NCBI GenBank assembly: GCA_963663035.1
Contig: OY760074.1
Coordinates: forward strand, 288,001-352,000
DNA length: 64,000 nt
From: Acidobacteriota bacterium
Lineage (GTDB): Bacteria > Acidobacteriota > UBA6911 > RPQK01 > JADFOI01
Direction: 5' to 3'
The stretch's first letter is position 1. Each line of letters starts with the position of its first letter. Position numbers and translations under genes: made by a program. Below the pieces are notes generated by a model. The model did no database searches, was not told the origin of the DNA, and was given only the letters and a program-made list of their open reading frames with translations. Of the stretch, positions 1 through 64,000 are shown in pieces.

Positions 1-2
1 TG

Positions 3-353
3 GGTGGAGCCCTACTGTCTCAAGGGAAGTGGGAAGAATCTTTACCGATCAATCTGCGCGCTGTGGAGATCCAACCGGACGATGCCCTGGCCCACTCCCA
101 ATTGGGGCAAAGTTACTTTTTTCTGGGTCAGCTGGACAGCGCCGAGAGACACTTGAAGCAGGCTAAGACGCTGGATCCCAGACATTTCTCCTACCCTCGG
201 CTGGTACTGGCTCAAATCTATCAGCTCAGACAGGACTCTGCATCCCTGGTGGGGGAGTTTGAGGAGTTCCTGCAGTACCACCCCGATTCGGAGCTTGTTC
301 CTCAGGTCACTGATTGGTTGAAGCAGGCTCGTGCCCGCGAGGGTGATCTCTAA
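3..353 (+). CDS. Tetratricopeptide-repeat protein, C-terminal part (5' end outside window)
   Basis: Frame open from position 3 (GGALLSQGKWEESLPINLRAVEIQPDDALAHSQLG...). TPR-like repeats PDDALAHSQLGQSYF, AKTLDP and LQYHPDS. Confidence 0.75.
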   Translation, partial: GGALLSQGKWEESLPINLRAVEIQPDDALAHSQLGQSYFFLGQLDSAERHLKQAKTLDPRHFSYPRLVLAQIYQLRQDSASLVGEFEEFLQYHPDSELVPQVTDWLKQARAREGDL

Positions 354-434
354 CCACGATTAACCATTGATTCTGACCACCTGAACGGTTAGCATGAGTG
401 AAGAAATCAACCGACCAAAAAGGAGCCAAGCGAG

Positions 435-2327
435 ATGAATAAGGCAATCTATCAAAGCATCGACCGGTATCTTTCCAAGCAGAGTTCCAGAAGGGATTTC
501 ATTCAAGCAGTGACTGCCGTGGGCATCTCCAGCCTGGCTGCCGAGTCCTTGCTGGCCTCTGTTCAGGTGGGCTTGGGAAGTGGCGATGAACTAGGCATGG
601 CTCCACCTCGGACGCTTGAAGGAACCGCCGGCTCCTTGCTGGTGGAGCAATTGAAAGCGGCTGGCGTGAAGTACATTTTCCATACCAACACCAGCGGCTT
701 GGTCACCATGACGGATGCAATCAACACAAATGAGATGCAGGTGATCATGCTCACTCATGAAGGACAAGCGGTATCAACGGCGCAGGGCTATGCCCTGGCC
801 AGTGGCGAGCTTGGGTATTTCATGGGAAGCAAGGTGGGAGTGGGGAATTCGATCAGCAATTTGTACAACGCTTGGAAGGATCGTACGCCGCTCATCATCA
901 GTTTTGGGCGTGCAGGTTTGAGAGGTCAGGCCGGACAGGATGGATTTGAAGAGTGGGATGACCATCTGAAACCCACAGAACCTTTTACTGCCTGGAGCTG
1001 GAGTTGTGTTGATGCCGGGTCCATGCCTCAGACGCTTCGCCGCGCCATGAAATTCGCATTTACACCTCCCGGGGCTCCTGTCACCTTGGACTTTCCATCC
1101 GATCTTCTCAGTGAAAAGGTGCGGTCTCCGATTTACAACATGGATCCAGCTCGTGTGCGTCCTGTGTTTCGCGCCAGTAGCGATCGGATCGAGAAAGCGG
1201 CCCAATTGTTGGCGGAAGCCAAGAGTCCTCTTTTTCTGGTGGGACCGGAGGTCACTCGCGGAAAAGCCAACCAGGCCATGTTGGATCTGGCTGAAAAGCT
1301 GTCCGTCCCCGTTTGTCAGGCGGATGGTCTTTTCTGTGACTTTCCCACCCATCATCCGCTCTTTATGCGGAGTTATTCCCGCAGCATGAGGTTCCCTCAA
1401 AACATCGATTTGGTGATCAACTTTGGAGCCAAGGGCGGAGGTTCGCCAGCAGGAGGCCGCTTGGTGCATGTGAGCAGCGATGCCGATATGATCGGAAAAA
1501 GGGGATACGCAGATCTTCCCATTCTCGCTCATGTCTCAACTGTGATCTCGGATCTTTCCGATGCCCTCGATGGCCTATTGACAGCGGATCGCATGAAGCG
1601 GCTGCGGTCGGAACGGTTGGTCAAGGCCAGTGACTTTAATCAGAAGCTGCGAACATCGAGAGAGATTGCACTGGAGGCGAAGTTTGACAGCACTCCAATG
1701 TCCTGGGAGCGGGTCGGTTTTGAGCTGGAAAAGGCCCTGGATAAGAATGCTGTCATCGTTCCAGAAATCGGCAGCGAGGGCCCCAAGGTGTTGGAAATCT
1801 TGAAGATGGGCCTTGAGGACAAATTGCAAATTGGACGCACAACTGGCTCAGCACTGGGTTGGGGGGTAGGAGCGGCACTGGGAGTGCAGTTGGCCCTACC
1901 GGAGCGCCAGGTCGTGGCGATGCAGGGTGACGGAGGTATTCTGTTCGGTCAAACCGAGACGCTGTGGAGCATTTCTCGCTATGATGCGCCTGTGCTCATC
2001 GTGGTGATGAATAACCACAGCTACAACGAAACCCGCAATCGCAACCTTTCCTTTGGTGGAAGGCAGTTCAAGAACGGCCAGGACTTAACCAGCTATTTGG
2101 GTAATCCCGACGTGGATTTTTCCAAGATAGCCGCTGCCTACAACATCCCAGGTGAGAAAGTCTTTGATCCCGACGATCTGGGTCCGGCCTTACAGCGGGC
2201 GCTAAAGACCATGCGCGAAGGCCGGCCCTATTTACTGGATCTGGAGGTGGAGCGGGACGGAATATTCAGTGAGAATACCTGGCATTCTCCATTCTCCATT
2301 GCTCAACTTCGCAACCAGAGAGGCTAA
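435..2327 (+). CDS. ThDP-dependent enzyme (benzoylformate decarboxylase/acetolactate synthase-like) with twin-arginine-like leader
   Basis: Catalytic Glu motif HEGQAVSTAQGYA, ThDP/Mg motif GDGG...MNN, GSALGWGVGAALG. N-terminus SRRDFIQAVTAVGISSLAA. AGGAG RBS upstream. Confidence 0.9.
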   Translation: MNKAIYQSIDRYLSKQSSRRDFIQAVTAVGISSLAAESLLASVQVGLGSGDELGMAPPRTLEGTAGSLLVEQLKAAGVKYIFHTNTSGLVTMTDAINTNEMQVIMLTHEGQAVSTAQGYALASGELGYFMGSKVGVGNSISNLYNAWKDRTPLIISFGRAGLRGQAGQDGFEEWDDHLKPTEPFTAWSWSCVDAGSMPQTLRRAMKFAFTPPGAPVTLDFPSDLLSEKVRSPIYNMDPARVRPVFRASSDRIEKAAQLLAEAKSPLFLVGPEVTRGKANQAMLDLAEKLSVPVCQADGLFCDFPTHHPLFMRSYSRSMRFPQNIDLVINFGAKGGGSPAGGRLVHVSSDADMIGKRGYADLPILAHVSTVISDLSDALDGLLTADRMKRLRSERLVKASDFNQKLRTSREIALEAKFDSTPMSWERVGFELEKALDKNAVIVPEIGSEGPKVLEILKMGLEDKLQIGRTTGSALGWGVGAALGVQLALPERQVVAMQGDGGILFGQTETLWSISRYDAPVLIVVMNNHSYNETRNRNLSFGGRQFKNGQDLTSYLGNPDVDFSKIAAAYNIPGEKVFDPDDLGPALQRALKTMREGRPYLLDLEVERDGIFSENTWHSPFSIAQLRNQRG

Positions 2328-2345
2328 GCGGAGGATTTCTGTTTT

Positions 2346-2927
2346 ATGGGTTGGAAGCACACTATTGGCCGATTATTTTTCCTCACCTGTGCTGGGCTAG
2401 CTGTTGTGGTGATGGCCTCTCAATATGTTGGCATGGGCAAGGGCTCTCCTGGCCCAACTACCAGTAACCTGTCGTCCCTTCTGCAAGAGCCAGAGGGCAG
2501 CCAAGTCTTTGGCCTGGCTTGCACGGGGTGTCATGGCCTGCGCGAAACGCAGCTCCAAGGAAAAACGGCTGATCAGTGGAGGAACACAGTGTACTCCATG
2601 ATCTCCAGGGGAGCCCCTTTGATGCCCGATGAGATTGAACCCCTGACCGAGTATCTGGCAGCTACCTATGGCTCCGATTCGCCTCCTCCCAGCTCAGGTG
2701 GCGAAAGCTCCCAGGCCGGAACAGCACTTCCTGAAGGCCCGGGTCGAAGCATCCTTGTAAGCAGCTGCGCCAGCTGCCATGGCCTGGACATACCCCTCAA
2801 CTCGCGCAAGTCTGAAGCTGAATGGAAACGGACGATCGGCGACATGATTGACTTTGGTGCCAAGGTAACGCCACAGGAGCAGGAAATTCTGGCCAAATAT
2901 GCAGCTCAGCATTTTGGCCGCAGGTGA
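2346..2927 (+). CDS. Exported diheme c-type cytochrome
   Basis: N-terminal hydrophobic segment, two CxxCH motifs (CTGCH, CASCH) in two similar domains, each with W...M downstream. Confidence 0.85.
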   Translation: MGWKHTIGRLFFLTCAGLAVVVMASQYVGMGKGSPGPTTSNLSSLLQEPEGSQVFGLACTGCHGLRETQLQGKTADQWRNTVYSMISRGAPLMPDEIEPLTEYLAATYGSDSPPPSSGGESSQAGTALPEGPGRSILVSSCASCHGLDIPLNSRKSEAEWKRTIGDMIDFGAKVTPQEQEILAKYAAQHFGRR

Positions 2928-4471
2928 CAGCTAGGTTGCGGATTCTGAGTACAATTTCTCCTGGGATTAGCAGATTGCGTTTACAGAGAATGAGACAGGG
3001 TCCAGCCTGGTCACCGAGCTTACTGCGGCTGGCTCTCCTGGTGGCAGTCCCGGCGTTGCTTCTGCTCTCCGCTGCGACTTTTCAGACTGAACCTTCCGCC
3101 GTCGAAACGAATTCTCCTTCTGGGCCAGCCACGGTTTTTCGAGTGCCCATTGAGGGCATGGTCGACCTCGGCATGGCTCCTTTCGTGGCCCGAGTGATCG
3201 AAGAAGCTTCTTCAGCGGAGAACGGCGTCGTGCTTCTGGATATCAACACCTTCGGCGGCCGGGTGGACGCGGCTGTGATGATACGGGACGAGCTCATCGG
3301 CAGCTCAATCCCTACCATCGCCTTCATCAACCCGCGGGCGATCTCGGCGGGAGCGTTGATTTCTCTGGCCTGCGAGACCATTGCCATCACCGACGGCGGT
3401 ACCATTGGAGCGGCAACCCCCATCACCGGTGGCGCAACAGAGGAGCCGGAGGTTGCGGACGAAAAATTCATGTCCTACATGCGCACCGAGATGCGAGCGA
3501 CGGCGGAACGCCGTGGTCGGCCCGGTGATGTCGCCGAGGCGATGGTGGACCCGGACGTCTCAATCGAAGGGCTGATCGAAAAGGGCAAGGTGCTGACCCT
3601 GACCACCGACGATGCCCTTCGGGTCCAGGTGGCCGACTTTCAAGCAGAAACGATGACCGATGTCCTCGCAGAGCTTGGATTTGCCGATGCCGTCATCGTC
3701 GATAGGGCGTTCAACTGGGCGGAGGAAGTGGGCCGGGCGGTGTCCAATCCGATAGTCAGCTCCTTCCTTCTCAGCCTCGGATTCCTGGGTATCATGCTTG
3801 AGCTCTACCAGCCCGGCTGGGGTATTCCCGGATCAGTTGGCCTTGCCTGTTTGCTCATCTTTTTCTTCGGGCATCAGGTGGTCCAACTTGCGGGCAACGA
3901 AGAGATTCTCCTGTTCGTGGTGGGGGTGGCGCTAGTGCTCTTAGAGGTGCTCGTGATCCCAGGCTTCGGCATCGCCGGGATAGCGGGCCTCGCCATCATA
4001 TTGGTGGCGGTGCTTCTCTCTCTGATTGGCCTCGACTTCCGGGTGTCCTGGGATCTGGGTTTCGTCAACCGGGCTCTGGTCATTCTTTCATCCTCGATCG
4101 TGATGACTCTGGGCGGCGGCTTCCTAATCTTGCGACTCCTTCCCGCGACAGGCGTGACACGACGTTTCGTGCTCAAGACGGCGCTCCGGGCGGAAGAAGG
4201 GTTCAGCTCGCATTCAGCGGAGACGGAGAGGGCCCTGCCTGAAGGAACGACAGGCACGGCACTAACCGACCTCAGACCGGCAGGAAAGATCCGTGCCGAG
4301 GGAAAACGTGTGGACGCGGTCTCCGAGGGGGGCTTCATCCAGGTGGGCGCGAAGGTGGTTATCGTCTCCTGGCGATCCGGTGAAGCGGTAGTGCGCCAGC
4401 AAGTGTCCCCCGATGAAGAGTTCGAGGGCGACCCCACCCAGGACACCAACCAAGACGAGGTGGAATCGTGA
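2924..4471 (+). CDS. nfeD: NfeD family membrane-bound serine protease (long form, YqeZ-like); start uncertain
   Basis: ClpP-like domain (DINTFGGRVD, AISAGALI, TIGAATP), TM block, C-terminal OB domain LTDLRPAGK...DAVSEG. Confidence 0.9.
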   Translation: MTARLRILSTISPGISRLRLQRMRQGPAWSPSLLRLALLVAVPALLLLSAATFQTEPSAVETNSPSGPATVFRVPIEGMVDLGMAPFVARVIEEASSAENGVVLLDINTFGGRVDAAVMIRDELIGSSIPTIAFINPRAISAGALISLACETIAITDGGTIGAATPITGGATEEPEVADEKFMSYMRTEMRATAERRGRPGDVAEAMVDPDVSIEGLIEKGKVLTLTTDDALRVQVADFQAETMTDVLAELGFADAVIVDRAFNWAEEVGRAVSNPIVSSFLLSLGFLGIMLELYQPGWGIPGSVGLACLLIFFFGHQVVQLAGNEEILLFVVGVALVLLEVLVIPGFGIAGIAGLAIILVAVLLSLIGLDFRVSWDLGFVNRALVILSSSIVMTLGGGFLILRLLPATGVTRRFVLKTALRAEEGFSSHSAETERALPEGTTGTALTDLRPAGKIRAEGKRVDAVSEGGFIQVGAKVVIVSWRSGEAVVRQQVSPDEEFEGDPTQDTNQDEVES

Positions 4472-4980
4472 CCGACCACTTCGTCATTGTTGCCGCCCTG
4501 CTGGTGGCAGGTTACGTGTTGATGGCGATGGAAGTCTTCGTCATCCCCGGAGTTGGAGTCGGCGGAATCGGTGGAAGCCTCTGTCTGGGCGCGGGCTGCT
4601 GGCTCGCCTTCCGCTGGTTCGGCCCGCTGCAGGGGACTGTCGCTGTGGTCTTTGTCGTGGCGACGACGACCGCATTTATGATCTGGATTCCTCGCAGCCG
4701 TTACGGTCGCGATATCGTGCATAAGACGACCCTGGCCGAAGCATACGCGGGAGATTCGAACTTAACCGTCGGGCAGATCGGCGAGGCGGAGTCCGATCTG
4801 CGGCCTGCAGGGATCGCTCGGTTCGGTGAGCAACGGGAGAGCGTAGTCACCGAAGGCGACTACGTACCCGCCGGTAGCCTCGTCTCGGTGATCGAGGTTC
4901 GAGGTTCAGAAATTGTCGTGGAATTCGCACAGAAAACCACAAACGGGGTACCGCACAAGGAACCCCAGGGAGGTAGCTGA
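4468..4980 (+). CDS. NfeD family protein, short form (TM + OB-fold)
   Basis: [15 protein letters not shown] membrane motif and [12 protein letters not shown]...VVTEGDY; start overlaps the nfeD stop. Confidence 0.85.
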
Positions 4981-5972
4981 TGGAAGGTTCACTTTTTGCC
5001 CTAACCTTGTTCGCTCTGGTGATCTTTGGTTTCATCATGTACTTTGTTCCCCTCGGACTATGGATCGCCGCCTTCTCATCCGGCGCCTACGTGGGGATCG
5101 GTACGCTCATAGCGATGCGTTTACGCCGTGTGCCTCCCGGGGTCATCGTCAAGCCGCGCATCAGTGCCGTCAAAGCGGGGCTCTCGATTAGCGTCGACGA
5201 GCTGGAGGCTCATTATCTCGCCGGAGGGAACGTGGAACGTGTGGTCAACGCACTCATCTCGGCCGACAAAGCGAAGATGGAGATCGACTTCGCCAGAGCC
5301 ACGGCTATTGATCTGGCCGGTCGCGACGTTTTAGAAGCGGTTCAGATGAGTGTCAATCCGAAAGTGATCACAACACCAAAGGTAGCTGCTGTAGCCAAGG
5401 ACGGCATCCAGCTCATCGCCCAAAGCCGGGTCACAGTGCGCGCTGACCTCGAGCGCCTGGTCGGCGGTGCTGGAGAAGAGACTATCGTGGCAAGGGTCGG
5501 AGAAGGCGTGGTCTCTACCATCGGCTCCGCCGAGACCCACAAAAAAGTCTTGGAGAACCCCGACCAGATTTCCAAAACCGTTCTCGCCAAAGGTCTCGAT
5601 GCAGGCACGGCTTTCCAGATCCTCTCGATCGACATTGCCGATGTGGACGTGGGAGCCAACATCGGCGCCAAGCTGCAAACAGAGCAGGCGGAGGCCGACA
5701 AGCAAATCGCCCAGGCCCGTGCCGAAGGTCGTCGCGCTATGGCGGTCGCCCAGGAGCAGGAGATGAGAGCGCGGGTGCACGAGATGCGGGCCAAGGTCGT
5801 GGAAGCCGAGGCCGAGGTCCCCTTGGCCATGTCGCAAGCCTTCCGAGATGGCAATTTGGGTGTGATGGACTACTACAACATGAAGAACATCGCCTCGGAT
5901 ACGGGAATGCGAGATTCCATCTCACGGTCCGTAGAGCCGGAAGACGACTCCGGGAAGGGTGAGAATGAGTAA
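4980..5972 (+). CDS. floA: Flotillin-like protein FloA (YqfA/UPF0365)
   Basis: [57 protein letters not shown]; follows nfeD as in Bacillus yqeZ-yqfA. Confidence 0.95.
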
Positions 5973-6186
5973 GAAAGTGATTGAGCGCCGCCGGGCCAGC
6001 CGGATTCTTTCGGCCATTCCCGAATCACCGCTTCTGGTCAAACCGTTGACTGACCCGGCGACGCTGCTGGACCGTCTGGTGCTCACGCTTGCGCTGGCTC
6101 CTCCGCAGGCCTTGGCGAGAAGAAAGACACCAGCAGCGAGTCGGGTCGATAACCAGAAGACGCCTGGCGAAGTGAGTCGAGGCTGA
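5959..6186 (+). CDS. Small hypothetical protein in the floA operon
   Basis: ORF overlapping the floA end and filling the gap to the next gene; no recognisable motif. Confidence 0.4.
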
Positions 6187-6192
6187 GAATCG

Positions 6193-6612
6193 ATGGAATT
6201 CAGTGATCTCGTCTATTTAGTTGTCTTCATCCTGTGGCTTCTCAAGGATCTCTTTTCTAAAAAGAAGCCGTCCGCCCCGCCCAGCGAGTCCCGCCCAATT
6301 GTGCCCGTCGACGCGCATCCCTCGTTCCAGAGAGTTCCCAAGCCTCCAACCTTAAAGGCGGCTTCAACAGAGGCGGCTGAAACGGAAGCCGTTTTGGAAG
6401 CGCCAGAGCGACGCCAAGTGGTGCATCAGGGGTTCTATAGGTCGGTCCCCAGGAAGGAACCCAAGAGAGTCCCAGCCGAAGTGCGGCCGGTTCCACCAGA
6501 GCCGGTCCCACCGGAGTCGGTCCGCATGGACCGATCGATGATCGCCCGTCAAGTCACGGAAGCCTTGCTTCTGGGCGACATCTTGCTCAGACCGCGGAGT
6601 CGGGGTAGGTGA
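6193..6612 (+). CDS. Single-TM Pro-rich hypothetical protein (positionally YqfB-like)
   Basis: N-terminal TM helix, disordered linker, C-terminal EALLLGDILLRPR motif. Confidence 0.6.
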   Translation: MEFSDLVYLVVFILWLLKDLFSKKKPSAPPSESRPIVPVDAHPSFQRVPKPPTLKAASTEAAETEAVLEAPERRQVVHQGFYRSVPRKEPKRVPAEVRPVPPEPVPPESVRMDRSMIARQVTEALLLGDILLRPRSRGR

Positions 6613-6689
6613 GCGATACGCCCTGACCCTCGCGTCCAAGACCTGTTGGAACATTAATCCCTTTTGAGCGTAAGATTGATGGGTGTGGT

Positions 6690-7874
6690 TTGTCCGATGA
6701 GGTATTTCCTTTGAAGAAGCTTCTTTTGATTCTATTTGTGGGAATGTTCCTGGCGGTGCTGGGTTTTCGTCTTTACCAGGAGCTGTCTGGAGGCGAGGTT
6801 GCGGCAGGCGGCGGACCCTTTGGAGGTGGCAGACCCTTTGAAGGTGAGGCGCCCTCCTTGCTGGTGGACATGGCTGTAGTCCAGACGCATCGCTTTGAAA
6901 CGACGCTTGAAATCCTGGGCGAGCTGGAACCCCAGGCTGAGGTGGCCGTGATGTCTCGGGTCAGCGGTCGTCTGCAGCAGGTTTTGGTGGAGCGCGGAGA
7001 GGCAGTCAAGGAAGGACAGCTGCTGGCCGTGGTGGACGATGTGGACTTACAGCAGCAGACCCACCGGGCCGAGGCGGCTATTGCCATTGCCCGTGCTGGA
7101 GTCAGCCGGGAACAGGCCACCTCCCGCAATTTACTCATCCAGGTTGAACGCTATCGGGACCTCCATAGAGAGGCACTGATTTCAACGCAGGAGATGGAAG
7201 AGCTGGAAAGCCGAGTGAGCGTCGCCCAGGCCCAGCTGGAGCTGGCGATGGCTCAAGTCCAGCAGGCCGAGGCCTCTTTAAGTGAGCTGAGAGTCCAGCA
7301 GGAACAAACCCAAATCTATTCGCCCCTGGAAGGATTCGTGGGTACCCGCTACCTGGATCCGGGAGCTCTGGTGAGTCCCAGTGTGTCGATTTTGTCTGTC
7401 TTGCAAGTGAGTCGGCTCAAGACGGTGGTACCTGTGTCTGAGAGAGCAATCCGACAGGTGCGGGTCGGCTTGCCTGCTGAGATTACTGTCGATGCCTATC
7501 CGGATCAAATACACAAGGGCACCCTCACCCGCATCACTCCTTTCCTGAACCCGGACACTCGCAGTGTGGACGTGGAAATCGAAGTTGCAAATCCCAACCA
7601 TACGTTAAAACCGGGAATGTTCGCCCGTGTGAAGATTGATGCCAGAATTCCCCGGGATGCTCTCAGCATTCCGCGCTCTGCACTCCTGACTCGCGGGAGT
7701 CAAAAAGGGGTGTATTTGCTCGACGAGGACATGACCACTGTCTTTCAATCCATCCAGATTGGCCAGATCAAAGGGGACGTGGTGGAGGTGCTTGACGGGT
7801 TAGAAGAAGGTGATGGAGTTGTGAGTGCGGGAGCTCAGAGCCTGAACGAGGGGGACCTGGTGAGGCTGCCATGA
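6690..7874 (+). CDS. RND efflux periplasmic adaptor (membrane fusion protein)
   Basis: SRVSGRLQQVLVERGEAVKEGQLL lipoyl motif, coiled hairpin, IYSPLEGFV, LKPGMFARV. Confidence 0.93.
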   Translation: MSDEVFPLKKLLLILFVGMFLAVLGFRLYQELSGGEVAAGGGPFGGGRPFEGEAPSLLVDMAVVQTHRFETTLEILGELEPQAEVAVMSRVSGRLQQVLVERGEAVKEGQLLAVVDDVDLQQQTHRAEAAIAIARAGVSREQATSRNLLIQVERYRDLHREALISTQEMEELESRVSVAQAQLELAMAQVQQAEASLSELRVQQEQTQIYSPLEGFVGTRYLDPGALVSPSVSILSVLQVSRLKTVVPVSERAIRQVRVGLPAEITVDAYPDQIHKGTLTRITPFLNPDTRSVDVEIEVANPNHTLKPGMFARVKIDARIPRDALSIPRSALLTRGSQKGVYLLDEDMTTVFQSIQIGQIKGDVVEVLDGLEEGDGVVSAGAQSLNEGDLVRLP

Positions 7875-10800
7875 ATCTTCCTGATTTAGCGATTCGTCGT
7901 CCCGTTTTCATCACTGTTGTTTTTCTCATCGTTACGCTCCTGGGTGGGATCTCATTCTGGCAGCTTCCGGTCGATTTGATGCCGGATGTCTCTTTCCCGA
8001 CCCTTTCGGTTCAAACCAGTTATTCCGGTGTTGGGCCTGAGGAGATGGAAGAGCTGGTCAGCATTCCACTGGAGCGGGCACTTTCCTCGACTCCGGGGGT
8101 TGAGGAAATCACTTCCACATCCTCGGAGGGAAGCAGTCAGATTCGTTTGTCCTTTTCCTGGGGCACTGACCTGGATTCTGCCTCTGACGAAATCCGAACC
8201 CGGCTCGATCGGGTACGTGGCCAACTTCCCGAAGATGCCAGCGCTCCCACCGTATTCAAGTTTGATGTGAGTGCCTTCCCCATCATGTTTTTGGGTATTT
8301 CCGGGGACATGAATCCACGAGAGCTGAGGGAGTTTACCGACAGGCAGCTTCAATATCGGTTTGAACGGATTCCGGGAGTTGCCCAGGCCGATGTCTGGGG
8401 CGGATTAGAGCGTGAGATCCACGTTAATCTGGACCGTGCCAAGCTGCATGCACTTCGGATTAGCCCCGCCCAGGTCATGGCGGCGTTGCGCCGCGAGAAC
8501 GTGAATGAGCCGGTTGGAAAGGTTGTGGAAGGCGATTTTGAAGTGCTGATGCGCACTGCAGGAGAGTATGTCTCTCTGGGGGAGATCGAGCGAACCATGG
8601 TGACGCTGCGACAGGGACAGCCGGTGTACGTGGACGACATTGCCCAGGTGGAGGACAGTTCACAGGAAATTCGAAATGTGGTGCGAGTCAATGGCCTCCC
8701 TGGACTCCGGATGGGGGTCTGGAAGCAGGCAGGAGTCAACACGGTGGAGGTGGCCAAAGAAGTCCAGAAGGAAATCGAGAGAGCCAACCGTGATTTTCCA
8801 CAGATTCAGATTAGCTCGATTATCGACACTTCCACCTTCATAGAAAGTGCCGTGGCAAACGTGAGGAACGTTGCCCTGTATGGCTCCGTTCTGGCGGTTT
8901 TCATCCTCCTGCTTTTTCTTCGGAATTTACGAAGTACGCTGGTGGTCGCTATTTCCATTCCTATCTCGGTGATCGCCGCCTTCGGTTTGATGTATTTCTA
9001 CGGGTTTACTTTGAACATCATCACCTTCGGAGGGATGGCCTTGGGAGTCGGCGTTCTGGTGGATAACGCCATCGTCGTGCTGGAGAACATCTTCCGACAC
9101 CGACAGGATGGCATGGAGAAGAAGGAAGCAGCCCGCCAGGGCACCCAAGAAGTGGCCATGGCCATCACCGCCTCCACTTTGACGACCATTGTTGTGTTCT
9201 TACCGGTCGTCTTTATAAGTGGTGTGGCGGGAATCATTTTTCAGCAGCTGGCCTGGGTGGTGTCTTTTTCGCTCTTCAGTTCACTGTTGGTGTCCCTCAC
9301 CCTGATTCCCCTTCTTTCCAGTCGATTTGTTCGGGTCAGGGAACCCAATCCTGACAGCTGGAGCTACGGGCTGGTTCACAGAATGTCTGTGTGGTTGGAA
9401 GCTCTCGACAAAAGTTATGCCCGCGCCATTGGGTTCTCTCTGAGGCATCGGGGGCTGATCATTGGCGCAACCCTGGCCTTGTTGTTTTCCAGTTTCTTGC
9501 TCCTGCCATTTATCGGGTTGGAGTTGGAGCCACAAACGGATCAGGGTGAGGTTCAAATTAATCTGGAGCTGCCGGAAGGAACCCGGCTCGAGGTCACCGA
9601 GCAGTTTGCTCTTCGTGCCGAGGAGATTATTCAGGAGCAGGTACCGGAGGTCGTAAACCTCATGACCGAGGTGGGCTCAAGCGGTGGTTGGCAAAGTGCC
9701 AGTGTCCACACGGCCTCGATCCGTTTGAGTCTGGTTCCTCAGTCGGAGCGAGTGCGGAGTAGTCAGGAAATTGCTCAGGCCCTGCAGCCGGCTTTTGACC
9801 AGTTCCCCGGTGTGATTTCACGAATCCGTGCCGGAGGAGGCGGTTTTATGATGCGAAGGGGTCAGGGTGGTGGAGACCGCCTGTCCCTGAACATTCGAGG
9901 CTATGACATATCCGAGAGTGGCGCCCTGGCGGTCCGGCTCAAGAGGTTGATGGAATCGATTGAAGGGGTCTCGGATGCCCGTCTCAGTCGAAGTGCTGGG
10001 CGTCCCGAAAGCCAAATTCTGATCGACCGAGACAAGGCGGCAACCATGGGACTTTCAGTCTCTGATATCGCCACCACCATCCGGACCAGTGTTGGGGGTA
10101 CAACGGCCACTTATTACAGAGAAGGAGGCGAGGAGTACCGGATTCTGGTCCGTTACCAGGAAAAAGACCGGTTGAGCAGCGAAGATGTGATGGCCATTCC
10201 CATCCAGACCCCCAGCGGACTGGTGGTCCCGCTCCGATCTCTGGTCCGATTGGAACGCAGTGAGGGCCCTCTGGCGATCCAGCGAAAGGATCAGCAGAGA
10301 ATCGTCACTGTTTCGGGCAACCTCTCAGGATCGCGTGACCTGGGATCTGTTGTGGCGGAGTTAGAAGGAAAAATTCGCTCTCTGAATGTGCCTCCTGGTA
10401 TGGCCATTGTTTTTACCGGTGAGTGGGAAGAACAGCAGGAGGCATTCTTCTACCTCCAGCTCAGTTTCCTCCTGGCCGTGCTCCTGGTTTACCTGGTCAT
10501 GGCCGCCCAGTTCGAGTCCTTCAAATATCCCTTTCTGATCATGTTCTCCCTACCCCTGGCCTCCATTGGGGTGATCATGGCGCTCTTTCTGACCGATACG
10601 ACCTTTAGTATTCAAGCTTTCGTAGGCGTGATCATGCTGGTGGGGATCGCCGTGAACAATGCCATCGTGATGGTGGATTATGTCCTGCAGCTCCAGCGCA
10701 ATCACGGATTCTCTCTGGTGGATTCTCTGGTGACGGGAGGGCGTCGGCGACTGCGCCCCATCCTGATGACAACGCTCACCACAGTTTTAGGACTGACGCC

Positions 10801-10999
10801 CATGGCCCTGGGCATTGGCGAGGGATCAGAACTGCAGGCTCCAATGGCTCGGGTTCTGATTGGCGGGCTCATTTCCTCTACCTTCATTACCCTGTTCCTT
10901 GTACCCACTCTCTTTATGACCATGGAGAGAGTGCGCTTCGGGCGTGGCCAGAAAAAAATGACCTCTGCAGCCGAACCTGCCATGGGCCAGGCCTCGTGA
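7871..10999 (+). CDS. RND efflux permease (AcrB/AcrD/AcrF family)
   Basis: 1042 aa; [44 protein letters not shown]. Confidence 0.95.
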
Positions 11000-12711
11000 G
11001 TGAACAGCAGCCTCCCTCTTCGGATTTCATCCGGGCGACAATCCAGGAAGACTTGAAGGCCAACAAGCACCAGGGCCGAGTCGTGACTCGATTTCCACCT
11101 GAGCCCAACGGCTATCTGCACATAGGACACGCTAAATCGATCTGCCTCAACTTCGGGGTGGCCTCCGAGAGCGAAGGAGGTGTCTGCAACTTGCGCTTCG
11201 ATGACACCAATCCCAGCAAGGAGGAGGTCGAATATGAGGATTCAATCAAAGAAGACGTTCGCTGGCTGGGATTTGATTGGAGTGACCGGCTCTTCCACGC
11301 ATCGGACTATTTTGAGCAGCTGTATCAATACGGGGTGCAGTTGATCCAACTGGGAAAGGCCTACGTGTGCAGCCTGAGCGCCGAGGAAATTCGAGAGTAC
11401 CGCGGCACTTTGACTGAGCCTGGCAAGGACAGTCCCTATCGGACGCGATCGGTCGAGGAGAACCTGGAACTGTTCCGAGGCATGCGGGAGGGAGAGTGCG
11501 AGGACGGCTCGCAGGTCCTTCGAGCAAAAATTGACATGGCTTCTCCCAATCTCAATATGAGAGATCCAACCCTGTACCGAATTCGACGGGTGGCGCACCA
11601 CAGGTCCGGCGACAAGTGGTGCATTTATCCGATGTACGACTATGCTCATTGCCTGTCGGACTCCATCGAGGAGATCACTCATTCTCTCTGTACCCTCGAA
11701 TTTGAAGATCATCGTCCGCTCTATGATTGGGTGCTTGACCAGTTGAAGCTCGATTCTCATCCTCAGCAGATCGAGTTCGCACGGCTCAATCTCAGCTACA
11801 CCATCTTGAGCAAGCGAAAGCTTCTGGAGTTGGTGAAGGAAGGTCATGTCACAGGTTGGGATGATCCCAGGATGCCGACTCTCAGTGGGCTGCGGCGACG
11901 TGGGTATACGCCGGAGGCCATCCGCAACTTCTGTGAGCAGATTGGTGTGGCCAAAAGGAACACTGTGGTGAGCGTGGCGCTGTTGGAGCACCACCTTCGG
12001 GAGGATTTGAATCGACGGTCTCCGCGTGTCATGGGCGTGCTGAATCCACTGAAGGTGGTCATCGACAACTATCCGGAGGACCAGGTGGAAGATCTGGATG
12101 CCGTGAACAATCCGGAGGATTCCACTATGGGTTCGCGGAAGGTCCCTTTTTCTCGGGTGCTGTACATCGAGCAGGAGGATTTTCGCGAGGACCCGCCCAA
12201 AAAGTTCTATCGCCTGGCCCCCGGTCGTGAGGTGCGACTGCGATACGCCTACTATATTCAATGCGTGGGGGTAGTGAAGGATGAGAAGACGGGCCAGGTG
12301 GTCGAATTGCACTGTACCTATGATCCGGAGACGCGAGGCGGCTCTTCTCCAGATGGACGCAAGGTTAAGGCGACCATCCACTGGGTTTCAGCAGCCCACT
12401 CTCTCGAGGCCGAAGTACGCCTGTACGATCGTCTGTTCCTGCAAGAAAATCCAGGCGGTGCAAAAGATGGTGCTGATTTCCGGGCTTCACTGAATCCAAA
12501 TTCACTGGAGACCTTGACCTCTTGCCGTGTAGAGCCTAGTCTGGAGGGCGCGCCACCGGGAAGTCGATACCAGTTTGAGAGACGGGGCTATTTCTGTGTC
12601 GATTCAGTTGATTCTTCCCAGGAAGCACTGGTGTTCAACCGGACAGTGACCTTACGGGACTCCTGGGCCAAGATCGAGCGACAAATGCAGCAGCATCAAA
12701 AGAGAAAGTAA
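10996..12711 (+). CDS. glnS: Glutamine--tRNA ligase
   Basis: [17 protein letters not shown] (HIGH), [38 protein letters not shown]. Confidence 0.97.
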
Positions 12712-12714
12712 GCA

Positions 12715-12892
12715 AGCCCGGACAATGCATTGGTTCTCGTCATGAAGCGGCGAAAGCGCCGGAAAACAGAGCCGTGGGCTAAAGCCTGCGGCTCCGACTG
12801 GCGCGCGAGGGGTACCCGGCTGCGGGTCGCGCAACGCCGGCAGGGCGGATGATTTCGCCGCTGCAGTAGAGAATTTATGCATAGTCCGGGCT
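12715..12892. repeat. MITE/REP-like element, copy M1
   Basis: Terminal inverted repeats AGCCCGGACAATGCAT / ATGCATAGTCCGGGCT. Core (GAAGCGGCGAAA..GGGGTACCC..GCGGGTCGCG..CTGCAGTAGAGAA) shared with M2-M4. Confidence 0.8.
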
Positions 12893-12908
12893 GGAAAAGG
12901 GGGAGCAC

Positions 12909-14456
12909 ATGGGGTGGGAGGATTTCGAAGAAACCAAGAAGAGACTGACGGCTGCTGAGATTCGCTTTGAGGAGATTCGGCGCAGCCTTGGACTGGTTCT
13001 GGGGCCACTGGCTTTTGTGGTGATTGCTTTCCTGCTCCCAACCCTTCCCGATGTCGCACCTGTGGGGATGAGGACCCTGGGAATCTTTTCCTGGGTTGTG
13101 ATCTGGTGGATTACTGAAGCGATCCCTATTCCTATGTCGGGACTTTTCGGTCTTGCGCTGCTGGCGCTGTGCGGTGTTTTCCCCGTGGCCCAGGCCTTTT
13201 CCTCCATGGGACACTGGGTCATCTTATTTTTACTGGGTGCTTTCATTATCGCCCACGCCATGACGGTCACCGGGCTCAACCGGAGGTTTGCCTATCGGAT
13301 GATCTCCTTTGAGTTCATTCAAGGTGATCCCTGGCGGTTGATGGTGATGTTTCTCATCGCGGTGACGATGCTGAGCTCCATAGCCTCCGACACTGTGTCA
13401 ACGGTTATCTTCATGGCCATTGCCATGGGCCTGCTGCAAGCTCTCAATATTGCCTCGGGCAGTCGCTTTGGTGAAATGTTCATTCTTTCCATTGCCTGGG
13501 CGGCTCTTTATGGCGGCATGATCACCCCGGCTGGCTCCCCTCCCAATCTGATTGGAATCGGCCTGGTCAGTGAGGCCCTGGATTACCAAATCGGATTTGC
13601 CCGCTGGAGCATGGTGGGCTTTCCGATGGCGGTTGTCGGCATCCTCGTCATGCTGACGGTCATCCGATTTGCTTTGAAGGACGAGTTCGGGAAGATTCAT
13701 ATCGATCCAGAAATTATCCGCAGAGAGCGTGAAAAAAGAGGTCCCGTGACGCGGGGGGAGAAAATTGCCGGATTGGGGATGCTGACGGCTATCATTTTTT
13801 GGCTTGTTCCTGACATTGCCAGCCTCATCTTAGGCAGCACTCATGCATTGAGTCTTTGGATTCGGGTTCACCTGAATGTGGCAGTGGTGGCACTGATCGT
13901 GGCCACCTCGATGTTCGTGATTCCAATCAATTGGAAGGAAAAGAAATTTCCTCTCACCTGGAATCAGGCAGTTGAGGGAATAGAATGGGGAACTCTGGCG
14001 CTGGTTGCAGGCGCTCTGGGGATTGGAAGTGCTCTTGCCAACTCTGAGGTAGGCTTGGGCAACTTTTTTGCATCCTCGCTGGGGAACTTTGCCGGTCCCG
14101 GAACGTCTCCTTTCATTCCCCTCTTCGTGATCGTTCTCTTCATGGTCTTTATCACCAGCTTCATATCCAACAACGCAGCCATCAGCATTGTGGCCCCGAT
14201 TGTCATTGCCATTGGCTCCGCCCCGGGATCGACTCTAAATCCCATAGCTGCCGTCATGGCGGCCGCCATGGCCGCTTCCATGTCCGTAATTCTCCCCTGC
14301 TCGACCCCGGCTACTGCGATCGTTTTCGGTAGCGGCTACGTTCGAATTCTGACCATGTTCAAGAATGGAATGATTCTGGCGCTCACCGGGGTCTTGATGG
14401 CGACCTTTATTGCCTATATCATTGCGGATCTTGTTTTCCCCTGGCCGCTGCCTTAA
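12909..14456 (+). CDS. SLC13/DASS family di/tricarboxylate or anion transporter
   Basis: WWITEAIPIP, GGMITPAGSPPN, FISNNAA, LPCSTPATAIVFGSG. Confidence 0.9.
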   Translation: MGWEDFEETKKRLTAAEIRFEEIRRSLGLVLGPLAFVVIAFLLPTLPDVAPVGMRTLGIFSWVVIWWITEAIPIPMSGLFGLALLALCGVFPVAQAFSSMGHWVILFLLGAFIIAHAMTVTGLNRRFAYRMISFEFIQGDPWRLMVMFLIAVTMLSSIASDTVSTVIFMAIAMGLLQALNIASGSRFGEMFILSIAWAALYGGMITPAGSPPNLIGIGLVSEALDYQIGFARWSMVGFPMAVVGILVMLTVIRFALKDEFGKIHIDPEIIRREREKRGPVTRGEKIAGLGMLTAIIFWLVPDIASLILGSTHALSLWIRVHLNVAVVALIVATSMFVIPINWKEKKFPLTWNQAVEGIEWGTLALVAGALGIGSALANSEVGLGNFFASSLGNFAGPGTSPFIPLFVIVLFMVFITSFISNNAAISIVAPIVIAIGSAPGSTLNPIAAVMAAAMAASMSVILPCSTPATAIVFGSGYVRILTMFKNGMILALTGVLMATFIAYIIADLVFPWPLP

Positions 14457-14476
14457 GTAGAGAAGGAGAAGGATTC

Positions 14477-15715
14477 ATGCCGAAAGTTAACTTGCCGCTG
14501 GTACCGCTGGAAGAGAGAGATCGCCGCTGGGCACTGATTCGGAAGGATATGGAGGAGGAAGATCTGGATGCTCTCTTTCTTTGGGGCAGCAACCGCTCTT
14601 GGGGTGTCGGCCTGGCCAACCTCCGATACGTCACTCACATGGGGTGCAGAGAGGGAGTCGCCATCTTTCCCTTTGAAGGCAATCCTAAGTGTTTTACCAG
14701 CAACCCTCATCACTACCAGCCCTACAATTTTTTCACTTCGGTACAGAACTGGGTGGATGACATTGAACCTATGACGGGAACGGAACCCATTGTGGAGGCT
14801 CTGCGAACCATGGGACTGGCCGGGGCAAGGATAGGTGTTGTGGATCATGTGGGGGCATTGAGTCACCACTCGCTACCTTATTGGCCTTTCAAGAAGATTC
14901 AGGACGAGCTACCCCAAGCGCACTTTGTGGATGCAACTTCGCTTTTGGAAAAGATTCGCATGATCAAGAGCCCGGTGGAAATCGAGTTCTTGAAAGAAGC
15001 AGGCAAAATCGGTATGAAGATGCTCGATCGGATGATCGTTTCCTCGAAAGAAGGAGTGAATGAACGGGTTGTGTATGGTGACATGATGCGTGAGCTGGTT
15101 GTGAACGGGGGTGAAGATTATGCCATGAACCTTTTCACAACGGGGTCTGCCGTTGACTCCGAACAGCAGCATCTGCTGCACGGGAAAGAGGTTCCCAATA
15201 CTCCCGTTGACCGGGTCCTCAAGAAAGGGGATCTGGTGATGACCGAGTTCCATGCAAATTACGGGGGCTATCTGGTGGGCATCGAAGACACGATCTCGGT
15301 TGGAGAACCTCCCCAACAAGTTCGGGAAATTCACAAAGTTTGCGTCGAGGTGTTCCAGAATGGGGTGGACAGCATGCGACCGGGAAAAACCTTGCGCCAG
15401 GTAGTCGACGCCTTTCGAGCTCCGGTCAAGCAGGCTGGAATGGATTATATTGAGTGCGGCATCCATGGGCACGGGATGTCCTCTCCTGAATTCCCCAGTT
15501 GCGTTTATTCTTCAGACTCCGACCATCAAGGACTATCCGGAGCGGGTTTTCTTTCCATGGAGCTTCAGGAAGGTATGGTTTTCGGCACCAATATCGACGT
15601 CTTGGATCCGAGCTGGAGACCAGACGTGGGTGTCATGCTGGGTGATACCATCTGGGTCAGTAAGGATGGGCCCCAACAGCTCTGTGGGATTCCGCTGGAG
15701 TGGGCGGTGGTCTAG
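14477..15715 (+). CDS. M24 family (Xaa-Pro peptidase/creatinase-like) hydrolase
   Basis: Creatinase N-domain (ERDRRWALIRKDM, NLRYVT), IRMIKSPVEI, GIHGHG, LQEGMVF, GDTIWV. Confidence 0.85.
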   Translation: MPKVNLPLVPLEERDRRWALIRKDMEEEDLDALFLWGSNRSWGVGLANLRYVTHMGCREGVAIFPFEGNPKCFTSNPHHYQPYNFFTSVQNWVDDIEPMTGTEPIVEALRTMGLAGARIGVVDHVGALSHHSLPYWPFKKIQDELPQAHFVDATSLLEKIRMIKSPVEIEFLKEAGKIGMKMLDRMIVSSKEGVNERVVYGDMMRELVVNGGEDYAMNLFTTGSAVDSEQQHLLHGKEVPNTPVDRVLKKGDLVMTEFHANYGGYLVGIEDTISVGEPPQQVREIHKVCVEVFQNGVDSMRPGKTLRQVVDAFRAPVKQAGMDYIECGIHGHGMSSPEFPSCVYSSDSDHQGLSGAGFLSMELQEGMVFGTNIDVLDPSWRPDVGVMLGDTIWVSKDGPQQLCGIPLEWAVV

Positions 15716-15909
15716 AGCCGGGATTATGCATAGGTTTTCTACTGCAGTGCCGCAATCATCCACGCTCACTGCGTTGTGCTTCCTTGGGCTCCTCGGCGTA
15801 CTGCAAGAGTACGCCTGCGGGGCCCGACCCGTGGCGGGTACCCCTCGCACGCCTTGTCATCGCGGCGCCTGCGGCACTTCGTCACGAAAACTTATGCATA
15901 ACCCCGGCT
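15716..15909. repeat. MITE/REP-like element, copy M2 (opposite orientation to M1)
   Basis: TIRs AGCCGGGATTATGCATAGGTTTTC / GAAAACTTATGCATAACCCCGGCT; fills the space between two convergent TAG stops. Confidence 0.8.
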
Positions 15910-16618
15910 AGAGCCGGACCTGCATGCAGTGATTCATCACTGGAGCCACTTCCTGCAGTATTGCCAATATGCCTTCGACCAGGTCCGAGCCTGTCGAGCC
16001 TCTGATCTCATCGGCTGCCATCGGATAATACAACTGGAAGACAACCCACTCCTGGTCCGGACATCCCGTTAAGGCACGCCGCAACTCAACCGCGCTGGGG
16101 AAATTCAAACGCGAATAGCGAATATAAGTCTGGCGGCTGCCGGCGTGAAGGTGAAAGTTGTCTTCCATCACCAGCCGCCGAAGCTCCCGATACAGCCTCG
16201 ACCGGTCCCTCAATCGGCTGATGAGCCGATGCCAGTCCCAATCTGCCTGCAATTGAAAAGCGGGGCGCTGGCCCTGATCTTTTCCGAATCCTCGCTCCAC
16301 GTGAAGTCCCGACTGGAAAGTGGCTTCTTCCCGATCAATCTTGATGAAGAATTTGGAACAGCTGAAATTATGGCTGTTGGACAGGGGCTTGGCGATTCGG
16401 TTCGCCTTGGGCAGAAAGCAGATCCACTGCCAGTAGACCCCTCTTCCGTAGCGATCGATCACAAAGTCCTGCTCATAGCGGGCCTGGAGGCTCCACTTGA
16501 GTATCTGGGTGATTCGTTGATGAGGTTCCAGGTGACCGACCCGGATTCCTTTCTGAAAATCCAAAAATTCGGGTTGGAAACCATCCAGACGCATAGGCGA
16601 AACAGAAGCACGCTGCAT
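15908..16618 (-). CDS. Hypothetical protein
   Basis: 236 aa ORF with protein-like composition (GRGVYWQWICFLPKANR); family not recognised. Confidence 0.65.
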   Translation of the reverse strand: MQRASVSPMRLDGFQPEFLDFQKGIRVGHLEPHQRITQILKWSLQARYEQDFVIDRYGRGVYWQWICFLPKANRIAKPLSNSHNFSCSKFFIKIDREEATFQSGLHVERGFGKDQGQRPAFQLQADWDWHRLISRLRDRSRLYRELRRLVMEDNFHLHAGSRQTYIRYSRLNFPSAVELRRALTGCPDQEWVVFQLYYPMAADEIRGSTGSDLVEGILAILQEVAPVMNHCMQVRL

Positions 16619-16687
16619 TATAGCGGTCAGAGAGCGGAGTCTCCAGAGACCCCCTCGTCACCATGACGGCTTGTCAGGTGACCAGAT

Positions 16688-16765
16688 GGCCCGTGGGCTG
16701 AAGCCCACGGCTCTGACTGATCCTCATTAGCTCCCATCAGAGCCGCAGGCTTTAGCCTGCGGGCC
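16688..16765. repeat. Inverted pair of REP-like hairpins
   Basis: GGCCCGTGGGCTGAAGCCCACGGCTCTGA ... TCAGAGCCGCAGGCTTTAGCCTGCGGGCC. Confidence 0.8.
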
Positions 16766-16924
16766 TCCGGCCAGCAAAGGGAGCTGCTGTTAACGAGACC
16801 CCCTCCAACCTGGTCAGCTAACAACTTGTTAAACTGTAGCCTGTGGCGAGCCACCTGTGGCAAGCCACCGTTGGTGGGCCGTCAACTCGCTGCTGCAGGA
16901 CTCGATGGTGGGAGTGGATCTCCT

Positions 16925-18679
16925 ATGGACAAAAGCTCGACCGAGCACAAGCAAGGTGGTCTGACCGAACTTCCGGCAACTGCCATCTGTGGAAACGACA
17001 TCACCTCCTCCTGCCTGTACGTCTCTGCTCTTGCCATCATTCAAGCCGGTAAGTGGGCATGGCTTGCGTTGTTGATTGTGGCTGCAGTCCTCTTTCTTTA
17101 CCGAAAGATTTACGCTGAGGTGGTTGGCGCACTTCCCCTCAACGGAGGTGCCTATAACGCTTTGTTGAACACCACCAGCAAGTCGCTGGCCTCAATGGCA
17201 GCCTGTCTGACTTTGCTCTCCTACATGGCTACGGCCGTCATTTCGGCCAGCGAAGCTATGCATTACGCTCATAACCTCTTGAATAGTCTTCCTGTGATAC
17301 CCGCTACCATCGTGCTCCTGGCGATTTTTATGGTACTCAGCATAGTGGGAATCCGAGAGGTGTCGCAAGTCGCAGTGGTCATTTTTATTACTCATCTGAG
17401 CACTATGGCGCTTCTGATCATCACAGGAGTCCTTTTTATAGCATTTAACGGTCTGGACACACTCTATGCCAATTTCGCAATGCCCACAGCACGCGGCATT
17501 GGCCCGGCAATCTTTTTCGGATTTGCTGCTGCCATGCTGGGGATATCGGGATTCGAGAGCTCGGCCAACTTTGTTGAGGAACAGCGCCAAGGCGTCTTCA
17601 CGAAGACGCTGAGAAACATGTGGATTTCAGTGAGCGTCCTCAACCCGATCATGGCCTTTCTTGCCCTGTCACTGGTTCCCATTTCCGAGGTTCCCACTCA
17701 TCAGGAAGCACTGCTTGCTCATATGGGTGCAGTCTCCGGTGGTAATTGGTTAGCCTGGTTGATCTCGCTTGATGCCGCCCTGGTACTCAGCGGTGCTGTG
17801 CTGACTTCCTACGTTGGGGTCACTGGACTGGTCAAGCGAATGACACTGGATCGCTGTTTGCCCCAGTTTCTTCTCAAAACTAACCGGTTTCAGACCCCTC
17901 ACCGCATCATCATCGGATTTTTTCTGCTGGGAGTCTCGGTCCTTGCCATCACCCGTGGAGAGTTGGGTGCTCTGGCCGGAGTCTACACCATCTCCTTCTT
18001 GGCGGTGATGATCCTCTTCGGGGTGGGCAACATCCTTCTGAAGGTCAACCGGGCACGTCTCCGTCGCCCCGAACACTCCTCCTGGCCAGCGCTCCTTTTT
18101 GCCATCTCTTTGACGTTGGCCGGACTGGTCGGAAATGTTCTCATGAGCCCGGCCTACCTGGTTGTTTTTTTGGAGTACTTCATTCCAGCGGCCCTGGTCG
18201 TGTTAATCATGTTAGGACGAATTGGAATCCTGAAAGCGTGTTTATTCCTGATTAGAGCAGTGAGTGAGACCGTGGGCAGAGCGACCTCCCACTTTTCACG
18301 AGCGATTCGCTTGAGGATCGAGCAGATCAATTCACAACAGGTGGTTTTCTTCACGCGAGGGGACCACATCTCCAATTTGAATAGAGCTGTTCTCTATGTG
18401 AAGCGAAACGAGCACTCCAACCGTATCAGGATTGTGACCGTGGTCAAAGACGACAGCGAAGTTTCCCAGAGGATCAAGGATGACCTCGAGTTTCTGGATA
18501 GGACCTATCCGGACATCGAGATAGAGTTCCTTGTCTTGAAGGGAAAATTCGGGCCGGACCTGATCGAAGAATTGTCCCAGAAATGGGGAATCCCGGCCAA
18601 TTTTATGTTCATTGGGTCCCCGGGCGATCATTTCCTCTATGGCCTCGCCGAGCTCGGTGGAGTAAGATTGATCATCTAA
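16925..18679 (+). CDS. APC family amino acid/cation permease with C-terminal soluble domain
   Basis: ICGNDITSSCLY, LPLNGGAY, LGISGFESSANFVEEQ. Start moved to ATG 16925 behind GGGAG; the ORF track's 16826 start is unlikely. Confidence 0.88.
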   Translation: MDKSSTEHKQGGLTELPATAICGNDITSSCLYVSALAIIQAGKWAWLALLIVAAVLFLYRKIYAEVVGALPLNGGAYNALLNTTSKSLASMAACLTLLSYMATAVISASEAMHYAHNLLNSLPVIPATIVLLAIFMVLSIVGIREVSQVAVVIFITHLSTMALLIITGVLFIAFNGLDTLYANFAMPTARGIGPAIFFGFAAAMLGISGFESSANFVEEQRQGVFTKTLRNMWISVSVLNPIMAFLALSLVPISEVPTHQEALLAHMGAVSGGNWLAWLISLDAALVLSGAVLTSYVGVTGLVKRMTLDRCLPQFLLKTNRFQTPHRIIIGFFLLGVSVLAITRGELGALAGVYTISFLAVMILFGVGNILLKVNRARLRRPEHSSWPALLFAISLTLAGLVGNVLMSPAYLVVFLEYFIPAALVVLIMLGRIGILKACLFLIRAVSETVGRATSHFSRAIRLRIEQINSQQVVFFTRGDHISNLNRAVLYVKRNEHSNRIRIVTVVKDDSEVSQRIKDDLEFLDRTYPDIEIEFLVLKGKFGPDLIEELSQKWGIPANFMFIGSPGDHFLYGLAELGGVRLII

Positions 18680-19047
18680 TGGGTTCCTATCCTGTCTTCA
18701 AAGTCCTGCACTTGATTGGTGTTTTCATGATCCTCGTGTCTCTAGGAGGATTAATCGTCCTGGGCGCAGCAGGAGAGCTCAACCATTCCCGCTGGAGAAA
18801 ACTCGCCGCCCTGACAAATGGCATCGGGCTGGCGGTGGTCTTGTTTGCCGGGTTTGGTCTGTTGGGCCTTCTGCAGCTGGGTTGGCCCTGGCCGGGATGG
18901 ATCTTCTCCAAGATACTCATCTGGCTTTTTTTTGGTGTCATGATGGTTCTTGCCAAGAGGGCGCCGGAATCGGGAAAATACCTGTGGTGGGGTTCACTGT
19001 TGCTGGCCGGTGTGGCTGCCTATCTTGCCAACCTCAAGCCATTCTAG
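18679..19047 (+). CDS. Small 4-TM membrane protein (SirB2-like)
   Basis: ATG overlaps the upstream TAA; YPVFKVLHLIG...WIFSKILIW...LKPF pattern. Confidence 0.65.
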   Translation: MGSYPVFKVLHLIGVFMILVSLGGLIVLGAAGELNHSRWRKLAALTNGIGLAVVLFAGFGLLGLLQLGWPWPGWIFSKILIWLFFGVMMVLAKRAPESGKYLWWGSLLLAGVAAYLANLKPF

Positions 19048-19147
19048 TGCGCTCACGGCGTCGCTTTGACACCACGAGTGTGGTAAAATTGTCTTATTGG
19101 GCAACTTGGCACACTTCGTTGCCTTTCGTAGGGAAAAGTTTTAGCAT

Positions 19148-19555
19148 GTGGAAAGTCCTCCAAGTGGGAGAGTAAAGGTAACAATGGATACCACGGACAC
19201 CACAGGTTTGGAACGCACTCTGGAAGCCATTGTAAACGGAACAGGACGGCTCAAAGAGGTGCGTAAAGCCGAGTTGAATTTGGGAGATTGGGTGCTGGTG
19301 ACCACCCTGAACTCGACTTACTCGATCCGCGTGCTGGAGGAAGATCTCTATTCCATCTCCGGGGGATGGTTTGATCGCGAGGGTCTCTCGCCGCTGAGGA
19401 CGAGCATTACCGGTTGTACCTGGGGTGGTAGTGCAATCAAGGTGGACATTGTGGCAGCCTGTGGCCTGCATTTGGAGTTTGGCAACCGGGTGGTGACCAG
19501 TCCGATTCAAAATGTTTCTGTGATGCGGTTGGGGGGGGAGCAACTCAATAATTAG
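19148..19555 (+). CDS. Hypothetical protein (alternative start 19184)
   Basis: ORF with VTTLNSTY, GCTWGGSAIK, LEFGNRVVTSPI; no family recognised. Confidence 0.65.
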   Translation: MESPPSGRVKVTMDTTDTTGLERTLEAIVNGTGRLKEVRKAELNLGDWVLVTTLNSTYSIRVLEEDLYSISGGWFDREGLSPLRTSITGCTWGGSAIKVDIVAACGLHLEFGNRVVTSPIQNVSVMRLGGEQLNN

Positions 19556-19595
19556 TTTTCACAAGGTCAGACCCCTTGAAGCAAGGAGGGCAGGG

Positions 19596-20351
19596 ATGCG
19601 GTACCGATTGGGTCTCTTCTTCGCAGTCTTTTTCCTATTATTCCCGTTCAGTTCATTAGCCGATGTCATTCACTTAAAGGGCGGTGGCACAGTAGAAGGC
19701 ACATTTGTGGGAGGCGACTCCCGGACAGTGCGGCTGCTTCGGCAGGACGGCCAGCTGGAAAGCTTTGCCATTACTGATGTGGAGAGCATTGTCTTTGGAA
19801 ATCCGGCCGCTGCTTTTTCCACACCCCCACCCAGTTCACCTCCTGATCCTTACACGTTGAGCAAAGGTACGGTCCTGGTCATACGCATGATCGACCCGGT
19901 CGATTCGAATGTGAACCAACCAGGAGAAACCTTTCGCGCTACCCTGGAGGAGCCGGTGACGGTGGCTGGAGAAATCCTGGCACCCAAGGGGACCTTTGCT
20001 TCAGTGCAGTTGGTCCACGTCCAGCAGTCCGGGCAGCTCAGGGGCCAGGAAGAAATTGCCCTGCAGCTTCGCAGCATCACGGTGAATGACAAGACCTATC
20101 CGCTTGCCAGTGAATTCGCCACGGTGGCAAGTGAGGCCAAAGGTAAGGAAAGCGCCAAGGTTGTGGGCGGTGCCGCAGCAATCGGTGCCTTGATTGGAGC
20201 TCTTACCGGGGGAAAAAAGGGGGCTGCAATTGGCGCTGCTGCAGGAGCTGGAGCCGGGGTTGCCGTACAGGCGGTTCGAGGCAAGCAAGTGAAGGTCCCT
20301 TCAGAAGCTCTGCTGGCCTTCTCACTGGAAGAGGCTGTGACGCTCCGTTAA
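19596..20351 (+). CDS. Secreted protein with glycine-zipper C-terminus
   Basis: Signal peptide ending SLA-D, AAAIGALIGALTGGKKGAAIGAAAGAGAG, AGGAGG RBS. Confidence 0.8.
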   Translation: MRYRLGLFFAVFFLLFPFSSLADVIHLKGGGTVEGTFVGGDSRTVRLLRQDGQLESFAITDVESIVFGNPAAAFSTPPPSSPPDPYTLSKGTVLVIRMIDPVDSNVNQPGETFRATLEEPVTVAGEILAPKGTFASVQLVHVQQSGQLRGQEEIALQLRSITVNDKTYPLASEFATVASEAKGKESAKVVGGAAAIGALIGALTGGKKGAAIGAAAGAGAGVAVQAVRGKQVKVPSEALLAFSLEEAVTLR

Positions 20352-20379
20352 GAATGACCTGTCAGGGCAGCAAAGGTTA

Positions 20380-20614
20380 GCCCACACTTTTCACACCCGC
20401 TCTACTCCATCGGCGCAATGATCCGACCTGACCGTGTTGCGCGACCCGCACGCGGGTACCCCTCGGCTCCTCAACGTACTCAAGAGTACGTTTGCGGGGG
20501 TCGACCCGCACGCGGGTACCCCTCGGCTCCAGTCGGGCCCGCAGGCTTTAGCCCACGGCTCTGTTTTCCGGCACTTCCGCCGCTTCGCGACGACCTGGTG
20601 TGAGAAATGCGGGC
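20380..20614. repeat. MITE/REP-like element, copy M3, with internal duplication
   Basis: TIRs GCCCACACTTTTCACACC / GGTGTGAGAAATGCGGGC; CGACCCGCACGCGGGTACCCCTCGGCTCC occurs twice; contains the REP hairpin. Confidence 0.75.
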
Positions 20615-20619
20615 AGTCC

Positions 20620-21888
20620 CTAGCCGCTGTAAAAGACGCGCCAGATTTTTTTCCCGCCATCATCGGAGATCAGAAGCGAGCCGTCGGGCAGTTGAAGAAT
20701 CCCCACCGGTCGACCCCATACCTCCTTTTCCTCCGGATCTGTCATCCAGCCGTGGAGAAACTCGCGTGGCCCCGAAGTGGGTCTTCCCTCCTGAAAAGGC
20801 ACAAAATCAACCCGGTACCCGACGCGTTTGGAACGGTTCCAGGATCCGTGGCAAGCCAGGAATGCCCCGCCCCGGTATTCTTCCGGAAAGGAGGACGCTG
20901 TGTAGAATTCCAGGTCCAGCATTCCGCAGTGGGCATCCAGGAGGACATCCGGGTAGCGCGTAATTTCGACGAGATCAGGTCGTTCACCCTCTCGTCGCGG
21001 GTCTTCATGGGGTCCGATATAGCTGTAGGGCCATCCAAAAAAGTCGCCTATCGCAACAGAGGTGAAATAATCGGGAACCAGGTCATCTCCCAGAGCGTCG
21101 CGCTCTTGAACGCCGACCCAGAGCTGTTGGGTGCCGGGGTAGAAGTCCAGGCCGATCACATTGCGCAGTCCTTCCGCATAAAGCTCATGTCCCGTGCCGT
21201 CGGGATTATAGACATTTATCGCTGCCCGACGGGGATCTTCACCGGCATTCACGTTGGATGCCGATCCAATGCTGACGAACATTTTCGTGCCGTCCTGATT
21301 AAACAGGATGGTCCTGGTCCAGTGACCTCTCTCAAAGTCGGGCCATGAGACAACGGTTTCTCCCTCCCCGGAAGCCGTCATGGTGGAAGGATCGTATTTC
21401 CAACGCTTCACTTCGAGAGTGCCAGCGACATACACGTAATCGCTCCAAAAGGCGATGCCAAAGGGACGGTACATATCTTCGATGAGGGTGTGTCGCTGGT
21501 CCGCTACCCCGTCATTGTCTGTATCCTGCAGGACATAGACAGCTCCCTCATCCTGAGAATCGGAGACCACGACTTCATTGCTGGGTCCCAGCTGTAGAAA
21601 TCTGGGGCGCTCGAAGATGAAATCAGGGGTGTACTCATGGACTTGAAATCCCTCCGGGACATGAAGTTGGGCTCCATCAGGACGCTCAATCACCGTGGAC
21701 CTGTTGCGGGAACTCTCTGTGGCGTAGGGTTCCGGCAGCGGCCTGTCATTTACCGGCCTAATGGAAGAGGTATCGAGGGCTGAACTTTGCGGCACAGTGG
21801 TGTCGACAGCCGCCTGATTGCAGCTGTTCAGGCAGGCCAGCAGAGGAACGCCCAGTAGAAGCAAAGTTCTTGAAGTCATGAACACCAC
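20620..21888 (-). CDS. Sorbosone dehydrogenase/PQQ-dependent sugar dehydrogenase-like lipoprotein
   Basis: Lipoprotein-type leader; HWTRTI, GLRNVIGL, ERDALGDDLVPDY, GWPY, HGSWNR, GRPVG, SDDGG. Confidence 0.88.
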   Translation of the reverse strand: MVFMTSRTLLLLGVPLLACLNSCNQAAVDTTVPQSSALDTSSIRPVNDRPLPEPYATESSRNRSTVIERPDGAQLHVPEGFQVHEYTPDFIFERPRFLQLGPSNEVVVSDSQDEGAVYVLQDTDNDGVADQRHTLIEDMYRPFGIAFWSDYVYVAGTLEVKRWKYDPSTMTASGEGETVVSWPDFERGHWTRTILFNQDGTKMFVSIGSASNVNAGEDPRRAAINVYNPDGTGHELYAEGLRNVIGLDFYPGTQQLWVGVQERDALGDDLVPDYFTSVAIGDFFGWPYSYIGPHEDPRREGERPDLVEITRYPDVLLDAHCGMLDLEFYTASSFPEEYRGGAFLACHGSWNRSKRVGYRVDFVPFQEGRPTSGPREFLHGWMTDPEEKEVWGRPVGILQLPDGSLLISDDGGKKIWRVFYSG

Positions 21889-21909
21889 CCTTTCTCACGC
21901 TTTTGCGTG

Positions 21910-24075
21910 CTAGAAGTCGAGCATGTAAGTGTACTTGAGAGTCAGGGATTTATCTGCTTCTCCATCCTGGAAAGCGTCTCGCTCTTCGTTGTAAACGATG
22001 AAGATATCACTCAGTGGACGGTGAATAAAATTGAAGCGAAGGTTCGAGCTCACCTGGCGCCGTTCACTGTTGTATTGGACAAAAGCGCTCAGAAACATCT
22101 GGGTGTTAAAGGAATAGTCCAGGCGCGTATTGACCAGTCGAGTGGTCACGTCGCCCTGGCTCAACTTCAGGTCGTCCCACTGAAATCTGCCCGATATAGT
22201 GAATTTGTAATGGGGTCTGTAGGAGAGGTTGATCTGCACGCCCTTGCGGGTCCCGCTCCAGAAGTCACCTGTCTGATATCGCACACTCCCGGACAGGGGA
22301 GCACTGGGATCGGAGCGATATTGGATGGAACTATCGTTGAAATGGTAATCTCCAGGATCAAGGTCTAACCCACCAATGCTGAACGGCGACTCTTCCCTCT
22401 CGAACCTGAGTGTCCGATCGAGCTGGAAGCTTCCTCCATCCTCAAAGCCGATCTGAAAGTTCAGATCAACGATCCGGGTCTCCAGGCGGCCCTCCTGGTC
22501 CTCGATGTATTGGATTCGGGTGTTGGGGTTAAACTCTCTGATCCAGGAAATGCTTTCTGGACGTGGAGTCCAGGCAAAGGAGCTATCGCTTTTTCGCATG
22601 TCCCGGCGGGGTACAAATCCCACCTCGGGATTGAAGTTCTCTTCAATATCCAGGTAGGCGGTGCGTGCTTGCCAAAGGTTGGTTCTCCACTCGACCCAGA
22701 CCCGGCTGGCCATGTCCTCGGTCTCCAGCCCCGGCGTTCTGGTGGCTGCCACAAAACCGCTCAGTCGAAATTGGTTCCAGAAATGGAAATTGGCATCCAC
22801 CCCGAAGGTACGATTGAAGTCCCCGGACTGATCCGCTTGCCGGTTAATGAACAAGGCTCCCAGCTCCGACTGACTCAGGATGTTCCTTTTGATACTCACC
22901 ACGGAGAAATTGTTGGCGGGATCGGAACCAAACTCCCGGGTCTGTATATTCAACAAGCCCAGGCTGGTTTTACCCACCCGGCCACTCAGGCGGGCTCCTG
23001 CCAGGATGGGCACCGGCTGTCTGTCAGAGGAAAGACCGATACGGCGGCTGAAGAAGGCAATGAAGTCGCGCGCACCCGGGCTGCGCCGGTCAACCTGACC
23101 AAAGAGAAAAAGACCGGAGTTCTCCAGGAAAAAATCGCGTTTTTCGGGGAAAAACAAGCTAAAACGAGTCAGGTTGATTTGCTGCTCATCGACTTCCACC
23201 TGCGAGAAGTCGGTGTTGACCGTGCCATCCAGGGTGAGACCAGAGGTGAGGCCGTATTTGAGATCCAGCCCGGCATCGCCCAGGGTGTCAAAATCATCTC
23301 CACTAAACTTACGGAACTCTGAACTCAGGTAGGGCTTTACTTTGAAGTTCCGGCCGGGCTCAACATTCTCAATGCCTTTCAAAGATCCGGCGAATGACAT
23401 ATTGAAACCGGAAAGACGACGAGGCATCGGACCCCAAAAGCTCTGCTCGTTCTTCCGCCGAATGCGCCTTTGCAGGTTGAGACCCCAGGTCTGTACCTTC
23501 GACTTTGGAAATCTTAACGACTTGAAAGGGATTCTGACCTCTGCAAACCATCCTTCATCTGAGATGGTTGTCTTGGCGTCCCACACACCTTCCCAGGAGA
23601 TGTCCTGGTCCCTTCCCTCATTGAAGGACTGCAGTTCCCTTTTGGCTCCGGCTGGGTTGATGTAAAAAGTGAAGGAGTTACGGTCATCATCAAAGGTGTC
23701 CAGGAAAAAAGAAACCGCATCAGTACTGTTCGGAGCAAAATCCTGCCTGAGGCTATTGATGATGAGTTTATCCACTTCTGACTCGTAAGCGGACAGTCCG
23801 AAATAAAGGGCTTCGTCATCATAGACGATCCGCACTTCCGTTTTTTCCGAGGCAGGCTCTCCTGAAACGGGTTCCCGCTGGATAAAATCGGTGGCGGGCT
23901 CGACTTCCGCCCAGATGGGCTCGTCCAGAACCCCGTCCAGCTGGATGGGCAAGTCCGTATGGTGGGCAAATACCTCCCTTTCCCGGAGCTCTTCCACAGA
24001 ACTCGCCTGTTGAGGAGCCTGTGCTGTCACCGGAAGGCACCCGAGAAGGAAAATCGCCAGGGTCAGTCTTTTCAC
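21910..24075 (-). CDS. CBM9-like + DUF5916-like outer-membrane beta-barrel protein, paralog 1 (intact)
   Basis: Signal peptide, IQLDGVLDEPIW, GWFAEVRIPFKSLRF, NTDFSQVEVD, RFSLFFPEKRDFFLEN, FFSRRIGL, terminal Phe (YTYMLDF). Confidence 0.85.
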   Translation of the reverse strand: MKRLTLAIFLLGCLPVTAQAPQQASSVEELREREVFAHHTDLPIQLDGVLDEPIWAEVEPATDFIQREPVSGEPASEKTEVRIVYDDEALYFGLSAYESEVDKLIINSLRQDFAPNSTDAVSFFLDTFDDDRNSFTFYINPAGAKRELQSFNEGRDQDISWEGVWDAKTTISDEGWFAEVRIPFKSLRFPKSKVQTWGLNLQRRIRRKNEQSFWGPMPRRLSGFNMSFAGSLKGIENVEPGRNFKVKPYLSSEFRKFSGDDFDTLGDAGLDLKYGLTSGLTLDGTVNTDFSQVEVDEQQINLTRFSLFFPEKRDFFLENSGLFLFGQVDRRSPGARDFIAFFSRRIGLSSDRQPVPILAGARLSGRVGKTSLGLLNIQTREFGSDPANNFSVVSIKRNILSQSELGALFINRQADQSGDFNRTFGVDANFHFWNQFRLSGFVAATRTPGLETEDMASRVWVEWRTNLWQARTAYLDIEENFNPEVGFVPRRDMRKSDSSFAWTPRPESISWIREFNPNTRIQYIEDQEGRLETRIVDLNFQIGFEDGGSFQLDRTLRFEREESPFSIGGLDLDPGDYHFNDSSIQYRSDPSAPLSGSVRYQTGDFWSGTRKGVQINLSYRPHYKFTISGRFQWDDLKLSQGDVTTRLVNTRLDYSFNTQMFLSAFVQYNSERRQVSSNLRFNFIHRPLSDIFIVYNEERDAFQDGEADKSLTLKYTYMLDF

Positions 24076-24109
24076 GACACTGTAGCAGAAGCTTTATGCA
24101 TAGGGCGGG

Positions 24110-26301
24110 CTAAAAATCGAGCATGTAAGTGTACTTGAGAGTCAGGGATTTATCTGCTTCTCCATCCTGGAAAGCGTCTCGCTCTTCGTTGTAAACGATG
24201 AAGATATCACTCAGTGGACGGTGAATAAAATTGAAGCGAAGGTTCGAGCTCACCTGGCGCCGTTCACTGTTGTATTGGACAAAAGCGCTCAGAAACATTT
24301 GGGTGTTAAAGGAATAGTCCAGGCGCGTACTGACCAAGCGAGTGGTCACGTCGCCCTGGCTCAAGTTCAGGTCGTCCCATTGGAATCTGCCCGTTATATT
24401 GAACTTGTAATGGGGTATGTAGGTGAGGTTGATCTGCACGCCCTTGCGGGTGCCACTCCAGAAGTCACCTGTTTGATATCGCACACTTCCCGACAGGGTA
24501 GAACTGGGATTGGAGCGATATTGGATGGACCAATCGTTGAAATGGTAATCTCCAGGATCAAGGTCTAATCCACCAATTTCGAACGGCGTATCCTCTCTCT
24601 CGAACCTGAGGACACGACCCAGCTGGAAGACTCCTCCATCCTGAAAGTTGGTCTGAAAGGTCAAATTAACGAGTCGGGTCTCCAGGCGGCCTTCCTGGTC
24701 CTCGATGTACTGTATGCGGGCGTTGGGGTTCAACTGCCTGATCCAGGAAATGCTTCTGGGACGTGGAGTGAAGGCAAACGAGGTATCACTTTTTCGCATG
24801 TCGCGGCGGGGTACAAATCCCATCTCGGCGTTGAAGTTCTCTTCAATATCCAGGTAGCCGCTGCGTGCCTGCCAAAGATCGTTTCTCCACTCGACCCAGA
24901 ATCTGCTGGCCATGTCCTCGGTCTCCAGCCCGGGTGTTCTGGTGGCTGCCACAAAACCGCTCAGGCGGAGCTGGTTCCAGAAGTGGAAATTGGCATCCAC
25001 GCCGAAGGTGCGATTGAAGTCCCGGGACTGATCCGACTGCCGGTTCGCGAACATGACCCCCAGCTCCGACTGACTCAGAATGTTCCGTTTGATAGTCACC
25101 ACGGAGAAATTGTTGGCGGGATCGGACTGGAATTCCCGGGTCTGCATATTCATCAAGCCCAGGCTGGTTTTCCCCACCCGGCCACTCAGGCGGGCACCTC
25201 CCAGGATGGGTACTGGCTGGCCCGAGGAAAGACCGATACGGCGGCTGAAGAAGGGGATGAAGTCGCGCGAACCCGGGGCGCGCCGGTCAATCTGACCAAG
25301 AAGAAAAATACCGGAGTTCTCCAGGAAAAAGTCGCGTTTCTCGGGGAAAAACAAGCTAAAACGGGTCAGATTAATTTGCTGCTGATCGACCTCCACCTGC
25401 GAGAAGTCTGTGTTGAGGGTGGCATCCAGGGTGAGATTGGAGGTGAGGCCGTACTTGAGATCCAGCCCGACATCGCTCAGGGTGTCAAAATCATCTCCGG
25501 TAAATTTTCGGAACTCTGTACTCAGGTAGGGCTTAACCTTGAAGTTCCGTCCGGGTTCAACATCCTCAATCCCTCTTAAGGTTCCAGCGTAAGACATATA
25601 CCACACGGTAAAACGGCGAGGATGCGGACCCCAAAAGCTCTGCTCGTTTTTCCGTCGAATGCGCCTTTGCAGGTTGAGGCCCCAGGTTTGCACCTTCGAT
25701 CTTGGAAATCTCAACGATTTGAAAGGGATTCTGACCTCTGCAAACCATCCTTCTTCTGTGATGGTCGTCTCGACGTCCCACACAACTTCCCAGGCGGGGT
25801 TCTCATCCCTTCCTTCATCGAAGACCTGCGTTTCCTTTTGGCTCCGACTGGGTTGATGTAAAACCCGAACGAGTTGCGGTCATCATTGAAGGTGTCTATG
25901 TAAAAGGAGACCCCATCGTCATTGCGTATAGGAAAATCCTGCTTGAGGCTATTGATGATAAGTTTTCCCGGCTCGGGGTCGAAAGCCCACACCCCAAAAT
26001 AGAGGGCTTCGTCATCATAGATGATCCGCATCTCCGTTTTTTCCGTGGCAGGCGCTCCTGCAACAGGCTCCCGCTGGATAAAATCGGTGGCGGGCTCAAC
26101 TTCCGCCCAGATCGGCTCGTCCAGGATGCCGTCCAGAGTGATGGGCATGTCCGTATGGCGGGCAGATATCTCCCGGTCCCAGGGCTCTTCCACAGAACGC
26201 ACCTCTTGAAGACCCAGTGCTGTTACCGGCAGGCACCCCAGAAGGATAAAGGTCAGGGACCATTTGTTCACGACACCTCCGGTTCTTCGTTTTACTGTCA
26301 T
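24110..26301 (-). pseudogene. CBM9/DUF5916-like paralog 2, single-base frameshift near 25835
   Basis: ORFs 25711..26301 and 24110..25783 are the two halves. Coding strand GCCAAAAGGAAACGCAG is one base shorter than paralog 1 GCCAAAAGGGAACTGCAG. May be a sequencing error. Confidence 0.8.
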
Positions 26302-26372
26302 CGTCTATTGGCTGAGATTCTAATCTCAGCACCTGAAAAAGTCGAATGACAACCCGAATGGCTACAGGCTAG

Positions 26373-26521
26373 AGTCGGGATTATCCATAGGTTCTCGTCA
26401 CGAAGCGGCGAAAACGCCGGTCTGACAAGGCGCGCTAGGGGTACCCGCTTGCGGGTCGCGGAACGCTGGCAGGGCGGATGGTTTCGTCGCTGCAGTAGAG
26501 AACTTATGGATTATCCCGACT
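26373..26521. repeat. MITE/REP-like element, copy M4 (minimal form)
   Basis: TIRs AGTCGGGATTATCCATA / TATGGATTATCCCGACT; core collinear with M1 but lacking the REP hairpin. Confidence 0.8.
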
Positions 26522-27824
26522 AAAGTCCCAGGATTCCCTGCTGGCCGTGGTAGAAGAGTCCGGCCAGGGCCCCTGTCATCAAGGTGGCTAGGGTGGAGCC
26601 TGCCAGCGCTGGAAGGGCCAGGGCAGCCAGATCAGTTCTGCGAGAGGGGACCAAGGCGGAGATGCCTCCCACAAAGATCCCCATCGAGGCCAGGTGGGAA
26701 AAGCCGCACAGGGCGTAGGAGAGGACCAGCAGAGTCCTGGGTGAGACCGCCTGAGCGGAGGCCATCTCTCCCAGCTGCTGGTAGGACACGACCTCGGTCA
26801 GGATGATTCGTTGACCCAGGAGCTGGGAAGCCTGCTGGAGGTCGGCCCCGGACAGGCCCAGCAGCCAGGCCAGCGGCGTAAACAGCCAGCCCAAAATCAA
26901 TTCAACAGTGAGGGGCTCTCCCAGCCAACCGGCAAGTGGCGAGGCCAGATTGGCCAAGACCAGATTCATCACACCCACCAGCCCCAGAACCGTAATCAGA
27001 AGGGTGGCAATGCCAGCGGCCAACTTCAGACCATCCCAGGAACCCGCACTCAGTGCGGCCATGGTGTTGCCGGTGCGCTTGGACTCGGCCATGGCGGGAA
27101 GGGAACCCAGAGTTTCCGGCTGGCCCGTCTCCGGAAGGATCAGCTTGGAGACCAGGACGGCCGCTGGAATCGACATGACCGAGGCCGAGATGAGATGTCC
27201 GGCAATCTGGGGAAAGGCGTCGCTGAGGAAGAAGACGTACAGGGCAAGCGTGGTCGAAGCTACCGTAGACATGCCACAGGTGAGGAGCAGGAGAAGCTCC
27301 GAACGAGTCATGCCGGCCAGATAGGGCAGAATGGTGGTGGCGGATTCGATGCCCACGAAAATGTTGGCCGATCCGGCCAACGCCTCCGCTCCTGACAACC
27401 TCAGCGTGTTCTTGAAGAAACGCCCGAACAGGCGAATCACCGGTTGGATCAGTCCCAGGTGGTAGCAGGCTGCCATCAGTGCAGCGAAGAAGATGACCGC
27501 CGGCAGGACCTGAGCTGCCAGTATGAATCCCACCGAAGGTTCTCCGGCTGCGGTGCTCTCACCCGGGTTCAGGGCCAGCGGCCCGAAAATGAACTCAGCC
27601 CCCTCACGAGCCGCTCCCAGCAAGGCCACCACCAGGTTGTTCAGACTCAACAGAACCAAGCGGGTGGGCGGCAGCAGAAAGACGACAGTGCCCAGAGCCA
27701 GCATCAACAGGCCCGAGCCCATCACGGTCCGCCAGGCCACCGGCCGCCGGAGCCCGCCCACAGCCCAAGCCAGGCCGCCCAGCACAAACAGCCCCAAAAG
27801 AGAGATCAGGTTTAAGGAGGTCAT
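26520..27824 (-). CDS. nupC: Concentrative nucleoside transporter (CNT/NupC family)
   Basis: QVLPAVIFFAAL, ANIFVGIES, MTRSEL, HLISASVMSIPAA, YALCGFSHLAS. Confidence 0.9.
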   Translation of the reverse strand: MTSLNLISLLGLFVLGGLAWAVGGLRRPVAWRTVMGSGLLMLALGTVVFLLPPTRLVLLSLNNLVVALLGAAREGAEFIFGPLALNPGESTAAGEPSVGFILAAQVLPAVIFFAALMAACYHLGLIQPVIRLFGRFFKNTLRLSGAEALAGSANIFVGIESATTILPYLAGMTRSELLLLLTCGMSTVASTTLALYVFFLSDAFPQIAGHLISASVMSIPAAVLVSKLILPETGQPETLGSLPAMAESKRTGNTMAALSAGSWDGLKLAAGIATLLITVLGLVGVMNLVLANLASPLAGWLGEPLTVELILGWLFTPLAWLLGLSGADLQQASQLLGQRIILTEVVSYQQLGEMASAQAVSPRTLLVLSYALCGFSHLASMGIFVGGISALVPSRRTDLAALALPALAGSTLATLMTGALAGLFYHGQQGILGL

Positions 27825-27844
27825 GACCGCCGGAATAGGACCGA

Positions 27845-30040
27845 TTAAAAGTCAAACATGTGGGTGTATTTGAGAGTCAAGGATTTATCCGCTTCACCTT
27901 CCTGGAAACTGTCTCGCTGCTCGTTGTAAACAATGAAGATATCACTCAAGGGACGGTGAATCAGGTTGAAGCGGAGGTTTGAGCTGACTTGACGCCGCTC
28001 ACTGTTATATTGGATGAAGGCACTCAAAAACATCTGGGTGTTAAAGGAGTAGTCTATACGCGTCGTGACCAATCGAGTGGTCGTGTTCCCCGGGCCGAGC
28101 TTCAGTTCGTCCCACCGAAATCCGCCTGTGGCAGTGAATTTGTAATGAGGTTTCAGGGTGAGGTTGAACTGCCAACCTTGGCGTGTTCCATCCCAGAAGT
28201 CACCCGTCTGGTATCGAACACGTCCTGAGAAGCGAGCACTGGGATTGGAGCTAAATTGGGTGAACCAGCTGTTGAAATGGTAGTCTCCAGGATCAAGGTC
28301 TAACCCACCAATGGAGAACTGCTCATCCTCCCTTTCAAACCTGAGGGTCCGACCCACCTGGAAAGCTCCTCCGTCATCCAACTCGGTCTGAAAGGTCATA
28401 TCAATGATTCGGGTTACCAGGCGGTCCTCCTGATCCTTGATGTACTGCACCCGGGCGTTGGGGAAAAATTCCCGAACCCAGGAAATGCTTCTGGGACGTG
28501 GAGTCAAGCCAAAAGAGGTATCACTCTTTTGCATGTCGCGGCGGGGTACAAAGCCTACTTCAGCCCTGAAATTCTCTTCTATATCCAGTAATCCGGTGCG
28601 CGCTTGCCAGAGATCGGTTTTCCACTCGACCCAGATCCGGCTTGCCATCTCCCCGGTGTCCAACCCCGGCGAACGGGTGGCCGCCAGGAAGGTACTGATG
28701 AGCAACTTGTCCCAGAAGTGGAGGTTGGCATCCACACCGAAAGTGCGATTGAAATCCCCCGACTGGTCCGCTTGTCGGTTAATGAACAAGGCCCCGATCT
28801 GCGACTGAGCCAGGATGTTTCTCTTGACACTCACCACGGTGAAGTTGTTGGCGGGATCGGAACTAAACTCCCGGGTCTGCATATTCAAGACGCCCAGGCT
28901 GTACTCCCCGGCACGGCCACTCAGGCGAGCACCTGCCACAATGGGCACTGGCCGGCTGTCAGAGGAAAGACCGATACGGCGGCTGAAAAAAGCAAGGAAG
29001 TCGCGCGCACCCGGGGCGCGCCGGTCAATCTGACCAAAGGCAAAAAGACCGGAGTTCTCCAGAAAAAAGTCGCGTTTCTCCGGGAAAAACAAACTGAAAC
29101 GCGTCAGGTTAATTTGCTGCTGATCAACCTCAACCTGCGAGAAGTCGGTGTTGACCGTGGCATCCAGCGTGAGACCGGAGGTGACGCTGTATTTGAGATC
29201 CAGCCCAGGATCGAACAGAGTGTCAAAGTCATCTCCGGAAAACTTCCGAAACTCTGAGCTCAGGTAGGGCTTAACCTTGAAGTTCCGGCCGGGCTGGACA
29301 TCCTCAATGCCTTTCAAATCTCCGGCGTAAGAGAAAGTAAATGCGTTAGCACGACGCGGTATCGGACTCCAATAGGCTTGCTCGTTCTTCCGCCGAACGC
29401 GTCTTTGGAAGTTCAGGCCCCAGGTTTGTACCTTCGATCTTGGGAATCGTAGTGATTTGAATGGAACTCTGATCTCGGCAAACCATCCTTCTTCCGTGAT
29501 TTGGGTCTCAACGTCCCACACAGTTTCCCAGGAGATGTCATTGAACCGTCCCTCATCGAAGAACTGCGTGTCCTTTTTAGCTCCTGCCGGGTTGATGTAA
29601 AAGCCGAAGCCGTTACGGTCATCATTAAAGGTGTCTAGGTAAACAGAGGCCCCATCCTCCTGGGTATGGGCGAAATCCTGTTTGAGGGTGTTAATGACGA
29701 GATTTTCCGGTTGGCTGTCCCAAGCGGACACTCCAAAGTAAATGGCTTCCTCATCGTATAAGATCCTTATTTCAGTCGGCTCCGAAGCAGGCTCCCCTTC
29801 CATAGGTTCCCGTTGGGTAAAGTCGGTGGCGGGCTCTGCTTCCGCCCAGGCCGGCTCGTCCAGAACACCGTCCAGTGTGATGGGTTGGTTCGTATGGTGG
29901 GCAAAGACTTCCTTTTTCTGGGACTCATTCTCAGGACTCGCTTGTGGGGGATCCTGTGCCGCTGCCGGCAGGGACAGGAAAAGCACCATCACAAAAGTCC
30001 ATCTGTGCCAAAGAGACCGAACTCTCAGTTGAATGGTCAT
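27845..30040 (-). CDS. CBM9/DUF5916-like paralog 3 (intact; ORF track extends to 30076)
   Basis: Same motifs as paralog 1. Start MTIQ matches the paralog 4 start; ends YTHMFDF. Confidence 0.85.
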   Translation of the reverse strand: MTIQLRVRSLWHRWTFVMVLFLSLPAAAQDPPQASPENESQKKEVFAHHTNQPITLDGVLDEPAWAEAEPATDFTQREPMEGEPASEPTEIRILYDEEAIYFGVSAWDSQPENLVINTLKQDFAHTQEDGASVYLDTFNDDRNGFGFYINPAGAKKDTQFFDEGRFNDISWETVWDVETQITEEGWFAEIRVPFKSLRFPRSKVQTWGLNFQRRVRRKNEQAYWSPIPRRANAFTFSYAGDLKGIEDVQPGRNFKVKPYLSSEFRKFSGDDFDTLFDPGLDLKYSVTSGLTLDATVNTDFSQVEVDQQQINLTRFSLFFPEKRDFFLENSGLFAFGQIDRRAPGARDFLAFFSRRIGLSSDSRPVPIVAGARLSGRAGEYSLGVLNMQTREFSSDPANNFTVVSVKRNILAQSQIGALFINRQADQSGDFNRTFGVDANLHFWDKLLISTFLAATRSPGLDTGEMASRIWVEWKTDLWQARTGLLDIEENFRAEVGFVPRRDMQKSDTSFGLTPRPRSISWVREFFPNARVQYIKDQEDRLVTRIIDMTFQTELDDGGAFQVGRTLRFEREDEQFSIGGLDLDPGDYHFNSWFTQFSSNPSARFSGRVRYQTGDFWDGTRQGWQFNLTLKPHYKFTATGGFRWDELKLGPGNTTTRLVTTRIDYSFNTQMFLSAFIQYNSERRQVSSNLRFNLIHRPLSDIFIVYNEQRDSFQEGEADKSLTLKYTHMFDF

Positions 30041-30075
30041 AAGCTTCCTAGTGGAATGGCCATCTACAGGACGCA

Positions 30076-32325
30076 TTAAAACATGTCGAACATATGAGTA
30101 TATTTGAAAGTCAAAGATTTATCCGCTTCACCTGCCTGGAAACTGTCTCGCTCTTCGTTGTAGACGATGAAGATATCACTCAGGGGACGGTGAATCAGGT
30201 TAAAGCGAAGGTTTGAGCTGACCTGGCGCCGCTCACTGTTATATTGAACAAATGCACTCACAAACATCTGGGTGTTAAAGGCGTACTCCAGACGCGTATT
30301 GATCAATCGACTGGTCAAATTCCCTTGTTGGAGCTTCAGGTCGTCCCACTGAAATCTGCCGCTAGCCGTCAATTTGTAATTGGGTTTAAAAGACAGGCTG
30401 AGCCGGACGCCCTTGCTGGAGCCATCCCAGAAGTCACCCGTTTCATAGCGCACGCTTCCCGAGATCCGATCACTGGTATCGGAGCGAAATTCGGTGAACC
30501 AACGATTGAAGTTGTAGTCTCCAGAAGCAATCTCTTGCCCACCAATGAAAAACTGCTCATCCTCCCTCTCAAACCTGAGTGTCCGACCCACCTGGAAGCT
30601 TCCTCCATCCTCCAAACTGATTTGGAATTTCAAATCAGTAATCCTGGTGACCAGGCGGCCTTCCTGGTCGTTGATGTACTGCAGCTGGGCATTGGGGAAA
30701 AATTCCCGAATCCAGGAAATACTTCTGGGACGGGGACGCAATCCAACGAATGCAGTGCCCTTCCGAATATCGCGGCGGGGTACGAATCCCACTTCAGCGT
30801 TAAAGTTCTCCCCAACATCCAAATAATCGGTACGTGCCTCCCAAAGATTGGTCTTCCATTCGACCCAGGTCCGGCCGGCCATATCGCCTGTCTCGAAGCC
30901 TGGGGTTCTGGTCGCTGCCAGAAAAGAAGTGATACGCAGATTTTGCCAGAAACGAAAGCTGGCATCCACACCGAAGGTGCGATTGTAGTCGCCCGACTGA
31001 TCCGACTGTCGGTTGATGACCAAGGTCCCCAGCTCCGACTGAGCCAGAATGTTTCGTTTCAGACGGAGCACGGTAAAGTTATGGGCGGGCTCAGGATCGG
31101 ATTCTCGGGTCTGCATATTGAAAAGACCCAGACTGTAGTCACCCACTCGACCGGTGAAGCGGGCTCCTGCTAAAACGGGCACAGGCTGTCCATCAGAAGA
31201 GAGACCAATGCGGCGGCTGAAGAAGGGGATAAAGTCGCGAGTACTGGGCCCTGATCGGTCCGTTTGAGCAAAGAGGAAAATGCCGCTGTTTTCCAGGAAA
31301 AAGTCACGCTTCTCCGGGAAAAACAGGCTAAAGCGAGTCAGGTTAATTTGCTGTTCATCCACTTCCACCTGCGAGAAGTCGGTATTCAGGGTGGCATCCA
31401 GGGTGAGACCAGAAGTCAGGCTATATTTGAGATCCAGCCCAGGATCGAAAAGGGTGTCAAAATCATCTCCAGAAAACTTCCGAAATTGTGAGGTCAAATA
31501 GGGCTTGACCTTGAAGTTCCGACCAGGATGGACATCCTCAACACCTCTTAGTGTTCCGGCGAAGGAGACATTAAAAGAGGCAAAACTGCGAGGGATGGGA
31601 GCCCAAAAGCTCTGCTCGGACCTCCGCCGAATGCGCCTTTGGAAATTGATGCCCCAGCTTTGCACCCTCGATTCTGAAAATCTTAACGATTTGAAAGGGA
31701 TTCTGACTTCCGCAAACCATCCTTCTTCTGTGACTTTTGTCTTGGCCCCGTCTCGATTCACTTAACGGATTCTGACTTCAAACCATCCTTCTTCTGTGAC
31801 TTTTGTCTTGGCGTCCCACACGGTTTCCCAGGCGGGATTTTCATTCCTGCCTTGATCGACAGACTGGACGTCGCGTTTGGCTCCGGCTGGGTTGATGTAA
31901 AAGCCGAACGCGTTGCGGTCATCATTGAAGGTGTCCAGATAAATTGAGAATCCATCATTCTCTCGAATGGCGAAGTCTTCCTTCAAACTGTTGATGATGA
32001 CCTTATCCGGTTCGGATTCAAAAGCAGATATCCCGAAATAAATGGCCTTGTCATCGTATAGGATCCGCACTTCCGTTTTTTCGGTGGCAGGTTCTCCCTG
32101 GAAAGGTTCCCTTTGAGTGAAATCGGCGGCGGGCTCAGCTTCCGCCCAGGCCGGCTCGTCCAGCACGCCGTCAAGCTCAATGGGCATGTTCGTAAGGTGG
32201 GCAAAAATATTCCTGTCCTGGGGATTGGCGTTGGCAGAATCCTGCCCGGCCACTGGCAGGCAACAGAGAAGAACCACAAAACCCAACCTGTACAGCAGAG
32301 GCCCAAGTCCCCGTTGAATCGTCAC
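30076..32325 (-). pseudogene. CBM9/DUF5916-like paralog 4, split by a local degenerate duplication near 31746-31812
   Basis: ORFs 31762..32325 and 30076..31761 both encode AKTKVTEEGWF(A)EVRI; the segment is duplicated with a stop between copies. Confidence 0.8.
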
Positions 32326-32344
32326 AGCGGCCAGCCCCCCGACC

Positions 32345-34240
32345 CTAGCGCAGCTCGGCTGCGAGTTGATCCTGGCCCGAGCGATTGTCGTAGACGATTT
32401 TGCCGCTGAGACCGGTCATGACTGACTTCAGGTCCAGGATGTCGTCTATGGGGATGGTAAAGTAATCTCTGTCCAGGACCGCAAAGTCTGCGTATTTTCC
32501 GGGCTCCAGCGTCCCGATCGTATCCTCGGCCAACATGTATTCAGAAGCCCAGATGGTAGCCATTTTCAGTGCTGTGACCCGATCGATTGCCTCATCAGGA
32601 AGCAGGGTCACGGAGTCTGGGTAGGTCCTGGAGACCGGTGTTTTTCGTGTCACCAGCGTATAGATGGGCGTCCAAAAATTGGTGCCGGCGGCCTCAAAAG
32701 TCACCCGAACTCCTTGATTGATCCAGGTCTTGACCGGCATGGCATACTCTCTCAGTTCCTCACCGTAATCATCGATCAGCTTGGGAATCTCAGCCAGGTA
32801 GCTGGTGTTGACATTCAGGATGATTCCGTACTTCTTAATCCCCGCCATCACGTCAGGCACATTGCCCAGCACCTGGTTGTGTTCCAAGGTCAGTCTGAGA
32901 TCCCTGACATACTCGACTGAGAAGTTCGCTTCCTCCATGGCTTCTTCGAGCATCTGGATATAGAGTCGCACTCCGTGGGGGGAAGTCCCGTGGACTCCGG
33001 CCGCCCGCCATCCATTGATGAGTCCCGCACGAAGAGCTACCCAGGCCTTCAGGTCCGGATTGGGACACCGCTCGCGGGACTTGATGTCCGCAGGGGCGTC
33101 GACATCGGGCCCCATGCAGATGTTGTTCTGGGTGGAATCCCAGATTTCGTGGCACATCCCGTTGAGCCACATCATCTCGCCCCCATTGGCATGATCTGTC
33201 CAGGGGGCTCCGTACCCTCGATAGAACTGGTCGATGCTCTCGCGGTTGAAAAGGATTCCTCTCTGCGATTCGATGTAGTAGGCCAGGCGGTGGGGCAGTC
33301 GACCCTCCCGATTCAAGAGGCTGTAGGCGGCCACTGTTCTGGGGTACAAAAGTCGTGTGGCTACTGTAGTGATGCCATTTTTGATGACATCCAATCCCTG
33401 CAGCCGCATCACTTCCGCCAGGTCGGAAAGAGGTTTATCCTTCCACCAAAACTCAAAGGTCATTGCGCCCTGTTCGGGAACGGCAAAATAGCCATTCTGC
33501 GAGGACCCAGGACCGGTTTCCAGGTCTGTGCTTTCCGCCCAGTCGTGGAAGACTTCCTCGAATTCGGCGATCGCTACTGAATTAAAGTATCCACCGATTC
33601 CTCCCCAGACCATCACCGGGTGGTCTGGAGTCGCTGCATCCAATTGCCGTCTGTTGAGCTTTCCCACATAAAACCAGGTGCGGTTGGTACCAGGAAGATT
33701 CTCCGGGCCCTCTTGAACAGAGACACTAATCCACTGGCCCTTGGCAATGTTTTGCGCTTGAATGGCGTTGACCACCCCGTCCCTGATCCTCTTGGCGGTC
33801 GCCTCCGGAGTAGTGTCTGCAACCACGGTCAGCCGGATGCTGGGATCGGTCAGCCCAAAGTCAGGGCCATACCTTCTGGCTGCGGTGCTAAACAGATGGT
33901 AGTGAGTTTGAATCAAGCCCGGGATAACGGTCCGGCTGCCCAAATCGACGGTCTCTGTTTGGGATCCAGCCAACATCTTCATTTCTTCATCGGTTCCCAG
34001 AGCCATAATCTTTTTCCCTTTGATGGCCATCGCCTCAAAGATCTGTCCGGTCGTGTTGGGAACGTAGCTCCGGTCATCCATGCTGACAATCTTTCCGTTC
34101 ACCAGTATGGTGTCGGCATAGCCCAGTTCGTCCACCAAAGCGGGGCGCTCCTGGGACAGGCCAGGACCAGTCAGGAGCAGCCCGAGCATAAGAAATGTGA
34201 AAGGGATAGAGAATGTTCTTCTCATAAATATGTTTGCCAT
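32345..34240 (-). CDS. Secreted amidohydrolase_3 (YtcJ-like) family protein, paralog A
   Basis: Signal peptide, ADTILVNGKIVSMD, PGLIQTHYH, GTLEPGKYADFAVLDRDY; GGAGG RBS. Confidence 0.85.
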   Translation of the reverse strand: MANIFMRRTFSIPFTFLMLGLLLTGPGLSQERPALVDELGYADTILVNGKIVSMDDRSYVPNTTGQIFEAMAIKGKKIMALGTDEEMKMLAGSQTETVDLGSRTVIPGLIQTHYHLFSTAARRYGPDFGLTDPSIRLTVVADTTPEATAKRIRDGVVNAIQAQNIAKGQWISVSVQEGPENLPGTNRTWFYVGKLNRRQLDAATPDHPVMVWGGIGGYFNSVAIAEFEEVFHDWAESTDLETGPGSSQNGYFAVPEQGAMTFEFWWKDKPLSDLAEVMRLQGLDVIKNGITTVATRLLYPRTVAAYSLLNREGRLPHRLAYYIESQRGILFNRESIDQFYRGYGAPWTDHANGGEMMWLNGMCHEIWDSTQNNICMGPDVDAPADIKSRERCPNPDLKAWVALRAGLINGWRAAGVHGTSPHGVRLYIQMLEEAMEEANFSVEYVRDLRLTLEHNQVLGNVPDVMAGIKKYGIILNVNTSYLAEIPKLIDDYGEELREYAMPVKTWINQGVRVTFEAAGTNFWTPIYTLVTRKTPVSRTYPDSVTLLPDEAIDRVTALKMATIWASEYMLAEDTIGTLEPGKYADFAVLDRDYFTIPIDDILDLKSVMTGLSGKIVYDNRSGQDQLAAELR

Positions 34241-34421
34241 CTGAACCTCCTGTGTTCTGTTCTTTTTACCCAGTTCTTAATCACCCTTCCACAAGACTGT
34301 TTGCGCGTAGGCTCCTGCCAGAAGATAGATCACAAAGATGATTGGTAGTTGGGATGGTAGAACCCAGTCGTGGAGTTGTCAACTGGTGGCTGCCGCACCA
34401 GTTGTTGCACTCCAGTGGTGT

Positions 34422-34453
34422 TGATTGACATGCCAATCAGTGCTCAATATACT
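34422..34453 (+). promoter_or_regulatory. Sigma70 promoter with a palindromic operator over the -35 box
   Basis: TTGACA (34425-34430), 17-nt spacer, TATACT (34448-34453). Near-perfect palindrome TGATTGACATGCCAATCA (34422-34439). Confidence 0.75.
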
Positions 34454-34484
34454 CCCGCCCAAAAAGAGAGAGGGGTGTAAGGCG

Positions 34485-35312
34485 ATGGCGAAAAAATCAT
34501 ATAAGACCGTCAAAGTTGAAAAGGAACAGGGAATAACCTGGGTCACTCTCAACAGGCCGGAAAAACGCAATGCCATGAATCCGCAGCTTCATTTTGAGAT
34601 GGTTGATGTGCTCGCTGAGTTAGAGGTAGACGATGAGACACGAGTACTGGTGCTGACAGGTGCTGGTGACAGCTGGTGTGCGGGTCAGGATCTCAAGGAG
34701 TTTTTTCGCGAGCTGGATGACAAGCCCGCCCAACGGCGACGCGCCGAGTGGGCCACTCATGAGTGGCGCTGGCGGAACCTGTTGACCTTCCCCAAGCCCA
34801 CCATTGCCATGGTCAACGGCTACTGCTTTGGTGGAGCCTTTACTCAGTTGATCGCCTGCGATATTGCCATTGCTGCCGAGGATGCCATCTTTGGTCTGAG
34901 CGAGATCAACTTCGGGATCTTTCCTGGGGGGTTGGTGAGCCGCGTGATCGCCGATGCCATGAGCTATCGCGATGCCCTTTACTACAGTCTGACGGGTGAC
35001 ACCTTTGATGGACGGCAGGCCGCGGCCATGCGCTTGGTGACCTTCGCTGTTCCGGCCGACAAGTTGCGCGAGGAGACAGTGAAGCTTGCAAAAAAGCTCA
35101 TGGAGAAGAACCCCCACGCTCTTCGAGCAGCCAAGGAAGTTTTTAAAACCTGCCGCAACATGGACTACACAGTGGCTGAAGAGTACATTGGTGCCAAGAT
35201 TCTTGCCCTTCGGGCCACAGATCCGGAGCGTGGCCGCGACAAGGGGATAGACCAGTTCATTTCTGAAAAGAAATACCGCCCGGGACTTGAATCCTATGAC
35301 CGCGACTCTTGA
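34485..35312 (+). CDS. p-Hydroxycinnamoyl-CoA hydratase/lyase (feruloyl-CoA hydratase, crotonase family)
   Basis: LNRPEKRNAMNP, AGQDLKEFFRE, GYCFGGAF, LSEINFGIFPGG and C-terminal YRPGLESY typical of HCHL. Start set downstream of the promoter. Confidence 0.85.
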   Translation: MAKKSYKTVKVEKEQGITWVTLNRPEKRNAMNPQLHFEMVDVLAELEVDDETRVLVLTGAGDSWCAGQDLKEFFRELDDKPAQRRRAEWATHEWRWRNLLTFPKPTIAMVNGYCFGGAFTQLIACDIAIAAEDAIFGLSEINFGIFPGGLVSRVIADAMSYRDALYYSLTGDTFDGRQAAAMRLVTFAVPADKLREETVKLAKKLMEKNPHALRAAKEVFKTCRNMDYTVAEEYIGAKILALRATDPERGRDKGIDQFISEKKYRPGLESYDRDS

Positions 35313-35330
35313 GTGATCCAACGAGACAGT

Positions 35331-36497
35331 ATGGATTTCAACTTATCTGACGAACTGCTGATGCTGAAGGAGACGGTTCGGCGGTTCGTAGACGAGGAGC
35401 TGATTCCGCTGGAGGCACATTACCGCCCTGAAGCCGACGCCATGCCGGAGGAGCTTCTCCGTCCCTTGCAGAAGAAGGCCAGGTCCATTGGCTTGTGGCT
35501 GCTGGATGTCCCCAAAGAATATGGTGGAGCCGAGCTGGATCTCCTGACTCGCTGTGTCATTGCAGAGGAGGTCGGTCGAACCGTGGTGATCCCCTACCGA
35601 CTCAATGAAGTCTTTGGTCCGGAAGTACGTCCTCCCCTGTTTTACTGCAATGAGGAGCAAAAGGAACGGTACCTCCACCCGGTATTGAAGGGGGAGAAGC
35701 GGATGTGTTTTGCGCTGACCGAGCCCGACGCCGGCTCGGACCCGGCTGGTATGCAAACGTCTGCCGTCCGCGATGGGGACGACTTTGTGATCAACGGAAC
35801 CAAACGCTTCATCAGTGGCGCAGGTTACTCGGACTTTGCCCAGGTGATGGCCTTGACGGACCCCGAGAAACGTGCCCGCGGTGGCATCACCTCATTTCTG
35901 GTGGACCTGGATACCCCGGGGGTGAACCTCACACGCCAACAGCCGACCATGATGGGAGATGCCCCCTGGGAGATTGTCTTTGACAATGTCCGGGTTCCTG
36001 CCTCCAGGGTGTTGGGTGAGGTGGGCGCCGGATTCTCCCTGGCCCAGGAATGGCTCACCGATGGGCGGGTGCGCTGCCATGGCGCACAGAGCGTTGGGAT
36101 GGCCCAGCGTGCACTGGATATGATGATGGAGTATGCCCAGGACCGCGTTACCTTTGGAAAGCCTCTGTCCCAGCGGCAGGCGGTGCAGTTTATGATCGCC
36201 AACTCTGCTATGGAAGTGCACGCAGCCCGGCTAATGGTCTATGAGTGCGCCTGGCGTCACGACCGCAACGAGAATGTCCGCGACAGCTCCTATATGGTGA
36301 AGATCACCTGCACCGAGATGGCCAGTCAGGTGGTCGATCGGGCCATCCAGGTGTTTGGAGGGATGGGGCTCACCAGGGAACTACCTCTGGAGTGGATGTA
36401 CCGGCAGCTTCGCAGCATCCGGATCACGGAAGGCGCCACAGAGGTTCTGCGCTGGCGGCTGGCTCAAAACCTCATGAAGAAACGCAGCCGACATTGA
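35331..36497 (+). CDS. Acyl-CoA dehydrogenase
   Basis: FALTEPDAGSD, INGTKRFISGA, RVTFGKPLSQRQ, IQVFGGMG, RITEGATEV. Confidence 0.93.
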   Translation: MDFNLSDELLMLKETVRRFVDEELIPLEAHYRPEADAMPEELLRPLQKKARSIGLWLLDVPKEYGGAELDLLTRCVIAEEVGRTVVIPYRLNEVFGPEVRPPLFYCNEEQKERYLHPVLKGEKRMCFALTEPDAGSDPAGMQTSAVRDGDDFVINGTKRFISGAGYSDFAQVMALTDPEKRARGGITSFLVDLDTPGVNLTRQQPTMMGDAPWEIVFDNVRVPASRVLGEVGAGFSLAQEWLTDGRVRCHGAQSVGMAQRALDMMMEYAQDRVTFGKPLSQRQAVQFMIANSAMEVHAARLMVYECAWRHDRNENVRDSSYMVKITCTEMASQVVDRAIQVFGGMGLTRELPLEWMYRQLRSIRITEGATEVLRWRLAQNLMKKRSRH

Positions 36498-37699
36498 TGG
36501 ATACACCGGGTGGGTCCCTGTTATCGGGCTACCGGGTTCTGGATATCAGTACCGCCATGGGAGCATTCTGCGGGAAGCTTCTGTGCGACCTGGGGATGGA
36601 GGTCATCAAGGTCGAACCCCCGGGCGGTGATGGGCTGCGACGTGAACCCCCCTTCGCCCATGGACACACCGACAGTGAAGGCAGTCTTCGCTTTGCCTAT
36701 CTGAATGCCGGCAAGCGGGGCATTACGCTGGATCTCACCCATCCGGCCGGGCGAGATCTGTTCCTGGATCTTCTCGAGCGGGTGGATATTGTTTTAGAGA
36801 GCTCTGGTCCGGATCATCTGGAAACACTCAACCTCAGCTATTCCATTCTCACTGAGCGCCAGCCCAAGCTCATCGTTGTTTCACTCTCAGGCTTTGGCCA
36901 AGGCGGACCCTACAGTCACTTTCGATCGCCCGACATCGTCACCACTGCCATGAGTGGACTGCTGTACGTTAGTGGCGATCCCCAGCTGCCGCCCTGCATG
37001 CCTCCTGAAACTCAGTCCTACTATTACGCCGGACTCTACGCCGCCTACGGGGTGATGCTGGCACTGTGGCGCCGAGAGGAGCAGGGACAGGGTGTGTATA
37101 TCGACGCCTCGGTTCAGGCCAGTCTGGCCATTCACGAACACGTTGCCTTCACTTACTCCGCAGAAGGGAGGCTGGTGAAACGGGCCGGAAGCCAACACCA
37201 GCATGTGGCGCCGGCTAACCTCTTTCGCTGCCAGGACGGATACATTTCTCTTTTCGCAACCCATCGCCATTGGCCCATTCTTCTCGAGGTCTGGGAGGAC
37301 CATCCTGAGGAACTGGACGATCCCCGCTGGAAGACCGACACGGAACGCCGAGCCCACGCTGATTGGCTCAATCCGCTGGTCGAGTCCTTTACCTCTCGCT
37401 ACAAAAAGGACGAGCTTGCCCACCTCTTACAGAAGCGTGGCATTCCAGGCCTACCCGTCAACACCCCATCGGAGTTTCAGCAGGATCCTCATATCCAGGA
37501 TCGGGAGTTCTTCGCTCCCGTGACACACCCTGAGATCGGCACCTACCAGCAGCCAGGTGTTCCCTTCACGGTGGACGGAGATCGCCCAGGGCCGGCGCCC
37601 GCACCGACGCTGGGTCAACATAATCAGGAGGTCTACGGCGATGAGCTGGGCCTGACCCAGAAAGAGATCGACAACCTGGCCTCCAAAGGGCTGATATGA
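36497..37699 (+). CDS. Family III CoA-transferase (CaiB/BaiF), subunit 1
   Basis: LSGYRVLD, EVIKVEPPGGD, NAGKRGITLDL, APTLGQHN; ATG overlaps the upstream TGA. Confidence 0.9.
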   Translation: MDTPGGSLLSGYRVLDISTAMGAFCGKLLCDLGMEVIKVEPPGGDGLRREPPFAHGHTDSEGSLRFAYLNAGKRGITLDLTHPAGRDLFLDLLERVDIVLESSGPDHLETLNLSYSILTERQPKLIVVSLSGFGQGGPYSHFRSPDIVTTAMSGLLYVSGDPQLPPCMPPETQSYYYAGLYAAYGVMLALWRREEQGQGVYIDASVQASLAIHEHVAFTYSAEGRLVKRAGSQHQHVAPANLFRCQDGYISLFATHRHWPILLEVWEDHPEELDDPRWKTDTERRAHADWLNPLVESFTSRYKKDELAHLLQKRGIPGLPVNTPSEFQQDPHIQDREFFAPVTHPEIGTYQQPGVPFTVDGDRPGPAPAPTLGQHNQEVYGDELGLTQKEIDNLASKGLI

Positions 37700-37746
37700 A
37701 GGGGAAGGAGGCAGGAGGCAGGAGACAGGAGGAGAAATATGGGTAC

Positions 37747-37823
37747 GGCCCGCAGGCTGAAGCCTGCGGCTCTGACGGAACTTAAGAGGCTCAGACAGAG
37801 CCGTGGGCTTTAGCCCACGGGCC
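37747..37823. repeat. Inverted pair of REP-like hairpins
   Basis: GGCCCGCAGGCTGAAGCCTGCGGCTCTG ... CAGAGCCGTGGGCTTTAGCCCACGGGCC. Confidence 0.8.
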
Positions 37824-37868
37824 AGGTGGCCAGGTCTGTTTTCTATGGCTTAAGGAGCACTATCCACT

Positions 37869-39077
37869 GTGTCTAGCACGAACCGAATTCTAGAGGGCAT
37901 TCGCGTGATCGCCTTCACCAATGCCTATGCCGGTCCCTACGCGGGACGGCTTCTAGCCCAGCACGGCGCCGAGGTCATCAAGGTGGAATCTCGAAGCGGT
38001 GGGCTGGACACCTTTCGCCACTTTGGCAAGGACCTGGAGTCTTCGGCCCGCTTCATTGAGTGCAACCTTGGAGTTCGATCCCTCACCCTGAATCTCAAAC
38101 ACCCGGTCGGGGTTCAGATCATCAAGGACCTGTCAGCTTGTTCTGATGCGGTGCTGGAGAACTTTCGACCCGGGGTTCTGACGCGCCTGGGCCTCGGAGA
38201 GGAAGAACTCAGGCAGGTGAATCCAGGGATCATTATTCTCAGGATGCCCGGGCTGGGGGAGAAGGGACCGAAGAGCTGGTATGGTACCTGGGGTTTCAAC
38301 CTCACAGCTTTCTCCGGCATGACCTCTCTGTGGAACCACCCCGGCCAGGAGCGTCCCATCGGTAGCCAGGGAGTCTATCCCGATCATTTGAGTTTCATCA
38401 TGGCTCCCACGCTGTTGGTGGCCGCATTGCTGAGGCGTCGGTCGTCAAAGCGGGGTGTCACCATCGATCTGGCCCAGGCGGAGGCCATGGCCTATGCTCT
38501 GGGTGTGAGCTATCTAGAGATGGCAGTCAACGGGAAAGCTCCCCAACCACAAGGCAACCACGACCCGGTGGCTTCTCCACACGGATGCTACCGCTGTGAC
38601 GGCGATGATCGTTGGTGTGTTATTTCCATCAGAACCGATCAGGAGTGGCGCAAGTTCTGCCGTGTCATGGGACGAGAGGAGTTGGCAGAGTCCACTCAGT
38701 TTTCTGAGCAAAGTGCCCGCCTCAAACATGCTTCTGATCTGGATGGGATTGTCCAGGAGTGGACCCAATTGCGATCCCCTGAGAGTGTGATGAAAGAGCT
38801 TCAGGCAGAAGGGATTGCTGCTGGGGTGGTCCAGGACGGCGCTCAGCTCATGAAGGACCCACAGCTTCGTCACCGCAGTTATTTTGAGAATTTCCCCAGC
38901 TCGTCCTTCGGACCCATGGAGATCCCGCGCAGCGCACTGCAATTCGGTGGGATGACCGATGACCCCCTCTCCCTGCCCTCCGCTCTGGGCCAGGACACAG
39001 ATACCATCCTGCAGGATCTTCTGGGATACGATGAAGAAACCATCGATGAGTGGAGGAAAGAAGGGGTCCTGAGCTGA
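37869..39077 (+). CDS. Family III CoA-transferase, subunit 2
   Basis: AGPYAGRLLAQHGAEVIKVE, ENFRPGVL, GVYPDH, PHGCYRC, LGQDT. Confidence 0.9.
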   Translation: MSSTNRILEGIRVIAFTNAYAGPYAGRLLAQHGAEVIKVESRSGGLDTFRHFGKDLESSARFIECNLGVRSLTLNLKHPVGVQIIKDLSACSDAVLENFRPGVLTRLGLGEEELRQVNPGIIILRMPGLGEKGPKSWYGTWGFNLTAFSGMTSLWNHPGQERPIGSQGVYPDHLSFIMAPTLLVAALLRRRSSKRGVTIDLAQAEAMAYALGVSYLEMAVNGKAPQPQGNHDPVASPHGCYRCDGDDRWCVISIRTDQEWRKFCRVMGREELAESTQFSEQSARLKHASDLDGIVQEWTQLRSPESVMKELQAEGIAAGVVQDGAQLMKDPQLRHRSYFENFPSSSFGPMEIPRSALQFGGMTDDPLSLPSALGQDTDTILQDLLGYDEETIDEWRKEGVLS

Positions 39078-39084
39078 AAAAAGT

Positions 39085-39113
39085 TCAGAGCCGTGGGCTT
39101 TAGCCCACGGGCC
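39085..39113. repeat. Single REP-like hairpin between convergent genes (possible terminator role)
   Basis: TCAGAGCCGTGGGCTTTAGCCCACGGGCC. Confidence 0.75.
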
Positions 39114-39116
39114 CTC

Positions 39117-40364
39117 TCATTGAATTTCGATTCTCTCCAGGGGTCCCACAATAAACACGTAGGAGATGGCGCCAAACAGCATGACCGCTCCTGCGACCAC
39201 CAGGGCCCCAGTGAAAGTTCCGGTTGCTTCCAGAATAAAGCCCGTCACGATGGGCGCCATGAGGCCGCCCACGTTGCCGCCGAAGTTCTGAATGGAGGTC
39301 AGGGAGCCGACCGCTGCCCGCGGGGCGATATCAATGGCCATGGCATTGGCTGATCCCGTGGTGGCTCTCAAGAACCCCATACAAAGCGTCAGAAGGGTCA
39401 CCGCTAACCAGGTCTGGGGTGTATAGGCTGCAGTGACCACCAGGACGGTCGCGATCATCATTCCCGTTCCCACAATGGCCTTACGGGCGAAGGTGGGACT
39501 CAAACCGCGTCGGATCACATAATCCCCCAGCCATCCCCCTCCGATGGTGGCGATCATTCCGACCAGGAAAGGAAGGCTGGCCACGATACCGGTCCGGACA
39601 ACGCTCATGTCTCTCTCCAGGATCAGATAAGCAGGTAGCCAGTTTACAAAGACGTGATAAGCGTAAAGATATCCCATCTGTCCAAAGGCAAGTCCCCACG
39701 CTGAGCGGTAGCGCAAGAGCGAACTCAAGGGAACCCGGTTTGGTACTGAACTTTCCTGGCGCGGCTCCACATCGGACTGCACGCCGATCCTCTTGTCCGG
39801 GTACAGGAGAAACCACTTGAGGGTAAATAACAGGCTGGCGCCGCCAATCCAGTAAAAGACCGATTGCCAGCCATAACGGGCCAGGAGAAAGGCAGCAATC
39901 ATGGCTCCTATCGCTATTCCAACCTGACTCGCCGAGAAACAGAAACCCAGCGCAGTGGAGCGCTCCCGGGGTCCGAACCATCGCGAGATGGCTGAGGCCT
40001 GGGCAGGAATGAGCATGCTGTGCCCCAACCCAAAGAGAGCTCGCATCAAGAAGAGAGAAACGGCAGCCGTGGCCAGGGGCAAGGCCAGGGTCGCCAGACC
40101 CCAAACCCCGGAGCCGATACCCTGAACGATCCATGTGCCGAATCGGTCCACCAGCGGTCCCATGAGAAGCTGGCTGCCGGTATAGGTCCAGTTCCAGCCC
40201 GACATGACGATGCCCATGGCAGAGGGAGAGATGTCATATTCTTCCATCAAGGCGGGCGCCACGATACTCAGGGCAACACGGATGACGCTGACGGTCGCCA
40301 GGGCCCCCCACAAAAGACTGACGACCTTCCACTTTTCCAAGCCTTCTCTTATTTTCTGGTTCAC
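39117..40364 (-). CDS. MFS transporter (anion:cation symporter family)
   Basis: About 12 TM; GPLVDRFG, RWFGPRERSTA, NWLPAYL, GGWLGD, QNFGGNVGG. Confidence 0.9.
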   Translation of the reverse strand: MNQKIREGLEKWKVVSLLWGALATVSVIRVALSIVAPALMEEYDISPSAMGIVMSGWNWTYTGSQLLMGPLVDRFGTWIVQGIGSGVWGLATLALPLATAAVSLFLMRALFGLGHSMLIPAQASAISRWFGPRERSTALGFCFSASQVGIAIGAMIAAFLLARYGWQSVFYWIGGASLLFTLKWFLLYPDKRIGVQSDVEPRQESSVPNRVPLSSLLRYRSAWGLAFGQMGYLYAYHVFVNWLPAYLILERDMSVVRTGIVASLPFLVGMIATIGGGWLGDYVIRRGLSPTFARKAIVGTGMMIATVLVVTAAYTPQTWLAVTLLTLCMGFLRATTGSANAMAIDIAPRAAVGSLTSIQNFGGNVGGLMAPIVTGFILEATGTFTGALVVAGAVMLFGAISYVFIVGPLERIEIQ

Positions 40365-40417
40365 GGGGTCTGTGGATTGTACCAGCTTCCAACCTCCGGA
40401 TCTCGAATTTGTCTGCT

Positions 40418-40477
40418 GTCAGTTGTCAGTGGTCAGTGGTCAGTCTCCTACCTCCTGACTCCTACCTCCTACCTCCT
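40418..40477. repeat. Heptanucleotide short tandem repeats
   Basis: (T/G)GTCAGT-type units x4 followed by CTCCTAC/CTCCTGA units x4-5; the complementary type AGGAGGC occurs at ~37706-37732. Confidence 0.6.
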
Positions 40478-40519
40478 TCTCTTGCAATCCCGTCCTCTTC
40501 CGATTAGATTAAGTGGCCA

Positions 40520-42778
40520 ATGTCTTACAGAACAATAGGGCAACCGCAGGGGCGTGTGGAGGGACCGGCCAAGGTCACCGGGGAAGCCAAATATACGGCC
40601 GATGTGCTCCTGCCGGACATGATCTGGGGCAAGGTGCTGAGAAGTCCTCTCCCCCATGCTCGAATTGTCAGTATCGATACTCGAGAGGCCGAGCAGATGC
40701 CTGGAATTCTTGCGGTGCTCACCGCCAGGGATCTGCCCGATCTCTTGACTGGGCGAGTCGTCTACGACATGCCGGTGCTGGCGAAAGACCGGGTGCGATT
40801 CATCGGCGAGAAAGTGGCCGTGGTGGCTGCCGAAGATCCTGATGTAGCCGAGGACGCACTGACCCGTATTGACGTGGAATATGAGGAAGTGCCTGCAGTC
40901 TTTGATGCCCATGAGGCTATGGAATCTGAGGCCCCGCTGCTGCATCCGGATTATCGATCCTATTCTCATGCTCCCGAGAAGTACTTTTCCGATATACCCA
41001 ACGTCCACTCTCACGTGACCTGGGAGCTTGGCGATGTTAAAAAGGGTTTTGCTCTGGCCGAAGAGGTATTCGAGCACACCTTCAATGCACCCTCTGTCCA
41101 TCAGGGCTATCTTGAGCCTCACGCCTCGGTTGTGGCAATCGATCCCGATGGCCAGATCAATGTCTGGATCAGCAACAAGATGCCGGTGCGGGCCCGAGAG
41201 CTTCTGGGGGACGTCATTCAGATCCCTCAGGAGCGGATTGTTGTCCACTTGGCCCAGATCGGAGCGGATTTCGGGGGCAAGGGCTCCCTGATGGATGTGC
41301 CCCTCTGCTATCACCTGGCCCAGCGGACAGGCCGGCCCGTAAAGATGGTCATGACTTACACCGAGGAGCTCATGGCCGGCAATCCCAGACATCCCACCAC
41401 CATCTTTTTGCGCACCGGGGTGACTCAGGACGGTAAGATTCTGGCTCGCCAGGCAAAAGTGGTCTTTAACAGCGGAGCTTACGCGGCCTTCAAACCTCTT
41501 TACTACGTTAATATTCCGGGCGCCAGGGAGGCGGCAGGAGTCTACGGTACACCGCATGTCAAGATCGATGCCTACTCGGTGTATACCAACTGCGTCCCGG
41601 GCGGACACATGCGAGCCCCGGGAGATCCCCAGGTGAACCTTGCCGTGGAGTCCTCAATGGATATGGTGGCTGAAGCGCTGGGCATCGACCGACTCGAATT
41701 TCGCAAACGCAATTTGCTGAAAGATGGTGACGCCGTACCGGGGGGGCCGCCACTGAAAAAGGTGAGGGTCCGTGAGGTTCTTGAGGCTGCAGTGAATACA
41801 TCCTCCTGGAACCGTCCCAAGTCCCAACCCAACCAGGGCCTTGGCTTGGCAGTCTCCCATCGCGCAATTGGCATCGGCGAAGTGAGCGCCCAGCTGACTC
41901 TGGAACAGGATGGAACCGTTCAATTGATCACGGCGGTGCCGGAGGTGGGGACGGGTGCTCACACGCTTCTCCAGCAGATCATTGCTGAGACACTCGTTCT
42001 CCCCGTGGATCAGGTCCGAGTTGAGACAGCCTCAGAGATCTTCAAGAGCGACTCGGGTTCAGGGGGAAGCCGTGTCACTTATGTGGGGGGACAGGTTGTT
42101 CAGCAGGCTGCAGTCGAACTGAAGAGTTTGATCTGTGCAGCTGCTGCCGAAGCTTTGGGCTGTCAAGCCGATGAGGTGGTGCTCGAGGGTGGCCGCTGCG
42201 GCCTGCAGAATGGTTCTGATGGCAGTCTCTCTTTAGCCGAGGTGGCGCAGAAGGGAGGCGAAGGGTCTCCGCTGCGGGTAAAGAAGTCCGTCAAAGTCTC
42301 CAAAAGTCCGCAAGTGACCACATTTACCGCCCAGGTTGTTGAACTCGAGGTCGATCGGGACACGGGCAAGATCAGGTTGTTGGAAGTCGTGACTGCCCAC
42401 GATGTGGGGACCATCATCAATCCGTTGGGTCACCAGGGACAAATCGAGGGAGGTGTTCTTCAAGGAGTTGGCCAGGGCTTGATGGAAGAGCTGAAAACGG
42501 AGGAAGGGCAGGTCTCAACCTTGAATCTGGGCGATTACAAGCTTCCCAATATCCGAGACATCCCCCCGCTGACGACGGTGCTTGTAGAGGAAGAAGTTGG
42601 ACCCGCGCCCTTCCATGGCAAGGCCATCGGGGAGAGCAGTATCACTCCCATCCCTGCCGCCATCGCCAATGCGGTCTATGACGCCGTCGGTGTGCGCTTC
42701 TACGATTTACCCATTACCTCCGAGAAGGTGTATGAGGCGCTGCAAAAACAGAGCGCGAGTCAGGGGAAGAAAGAATGA
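40520..42778 (+). CDS. Xanthine dehydrogenase family molybdopterin-binding subunit
   Basis: KVTGEAKY, LRSPLPHARI, GADFGGK, MRAPG, GQIEGG, KAIGE. Confidence 0.93.
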   Translation: MSYRTIGQPQGRVEGPAKVTGEAKYTADVLLPDMIWGKVLRSPLPHARIVSIDTREAEQMPGILAVLTARDLPDLLTGRVVYDMPVLAKDRVRFIGEKVAVVAAEDPDVAEDALTRIDVEYEEVPAVFDAHEAMESEAPLLHPDYRSYSHAPEKYFSDIPNVHSHVTWELGDVKKGFALAEEVFEHTFNAPSVHQGYLEPHASVVAIDPDGQINVWISNKMPVRARELLGDVIQIPQERIVVHLAQIGADFGGKGSLMDVPLCYHLAQRTGRPVKMVMTYTEELMAGNPRHPTTIFLRTGVTQDGKILARQAKVVFNSGAYAAFKPLYYVNIPGAREAAGVYGTPHVKIDAYSVYTNCVPGGHMRAPGDPQVNLAVESSMDMVAEALGIDRLEFRKRNLLKDGDAVPGGPPLKKVRVREVLEAAVNTSSWNRPKSQPNQGLGLAVSHRAIGIGEVSAQLTLEQDGTVQLITAVPEVGTGAHTLLQQIIAETLVLPVDQVRVETASEIFKSDSGSGGSRVTYVGGQVVQQAAVELKSLICAAAAEALGCQADEVVLEGGRCGLQNGSDGSLSLAEVAQKGGEGSPLRVKKSVKVSKSPQVTTFTAQVVELEVDRDTGKIRLLEVVTAHDVGTIINPLGHQGQIEGGVLQGVGQGLMEELKTEEGQVSTLNLGDYKLPNIRDIPPLTTVLVEEEVGPAPFHGKAIGESSITPIPAAIANAVYDAVGVRFYDLPITSEKVYEALQKQSASQGKKE

Positions 42779-43266
42779 CTCACACCATCCGCCTGCGAGT
42801 GAATGGCAAGGAGCACACGGTGGAGGTGCCCTCACGACGGCTCCTGGTTGATTGTTTGCGCTATGACCTGGGCCTGATCGGCACCAAGATCGGCTGCAGC
42901 GTAGGTGTCTGTGGAGCCTGTACTGTGCTCATGGATGGGAAGCTCATCAGCTCCTGCCTTGCCCTGGCCGTGTTTGCTGATGGAAAAGACATTGTCACGG
43001 TAGAGGGAATTGCACTGGAGGACCGGCTGCACACAGTGCAACAGGCCTTTATTGACTATGGAGGGGTTCAGTGCGGAATCTGCACTCCGGGGATGGTGGT
43101 TGCCGCAAAAGCTCTCCTGGATGAGAACCCCGATCCGACAGTCGATGAAATCAAGGAGTGGATTATGGGGAACCTTTGCCGGTGCACGGGCTACTACAAA
43201 ATCATTGAGTCGATACAGGGGGCGGCTCGGCGAATGCAGCTGGGGGACACAGATGAAGGCCTTTGA
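42775..43266 (+). CDS. 2x[2Fe-2S] subunit (CoxS/CutS-like)
   Basis: GCSVGVCGACTV, QCGICTPG, GNLCRCTGY. Confidence 0.95.
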   Translation: MTHTIRLRVNGKEHTVEVPSRRLLVDCLRYDLGLIGTKIGCSVGVCGACTVLMDGKLISSCLALAVFADGKDIVTVEGIALEDRLHTVQQAFIDYGGVQCGICTPGMVVAAKALLDENPDPTVDEIKEWIMGNLCRCTGYYKIIESIQGAARRMQLGDTDEGL

Positions 43267-44131
43267 GTACCTCGAACCTGATAGCCTGGAAGAAGCACTG
43301 GCCCTGCTTCAGGATCACGGGGAGGAAGCCAAGATCATCGCCGGCGGCACGGCTCTGGTCATCATGATCAACCAGCGGTTGATCATGCCGTCCTACCTCA
43401 TCAGCTTGCGTAAACTGCCGGGTCTGGATGGTATCGAATCGGTAGAGGGTGCGCTGCAGTTCGGGGCGTTGGTGACTCACCGCGCCATGGAGATTTCCCC
43501 TCTGATTCGCGATCAGATCCCGGTGCTGGCGGAGACCTATAGGCGGGTTGCAACCATCCGCATCCGCAACATGGCCACGGTTGGAGGAACCCTGGCTCAC
43601 GCCGATCCTAACCAGGACTCGCCAGTCACTCTCCTGGCACTCAATGCGCGTGTACGGATCACTTCCCAGGGCGGAAGCCGGGAGGTTCCACTGGCTGACT
43701 TCTTTACCGATTATTACGAGACCGTTTTGAAGCCCGATGAGCTGCTCACCGAAGTGCTTGTCCCCGATCCGAAACCTCATACCGGCAGCATCTATCTGAA
43801 ATTTCTTCCCAGGACAGAGGATGACTACGGCACGGTGGGAGTGGCGGCTACCGTGTCGATCGAACCGGACTCGGGGTTGTGCCAGGACTGCTGTATTGCC
43901 ATGGGTGGTGTCGGGTCAACCCCTCTGCGGGCACGAGAAGCCGAGGCCTTACTGCCAGGTCAGAAGTTGGTTCCCGAGCTCCTCCATGAGGTGGCGGCTG
44001 CGGCAAAGGAGTGCACTGATCCCACCAGCGATATCCGCGGGTCAGCCGACTACAAGCGTGCCATGGCAGGAGTCTTTGTGCGGAGGGCGCTGAAGCGGGC
44101 CTGGCAGAAGGCCCTGGGAGAATCGTCATAA
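43253..44131 (+). CDS. FAD-binding subunit (CoxM/CutM-like)
   Basis: MKAFEYLEP start, IIAGGTAL, IRNMATVGG, SDIRGSADYKR. Confidence 0.93.
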   Translation: MKAFEYLEPDSLEEALALLQDHGEEAKIIAGGTALVIMINQRLIMPSYLISLRKLPGLDGIESVEGALQFGALVTHRAMEISPLIRDQIPVLAETYRRVATIRIRNMATVGGTLAHADPNQDSPVTLLALNARVRITSQGGSREVPLADFFTDYYETVLKPDELLTEVLVPDPKPHTGSIYLKFLPRTEDDYGTVGVAATVSIEPDSGLCQDCCIAMGGVGSTPLRAREAEALLPGQKLVPELLHEVAAAAKECTDPTSDIRGSADYKRAMAGVFVRRALKRAWQKALGESS

Positions 44132-44589
44132 AGTTCACACAGATCTGCACCATTGCCGCGAGCCAGTCGGAGGTGTGGAACTTTCTCATTGACATGGAGA
44201 ATGTCGGCCGCTGCCTGCCAGGGGTAGAGAGCCTGACACGACTGGACGATGAAACCTACCAAGGCGTCTTCAAGATCAGGGTCGGTCCCATCGCTCTCAG
44301 CCTGCAGGGAACACTTCACGTCGAGAAGCTGGATCGTGCCAACTGGCACGTGGGGATACGAGCAGAGGCTAAAGATCGTCGCTTGGGGGGAGGGGTGCGG
44401 GCAAACCTCAACGTGGATTTGGCTGAGCGGGAACCGAATGAGACCCAGATGACCGTCACTCTCGAGTCCCACGTGCTGGGAAAGATCGGAGAGTTCGGAC
44501 AGCCTGTGATGCGCAAGAAGACGGACGCAATTCTGCAGGACTTCGCACGTCAGGTCAGCCAGCAGCTGAAAGCGAGGACCACAACTTGA
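44128..44589 (+). CDS. CoxG/SRPBCC family protein (apparent ATA start; track start 44173)
   Basis: VWNFLID...CLPG, KIRVGPI, GKIGEFGQPVM; frame extends to ATA AAG TTC behind GGGAGA. Confidence 0.85.
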   Translation: MKFTQICTIAASQSEVWNFLIDMENVGRCLPGVESLTRLDDETYQGVFKIRVGPIALSLQGTLHVEKLDRANWHVGIRAEAKDRRLGGGVRANLNVDLAEREPNETQMTVTLESHVLGKIGEFGQPVMRKKTDAILQDFARQVSQQLKARTTT

Positions 44590-45569
44590 GCCGCATATTG
44601 GCAGGTGTGCTCTTTCTTTCGGTGGCAATGCTGGCAGTCATTCTGGGACAGTCCCAAGAAGTCCCGTCGGCGGAAGGGCGCGCCATTTCTTATCTGGCAG
44701 CGGAAGTCCCGGCCTGGTCAAAAGACAACCACTGCTTCTCTTGCCACAACAACGGCGACGGCGCGCGGGCTCTCTACACGGCCCGGCAACTTTCCTATCC
44801 TGTGCCGTCCCAGGCGCTGACGGATACCACCGAGTGGCTGGTTCAGCCGCTTGAATGGGACAACAATCGAGGGAACCCCGGATTCAGCGATAAGCAGTTG
44901 GCCAGGATTCAGTTTGCTGCTTCCCTTGTGGAGGCCTTCGAGGCAGGCTTGATCGAGAAGCGGGAGATCCTCATTCAGGCGGCCGAATCACTCTTGCCTT
45001 ATCAACTGGCTGATGGATCATGGCAAGTCGATGTTGAAGCGCTGGTCGGATCTCCCGCTACCTACGGAACTCCCCTGGCCACCTATATGGCTCGCCGTAC
45101 GCTTGAGAAAGCGGATGCCTCCCGTTTCGAAACGGAGATTGCACGAGCCGATGATTGGTTTCTGCAAGCACCGGTGAAGTCCATGCTTGATGCATCCGCG
45201 GTGATGTCGGCTCTCCAGGATCGCTCCGATTCACAGGCCGAGGCCAAGGGTCGGGAGTGCCTGGAGCTGATTCTGGACGGGCAGGCCAGCGACGGAGGAT
45301 GGGGACCTTACAGGAATTCTCCCTCTGAACCCTTTGACACCGCAGTCGTTCTGTTGGCCCTTCTTTCTGTCAGAGAGCGACCGGAGATTGAAGAGTTCAT
45401 CCAGCAGGGTCGGGCCTACCTTCTCCAGAGGCAGCTTTCCTCTGGTGGATGGCCTGAGACAACGCGGCCGCCCGGAGCGCACAGCTATGCCCAGCACATC
45501 TCAACTTCGGGCTGGGCTACTCTGGCTCTTCTCTTGACGGGAAATTCAGGGGAGGACTTGGAACGGTAG
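44586..45569 (+). CDS. Exported prenyltransferase/squalene-cyclase-repeat (alpha/alpha toroid) protein
   Basis: Signal-like N-terminus, CFSCH motif, QW-type repeats QLADGSW, QASDGGW, QLSSGGW. Confidence 0.75.
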   Translation: MSRILAGVLFLSVAMLAVILGQSQEVPSAEGRAISYLAAEVPAWSKDNHCFSCHNNGDGARALYTARQLSYPVPSQALTDTTEWLVQPLEWDNNRGNPGFSDKQLARIQFAASLVEAFEAGLIEKREILIQAAESLLPYQLADGSWQVDVEALVGSPATYGTPLATYMARRTLEKADASRFETEIARADDWFLQAPVKSMLDASAVMSALQDRSDSQAEAKGRECLELILDGQASDGGWGPYRNSPSEPFDTAVVLLALLSVRERPEIEEFIQQGRAYLLQRQLSSGGWPETTRPPGAHSYAQHISTSGWATLALLLTGNSGEDLER

Positions 45570-46790
45570 GGAAACCGTTGTGGTGGTGACCCGCTCCTCA
45601 ATACGCTCAAAGACATCCACCTCGAAGGTACGGCCGATCCTGTTGCCGGCCAGATCTTCCAGTGTTGTCCCGACCACCAGGGAATAATCACCGGCGCTCC
45701 AGGGCTCAAGTGGAGTGAACTGCCAGCGGGTCTCCTGGCGGTCGATCTGGATTGAGCCCTCAATGAAGTTTCTTGCCGGGTCCATGACATCCAGTAAACG
45801 CAAGAGTAGGCCACCATCCAGCGGCTCAGGAAATTCAACGGAGAGAGGCTGGCGGGTGCCACCCTGTGGGGAGGTCAGTCGCCAGGTCTTGGGATCAGGG
45901 GACTCCCGGTCGGCCGCCACCACGCCAAAGGACTTCTCAAAACCTTCCTTGAGGGGCGTCCCCTGGGCATCCAGCCAACCCTGCTCGATCACTAAGGTAT
46001 AGTTGTGTCCTTCGTTTATGGGAAGTCCCACTTCTTCATGAGGTACAAGGCCCTGCTTGATCCGCCCCGGATCAAAAAGAATGGTGAGTCGCTTGCCCTG
46101 GCGATCCCACAGTTCCTCATCCAACTCCAAAAAGGGTAGTTCGACCGGCTCCCCGTTCTCATCGAGCAGGTGAATTCGGCTGTAGGCCTCACCGCGACTC
46201 ATGGGAGCTGAAAAGTGAAGATAGAATTTGAGCTGGTTCTCGGGTAAACGATTTGTCGTGGGATACACATTTTCGACGGTCGTCGAGGCGGTTGCTTCAG
46301 CCTTTGGAATGGTAAAGTTGACGGTGATGTGCTGCTTGGCTTGACTCCCATCAGCCATAGGATCAAACACGGCACGGTAACGTAGGCCCGGCTCCAGAGG
46401 AAATCGTGGCTGAAAAATCAATTCCTGCTCTTCGATCCTGTAGGAGCCCAGAAGCGGAGGGAGAGACACCTCAGAGGGGGAGTCAGGATCGACATAAACG
46501 GCAAAGAGCGCCTGCCATCGATCAGCTCCCAAGTTGGCGGACTCAGACTTGAGCAGCCCAATCTGATCCCAGCCCACGACTTTAAAAACCGGAGGGGCAC
46601 CCTCCTTCCTCTCCAACTGGATCTCGGCTGAGATCGTAGCCTGGGAAGGGGGAGACTGGAGCCCGCAGGCGGAGAGAAAAGTGAGAGTGAGGATCCCCAG
46701 ACACGCGAAGCGTCTGAGCCAGGATCTCCAAGAAGGAAGGAGGCGCCTTCCCTGAGGGACTGGCACCTCACGACTCCCGATTGATTTCAC
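45546..46790 (-). CDS. Lipoprotein with Ig-like domains, function unknown
   Basis: Lipobox FLSAC; LKFYLHFSAPM, VEFPEPLD, LEDLAGN. Confidence 0.7.
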   Translation of the reverse strand: MKSIGSREVPVPQGRRLLPSWRSWLRRFACLGILTLTFLSACGLQSPPSQATISAEIQLERKEGAPPVFKVVGWDQIGLLKSESANLGADRWQALFAVYVDPDSPSEVSLPPLLGSYRIEEQELIFQPRFPLEPGLRYRAVFDPMADGSQAKQHITVNFTIPKAEATASTTVENVYPTTNRLPENQLKFYLHFSAPMSRGEAYSRIHLLDENGEPVELPFLELDEELWDRQGKRLTILFDPGRIKQGLVPHEEVGLPINEGHNYTLVIEQGWLDAQGTPLKEGFEKSFGVVAADRESPDPKTWRLTSPQGGTRQPLSVEFPEPLDGGLLLRLLDVMDPARNFIEGSIQIDRQETRWQFTPLEPWSAGDYSLVVGTTLEDLAGNRIGRTFEVDVFERIEERVTTTTVSLPFQVLP

Positions 46791-46816
46791 CTCTGTCTTG
46801 CCTGTCCCGCCTATGC

Positions 46817-47926
46817 CTAAGGAAGCGGAATCGTCTTGAGGTCCAATGAACCGCTGTCAGTGCTGACCAGAATCAAGGCGTTGTCCTGGTCCAGACGATC
46901 CAGTTGCTGCACACCCTTGAGGTGATCGATCGTCTCATAGGGCACGCCTGTAATATCGGTGCGCTCGGTGATTCCCTGGTAGCTCTCCAGACCCTCAGCG
47001 GTAATCTTCATCACACCACGGCTACTGTTGTTCATCAGAATATAAGGCCTTCCGCCCTTTTCATAAGCGATCATATCCAGGGGACGGTTTCGGTTGCCAA
47101 GCTCTGCGATGGTCGTGCCAAGAATCTTGGCGCCGGGTGTAAGGGAGGAGACAGGAAATTTCACCAGAGGCGTACAGGTGTAGGCAGCTAAGATATAAGG
47201 CTCGTCTTCAATTTCGTAGGAGACGAAGGTGCGCACCGGAGCATTGGTTTCGAAACGGCCGTGGGCGCCGTGATAGATCTCCACGCTGGTGCCCCTGCCC
47301 GTCGCTTCAAAGGGAAAAGGGATAGAGCGCAACTTGGAGGCAAACTCCTCATTGGAAAGCCCTGCCACAAAGACCCTGCCCTCGACAAAGGCCAGGTCGG
47401 TGATGGCTTCCAGTCGCTGGCTCTGCCCGCTGCGATCCTGCACATCCGCGTCAGGCGTGTTGGGGAGGCTCACCTTGGCATGCTTCACGTTAGCCAGAGA
47501 GAACTCCTCGATTTTGCCTGAGCTGTCGGCTCGCAAGATCAAAGGGATAGCGTCTGGGCCTCGACCTCGTGAGACCGACAGGTAGACCGCCTTCGAAATC
47601 GGGTGGACCGCCAGGTCGTTAATGAGGATTTGATCGGGCGAAGTTCCCAGCAGGGCAGCCACTTTCTCGTTGACACCTGAGATGTCAACTCGGGCCGGGG
47701 AGGCGCCGGGGGTACCGTCTTCGGTTGCTAAAGCAAAAATAGCCGCTCCCATGGAATCACCCACAAAGAGGATTCCTTCGGGCCCAAAGGCCAGGGCTCC
47801 AGCCGACTGGAGCTCAGCTTTACCCGCGCTTAGACTGGAGGAATAATCAGCGGAGCTGGCTGTGGTGATCAATAACACCGCTATCAGCAGCCCACACAAA
47901 CCTATGCTGGATTTAGTCAGACTCAT
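46817..47926 (-). CDS. Secreted hypothetical protein, probably beta-propeller
   Basis: Signal peptide after GAGGAGA RBS; ALAFGPEGILFVGDS, AITDLAF, AAYTCTPLV, GNRNRPLDM. Confidence 0.7.
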   Translation of the reverse strand: MSLTKSSIGLCGLLIAVLLITTASSADYSSSLSAGKAELQSAGALAFGPEGILFVGDSMGAAIFALATEDGTPGASPARVDISGVNEKVAALLGTSPDQILINDLAVHPISKAVYLSVSRGRGPDAIPLILRADSSGKIEEFSLANVKHAKVSLPNTPDADVQDRSGQSQRLEAITDLAFVEGRVFVAGLSNEEFASKLRSIPFPFEATGRGTSVEIYHGAHGRFETNAPVRTFVSYEIEDEPYILAAYTCTPLVKFPVSSLTPGAKILGTTIAELGNRNRPLDMIAYEKGGRPYILMNNSSRGVMKITAEGLESYQGITERTDITGVPYETIDHLKGVQQLDRLDQDNALILVSTDSGSLDLKTIPLP

Positions 47927-48063
47927 GTTCTCTCCTCTCAACGATAAAAGAATTAAGGTCCAATGTCTGGAGTAGACTTTCCCATCTTGAGGTCTTCAAG
48001 TCAAGGGAACCACGATCTTCGTCCCCATTTTTTTTAGGGCCCCACCTTCCCTGGTGCTCCAAG

Positions 48064-49629
48064 TCAGGGGCTGGCCTGAATGGCGTCGGCCAGTTCCTTC
48101 CATTGCATGACACGGCCATGCCCAGGGACAATCCGATCCACTCGCCATCCCGCCTGGGTCACGGCCTCGTAGAAAGTCTTCCCCTCGGGAGGAACTCCCG
48201 GAGGCCCGCTTGGTTCTGGCACGACTTGGAACCGATCGCTCTGAATTTGGAACATATCGCTCTCGAAGATGAGTCGCTCCCCGGGCAGATAAATCGCCAG
48301 GTAACCGTTGGCATGGGAGTTGGGAATATGCATGAGCTCCACGGTCCGGGTGCCGTCTGAAATGGTTTTTCGATCGGTGACGGTCTCAATTTTGGGCTCT
48401 TGTTGGGACTGAGAGAAGCGGTCCGGTTTGAGCGTGTGGGGCAAAGTGAGAAATTCCCGAATGACAGCTTCGTTATTAGCTTGGGTGACAATCGTCGCCC
48501 CTTCGGCGGCGTAGGTGCGAATCCCTCCAGTATGGTCTGAGTGGTGGTGGGTGGTGACGAGATAGCGGATGGGCTTGTCTCCCACGGTTTCCCGGATTTG
48601 GCGAATGACCTCCTCAGATTGCACTTCGTTATTGGGTCCCTCGGCCACCAGAATGAAGTCCTCGAATTCCACCCACATGTTGTTCATGCCAAGGCCCTCC
48701 CCAAAGAACACCCCGTTGGCCAGTTCGGTTGGAACAACAGGAAGGCTGTCTGAATGAGCCAGGGACTGGGCGAGTTCTTGCAGTTTTTCCGGAATTTCAA
48801 AACGATCTTCCGGAAGGTCGCCGTTGAGAGTGATCTCAGACCATTCCATCACCTGAGTGATCTCATGCATCTCCTGGGTGACCTCGGAGAAGGGAAGCTG
48901 GATATCCCCGACCTCTCGATAGTCTGAGAAGGTGCGTTCTTTGGCTAAGTCTCCGTAGGGGTGACGATTCTCTGTGAAGTCCAGTTTGGAGACCAGGTGG
49001 GTGGTCTCATCGACGTATACTTCATAGAGGATGCCGTCGGGGAGCTGTACAGCAACCACCCGATGTGGTTGCTCCCCCAGCACGTCATCGCTCATTCCTT
49101 TGATACTGCTGTCCGCACCCAAAGCATGGACCAGGAATTTTGCAATATCGCGATCCCACTCTGCACCGTAGCTGGCCATTTGTGCGGCTTCCAGGGGTCT
49201 TAATGCCGCCCCAAAAACATCGCGGTACCCCCCCCGGTTCCAGTCCGCCATCTGAACAGCCTCCCCGGCGCCGCTCAAGTTGAGTTCTCGAGGAACGGTG
49301 AAATCGATGAGCTGTGTGTATGGACCAGGAGACCCCATGAGCAACCTCTCTGTTGTTACGTGAGCCTGTCCGAGAGAGTTTCTCTGCCTTGTCCCCTGGC
49401 GGGTGATGTTCTCAATCGCCTGCAGGGCTTGGAGCCCACCCATGGCCACGGCGGCCTCTTCTAGCACTTGCTGGCCCTCCTCCTCAATATTCTGTGAAGC
49501 GCACTGCAGCTGAAAGAGAACGATGAGGAAGAGGGGAAACAGAAAAGCGGACTGGCGGAATTTTCCTTTCGCGTATCTCATGGTTGCCCTCCCGTGTCGT
49601 TTGTCAAAAGCCATAGTTTCTTGGCTCAC
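48064..49629 (-). CDS. Exported MBL-fold metallo-hydrolase with long N-terminal domain (start may be 49581)
   Basis: THHHSDHTGG, NSH, ESD, PGHG motifs; hydrophobic leader. Confidence 0.85.
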   Translation of the reverse strand: MSQETMAFDKRHGRATMRYAKGKFRQSAFLFPLFLIVLFQLQCASQNIEEEGQQVLEEAAVAMGGLQALQAIENITRQGTRQRNSLGQAHVTTERLLMGSPGPYTQLIDFTVPRELNLSGAGEAVQMADWNRGGYRDVFGAALRPLEAAQMASYGAEWDRDIAKFLVHALGADSSIKGMSDDVLGEQPHRVVAVQLPDGILYEVYVDETTHLVSKLDFTENRHPYGDLAKERTFSDYREVGDIQLPFSEVTQEMHEITQVMEWSEITLNGDLPEDRFEIPEKLQELAQSLAHSDSLPVVPTELANGVFFGEGLGMNNMWVEFEDFILVAEGPNNEVQSEEVIRQIRETVGDKPIRYLVTTHHHSDHTGGIRTYAAEGATIVTQANNEAVIREFLTLPHTLKPDRFSQSQQEPKIETVTDRKTISDGTRTVELMHIPNSHANGYLAIYLPGERLIFESDMFQIQSDRFQVVPEPSGPPGVPPEGKTFYEAVTQAGWRVDRIVPGHGRVMQWKELADAIQASP

Positions 49630-49664
49630 GCTGGTCTCCAGGAAACTTATCCGCTCCAGGGTTC

Positions 49665-50015
49665 CCTGTCAACGGAGCCCGAAACCGCCAGACCAGGGCC
49701 AGATTCACACTTCCGGCTGGCGTGGGCCGGCCCCATCTTGAGGGTCTGCAAACCTCTCAAACCGTGGAGGGTGAGATGTGCAGCCGCGCGCGCGATCCCA
49801 ATGTTACCTGGAAGGACATTGACTGGCTGCGTTCCTTTGCTCGGGTGCCGGTCTTGCTCAAAGGAGTACTGAACGCCGCCGGTGCCGAGGGAGTGGAACG
49901 CGTCCTCAACATTCTGCGTACGGAACTGGTGATGGCCATGGGCCTGACCGGGCGAACGACCATCGATAGTATCGATCGTTCGGTGTTGCGGTCACCGCCG
50001 GAAACCTTGCTTTAG
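49665..50015 (+). pseudogene. Remnant of an FMN-dependent alpha-hydroxy-acid oxidase/dehydrogenase
   Basis: PVNGARNRQTRARFTLP, VTWKDIDWLRS..VPVLLKGV joined directly to GAEGVERVLNILRTELVMAMGLTG. N-terminus and SNHGGR segment absent. Confidence 0.8.
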
Positions 50016-50034
50016 GAGGCTTCAACCAGGCGGG

Positions 50035-51075
50035 CTAAGAGGTGGCAACCTTCGGTTGGTGCAAGGTTTTTTCTTCCAGTTCCAGATAGGGGTGAATAGC
50101 CCTTACAAGCTCCTGGAATTCTTCTGGCACAAGTGCCTGAAAGCCATCGGAAAGAGCTGTCTCGGGGCTGGGATGCACCTCCACCATGAGACCATCTGCT
50201 CCCGCGGCAATGGCTGCTTTACACATGGGCCCAATGAGTGATTTCACTCCGGTTCCGTGGGTGGGATCCGCAATAACCGGTAGATGGGACCACTCCTTCA
50301 TCAGGGCAACAGCCGACAGATCCAGAGTGTTGCGCATGGAGTCCTCAAAACTGCGAATGCCCCGTTCACACAAAATGACAGAGGGATTGCCGCTGCTTAA
50401 GATATATTCTGCGGACATCAGGGTTTCCTTAATAGTACACATCATCCCCCGTTTCAGGAGTATGGGACGAGTGACCTTGCCAAGCTTTTTGAGCAAGGCA
50501 AAGTTTTGCATATTGCGGGCCCCTACCTGCATCACATCGGCGTATTCTGCCACCAGTTCCACATTTTCCGAAGAGAGGATCTCCGTGACAATCGGGAGTC
50601 CCGTTTCCTGGCGAGCCTTGGCAAGGAGCTCTAAACCTTCCTTCTCGAGTCCCTGAAAACTGTAGGGTGAGGTTCTCGGTTTAAAGGCTCCTCCCCGCAG
50701 CAAATTGGCCCCTGACTTTTTGACTGCCCGGGCAGCTTCAATGATCTGCTTTTCGCTCTCCACTGAGCAGGGGCCTGCAATCAAGGCGAAGCCTCCTTTG
50801 CCTATCTGAACATTGCTGACCTCGATGACTGTCTGTTCCCTGCGCATTTCGCGGGAGGCCAGCTTGAAAGGTTTGAGGATAGGGATGACGTTTTCCACCC
50901 CCTCGACGCTAACCAGTTTTTCCAGAAGACGCTTGCCGCGTTCGTCTCCAATGGCCCCGATGACAGTGCGCTCGACTCCATGAATCGGATGAGGCTCGTA
51001 GCCCAGCTCCTTAATCCGATCCATGACATGCTTAATTTTTTTGGGCGAAGCCCCGGCCTGCATCACTATGATCAT
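50035..51075 (-). CDS. aroF: 3-deoxy-7-phosphoheptulonate (DAHP) synthase, class I-beta with N-terminal regulatory domain
   Basis: [50 protein letters not shown]. Confidence 0.95.
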
Positions 51076-51087
51076 GTCAAACTCTCC

Positions 51088-52047
51088 TTACTCTTCCTCG
51101 GGAGCCACGGATTTCTGAAAGGTGATGACCGTGTCAACGATGCCGATTTCGACCCGGCGATTCTTTGCTCGCGCTTCTTCGCTGCTTCCAGTTATCAGTG
51201 GTCTGGACTTGCCGAAGCCCTCGGTGGTGATCATCTCCGGGGTAATTCCGTTATCGGCCAGGTAGTCTCGGACACTCAGGGCACGCCTTTTGGAGAGCTC
51301 CAGATTGTATTCTTCAGAACCGATGCTGTCGGTGTGACCATACACGTAGATCCCGTAATCCTTGGAGGTCAGCAAAATACCGACGATTCTACTCAGCAGT
51401 TCCCGATTCTCCGGCGTGAGAGTTGCCTTGTCGAACTCGAACTGCATGGAGTCACTTCCTAGAGTCATGACCAGTCCCAGGGCGGTTCTACGGGTTTTTC
51501 CAATCCGGTTCAAAGCCGTCTGTAAGCGGTTCAGCTCATCGTCTCGTTCCTTGCGGATGCGCTCGGCTTCCTCTTGGGCAAGCCGTGCTTCCTCTTGGGC
51601 AAGCCCTACTTCTTCCTGGGCGAATCTGGCCTTTTCCTGAGCGAATTGTGCCTCTTCCTGAGCCAGCTTTGCGTCCTGGTTCGCTCTCTGGGCTTCCTCT
51701 CGAGCCTGCTCAGCTGTCTCCTGGGCTGCCGCTTGTTCCGCCTCTGCCTGATCCCTGCCGCGGGCTGCCTCCAGGGCGCTCTCCTCGGCCCGGGATGCTT
51801 GTGTGCTGGAGGCTTCCGCTTTCTCTGCCACGACTTCGAGTTCCTCGATCGCTCCTTCCACTTGCTGGCTGAGATCGGCAACTTGCTGGTTGAGCTCGGT
51901 GAGGCGGTTCAAAAAGAGGTATCCCATGATTCCCAGGATGGTTAGCCCACATAGCATCAACAGCAAAGTACCCCAGAGAGGGAACCTTCTGCTTTTCTCT
52001 GAAGCTAGCTCTTTGGCTGATTTGGGAGGTTCACGGAAGAAGGACAT
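51088..52047 (-). CDS. OmpA/MotB-like peptidoglycan-binding protein with TM anchor and coiled coil
   Basis: FEFDKATL, GHTDSIGSEEYNLELSKRRA, NRRVEI; AQEEARL-type heptads. Confidence 0.9.
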   Translation of the reverse strand: MSFFREPPKSAKELASEKSRRFPLWGTLLLMLCGLTILGIMGYLFLNRLTELNQQVADLSQQVEGAIEELEVVAEKAEASSTQASRAEESALEAARGRDQAEAEQAAAQETAEQAREEAQRANQDAKLAQEEAQFAQEKARFAQEEVGLAQEEARLAQEEAERIRKERDDELNRLQTALNRIGKTRRTALGLVMTLGSDSMQFEFDKATLTPENRELLSRIVGILLTSKDYGIYVYGHTDSIGSEEYNLELSKRRALSVRDYLADNGITPEMITTEGFGKSRPLITGSSEEARAKNRRVEIGIVDTVITFQKSVAPEEE

Positions 52048-52058
52048 GACTCGTATTG

Positions 52059-52096
52059 TAGCGCACTTGCGGGCCTCGAGGGCCGCAAGTGCGCTA
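52059..52096. terminator. 14-bp stem hairpin (terminator or RNA stabiliser)
   Basis: TAGCGCACTTGCGG-N10-CCGCAAGTGCGCTA between two co-oriented genes; no clear U-tract. Confidence 0.45.
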
Positions 52097-52108
52097 TGAC
52101 ATCCGCCT

Positions 52109-54103
52109 TCAGTTGGAGTTAGCGTAAATCTCGGCTAGAGACTTGCCCAGGTTCACGATATCCTCATCCTCAAAACTGTAAGCGGGCCCGACAGCCTCGA
52201 TTCCGAAGTCCCTCGCCAGTGGCTCCTGCAGCGCTATGAGTTTGCCACCCAGCATGGTCATCAGGGGACGGATTTTCAGAATGTCATCGATCGGAACGGT
52301 GAAGTAATCTCGGTCGATAATCAGCAGATCGGCGAATTTCCCTACCTCCAGCGTACCCAGCTGATCTGGCTTGGTGACATACTCAGCTGCCCAGGAGGTC
52401 CACATCTTTATGGCGTGTATCCTGTCTATTCTTTCTTCCGGCTGCCAGACCTGCCCATCGAACTTTCGGGTGATGGCCTGCCACAGTTGGAAGAAAGGAG
52501 GCTGGAACCCTGTTCCCACGCCGCCCTCGCCGCCGCCTGAGGCTCCACCCCCGTAGTGCTGTCCGACCACCTTCACGCCCGAGTCGATCCAGGTCTTAAG
52601 CGGAAGTATAAAATCGTTCATTTGTGGGCCGTAGTCCTTGATCCAGGAAGGGGACTCACTGATGAGATCGGGGCCGCAGCTCAATATGATCCCGTAGTCC
52701 TTCAGCTTCTGGATGATATCGGGTTGCTTTCCGATGACATCACAATGCTCCGTTGTCATCTGCAGGTCACGGATTTCCTCCATCGTCATCCCATTGGCAG
52801 CCCGCGCTTCGTCAATCATTCTGAAGTAAGCTCGAGCGCTTTCGCTGCCGCACATATGGACTCCTGCCAACCGCCATCCCGCCGTGAGGGCATTTTCCAG
52901 CACGTCCCAAGGCAGATCGCCCGGCTTCGGGCAGACTTCCCGCTCCTTGATGTGGGGTGGAGCCTGGGTATCCGGACCCGTACAGGATTCCGGATAGATC
53001 GAGTCCCAGCGCTCGGAAGCAACTCCGTCAATCCAAAAGTAATCATCGCCAATACCCTGCAGCACACCGGTGCGACGGTAGATTTGCCGGGTTTGCTCAG
53101 GCTCGGTGGGCATGCGGTGCACTTCATAGTGAGCGGACAAACGAATCGGCATTTGGCCCAGCCCAGCCAGGGTGGAATAGCCCGTCATCACTTTCGGAAA
53201 AGGAATGCGGGTGGACACGGTCGTGATTCCGAGAGCGGCGAACTGCTCCGAAGTGAGCTTCAGTGCCTCGGCCAGAGTTGCCGCTGGCAGCTGCGCAAGA
53301 AACAGTTCCCAGGTAATGACAGACATCTCCTGGCTGCCCACCCAGCCGATTTCGGGAATGTCCTCGCCGATATCATCTCCGTGCATGGTTTCGTGAATGG
53401 AGGCCGAGTATCCGGGGAGGAACTCGTTCATGACCTCCAAGGCCCTGGAGTTCAGGTTGCCCCTTAACCCTGGGTTCACCAGAACCGGGTTTTCCGGCGT
53501 CCACAGGTCGATGGTCCTGCGGTTGATCAAGCGCCGGGTGAAACCCCAAAAGCGAGATTCGTCCGGAGCTTCCGGGTGACCGCGCAAGTTCAGCACGATC
53601 CACTCGCCCGGATTGACTTTCTTCACCGCCTCTTGAAGGGTATCTCGGATTATGGCTTGGGTTTGTTCCAGGTCTCGTTCGGCCCCAGCCGTAACAATAA
53701 TCCCATTGGGAGGGTATTTGAAGCCGAATCGTTCCAGATATCGGGTTGCGCCGCCGTAAATGTGCATGTGGGTTTCAATGATTCCCGGGAGCAGAGTCCG
53801 CCCCTTCAGGTCATGGATTTGAGTATCAGGTCCTGACAGGGCCCTCACCTCCTGATCCCTCCCCAGTTTCATGATCTTATCGCCCTTGACCGCGATGGCC
53901 TGGTAGATGCTTCCAACCTGAGTCGAGGTGGACTTGTCGTCCATACTGACGATCTTGCCATTGACAAAAATCGTATCGGCGTACCCGAAACTGGCGACTT
54001 CCGGCGGGAGCTGAGCCAAAGAGTCGGTGCCAGCAACCAGGAAAAATACGACCATACCCAGGGAACAAGCGACCGCTTTACTCATGGATGGATGAATTCT
54101 CAT
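52109..54103 (-). CDS. Secreted amidohydrolase_3 family protein, paralog B
   Basis: ADTIFVNGKIVSMD, PGIIETHMH, GTLEVGKFADLLIIDRDY; start at ATG 54103 behind AAAGGAG. Confidence 0.85.
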   Translation of the reverse strand: MRIHPSMSKAVACSLGMVVFFLVAGTDSLAQLPPEVASFGYADTIFVNGKIVSMDDKSTSTQVGSIYQAIAVKGDKIMKLGRDQEVRALSGPDTQIHDLKGRTLLPGIIETHMHIYGGATRYLERFGFKYPPNGIIVTAGAERDLEQTQAIIRDTLQEAVKKVNPGEWIVLNLRGHPEAPDESRFWGFTRRLINRRTIDLWTPENPVLVNPGLRGNLNSRALEVMNEFLPGYSASIHETMHGDDIGEDIPEIGWVGSQEMSVITWELFLAQLPAATLAEALKLTSEQFAALGITTVSTRIPFPKVMTGYSTLAGLGQMPIRLSAHYEVHRMPTEPEQTRQIYRRTGVLQGIGDDYFWIDGVASERWDSIYPESCTGPDTQAPPHIKEREVCPKPGDLPWDVLENALTAGWRLAGVHMCGSESARAYFRMIDEARAANGMTMEEIRDLQMTTEHCDVIGKQPDIIQKLKDYGIILSCGPDLISESPSWIKDYGPQMNDFILPLKTWIDSGVKVVGQHYGGGASGGGEGGVGTGFQPPFFQLWQAITRKFDGQVWQPEERIDRIHAIKMWTSWAAEYVTKPDQLGTLEVGKFADLLIIDRDYFTVPIDDILKIRPLMTMLGGKLIALQEPLARDFGIEAVGPAYSFEDEDIVNLGKSLAEIYANSN

Positions 54104-54119
54104 GATGTCTCCTTTGTTC

Positions 54120-54794
54120 TTAATACCAATCAAGAATTTTGACCTAAATACCAGGAGCAGTCACCGCCTCTTTAAATGCGTCTAAGTCAGAGTCCCCATA
54201 GTGATAGGGATAAACAACTTTAGGCCTGAAGGTATTGACACACTCTGCTGCTTCCTGGGGTGTCATCGTGGAAGGGAGATTCATGCAAACAAGTGCGACG
54301 TCGATGTCCTGGAGTTGCTTCATCTCCGGAATGCATTCCGTATCTCCGGAAAGATAGATCCGCTCGCTCCCAAACGACAGGATGTAGCCGTTTCCCCTTC
54401 CTTTCGTGTGATAAAGCTGTCCCGGCTGTGGCCCGCGCTGGAGGTTATACATGGCAATCGCTTCGATTTGAACACCGATCACCTCAGTCGTTTCACCGTT
54501 GTTCAGAATCCTGGCTTCAGTGACCGTTTTCTGAACTTCAGCCGGTGCGATGATCACCGTGTCTGATTTCCGCACTTTGGCGATCTGCTCTGGATCCATA
54601 TGATCTCCATGAACGTCGGTGATCAGGATCAGGTCAGCAGGAGGAAGATTCTGGTAATCTCCTTGGCTCCAGGGATCCACATAGATGGTCTTGTTCTGCC
54701 AGCGGAGAACAACTGAGCCGTGGGTGATCGGGGTAATCTCCACCTGGCCTTCAGTGGGTAAGAAAAGAAGGGAAAGGAGCAAGAAAAAGTTCAT
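54120..54794 (-). CDS. MBL-fold metal-dependent hydrolase (UlaG/beta-lactamase-like), with an in-frame TAG near the C-terminus
   Basis: TDVHGDHMD, SGDTE, PYHY. TAG at 54144-54146 is followed in frame by VKILDWY-TAA. Confidence 0.85.
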
Positions 54795-54917
54795 GATTAT
54801 TCTCCTTGAGAACTGAGAAACTCTTATTGTACGGTGATAACCTTACCACCTTCCTGCCGGAATTTGAAGGTACAAAAACCATCTCCTGAGGATGTGAGAA
54901 GATGAGGTTGAAAGCAG

Positions 54918-55892
54918 ATGTTGATTGCATCGCTGCTGGCAGCAGTCATGCTGGCATACGCCAACGGAGCCAATGACAATTTCAAAGGGGTGGCCACTCT
55001 TTTCGGAAGTCAAACCTCGGATTACCGGCGTGCCTTGATTTGGGCATGCGGGACCACGCTGGCCGGGTCGCTGACTGCCGCCTGGGTTGCGGGGGAGCTT
55101 TTATACAGATTTTCGGGCCGGGGCCTGGTTCCCGATGCCATTGCCGCTTCCCCCTCATTCTCTGCCTCAGTCGGACTAGCAGCGGCAGTCACAGTCCTGC
55201 TCGCCTCCTATCTGGGGCTTCCTGTTTCAACCACACATGCCTTGACGGGAGCACTGGTGGGCGCTGGTTTGGTGCATGCAGCCAGAGAAGTTGCTTTCTC
55301 CCAGCTGGGCACTGCCTTTCTTGCTCCACTGCTCCTCAGTCCGTTGCTGGCAATGATCTGCTCGGCGGGAATCTATCGAATCTTCAGAGGGCAGAACGAG
55401 GCAGGGGATTTCCGGGGCGTCCCAAAAGCTAAGGTACTGGACAAACTTCATTACCTGAGTGCAGGAACGGTTGGGTTTGCGCGAGGACTGAATGACACAC
55501 CTAAAATTGCCGCTCTTCTGGTCACCAGCAGCACCCTATTACCCGTCACCCGCTATGGACTGATAGCTGTGTTTATTGCCGTGGGAGGTTGGTTATCAGC
55601 ACGTCCAGTGGCGGAAACCTTGAGTCATAAAGTGACCTCCATGACTCCAGGTCAAGGTTTCTCAGCTAATCTGGTGACCTCAGTGTTGGTTATGTTTGCC
55701 TCTGCACTGGGGATGCCTGTCTCGACAACCCACGTGAGTGTGGGTTCCTTGTTTGGAATTGGGCTCTTGTCAGGCAGTGCCAATAAACGCGTGATTGTCT
55801 CCATTTTGTCTTCCTGGGTGGGAACGTTGCCTCTGGCAGCAGCCATCGCGGGAGTTCTCTGCTGGGCCCTCATGTCCCTTTCCATGACATAA
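54918..55892 (+). CDS. PiT family inorganic phosphate/anion transporter
   Basis: NGANDN, GLPVSTTH, GLNDTPK, GMPVSTTH. Confidence 0.9.
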   Translation: MLIASLLAAVMLAYANGANDNFKGVATLFGSQTSDYRRALIWACGTTLAGSLTAAWVAGELLYRFSGRGLVPDAIAASPSFSASVGLAAAVTVLLASYLGLPVSTTHALTGALVGAGLVHAAREVAFSQLGTAFLAPLLLSPLLAMICSAGIYRIFRGQNEAGDFRGVPKAKVLDKLHYLSAGTVGFARGLNDTPKIAALLVTSSTLLPVTRYGLIAVFIAVGGWLSARPVAETLSHKVTSMTPGQGFSANLVTSVLVMFASALGMPVSTTHVSVGSLFGIGLLSGSANKRVIVSILSSWVGTLPLAAAIAGVLCWALMSLSMT

Positions 55893-55948
55893 TTTTGGAA
55901 TAAAAACCCCTCCTTTTGACATTTCTATTAGTTGAAAGGGAGGCTTTT

Positions 55949-56701
55949 ATGAGTACGGCACAGGTTCGATGTGAGGAGCTCGTGAGCGTGGACCGAGTTT
56001 GGCACTTGAGACAGTCTGGCCTTTTGGATGGGCTCGCACTCTCTGATCTCAATGCTGTCCTGTCCGCTTGTAGGGACCGGATCTACCCAAAGGGAGATCT
56101 TGTTTTCCATCAAGGCGATCCTGTCGATTCACTGTTTATCCTGAATCGCGGATGCGTCAGGATTTCAGTTGTCAGTCCCCAGAATCGGGAGAAGATACTA
56201 GGTCTCTATACGGCTGGTATTCTGGGAGAAAACGTACTGGGTCCCAACCAAAGTTTTCAGGCGCAGGCGACAGCACACGAGGAATCCTGGGTATCGATCA
56301 TTTCCCGCGATCAATTTGCTATTCTTATTCAACAACGGGTGCCCATCGCGCTGAATTATGCGAGGATTTTGAGCCAGAGGCTGCTGGAAGCTCAAGAAGA
56401 TATCAAGGCTCACAGTTTTCTTGACACCGAGCACCGACTTGGAAAATTGCTTCTCAAGGTGGCTGAGAGACATGGTCAGCCCCTTCTCAGGAATGAGGCC
56501 GTGGTCAAGCTCAAGATTGCACTATCTCATGAGCACCTGGCTCAATTGGTTGGCGGAAATCGACCCCATGTGTCCATGATTATGTCGAAATTTAAAAGGC
56601 AGGGGTGGATCGCATACCAGGGACGAAAGCTCCTCATCCATCGGGAAGCAATGGAAGATTCGCTGCAAGGTCCCGATAATGGTTTGCCATCTCCTGAATG
56701 A
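55949..56701 (+). CDS. Crp/Fnr family transcriptional regulator
   Basis: cNMP domain (VFHQGDP, LGE) and HTH LSHEHLAQLVGGNRPHVS; GGGAGG RBS. Confidence 0.9.
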   Translation: MSTAQVRCEELVSVDRVWHLRQSGLLDGLALSDLNAVLSACRDRIYPKGDLVFHQGDPVDSLFILNRGCVRISVVSPQNREKILGLYTAGILGENVLGPNQSFQAQATAHEESWVSIISRDQFAILIQQRVPIALNYARILSQRLLEAQEDIKAHSFLDTEHRLGKLLLKVAERHGQPLLRNEAVVKLKIALSHEHLAQLVGGNRPHVSMIMSKFKRQGWIAYQGRKLLIHREAMEDSLQGPDNGLPSPE

Positions 56702-57251
56702 CGAAAACGTGAAGCTGCATCGGAATCGAAGAGAAAAGGCCCAGTTTCTTGAGGAGGCGTTACCCCATATGGGATCTCTCTATCGAGTCTCTTTGAATAT
56801 GACAAAACAAGTTGATCAGGCCGAGGATCTGGTACAGGAGACTTTCCAGGAAGCTTGGAAATCCTTCCATCGCTACTCACCCGGTACCGACTGTAAGGCC
56901 TGGTTGTTCCGGATCATGTTTCGACTTCGGAACAAACAAGCACGGCTGGCACGGTGGTGGAAACCAGTGGATATCGATTCGATTCCCGAAGGGCGATTGG
57001 CGGTGGAACCCGATTTTGAACAAAACATTGAACGTCAAGAGGTGTTGAGAATTCTTCGATCCCTGCCGGAGCATTACCAAGTGGTGTTGATTTTGGCAGA
57101 CATGGAAGAGTTTCGGTATTCTGAGATTGCTCAGATGCTGAAACTTCCGATCGGGACGGTCATGTCGCGTTTGAACCGGGCACGTAGCCTTTTTCGTCAG
57201 AAATTCTTACAAGAACCGAGGGACAGTCAAAGTGCCAATGAAAGTGCCTAA
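56679..57251 (+). CDS. ECF RNA polymerase sigma factor
   Basis: AEDLVQETF, KAWLFRI, YSEIAQMLKLPIGTVMSRLNRAR. Confidence 0.92.
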   Translation: MVCHLLNDENVKLHRNRREKAQFLEEALPHMGSLYRVSLNMTKQVDQAEDLVQETFQEAWKSFHRYSPGTDCKAWLFRIMFRLRNKQARLARWWKPVDIDSIPEGRLAVEPDFEQNIERQEVLRILRSLPEHYQVVLILADMEEFRYSEIAQMLKLPIGTVMSRLNRARSLFRQKFLQEPRDSQSANESA

Positions 57252-57260
57252 GGAGAAGAT

Positions 57261-58082
57261 ATGAGAGAGGTCAGTGTGTTTGAATCAAAAGACTGTGGGC
57301 GTATTCAGAAGTTATTGGATCACTTTCTGGCTGGAGAGTTGACGGTTGAAACCAACCAGGAAATTCTGTTGCACCTGGAGAACTGTTCGACCTGCCGACA
57401 GGAGGAAAAGTCACGACTGGAAGCACGTCGGGTCTTGAGCAAAGGCTGGGTCTCCCAGCCGATTCCGCCTGACCTCGAGGATAAGATCGTCAAGGGTCTG
57501 GAAGCCAAACAGGGCCCGCTACCGGCATCCCTCCTGCGGGCGGCTGGGTTCTTCCTCATGGTCCTCGGCCTGGGTGCAGCACTCTTGTTCTTCCCCTGGC
57601 TGGGCGAGAACGGTGGAACCCTCCTGGCAGGCAGCCATTATGATCAGATCGTGGGTGACCATTTACACTGTTCTGGGCACCCGACTCCTGCGGAATCCGT
57701 CATGCCATTGGATTCTGTTCAGCCCAGTCTGGAGGCGGCTCTCCATGAGATGGGTGAGTCCTATCAGCTGGTGGCGATAAGACTCTGCCGGATTGGAGAA
57801 GTTGCACTCATTCACTATGTGTTCGAGGGCGAAGGCCGGAGCATGTCTCTGCTCCTGGAAGAGAAGTCGAATCTCCAACACCTGGCTCTTCAGGGAGATG
57901 AACCTGAAAGAGTTTTGGACGGCATGAAAGTCATCCTTCTGGAGGAAGATCAAGCCCTCATTACACTGGCCGGACTGGAGACCTCAGACTACTTTGTCTA
58001 CCTGGTCAGTGAGGAAGAGGAGCCGGGACAGACCTTTCAACTGGCTGAAGAGCTCATTCCATCCTTGAAAGCCGCCCTCTGA
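57261..58082 (+). CDS. Zinc-binding anti-sigma factor (zf-HC2) with TM and periplasmic domain
   Basis: HLENCSTC (HxxxCxxC), TM helix, directly follows the ECF sigma gene. Confidence 0.85.
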   Translation: MREVSVFESKDCGRIQKLLDHFLAGELTVETNQEILLHLENCSTCRQEEKSRLEARRVLSKGWVSQPIPPDLEDKIVKGLEAKQGPLPASLLRAAGFFLMVLGLGAALLFFPWLGENGGTLLAGSHYDQIVGDHLHCSGHPTPAESVMPLDSVQPSLEAALHEMGESYQLVAIRLCRIGEVALIHYVFEGEGRSMSLLLEEKSNLQHLALQGDEPERVLDGMKVILLEEDQALITLAGLETSDYFVYLVSEEEEPGQTFQLAEELIPSLKAAL

Positions 58083-58105
58083 TAACGGCTGAGGTATCTG
58101 ATTCC

Positions 58106-58920
58106 CAGGAGAGACCTCCGGAGCCCCGAAGGGGCGACAGGAAATAGCCCAGGGCGCAGCCTTGGGTTAGGGGGATTCTGTTCTCCGGAGCCCCGAAGGG
58201 GCGACAGGAAATAGCCCAGGGCGCAGCCTTGGGTTAGTGGCATTTTGTCCTCCGGAGCCCTGTAAGGGCGGCACTCCCGCGAAGGGTTCAATCCCACAAG
58301 TAACGATGGTCATACTCCACCCGGTGCTGCTTCAAGAGAAATTGGAGTTCTTCTCTGAATGTCCTTTTCCGATGATGTTGCTCCTGGTTCTCGATGTACT
58401 GCTTTATAGGTTCAAGCTGCGAGAGACTTACTGAAAAGGCCGAGTACCCGTTTTGCCAGGCAAAACGACTGAGATTGGGAGAGCTTTCGTGAATCCATCG
58501 GGACGAATTCGATTTGATTTCTCGCACGGCGACCGAGACAGACATCTGTCGAGCGAGAGATACGAGAAGATGAAGGTGATCGGGCATTCCTCCAGCGGCC
58601 AGAAGTTTACTCTGATTTGAGCGCAAGATGCCGGCTATGAATTGATGCAGTTGTGGCTGAATCTCGCGGGAGATTCCCCGGCGTCGGTGTTTTGTACTGA
58701 AAACCAAATGGAAGATCAGGCTGGACAAAGATTGAGACATGTTCTCGGAGACCCTGGCGACAATGCTTCCTTCTTACTAAAACGTTTGAATCTACAAATC
58801 TGCGAAACTTTTCTCGTTTGTGCCGCCCTTTCAGGGCTCAGATCTTCGCCTTCCGTGTTCCCAGGGCTGTGCCCTGGGCTATTTCATTTCGCCCCTTCGG
58901 GGCTCCGGAGGTGTCTCCTG
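58106..58920. mobile_element. IS200/REP-associated element: tnpA flanked by inverted hairpin-rich repeats
   Basis: Left CAGGAGAGACCTCCGGAGCCCCGAAGGGGCGA..ATAGCCCAGGGC, present as tandem 67-bp-period units at 58116, 58183 and partial 58250. Inverted copy at 58860-58920. Confidence 0.8.
58288..58740 (-). CDS. tnpA: IS200/IS605 family Y1 (HUH) transposase
   Basis: HLVFSTKHR, DHLHLL (HUH), KSNSSRWI, WQNGY, YIENQEQHH. Confidence 0.92.
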   Translation of the reverse strand: MSQSLSSLIFHLVFSTKHRRRGISREIQPQLHQFIAGILRSNQSKLLAAGGMPDHLHLLVSLARQMSVSVAVREIKSNSSRWIHESSPNLSRFAWQNGYSAFSVSLSQLEPIKQYIENQEQHHRKRTFREELQFLLKQHRVEYDHRYLWD

Positions 58921-58988
58921 TCACACCCTGCCACCCGGTTCGTCTTCCTGTCGTCCCAACGGGGCTCAAGAGCATCTAGCCCTGTTCC

Positions 58989-59906
58989 TCAGCACAGCTG
59001 TTGCCAAGCGGTGCCCTCGAATCCCCCAACAGATGCTTCGGGATGGATGATTTCGGTGAGTATCTGCAGCGACTCCACTAAACGCGGGCCGGGCCGGTTG
59101 AAGTACTGAAGGCCGTCCGTGACATAGACGCGGTGATCTTTCACGGCCTTCAAAGAACTCCACTGCGGCTGATCAGTCAACCAGTACATCTCTTCTCTGG
59201 TTCTTTTCATATCGAAGCCGCAGGGCAAGACCACCAGGATGTCCGGATCACTCTCCAGAAGTTCCTGCCAACTCATCCAAGAGGAATGCTTTCCACTCTC
59301 TCCCACCAAATTCTCTCCGCCAGCCATCTCCACCAGTTCCGGCATCCAATTTCCGGCTGCCATCAGCGGTTCCAGCCACTCAATACAGGCCACTCGAGGC
59401 CGTTTTGAAGCAGCCTGAGTTCGATCAGAGATCCGATGCATGCGCTGCTTGAGGTTTTCCACCAGTTCGTCACCTTTCCTCTCGATGCCCAGCGCATCAG
59501 CCACCCGACGCATGTCACTCCAGACGTCATCCAGTGCATCGGGCTGTAAGGAGACTATCCTGGGTTGGCAGGAGAGGCGTTTGCCAACCGCCTGCTCCAC
59601 ATCTGTCAGGCTGACGGCGCAAACTTCGCATTGAGTTTGAGTAATGATGTGGGTTGGCCTTAACTGCTCCAGAACCTCCTCAAAAACATCGTAAACGGAG
59701 AGCGCCTTGCGCAAGATATCTTTGACTTTCCGGTCGATCTCCCGGCTGTTTCCCGAAGTGGGGAAGGTGGGTTCCGTGCAGATGGGAAGCGAACCCACCG
59801 AGGTAGGAAAATCACATTCATGCGATCGACCCACCTGATTAGAGCCCATTTCTAGAGCGTGAACAATCTCGGTTGCGCTGGGAATGAGCGATACAATTCG
59901 AGTCAT
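58989..59906 (-). CDS. BtuF-like cobalamin-binding protein without signal peptide
   Basis: Starts MTRIVSLIPSATE; SHECDFP, EWLEPLMAAGNW, FNRPGPRL. Confidence 0.85.
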   Translation of the reverse strand: MTRIVSLIPSATEIVHALEMGSNQVGRSHECDFPTSVGSLPICTEPTFPTSGNSREIDRKVKDILRKALSVYDVFEEVLEQLRPTHIITQTQCEVCAVSLTDVEQAVGKRLSCQPRIVSLQPDALDDVWSDMRRVADALGIERKGDELVENLKQRMHRISDRTQAASKRPRVACIEWLEPLMAAGNWMPELVEMAGGENLVGESGKHSSWMSWQELLESDPDILVVLPCGFDMKRTREEMYWLTDQPQWSSLKAVKDHRVYVTDGLQYFNRPGPRLVESLQILTEIIHPEASVGGFEGTAWQQLC

Positions 59907-60592
59907 GTGTCGCCTCCACAAGAGGATGGATCTGCCGCAGTGACATCTGCAAACACGAAGCCATCTCTCTCGGTGATTTCTCCTACCGAGATCTCGAGCG
60001 GGTACTCAAACATGGGGCCTGCGTAGACAAAAGAGTGAAACTCTCCGTTCTCACCGCAGGGATCGACATCAGGCGGCAGTTCCTCCAGGAGCAGCGGATC
60101 AAAATCTCTGCCCGCGAAGTCGCCGCTGAGTTGTTTGGGATTGATGCAGGTCAGTTTGGCCCGCAGTCCCGAGTCGATCATTTGCTGAGCCAGAAGGCGA
60201 GTGGGAGACTGCCACAGGGGAAAGATTGCCTCTAACCGGGTGTTTTTCAGCTGATTGAGGCGGTACTGCCGTACGTCTTCTAGGAACAGATCCCCGAAAG
60301 CGATGGCTTCCACTCCACTTTTTGCCGCCTCAGCCCAGATTCTCTCCATGATCGTCTCATACTGGGCATTGGAGCAGGGCCAGGGGAGGGAAACGATGTG
60401 AAGAGGCAACCCAGCGGCTTTGGCCTGCGCCTCCAGCAGGACACGGCGCACAGCGTGCATGGCCACCCGATCGAAAGTTTTGTTGAGTGTCGTGAACAGA
60501 CCGCAGACTTCCCACTCCCCTTTCTCTCGCAACTGGTGCAAAGTCCAGGCGCTGTCTTTACCGCTGCTCCAGGAAAGCCAAACCTTCTTCAT
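59903..60592 (-). CDS. PP-loop ATPase of the DUF71/COG2102 (Dph6/MJ0570-like) family
   Basis: SWSSGKDS, MHAVR, FGDLFLEDVRQYR, DPCGENGEFHSF; start overlaps the upstream gene stop. Confidence 0.88.
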   Translation of the reverse strand: MKKVWLSWSSGKDSAWTLHQLREKGEWEVCGLFTTLNKTFDRVAMHAVRRVLLEAQAKAAGLPLHIVSLPWPCSNAQYETIMERIWAEAAKSGVEAIAFGDLFLEDVRQYRLNQLKNTRLEAIFPLWQSPTRLLAQQMIDSGLRAKLTCINPKQLSGDFAGRDFDPLLLEELPPDVDPCGENGEFHSFVYAGPMFEYPLEISVGEITERDGFVFADVTAADPSSCGGDT

Positions 60593-61173
60593 GAGAGCGG
60601 AACCTGAGTTGTCCCTCCCACTCGCTCTTGTGGGAGAACCGCACGGGTCAACCAGGCATGCAGACCAAACAGTAGACCGGCGTAAGCCACATCGCTGGTC
60701 ATGCTTCGGCCAAAGTAGGGAAGACCCGCCATGTAACATGCCATGAGCCCGGATAGAGTGAGCGGGAAGACCGAGATTCCCGACACCCACAGTCCGAAAT
60801 TGCTGATCAGAAAAAACTGCGTACTCCCCAAAAGAGCCGCTCCTCCGATGCGCCAGGGATTTTCAGTTCTCCGCAGATGGGAGCCGATCCAGACATTGAC
60901 TAAAAAGCTGCCACAGACAAAAGGAGTGACAATGGTAAAGGAGGGATAGCCGAAGATTCGTCCCATGATGGGATCGGTGACTACAATAATGATCAAGGGA
61001 ATGCTATAGGCTTGCCAGCCGCGCAGGCGAGCTCCCGCGAAGATGCTAAATCCTCCCACCGGGCTCATGTTAGGGAGGTGGGGGACCAGCCGAAGCAGCG
61101 CACCCATCAGGGTCAAACCCAGAGCCAGGGGGCGCCGGTTACTTTTATCGTTTATAAGAGTCTGTCTTTTCAT
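60589..61173 (-). CDS. Putative ECF S-component-like membrane transporter (DUF6580-like)
   Basis: RLVPHLPNMSPV, FFLISNFGLW, CYMAGLPY; about 6 TM. Confidence 0.7.
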   Translation of the reverse strand: MKRQTLINDKSNRRPLALGLTLMGALLRLVPHLPNMSPVGGFSIFAGARLRGWQAYSIPLIIIVVTDPIMGRIFGYPSFTIVTPFVCGSFLVNVWIGSHLRRTENPWRIGGAALLGSTQFFLISNFGLWVSGISVFPLTLSGLMACYMAGLPYFGRSMTSDVAYAGLLFGLHAWLTRAVLPQERVGGTTQVPLS

Positions 61174-61199
61174 CGATTATCTCCTGTCCTAATAACTAC

Positions 61200-63197
61200 T
61201 TAGAAGGTCACTTCAAGACCGGCCGTCAGACTTCTTCCCAGTGATTCGAAACCGGCAGGTTCCGAATACCTCCTGTTGAAGATGTTCTCACCGCGGAATA
61301 CCAGCGCCACGTCGCTTGGTGAGTCCGAGAGTTGCACGACTGGGATGGTCACACCAACGTCCACCTTCCAGTAGCCGGGTAAGACCACTCGCGAGCTGCT
61401 AAAATCGGGAAGGAACAGCCTGTCATCCCGTTTGCCCTTGTACTTGAAATCGATTCGGAGGTTGTATCGGGTCTTTCGAAACTGTGCGTACACTCCTCCA
61501 GCGTGCCTGGGACGTCTGAGGAGTTGCTCACCTTCCACGAAATTCCCGCCTGGAACAGTTCCAGCGTCAGTCACCTTGGTGTCAGTCAGGGTGTAGTGGG
61601 CACCTAAACGAAGTTCTCCTGTGGGCGCGATGAAACCTTCCAGTTCCACTCCCTGGCTTCTGGCCTTTTCCACATTGATGTAGTTTGGGCTTCCCGGCGC
61701 CACTGCGAAGCTGAACTCAATGAGATCGCTGAACCGGTTGAAAAAAACCGTTCCCGATACGCCTGTTCCACCATTTTTGGAGAAGTAGTCGAGGCCGAAA
61801 TCGGTGGCAAGATTCTTCTCGGTCTGGAGAGCTTCATTTCCCACAATGCCGAAGTTGGGCAATCCCACGATCTCGATGAAATTGGGTGCCCGAAAGCCGT
61901 TCCCCAGGCTTGTCCGAAGCTTGAACTGGTCTTTGATCAGATATCCCATCGAGACACTGCCGGTGGCAAAACTCTCAAAGCGGTCATTGTTGTCATAACG
62001 TCCACCCACGGTCAGGAAAAACCGGTCGGCCCAGGAAAACTGCTCCTGAAGGTAGAGGCCAACGCTTCGCCGGGCCAGATCGGCAGTTTCTGATGCTTCC
62101 CTCTCATAGGAAACTCCGGCCGTGATCATATTTCGGGGGTCCACTTGAAAGTTGTTCTGCCAGTCGAGGTAATTTCTGTTCTCAATGGATTCGAATTCGT
62201 CATCAGAAAAATCCGCGATGGAGTCTTCGAGCTGAATGTTCCGAGAGACTTTTCTGTGATAGCCATAGTGAACCTTGGTGCTGTAGCGGTTGCTCAACAG
62301 ATTCTCGTAGGAGGCTGAATAGAGGGATTCTTGGGTTGTTCGAAAATCGTTGGGGTCAACGACTGCCCCGGTGCCGTCGGTTGGAAGGTGAAGTTCACTG
62401 TCCAGGTAGCGAACATTGCCCGAGATGGATGAGGAGGAGGTCAGGTCAAAGGATGTGTTGGCTGAGAGTTCGAGCTTGTCGTATTGATTGTTGAGCTCAT
62501 GCAGACCATCCGATTGGGAGTAGTGACCGCCCAGCGAGTAATGGAGTTTCTCAGCTTCCCCCTGGATGGCTCCCCGGACAAGGTAGGTGTTGAAGGTTCC
62601 GCCTTCCAACCTGAGGTTGCCCGAGGGCTTTCCCTCTCCTTTGCGGGTGATGATGTGGATGGTTGAAGTCATCGCATCTGCTCCATAGAGAACAGAGGAA
62701 GGACCTCGAACGATTTCGATTCGCTCAATATTGGTGGTGGTCAGGTCGGCAAAATCGAAGGTTCCACCCGGTTGGTTCACCTGTACACCGTCAATGAGAA
62801 CCAAATTGAAATCACTCTCTCCTCCTCGCACAAAGACCGAGCCGGTTCCCCCGAAAGAACCTGTGCGGGCAACGTTGAGTCCAGGGACGGTCTCCAGAAC
62901 TTGGAGGACGTCTCGGGCGCCTTGAGCTTCGATATCCTCAGCAGTGATGAGGGTCAGCGACTGGCCAATCTCGCGGAGCTCAGTTGGGGCTCGCGTCGCT
63001 GTCACAGTGACTTCATGATGAATCTGAGGAAGCTTCTGTCCAGAGCTTTCTTCTTGGACAGCAGTGGAAGCTTCCTGCGATTCTTGTGATTCGGGATCCA
63101 GAGACTGTCCCCTGGTGACCCCCGTTGCGATCAGTATGAGGGCTAGGGTGAGAAACGGATGTGTCAGTCGGATCTTCATTTTCATACTCCTTTGCAT
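61200..63197 (-). CDS. btuB: TonB-dependent cobalamin receptor (start possibly 63179)
   Basis: EVTVTATR TonB box, VRGGESDFNLVLIDG, IERIEIVRGPSSVLYGADA, LLRRPR, terminal F; lies downstream of a B12 riboswitch. Confidence 0.88.
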   Translation of the reverse strand: MQRSMKMKIRLTHPFLTLALILIATGVTRGQSLDPESQESQEASTAVQEESSGQKLPQIHHEVTVTATRAPTELREIGQSLTLITAEDIEAQGARDVLQVLETVPGLNVARTGSFGGTGSVFVRGGESDFNLVLIDGVQVNQPGGTFDFADLTTTNIERIEIVRGPSSVLYGADAMTSTIHIITRKGEGKPSGNLRLEGGTFNTYLVRGAIQGEAEKLHYSLGGHYSQSDGLHELNNQYDKLELSANTSFDLTSSSSISGNVRYLDSELHLPTDGTGAVVDPNDFRTTQESLYSASYENLLSNRYSTKVHYGYHRKVSRNIQLEDSIADFSDDEFESIENRNYLDWQNNFQVDPRNMITAGVSYEREASETADLARRSVGLYLQEQFSWADRFFLTVGGRYDNNDRFESFATGSVSMGYLIKDQFKLRTSLGNGFRAPNFIEIVGLPNFGIVGNEALQTEKNLATDFGLDYFSKNGGTGVSGTVFFNRFSDLIEFSFAVAPGSPNYINVEKARSQGVELEGFIAPTGELRLGAHYTLTDTKVTDAGTVPGGNFVEGEQLLRRPRHAGGVYAQFRKTRYNLRIDFKYKGKRDDRLFLPDFSSSRVVLPGYWKVDVGVTIPVVQLSDSPSDVALVFRGENIFNRRYSEPAGFESLGRSLTAGLEVTF

Positions 63198-63396
63198 TCT
63201 TGTAGTTGCGGCTCTCTTTCAGGATAGGGTTCTAGAAAGGGGCCTGGGAACGAGCGTTGTCGGGTCCGGATCAAATCAAATTAGGCTTGGATCCCGACTG
63301 GAGTGATGAGAAAAGAAGAGAATTGAAAATTCGGAAAGGATGCGATGCATGGTACCTCCTGACTTCCCCATCGGAAGCATTAAGAGGTCACGATTG

Positions 63397-63575
63397 GATC
63401 GGTCTCCTGGCTGGCAGGGAGATCTCACGCCTTCCCATCCGCTCCTGGCGGACAGTGGCATCCTTGTGGATCTTTTCCCTGCTCACAGTTGCGAGGGCAG
63501 CGTCGGACTTTCACCGATCTTCCCGTTCTTCCAACCATGACAAGTTAGTAAAACGTAGGAAACACACCATAGGGA
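63397..63575 (-). ncRNA. Cobalamin riboswitch
   Basis: Minus strand reads GGGAAG-ATCGGTGAAAGTCCGA-CGCTGCCCTCGCAACTGT ... GCCACTG...GGGAAGGC ... AGCCAGGAGACC (B12 box). Boundaries approximate. Confidence 0.92.
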
Positions 63576-63644
63576 CTGGAAAAGAAGTTGTCAAGCCACT
63601 CTCCAATCGACAATCTCCGGGCACCTGGCTACAATGGTTCCGGT

Positions 63645-64000
63645 TTGAATCCCTATCTCAACCGGGTAATGATTCAGGATCCGGATCAGTTCTTTGGTCG
63701 ACGCCGTGAGGTCTCGCGAATCCTGTCCCGCATGGGGACTGAGCGTCCCCAGAGTGTCTCTGTGGTGGGTGACCGAAGGATCGGCAAGTCCTCCCTTCTC
63801 CACTACCTCACCTGGCCTCAGGTGCAACTGCAGCATCTCCGCGATCCTTCCGCCTTGGTGGTCGTGTCGCTGGATTTCCAGCAGTTGCGAATCGTATCCC
63901 TGGAAGCCTTTTTCTCGCTGTTGTTCAAGCAGATCCAAGTGGTGAAGCAGGACCTGGGCGATCCCGGACGGCCGGGCTACGGTGCCTTTCAGACGATTCT
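63645..64000 (+). CDS. AAA/STAND-like ATPase, N-terminal part (runs off window; absent from ORF track)
   Basis: Manual translation: NPYLNRVMIQDPDQFFGRRREV...VSVVGDRRIGKSSLL (Walker A). Start codon uncertain. Confidence 0.8.
   Translation, partial: MNPYLNRVMIQDPDQFFGRRREVSRILSRMGTERPQSVSVVGDRRIGKSSLLHYLTWPQVQLQHLRDPSALVVVSLDFQQLRIVSLEAFFSLLFKQIQVVKQDLGDPGRPGYGAFQTI

Follow-up and report, generated by a model that had tools for sequence, protein, structure and literature searches.

A putative Tat-exported ThDP-dependent enzyme encoded next to a diheme cytochrome c in an Acidobacteriota genome

We analysed a 64,000-nucleotide stretch of DNA from an Acidobacteriota bacterium (the window), near the start of which two adjacent genes encode a ThDP-dependent enzyme with a twin-arginine leader and a diheme c-type cytochrome. 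The pair probably represents a periplasmic ThDP-dependent oxidoreductase, exported by the Tat pathway and passing electrons from a 2-oxoacid or an aldehyde to cytochrome c, together with its dedicated electron acceptor.

The ThDP enzyme and its leader

The first gene (435..2327, + strand) encodes a ThDP-dependent enzyme precursor of 630 aa. A Shine-Dalgarno-like AGGAG (421..425, + strand), read from the sequence, lies 9 nt 5' of its ATG at position 435. Pfam searches identified TPP_enzyme_N (residues 64-175, 74 bits), TPP_enzyme_M (residues 252-374, 60 bits) and TPP_enzyme_C (residues 471-602, 95 bits), all above their cut-offs and together the three-domain make-up of the decarboxylase-type (POX/ALS/BFDC) ThDP family. 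The original prediction had described a ThDP enzyme with intact HE and GDG..NN motifs, and we found both. The cofactor-activating Glu of the HE motif (H108-E109; E109 codon at 759..761, + strand) was invariant in a wide alignment of 30 ThDP homologues (A1), in an alignment of 9 closer sequences (A2) and in a further alignment (A3). The ThDP/Mg2+-binding motif G498-D499-G500 ... N526-N527 (1926..2015, + strand) lies inside the TPP_enzyme_C match with the spacing GDG-X26-NN, in keeping with the pattern GDG-X(24-27)-NN plus cofactor Glu, and its D499, G500, N526 and N527 were invariant across A1 and A3. Judged by its domains and invariant motifs, the ThDP enzyme is catalytically intact. Its AlphaFold2 model had a mean pLDDT of 92.9.

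Compared with leaderless relatives, the only family-specific parts of the enzyme are its leader and a C-terminal tail. The tail (residues 609-630, xxTWHxxFSIAxxR; 2259..2324, + strand) occurs only in the leader-bearing family and is missing from 12 aligned leaderless relatives; its W616 and S621 are nearly invariant. The helix at residues 384-416 was considered as a family-specific docking insertion and rejected; BFDC lacks this helix, yet leaderless relatives have it.

The leader (residues 1-44; 435..566, + strand) consists of a helical n-region, the twin-arginine motif S18-R19-R20-D21-F22 (486..500, + strand), an h-region and the end LLAS-VQ. SRRDF is followed by the stretch FIQAVTAVGISSLAA, with 15 uncharged residues, and the N-terminal extension with SRRDF and a hydrophobic stretch that had been noted earlier was thus present. 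Searched with the leader alone, the NCBIfam model TIGR01409 (TAT_signal_seq) gave 18.4 bits, above its curated cut-off of 16.7, and the leader of a paralogue in the same genome likewise exceeded this cut-off, with 21.0 bits. The Pfam TAT_signal model (PF10518) gave 12.8 bits, below its cut-off of 22.7. The leader shows the pattern of a Tat substrate, an S/T-R-R-x-F-L-K type motif near the N-terminus with a moderately hydrophobic uncharged stretch behind it.

We investigated the conservation of the leader among homologues. The R19 and R20 columns were invariant in A1 and A3, an invariance that is selected, both alignments having been drawn from RR-bearing sequences. At 80 unselected related loci on genome contigs, RR was present in 79 and SRRxF in 63, the lone locus without RR being a 5'-truncated match. 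Among the homologues listed, 104 of 120 contained RR, and the other 16 were fragments or had starts called inside the leader. The majority (101) of these 104 RR-bearing homologues had SRRxF followed by an uncharged run of at least 12 residues, and 72 had AxA 14-42 residues past RR. The leader was kept in homologues down to ~27% identity, and leaderless relatives aligned only from about residue 64. In a FastTree phylogeny, 90 leader-bearing sequences were separated from 10 leaderless relatives with a support of 99. Over the 44 leader codons, synonymous differences exceeded non-synonymous differences in all 11 comparisons with close relatives, indicating that the leader is translated. With the AGGAG before position 435, this places the true start upstream of RR. 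None of the computational findings that would have spoken against the original prediction was obtained, be it a leader that is not Tat-like or not conserved, a start downstream of RR or a cytochrome unlinked in other genomes. The genome encodes the Tat machinery, with TatC (214.5 bits) and two TatA/B/E genes (75.1 and 68.7 bits), and a crude motif scan of its other open reading frames detected comparable leaders, including those of a molybdenum aldehyde-oxidase-type subunit and a PQQ dehydrogenase confirmed with Pfam. These results suggest that the leader looks like a Tat signal.

Instead of serving export, the extension could form a structured element or tether the protein to the membrane, with the enzyme in the cytoplasm or at the cytoplasmic face of the membrane and the adjacency of the cytochrome regulatory or coincidental. 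AlphaFold2 modelled the leader as three helices with a pLDDT of 81-88, which is above what we expect for a disposable signal peptide, the n-region preceding RR is unusually conserved, and the h-region is only weakly hydrophobic and contains a Glu (E37); these features, and the PF10518 score, favour a non-export role. The TIGR01409 match, the SRRxF, uncharged-run and AxA counts among the homologues listed and the comparable leaders in the same genome all argue against it. So does the nature of the conserved neighbour and predicted binding partner, a c-type cytochrome, since c-type cytochromes mature only outside the cytoplasm. We consider a non-export role very improbable.

The diheme cytochrome c and its linkage to the ThDP gene

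The second gene (2346..2927, + strand) starts 18 nt past the ThDP stop codon, where an exported-type cytochrome gene with two CxxCH motifs had been predicted, and encodes a diheme c-type cytochrome precursor of 193 aa. It is preceded by a Shine-Dalgarno-like GGAGG (2330..2334, + strand), read from the sequence. The N-terminus is basic and then hydrophobic, and residues ~1-33 (2346..2444, + strand) form a putative signal peptide or membrane anchor with a K/R n-region, LFFLTCAGLAVVVMA, a pattern that is kept in the alignment A4. Heme 1 would be attached at C59-T-G-C62-H63 (2520..2534, + strand) with Met85 (nt 2598-2600) as the axial ligand, and heme 2 at C141-A-S-C144-H145 (2766..2780, + strand) with Met167 (nt 2844-2846). 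Both CxxCH motifs, M85 and M167 were invariant among 44 cytochrome sequences. Pfam Cytochrome_CBB3 matched with 34.4 bits against a cut-off of 27, and CxxCH, a distal Met and an export signal, the features of a class I c-type cytochrome, are all present. The genome also contains cytochrome c maturation and assembly genes.

The best NCBIfam match of the cytochrome was the SorB sulfite-dehydrogenase cytochrome (E 3.4e-13), and the SorB equivalog (NF052246) was not reached, with 49.5 bits against a cut-off of 93. The heme module matched weakly to SorB and to the heme domain of quinohemoprotein amine dehydrogenase. Other periplasmic dehydrogenases in the genome also use this module, which lies behind a GMC dehydrogenase operon encoding a flavoprotein and a small subunit that bears a Tat leader, and homologues of the cytochrome come with one, two or three copies of the module.

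We examined the linkage of the two genes across genomes. A homologous cytochrome was found within 3 kb of the ThDP gene at 43 of the 61 well-flanked loci, and at 37 of them it lay on the same strand at a distance of 300 nt or less, in both gene orders; it was absent within 3 kb at the remaining 18. Among the neighbour families the cytochrome ranked first, occurring at 53 of 92 loci, and every copy shared the strand of the ThDP gene (33 downstream of it, 24 upstream). At the junctions, stop and start codons often overlapped or almost touched, and the pairing spanned phyla. The deepest branches of the leader-bearing family had no nearby cytochrome. The genome itself encodes a second ThDP-cytochrome pair, and its only two full-length copies of the cytochrome each lie 3' of a ThDP gene. 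A third leader-bearing ThDP paralogue has no cytochrome within 1.5 kb and sits, judged by eye from the sequences, among ABC- and TRAP-type transporter genes. Co-conservation of the cytochrome in other genomes, a check suggested with the original prediction, was therefore observed, and it is not universal.

Uncultured Acidobacteriota commonly carry members of the family, which were also found in Binatia, Myxococcota and Proteobacteria. The recurrence of the RR motif and of the gene pairing over dozens of genomes is more than chance, as judged from these comparisons. Periplasmic location looks like a trait of the family and the cytochrome like a trait of a large sub-group, and the cytochrome appears to be the dedicated partner of the ThDP enzyme.

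A promoter and terminator scan of positions 1-6200 found fewer sites than in shuffled sequences and none between the ThDP and cytochrome genes, a result with no bearing on where the operon begins or ends. RNA-library contigs from two studies (2224-2410 and 2202-2429) run across the boundary between the two genes and are identical to it, although such contigs may derive from DNA and are no proof of a joint transcript. RNA-library contigs cover parts of the stretch, with none over positions 435-990, which include the leader, and give a weak hint that the gene pair is expressed.

Other genes recurred near the ThDP gene in sub-clades of the family, encoding outer-membrane beta-barrel proteins (24 loci), DUF6152 proteins (14 loci), UbiD (10 loci), dienelactone hydrolase (7 loci), Rieske/LigXa-type oxygenases (6 loci) and EutA (6 loci). 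These neighbours were dropped as hints to the substrate, since each is limited to sub-clades and missing from the locus studied here. A third gene of the system was also considered, but no small same-strand ORF of at least 60 aa recurred at 18 loci inspected by eye or among the 25 largest neighbour clusters, a comparison that smaller or more divergent genes would escape.

Predicted complex and comparison with known enzymes

Structure prediction was performed for the ThDP enzyme with the cytochrome. The pair obtained ipSAE values of 0.88, 0.83 and 0.87, against 0.00 for the best control, at least 88% of contacts were shared between runs, and the partner pLDDT was at least 76. When the tool was calibrated, 58 of 80 solved complexes reached the mark, as did 2 of 110 mismatched pairs; this calibration holds only roughly here since custom alignments and two riding hemes were used. 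The complex was modelled with one ThDP monomer rather than the physiological dimer or tetramer. On the cytochrome side, the predicted interface comprises residues 56-62 and 79-97 of the heme-1 domain. On the enzyme side, residues 447-454 and 535-545 flank G446, E532, T533 and R536, which align with the active-site-lining BFDC residues T377, A460, L461 and F464, and residues 608-610 at the C-terminal tail also fall within the interface. The two proteins are thus predicted to bind each other, with the first heme domain docking near the active site of the ThDP enzyme.

We compared the enzyme with characterized ThDP enzymes. The closest solved folds were 4-hydroxybenzoylformate decarboxylase, benzaldehyde lyase and glyoxylate carboligase, at 22-24% identity. 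The best matches were to the BFDC/benzaldehyde lyase group (profile E 7e-92; Foldseek E ~1e-37), and BFDC/4-hydroxybenzoylformate decarboxylase (MdlC; 1bfd, 7orx, 6qsi) and benzaldehyde lyase (2ag0, 2uz1) have the same three-domain ThDP fold. Features in common with BFDC are the cofactor Glu (E109, corresponding to E47 of the BFDC QE motif), GDG...NN, and Y530 and R534, which correspond to BFDC Y458 and R462. His70 and His281, residue names that appear in PDB titles, are catalytic in BFDC, whereas in the ThDP enzyme His70 aligns with G131 and the segment bearing His281, an insertion in BFDC, is deleted. The His of a conserved FPTxHP motif in the family aligns with BFDC H246. Identity as a benzoylformate decarboxylase (EC 4.1.1.7) was ruled out by the absence of both catalytic His residues. 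The BFDC equivalog (NF005485) was not reached (211.1 bits against a cut-off of 493), nor was any NCBIfam equivalog cut-off among the 25 best models. BFDC and benzaldehyde lyase are cytoplasmic and non-oxidative, whereas the family described here adds the Tat leader, the C-terminal tail and the cytochrome partner.

An exported but non-oxidative decarboxylase, lyase or carboligase would accord with these closest folds, the cytochrome then being structural only or working for a different dehydrogenase of the periplasm, such as one oxidising the product aldehyde. A candidate for such a dehydrogenase is encoded divergently ~1.3 kb upstream, where a molybdenum aldehyde-oxidase-type large subunit with a Tat leader and a [2Fe-2S] subunit occur without a cytochrome gene of their own, and the loci and deep branches that lack the cytochrome point in the same direction. 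However, no molybdenum enzyme family was among the 25 largest neighbour clusters listed, each present in at least five loci, and it is the ThDP gene itself that the cytochrome tracks across phyla, whichever of the two comes first and often with stop and start codons that overlap or almost touch. The predicted interface, moreover, is on the ThDP enzyme, next to positions that line the active site, and the enzyme has no counterpart of the catalytic BFDC residues His70 and His281. On balance, a non-oxidative enzyme is unlikely.

A different ThDP reaction was also considered, in which the released product rather than the enamine is oxidised, as in an Xsc-like desulfonation yielding sulfite, or in which the cytochrome merely activates or protects the enzyme by redox. 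The SorB match of the cytochrome, a score of 171 bits for the ThDP enzyme against the sulfoacetaldehyde acetyltransferase model and the location of the third paralogue among transporter genes are in line with such a reaction. Both matches are nevertheless far below their cut-offs (676 bits for sulfoacetaldehyde acetyltransferase), no SorA-type molybdenum sulfite dehydrogenase was among the recurrent neighbours listed, and structure prediction has the heme domain docking on the ThDP enzyme itself. We regard this alternative as having only a slim chance.

Oxidation of a ThDP enamine with transfer of electrons to the respiratory chain is known from PoxB/pyruvate oxidase, formerly named 'pyruvate dehydrogenase (cytochrome)', which oxidises the hydroxyethyl-ThDP enamine. 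PoxB is a pyruvate:quinone oxidoreductase that carries FAD in its middle domain, works at the cytoplasmic face and reduces quinone. It belongs to the same superfamily as the ThDP enzyme, whereas the latter has an export leader and a c-type cytochrome as acceptor, and no flavin site was identified in it. PoxB was not among the 60 best solved matches. Judged by eye, the stretch LFLVGPEV of the ThDP enzyme resembles the flavin-free BFDC type and not the Gly-rich flavin-binding type, and no flavin or Fe-S mediator is evident in the enzyme-cytochrome pair. The closest mechanistic analogy to a direct ThDP-to-heme route is offered by the pyruvate/2-oxoacid:ferredoxin oxidoreductases (PFOR/OFOR), in which a metal centre close to the ThDP enamine, with no flavin, takes its electrons one at a time. 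These enzymes belong to another ThDP family with another architecture, use [4Fe-4S] clusters and ferredoxin, are cytoplasmic and require CoA; in a domain search, these traits ([4Fe-4S], ferredoxin, CoA) were absent from the pair.

The arrangement of a Tat-exported cofactor enzyme with an adjacently encoded, small Sec-exported cytochrome c would be shared with SorAB, flavocytochrome c (FccAB, PchCF), quinohemoprotein amine dehydrogenase and three-subunit GMC dehydrogenases. To our knowledge, the catalytic cofactor in those complexes is molybdenum, FAD or quinone, and never ThDP.

Several observations count against the oxidoreductase reading: its closest relatives of solved structure (BFDC and benzaldehyde lyase) catalyse non-oxidative reactions, the gene linkage is incomplete, the leader pLDDT is high and Pfam TAT_signal is below its cut-off.

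Proposed mechanism and significance

For the favoured oxidoreductase, we infer the following route. The ThDP protein would fold in the cytoplasm, take up ThDP-Mg2+ and oligomerise, with the ThDP sites between subunits, and the SRRDF leader would direct export of the folded protein by the Tat pathway. The diheme cytochrome c would leave the cytoplasm unfolded and have its heme attached in the periplasm, where its heme-1 domain would dock on the diphosphate-binding (PP) domain of the enzyme, beside the mouth of the active site. The ThDP ylide would attack a 2-oxoacid, with loss of CO2, or an aldehyde to form a hydroxyalkyl-ThDP enamine. This enamine may be oxidised in two one-electron steps, the electrons passing from heme 1 to heme 2 and on to the respiratory chain, and the acyl-ThDP would then be hydrolysed to a carboxylic acid.

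We know of no characterised precedent for direct oxidation of a ThDP enamine by heme c. Tentatively, and at somewhat less than an even chance, the pair may represent a third class of ThDP oxidoreductase beside the flavin-linked pyruvate oxidases and the Fe-S-linked 2-oxoacid:ferredoxin oxidoreductases. In this class, a tightly bound cytochrome would take the electrons of the enamine directly through a c-type heme, with neither flavin nor Fe-S, and would do so in the periplasm after Tat export of the ThDP-loaded oligomer, such that electrons from extracytoplasmic 2-oxoacids or aldehydes would enter an aerobic respiratory chain.

As far as we know, ThDP enzymes count as cytoplasmic proteins, and the cofactors usually listed for Tat substrates do not include ThDP. 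A full-text literature search, judged by titles and the opening lines of abstracts, returned no report of an exported ThDP enzyme. The family is a concrete and testable target, with two genes and a spectroscopic read-out, and flavin-free oxidative ThDP catalysts may be of interest to biocatalysis. If the proposal is correct, ThDP would be added to the cofactors known to cross the membrane with Tat substrates, transfer from the ThDP enamine to heme c would be a new electron-transfer route, and the pair would constitute a new periplasmic respiratory dehydrogenase. The family could also account for the use of carbonyl compounds by these soil, sediment and marine bacteria without prior import.

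The ThDP enzyme and its leader

The ThDP enzyme gene (435-2327, + strand) is an ORF of 630 aa preceded by an AGGAG (421-425, + strand) 9 nt ahead of its ATG. Its assignment to the ThDP enzymes was borne out: Pfam found all three ThDP domains, TPP_enzyme_N at residues 64-175, TPP_enzyme_M at 252-374 and TPP_enzyme_C at 471-602, and E109, D499-G500 and N526-N527 were invariant in A1, an alignment of 30 homologues with 27-71% identity. No equivalog cut-off was attained in the NCBIfam scan; the top model was PRK08327, 'thiamine pyrophosphate-requiring protein' (218 bits vs a cut-off of 456), and the model for benzoylformate decarboxylase (BFDC) scored 211 bits (cut-off 493). A BFDC-type active site was ruled out, since BFDC His70 is replaced by G131 and the loop bearing His281 is missing. 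A non-rigorous check of the ThDP enzyme found no evidence of a flavin site. The family is patchy across the phylum, with a match at E <= 1e-80 in 9 of 201 sampled genomes.

Nothing in ordinary family members corresponds to the first ~60 residues, and leaderless relatives (~555 aa) could be aligned only from query residue 64-73. This extension contains S18-R-R-D-F22 and then an uncharged stretch, FIQAVTAVGISSLAA. On the leader alone, the NCBI TAT_signal_seq model gave 18.4 bits, passing its cut-off of 16.7, and gave 21.0 bits on the leader of a paralogue; Pfam TAT_signal gave 12.8, under its cut-off of 22.7. An exhaustive representative search found leader-bearing proteins (~630-660 aa) down to ~27-30% identity. 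They also share a C-terminal tail (residues 609-630, with W616 nearly invariant) that is absent from 12 leaderless relatives.

We examined how widely the leader is kept. Among the best 120 of 407 matches, obtained from 8000 scored candidates, 104 had an RR motif within the first 60 residues, followed by an uncharged run of at least 12 residues in 101 and by an AxA motif 14-42 residues past the RR in 72. The other 16 were shorter, being either fragments or sequences beginning inside or after the h-region, as expected if their starts were mis-called. R19, R20 and F22 were among the only 21 invariant columns of A1, a set that also includes the ThDP residues, although RR invariance in A1 and in a further alignment, A3, is circular because both were chosen from RR-bearing sequences. 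The conservation expected by the original prediction was found in an unselected set of 80 genome_contigs loci retrieved by enzyme-core patterns: xRRx[FLIVM] lay close to the ORF start in 79, in the form SRRxF in 63 of these, and the sole miss was a match beginning at residue 290. The start codon also proved to lie upstream of the RR, as predicted. All close relatives in the codon comparison share the ATG position, and synonymous differences exceeded non-synonymous ones across the 44 leader codons in 11 of 11 comparisons, indicating at the codon level that the leader is translated.

The n-region ahead of the RR (xxLxxYLxxxxSRRxF) is conserved family-wide. AlphaFold2 modelled residues 1-44 as three helices (pLDDT 81-88) and residues 45-58 as disordered, an oddly confident model for a signal peptide. 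The modelled helices may correspond to a conserved conformation for chaperone binding or autoinhibition, or may simply stem from the conserved alignment. Some known Tat substrates with dedicated chaperones have long signals whose n-regions are conserved; no dedicated chaperone gene for the ThDP enzyme was found here.

Genes for TatC, two TatA/B proteins and cytochrome c assembly proteins are present in the source genome. By a crude motif scan, comparable leaders occur on its molybdenum aldehyde-oxidase-type large subunit, a PQQ dehydrogenase and the small subunit of a GMC dehydrogenase operon, among other ORFs. We consider it very probable that the ThDP enzyme is exported by Tat, and a non-exported enzyme most improbable.

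Two other enzymes showed similar N-termini. Dienelactone hydrolase genes, one in a related database locus (L030:7925-8812) and one on the source genome's own contig (G000:C1:192888, + strand), encode an N-terminus that matches Pfam YqhI-like (PF23678) and the NCBIfam YghX hydrolase model and is laid out like the ThDP leader, with a conserved helix, RRxFL and a weakly hydrophobic stretch; four related loci have such a gene after a cytochrome-less ThDP gene. Downstream of a deep-branching leader-bearing ThDP gene, a 385-aa ORF (L002:3449-4606) has its own RR leader (TFTRRGFLKG) and looks by eye like a HisC-type aminotransferase; should that hold, a Tat-like leader would be present on a second cofactor enzyme that is normally cytoplasmic.

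The diheme cytochrome and its linkage to the ThDP gene

The cytochrome gene (2346-2927, + strand; 193 aa) starts 18 nt past the ThDP stop codon, behind a GGAGG (2330-2334, + strand). Its product has a basic and then hydrophobic N-terminus and two CxxCH motifs. C59, C62, H63, M85, C141, C144, H145 and M167, together with W78 and W160, were invariant in 44 homologues, indicating two His/Met-ligated heme modules of ~80 residues each. Both the SorB sulfite-dehydrogenase cytochrome (E 3.4e-13, under cut-off) and the quinohemoprotein amine dehydrogenase heme domain are weak matches to these modules.

ORFs were called in 92 loci, and neighbours within 4 kb of the ThDP gene were clustered. The cytochrome formed the largest neighbour family (57 ORFs in 53 loci), always on the strand of the ThDP gene, 33 downstream and 24 upstream. 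The predicted linkage in other genomes was recovered for a majority: of 61 genome_contigs loci whose flanks reached 900 nt or more on each side, 37 had the cytochrome within 300 nt and 43 within 3 kb, and 18 had none. Partners contain the same heme module once, twice or three times, with CxxxCH as the motif in three loci; these (L045:7977-8486, L047:7651-8163 and L049:7977-8486) carry CGNSCH or CGQSCH rather than CxxCH and a C-terminal extension that is helix-hairpin-helix-like by eye.

A FastTree of 90 leader-bearing and 10 leaderless sequences, excluding five partial ORFs of <560 aa, separated the leader-bearing sequences from the leaderless ones at a branch supported at 99. Cytochrome linkage, in both gene orders, was spread across most of this clade; its deepest branches lacked the cytochrome, with flanks there of only 1.5 kb. 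The details of this quick tree, which has several long branches, should not be over-read.

Parts of the ThDP gene are matched by RNA-library contigs from three studies; contigs from two of these cross from the ThDP gene into the cytochrome gene with no differences (2224-2410 and 2202-2429). This gives a weak hint that the two genes are expressed and co-transcribed, as RNA libraries can contain DNA and one contig is not proof of one transcript.

Related modules and neighbouring genes

The source genome contains a second pair (L093:9118-11629, G000:C1:3425120-3427628, - strand), consisting of a Tat-leader ThDP gene 59% identical to the first and, 14 nt later, a 206-aa diheme cytochrome c. By eye, a leaderless 570-aa ThDP-type gene (L093:7305-9017, + strand) is convergent to this pair, and a Tat-leader FAD-type protein is encoded ~6 kb away. 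A third leader-bearing paralogue (L094:9071-10963, G000:C1:2903097-2904956, - strand; 36% identical, leader MRELVAQYLSKSISRRGF...) has no cytochrome c within 1.5 kb and sits between what appear to be ABC-type and TRAP-type transporter genes. A cytochrome search of the genome returned full-length copies only in the two pairs; ten weaker matches were single heme modules within other proteins. One of these comes behind a GMC dehydrogenase and its Tat-leader small subunit, in an operon (L096:2946-6031, G000:C1:1357445-1360530, - strand) encoding a GMC oxidoreductase, a 236-aa Tat-leader protein without a Pfam match and a 269-aa cytochrome c. This is the classic layout of a three-subunit periplasmic flavoprotein dehydrogenase, and its cytochrome is made of the heme module seen in the ThDP partner.

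Immediately upstream of the window lie genes for a large subunit that binds molybdopterin (MoCoBD_1/2) and has a Tat leader, and for a [2Fe-2S] small subunit, of the aldehyde-oxidase/IorAB type (L095:6535-9146, G000:C1:284535-287146, - strand), divergent from the TPR, ThDP and cytochrome genes and with no cytochrome gene of their own nearby. Directly 3' of the cytochrome gene, two NfeD-family genes (515 and 170 aa) and a 330-aa gene resembling, by eye, an SPFH/flotillin partner (2924-5972) showed no sign of belonging to the ThDP module; the GTG of the first NfeD ORF overlaps the cytochrome stop, but its true start may be an internal ATG, near 2991, that has a signal-like sequence. At 6690-10999, a membrane-fusion-protein-like gene (394 aa) precedes a 1042-aa RND-type transporter gene; by eye, the two look like an ordinary efflux pair.

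The closest relatives of the locus carry, 150-1900 nt upstream of the ThDP gene, a gene for a flavocytochrome c-like FAD_binding_2 protein of ~600 aa with three CxxCH motifs (L013:2220-4064, L017:3948-5792, L020:4030-5850, L023:2273-4081); no such gene occupies the corresponding position in the window. Other clades have neighbours such as UbiD, a Rieske/LigXa-type oxygenase, dienelactone hydrolase and outer-membrane barrels, which are absent at this locus; they hint that the substrate could be an aromatic or an imported compound.

Predicted complex and proposed electron transfer

The mature ThDP enzyme (residues 56-630, one monomer) was folded with cytochrome residues 40-193, using our own alignments and with two hemes riding along. 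The ipSAE was 0.88, 0.83 and 0.87, against 0.00 for the best control; agreement in contacts between runs was at least 88%, with partner pLDDT of at least 76. The mark used was reached by 58 of 80 solved complexes vs 2 of 110 mismatched pairs, a calibration that is only rough with user alignments and riding ligands as here. We are not aware of any solved structure of a ThDP enzyme with a cytochrome for the model to have remembered. The predicted interface involves the heme-1 module of the cytochrome (56-62, 66-71, 79-97, 170-173) and enzyme residues 312-320, 404-416, 424-425, 447-454, 535-545 and 608-610, the last being the beginning of the family-specific tail. By profile alignment, G446, E532, T533 and R536 of the enzyme correspond to BFDC T377, A460, L461 and F464, which are named as mutated in PDB titles and belong to the lining of the substrate pocket. 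The prediction therefore puts heme 1 at the active-site mouth, on its PP-domain side. We consider it probable that the two proteins form a complex.

On balance we favour oxidative electron transfer from the ThDP enzyme to the cytochrome; some other ThDP reaction coupled only indirectly is very improbable. The best solved relatives, at 22-24% identity, are BFDC, 4-hydroxybenzoylformate decarboxylase, BbmA, glyoxylate carboligase and benzaldehyde lyase; an exported, non-oxidative lyase or decarboxylase is unlikely. In the favoured oxidative scheme, which we consider somewhat likely as a whole, the enzyme would be exported by Tat loaded with ThDP and would oxidise a 2-oxoacid or aldehyde in the periplasm; two electrons would pass singly to heme 1 and on to heme 2 of the cytochrome bound to it, and hydrolysis of the acyl-ThDP would give the acid. 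Both artificial one-electron acceptors and the Fe-S clusters of PFOR are able to oxidise ThDP enamines, which makes the proposed ThDP-to-heme chemistry plausible.

Our full-text literature search, with subscription journals largely outside its scope, turned up no account of a ThDP enzyme that is exported or paired with a cytochrome c. The pair may be viewed as a variant on ThDP oxidoreductases and on periplasmic dehydrogenase-cytochrome c pairs; in a bolder reading, it would represent a third class of ThDP oxidoreductase.
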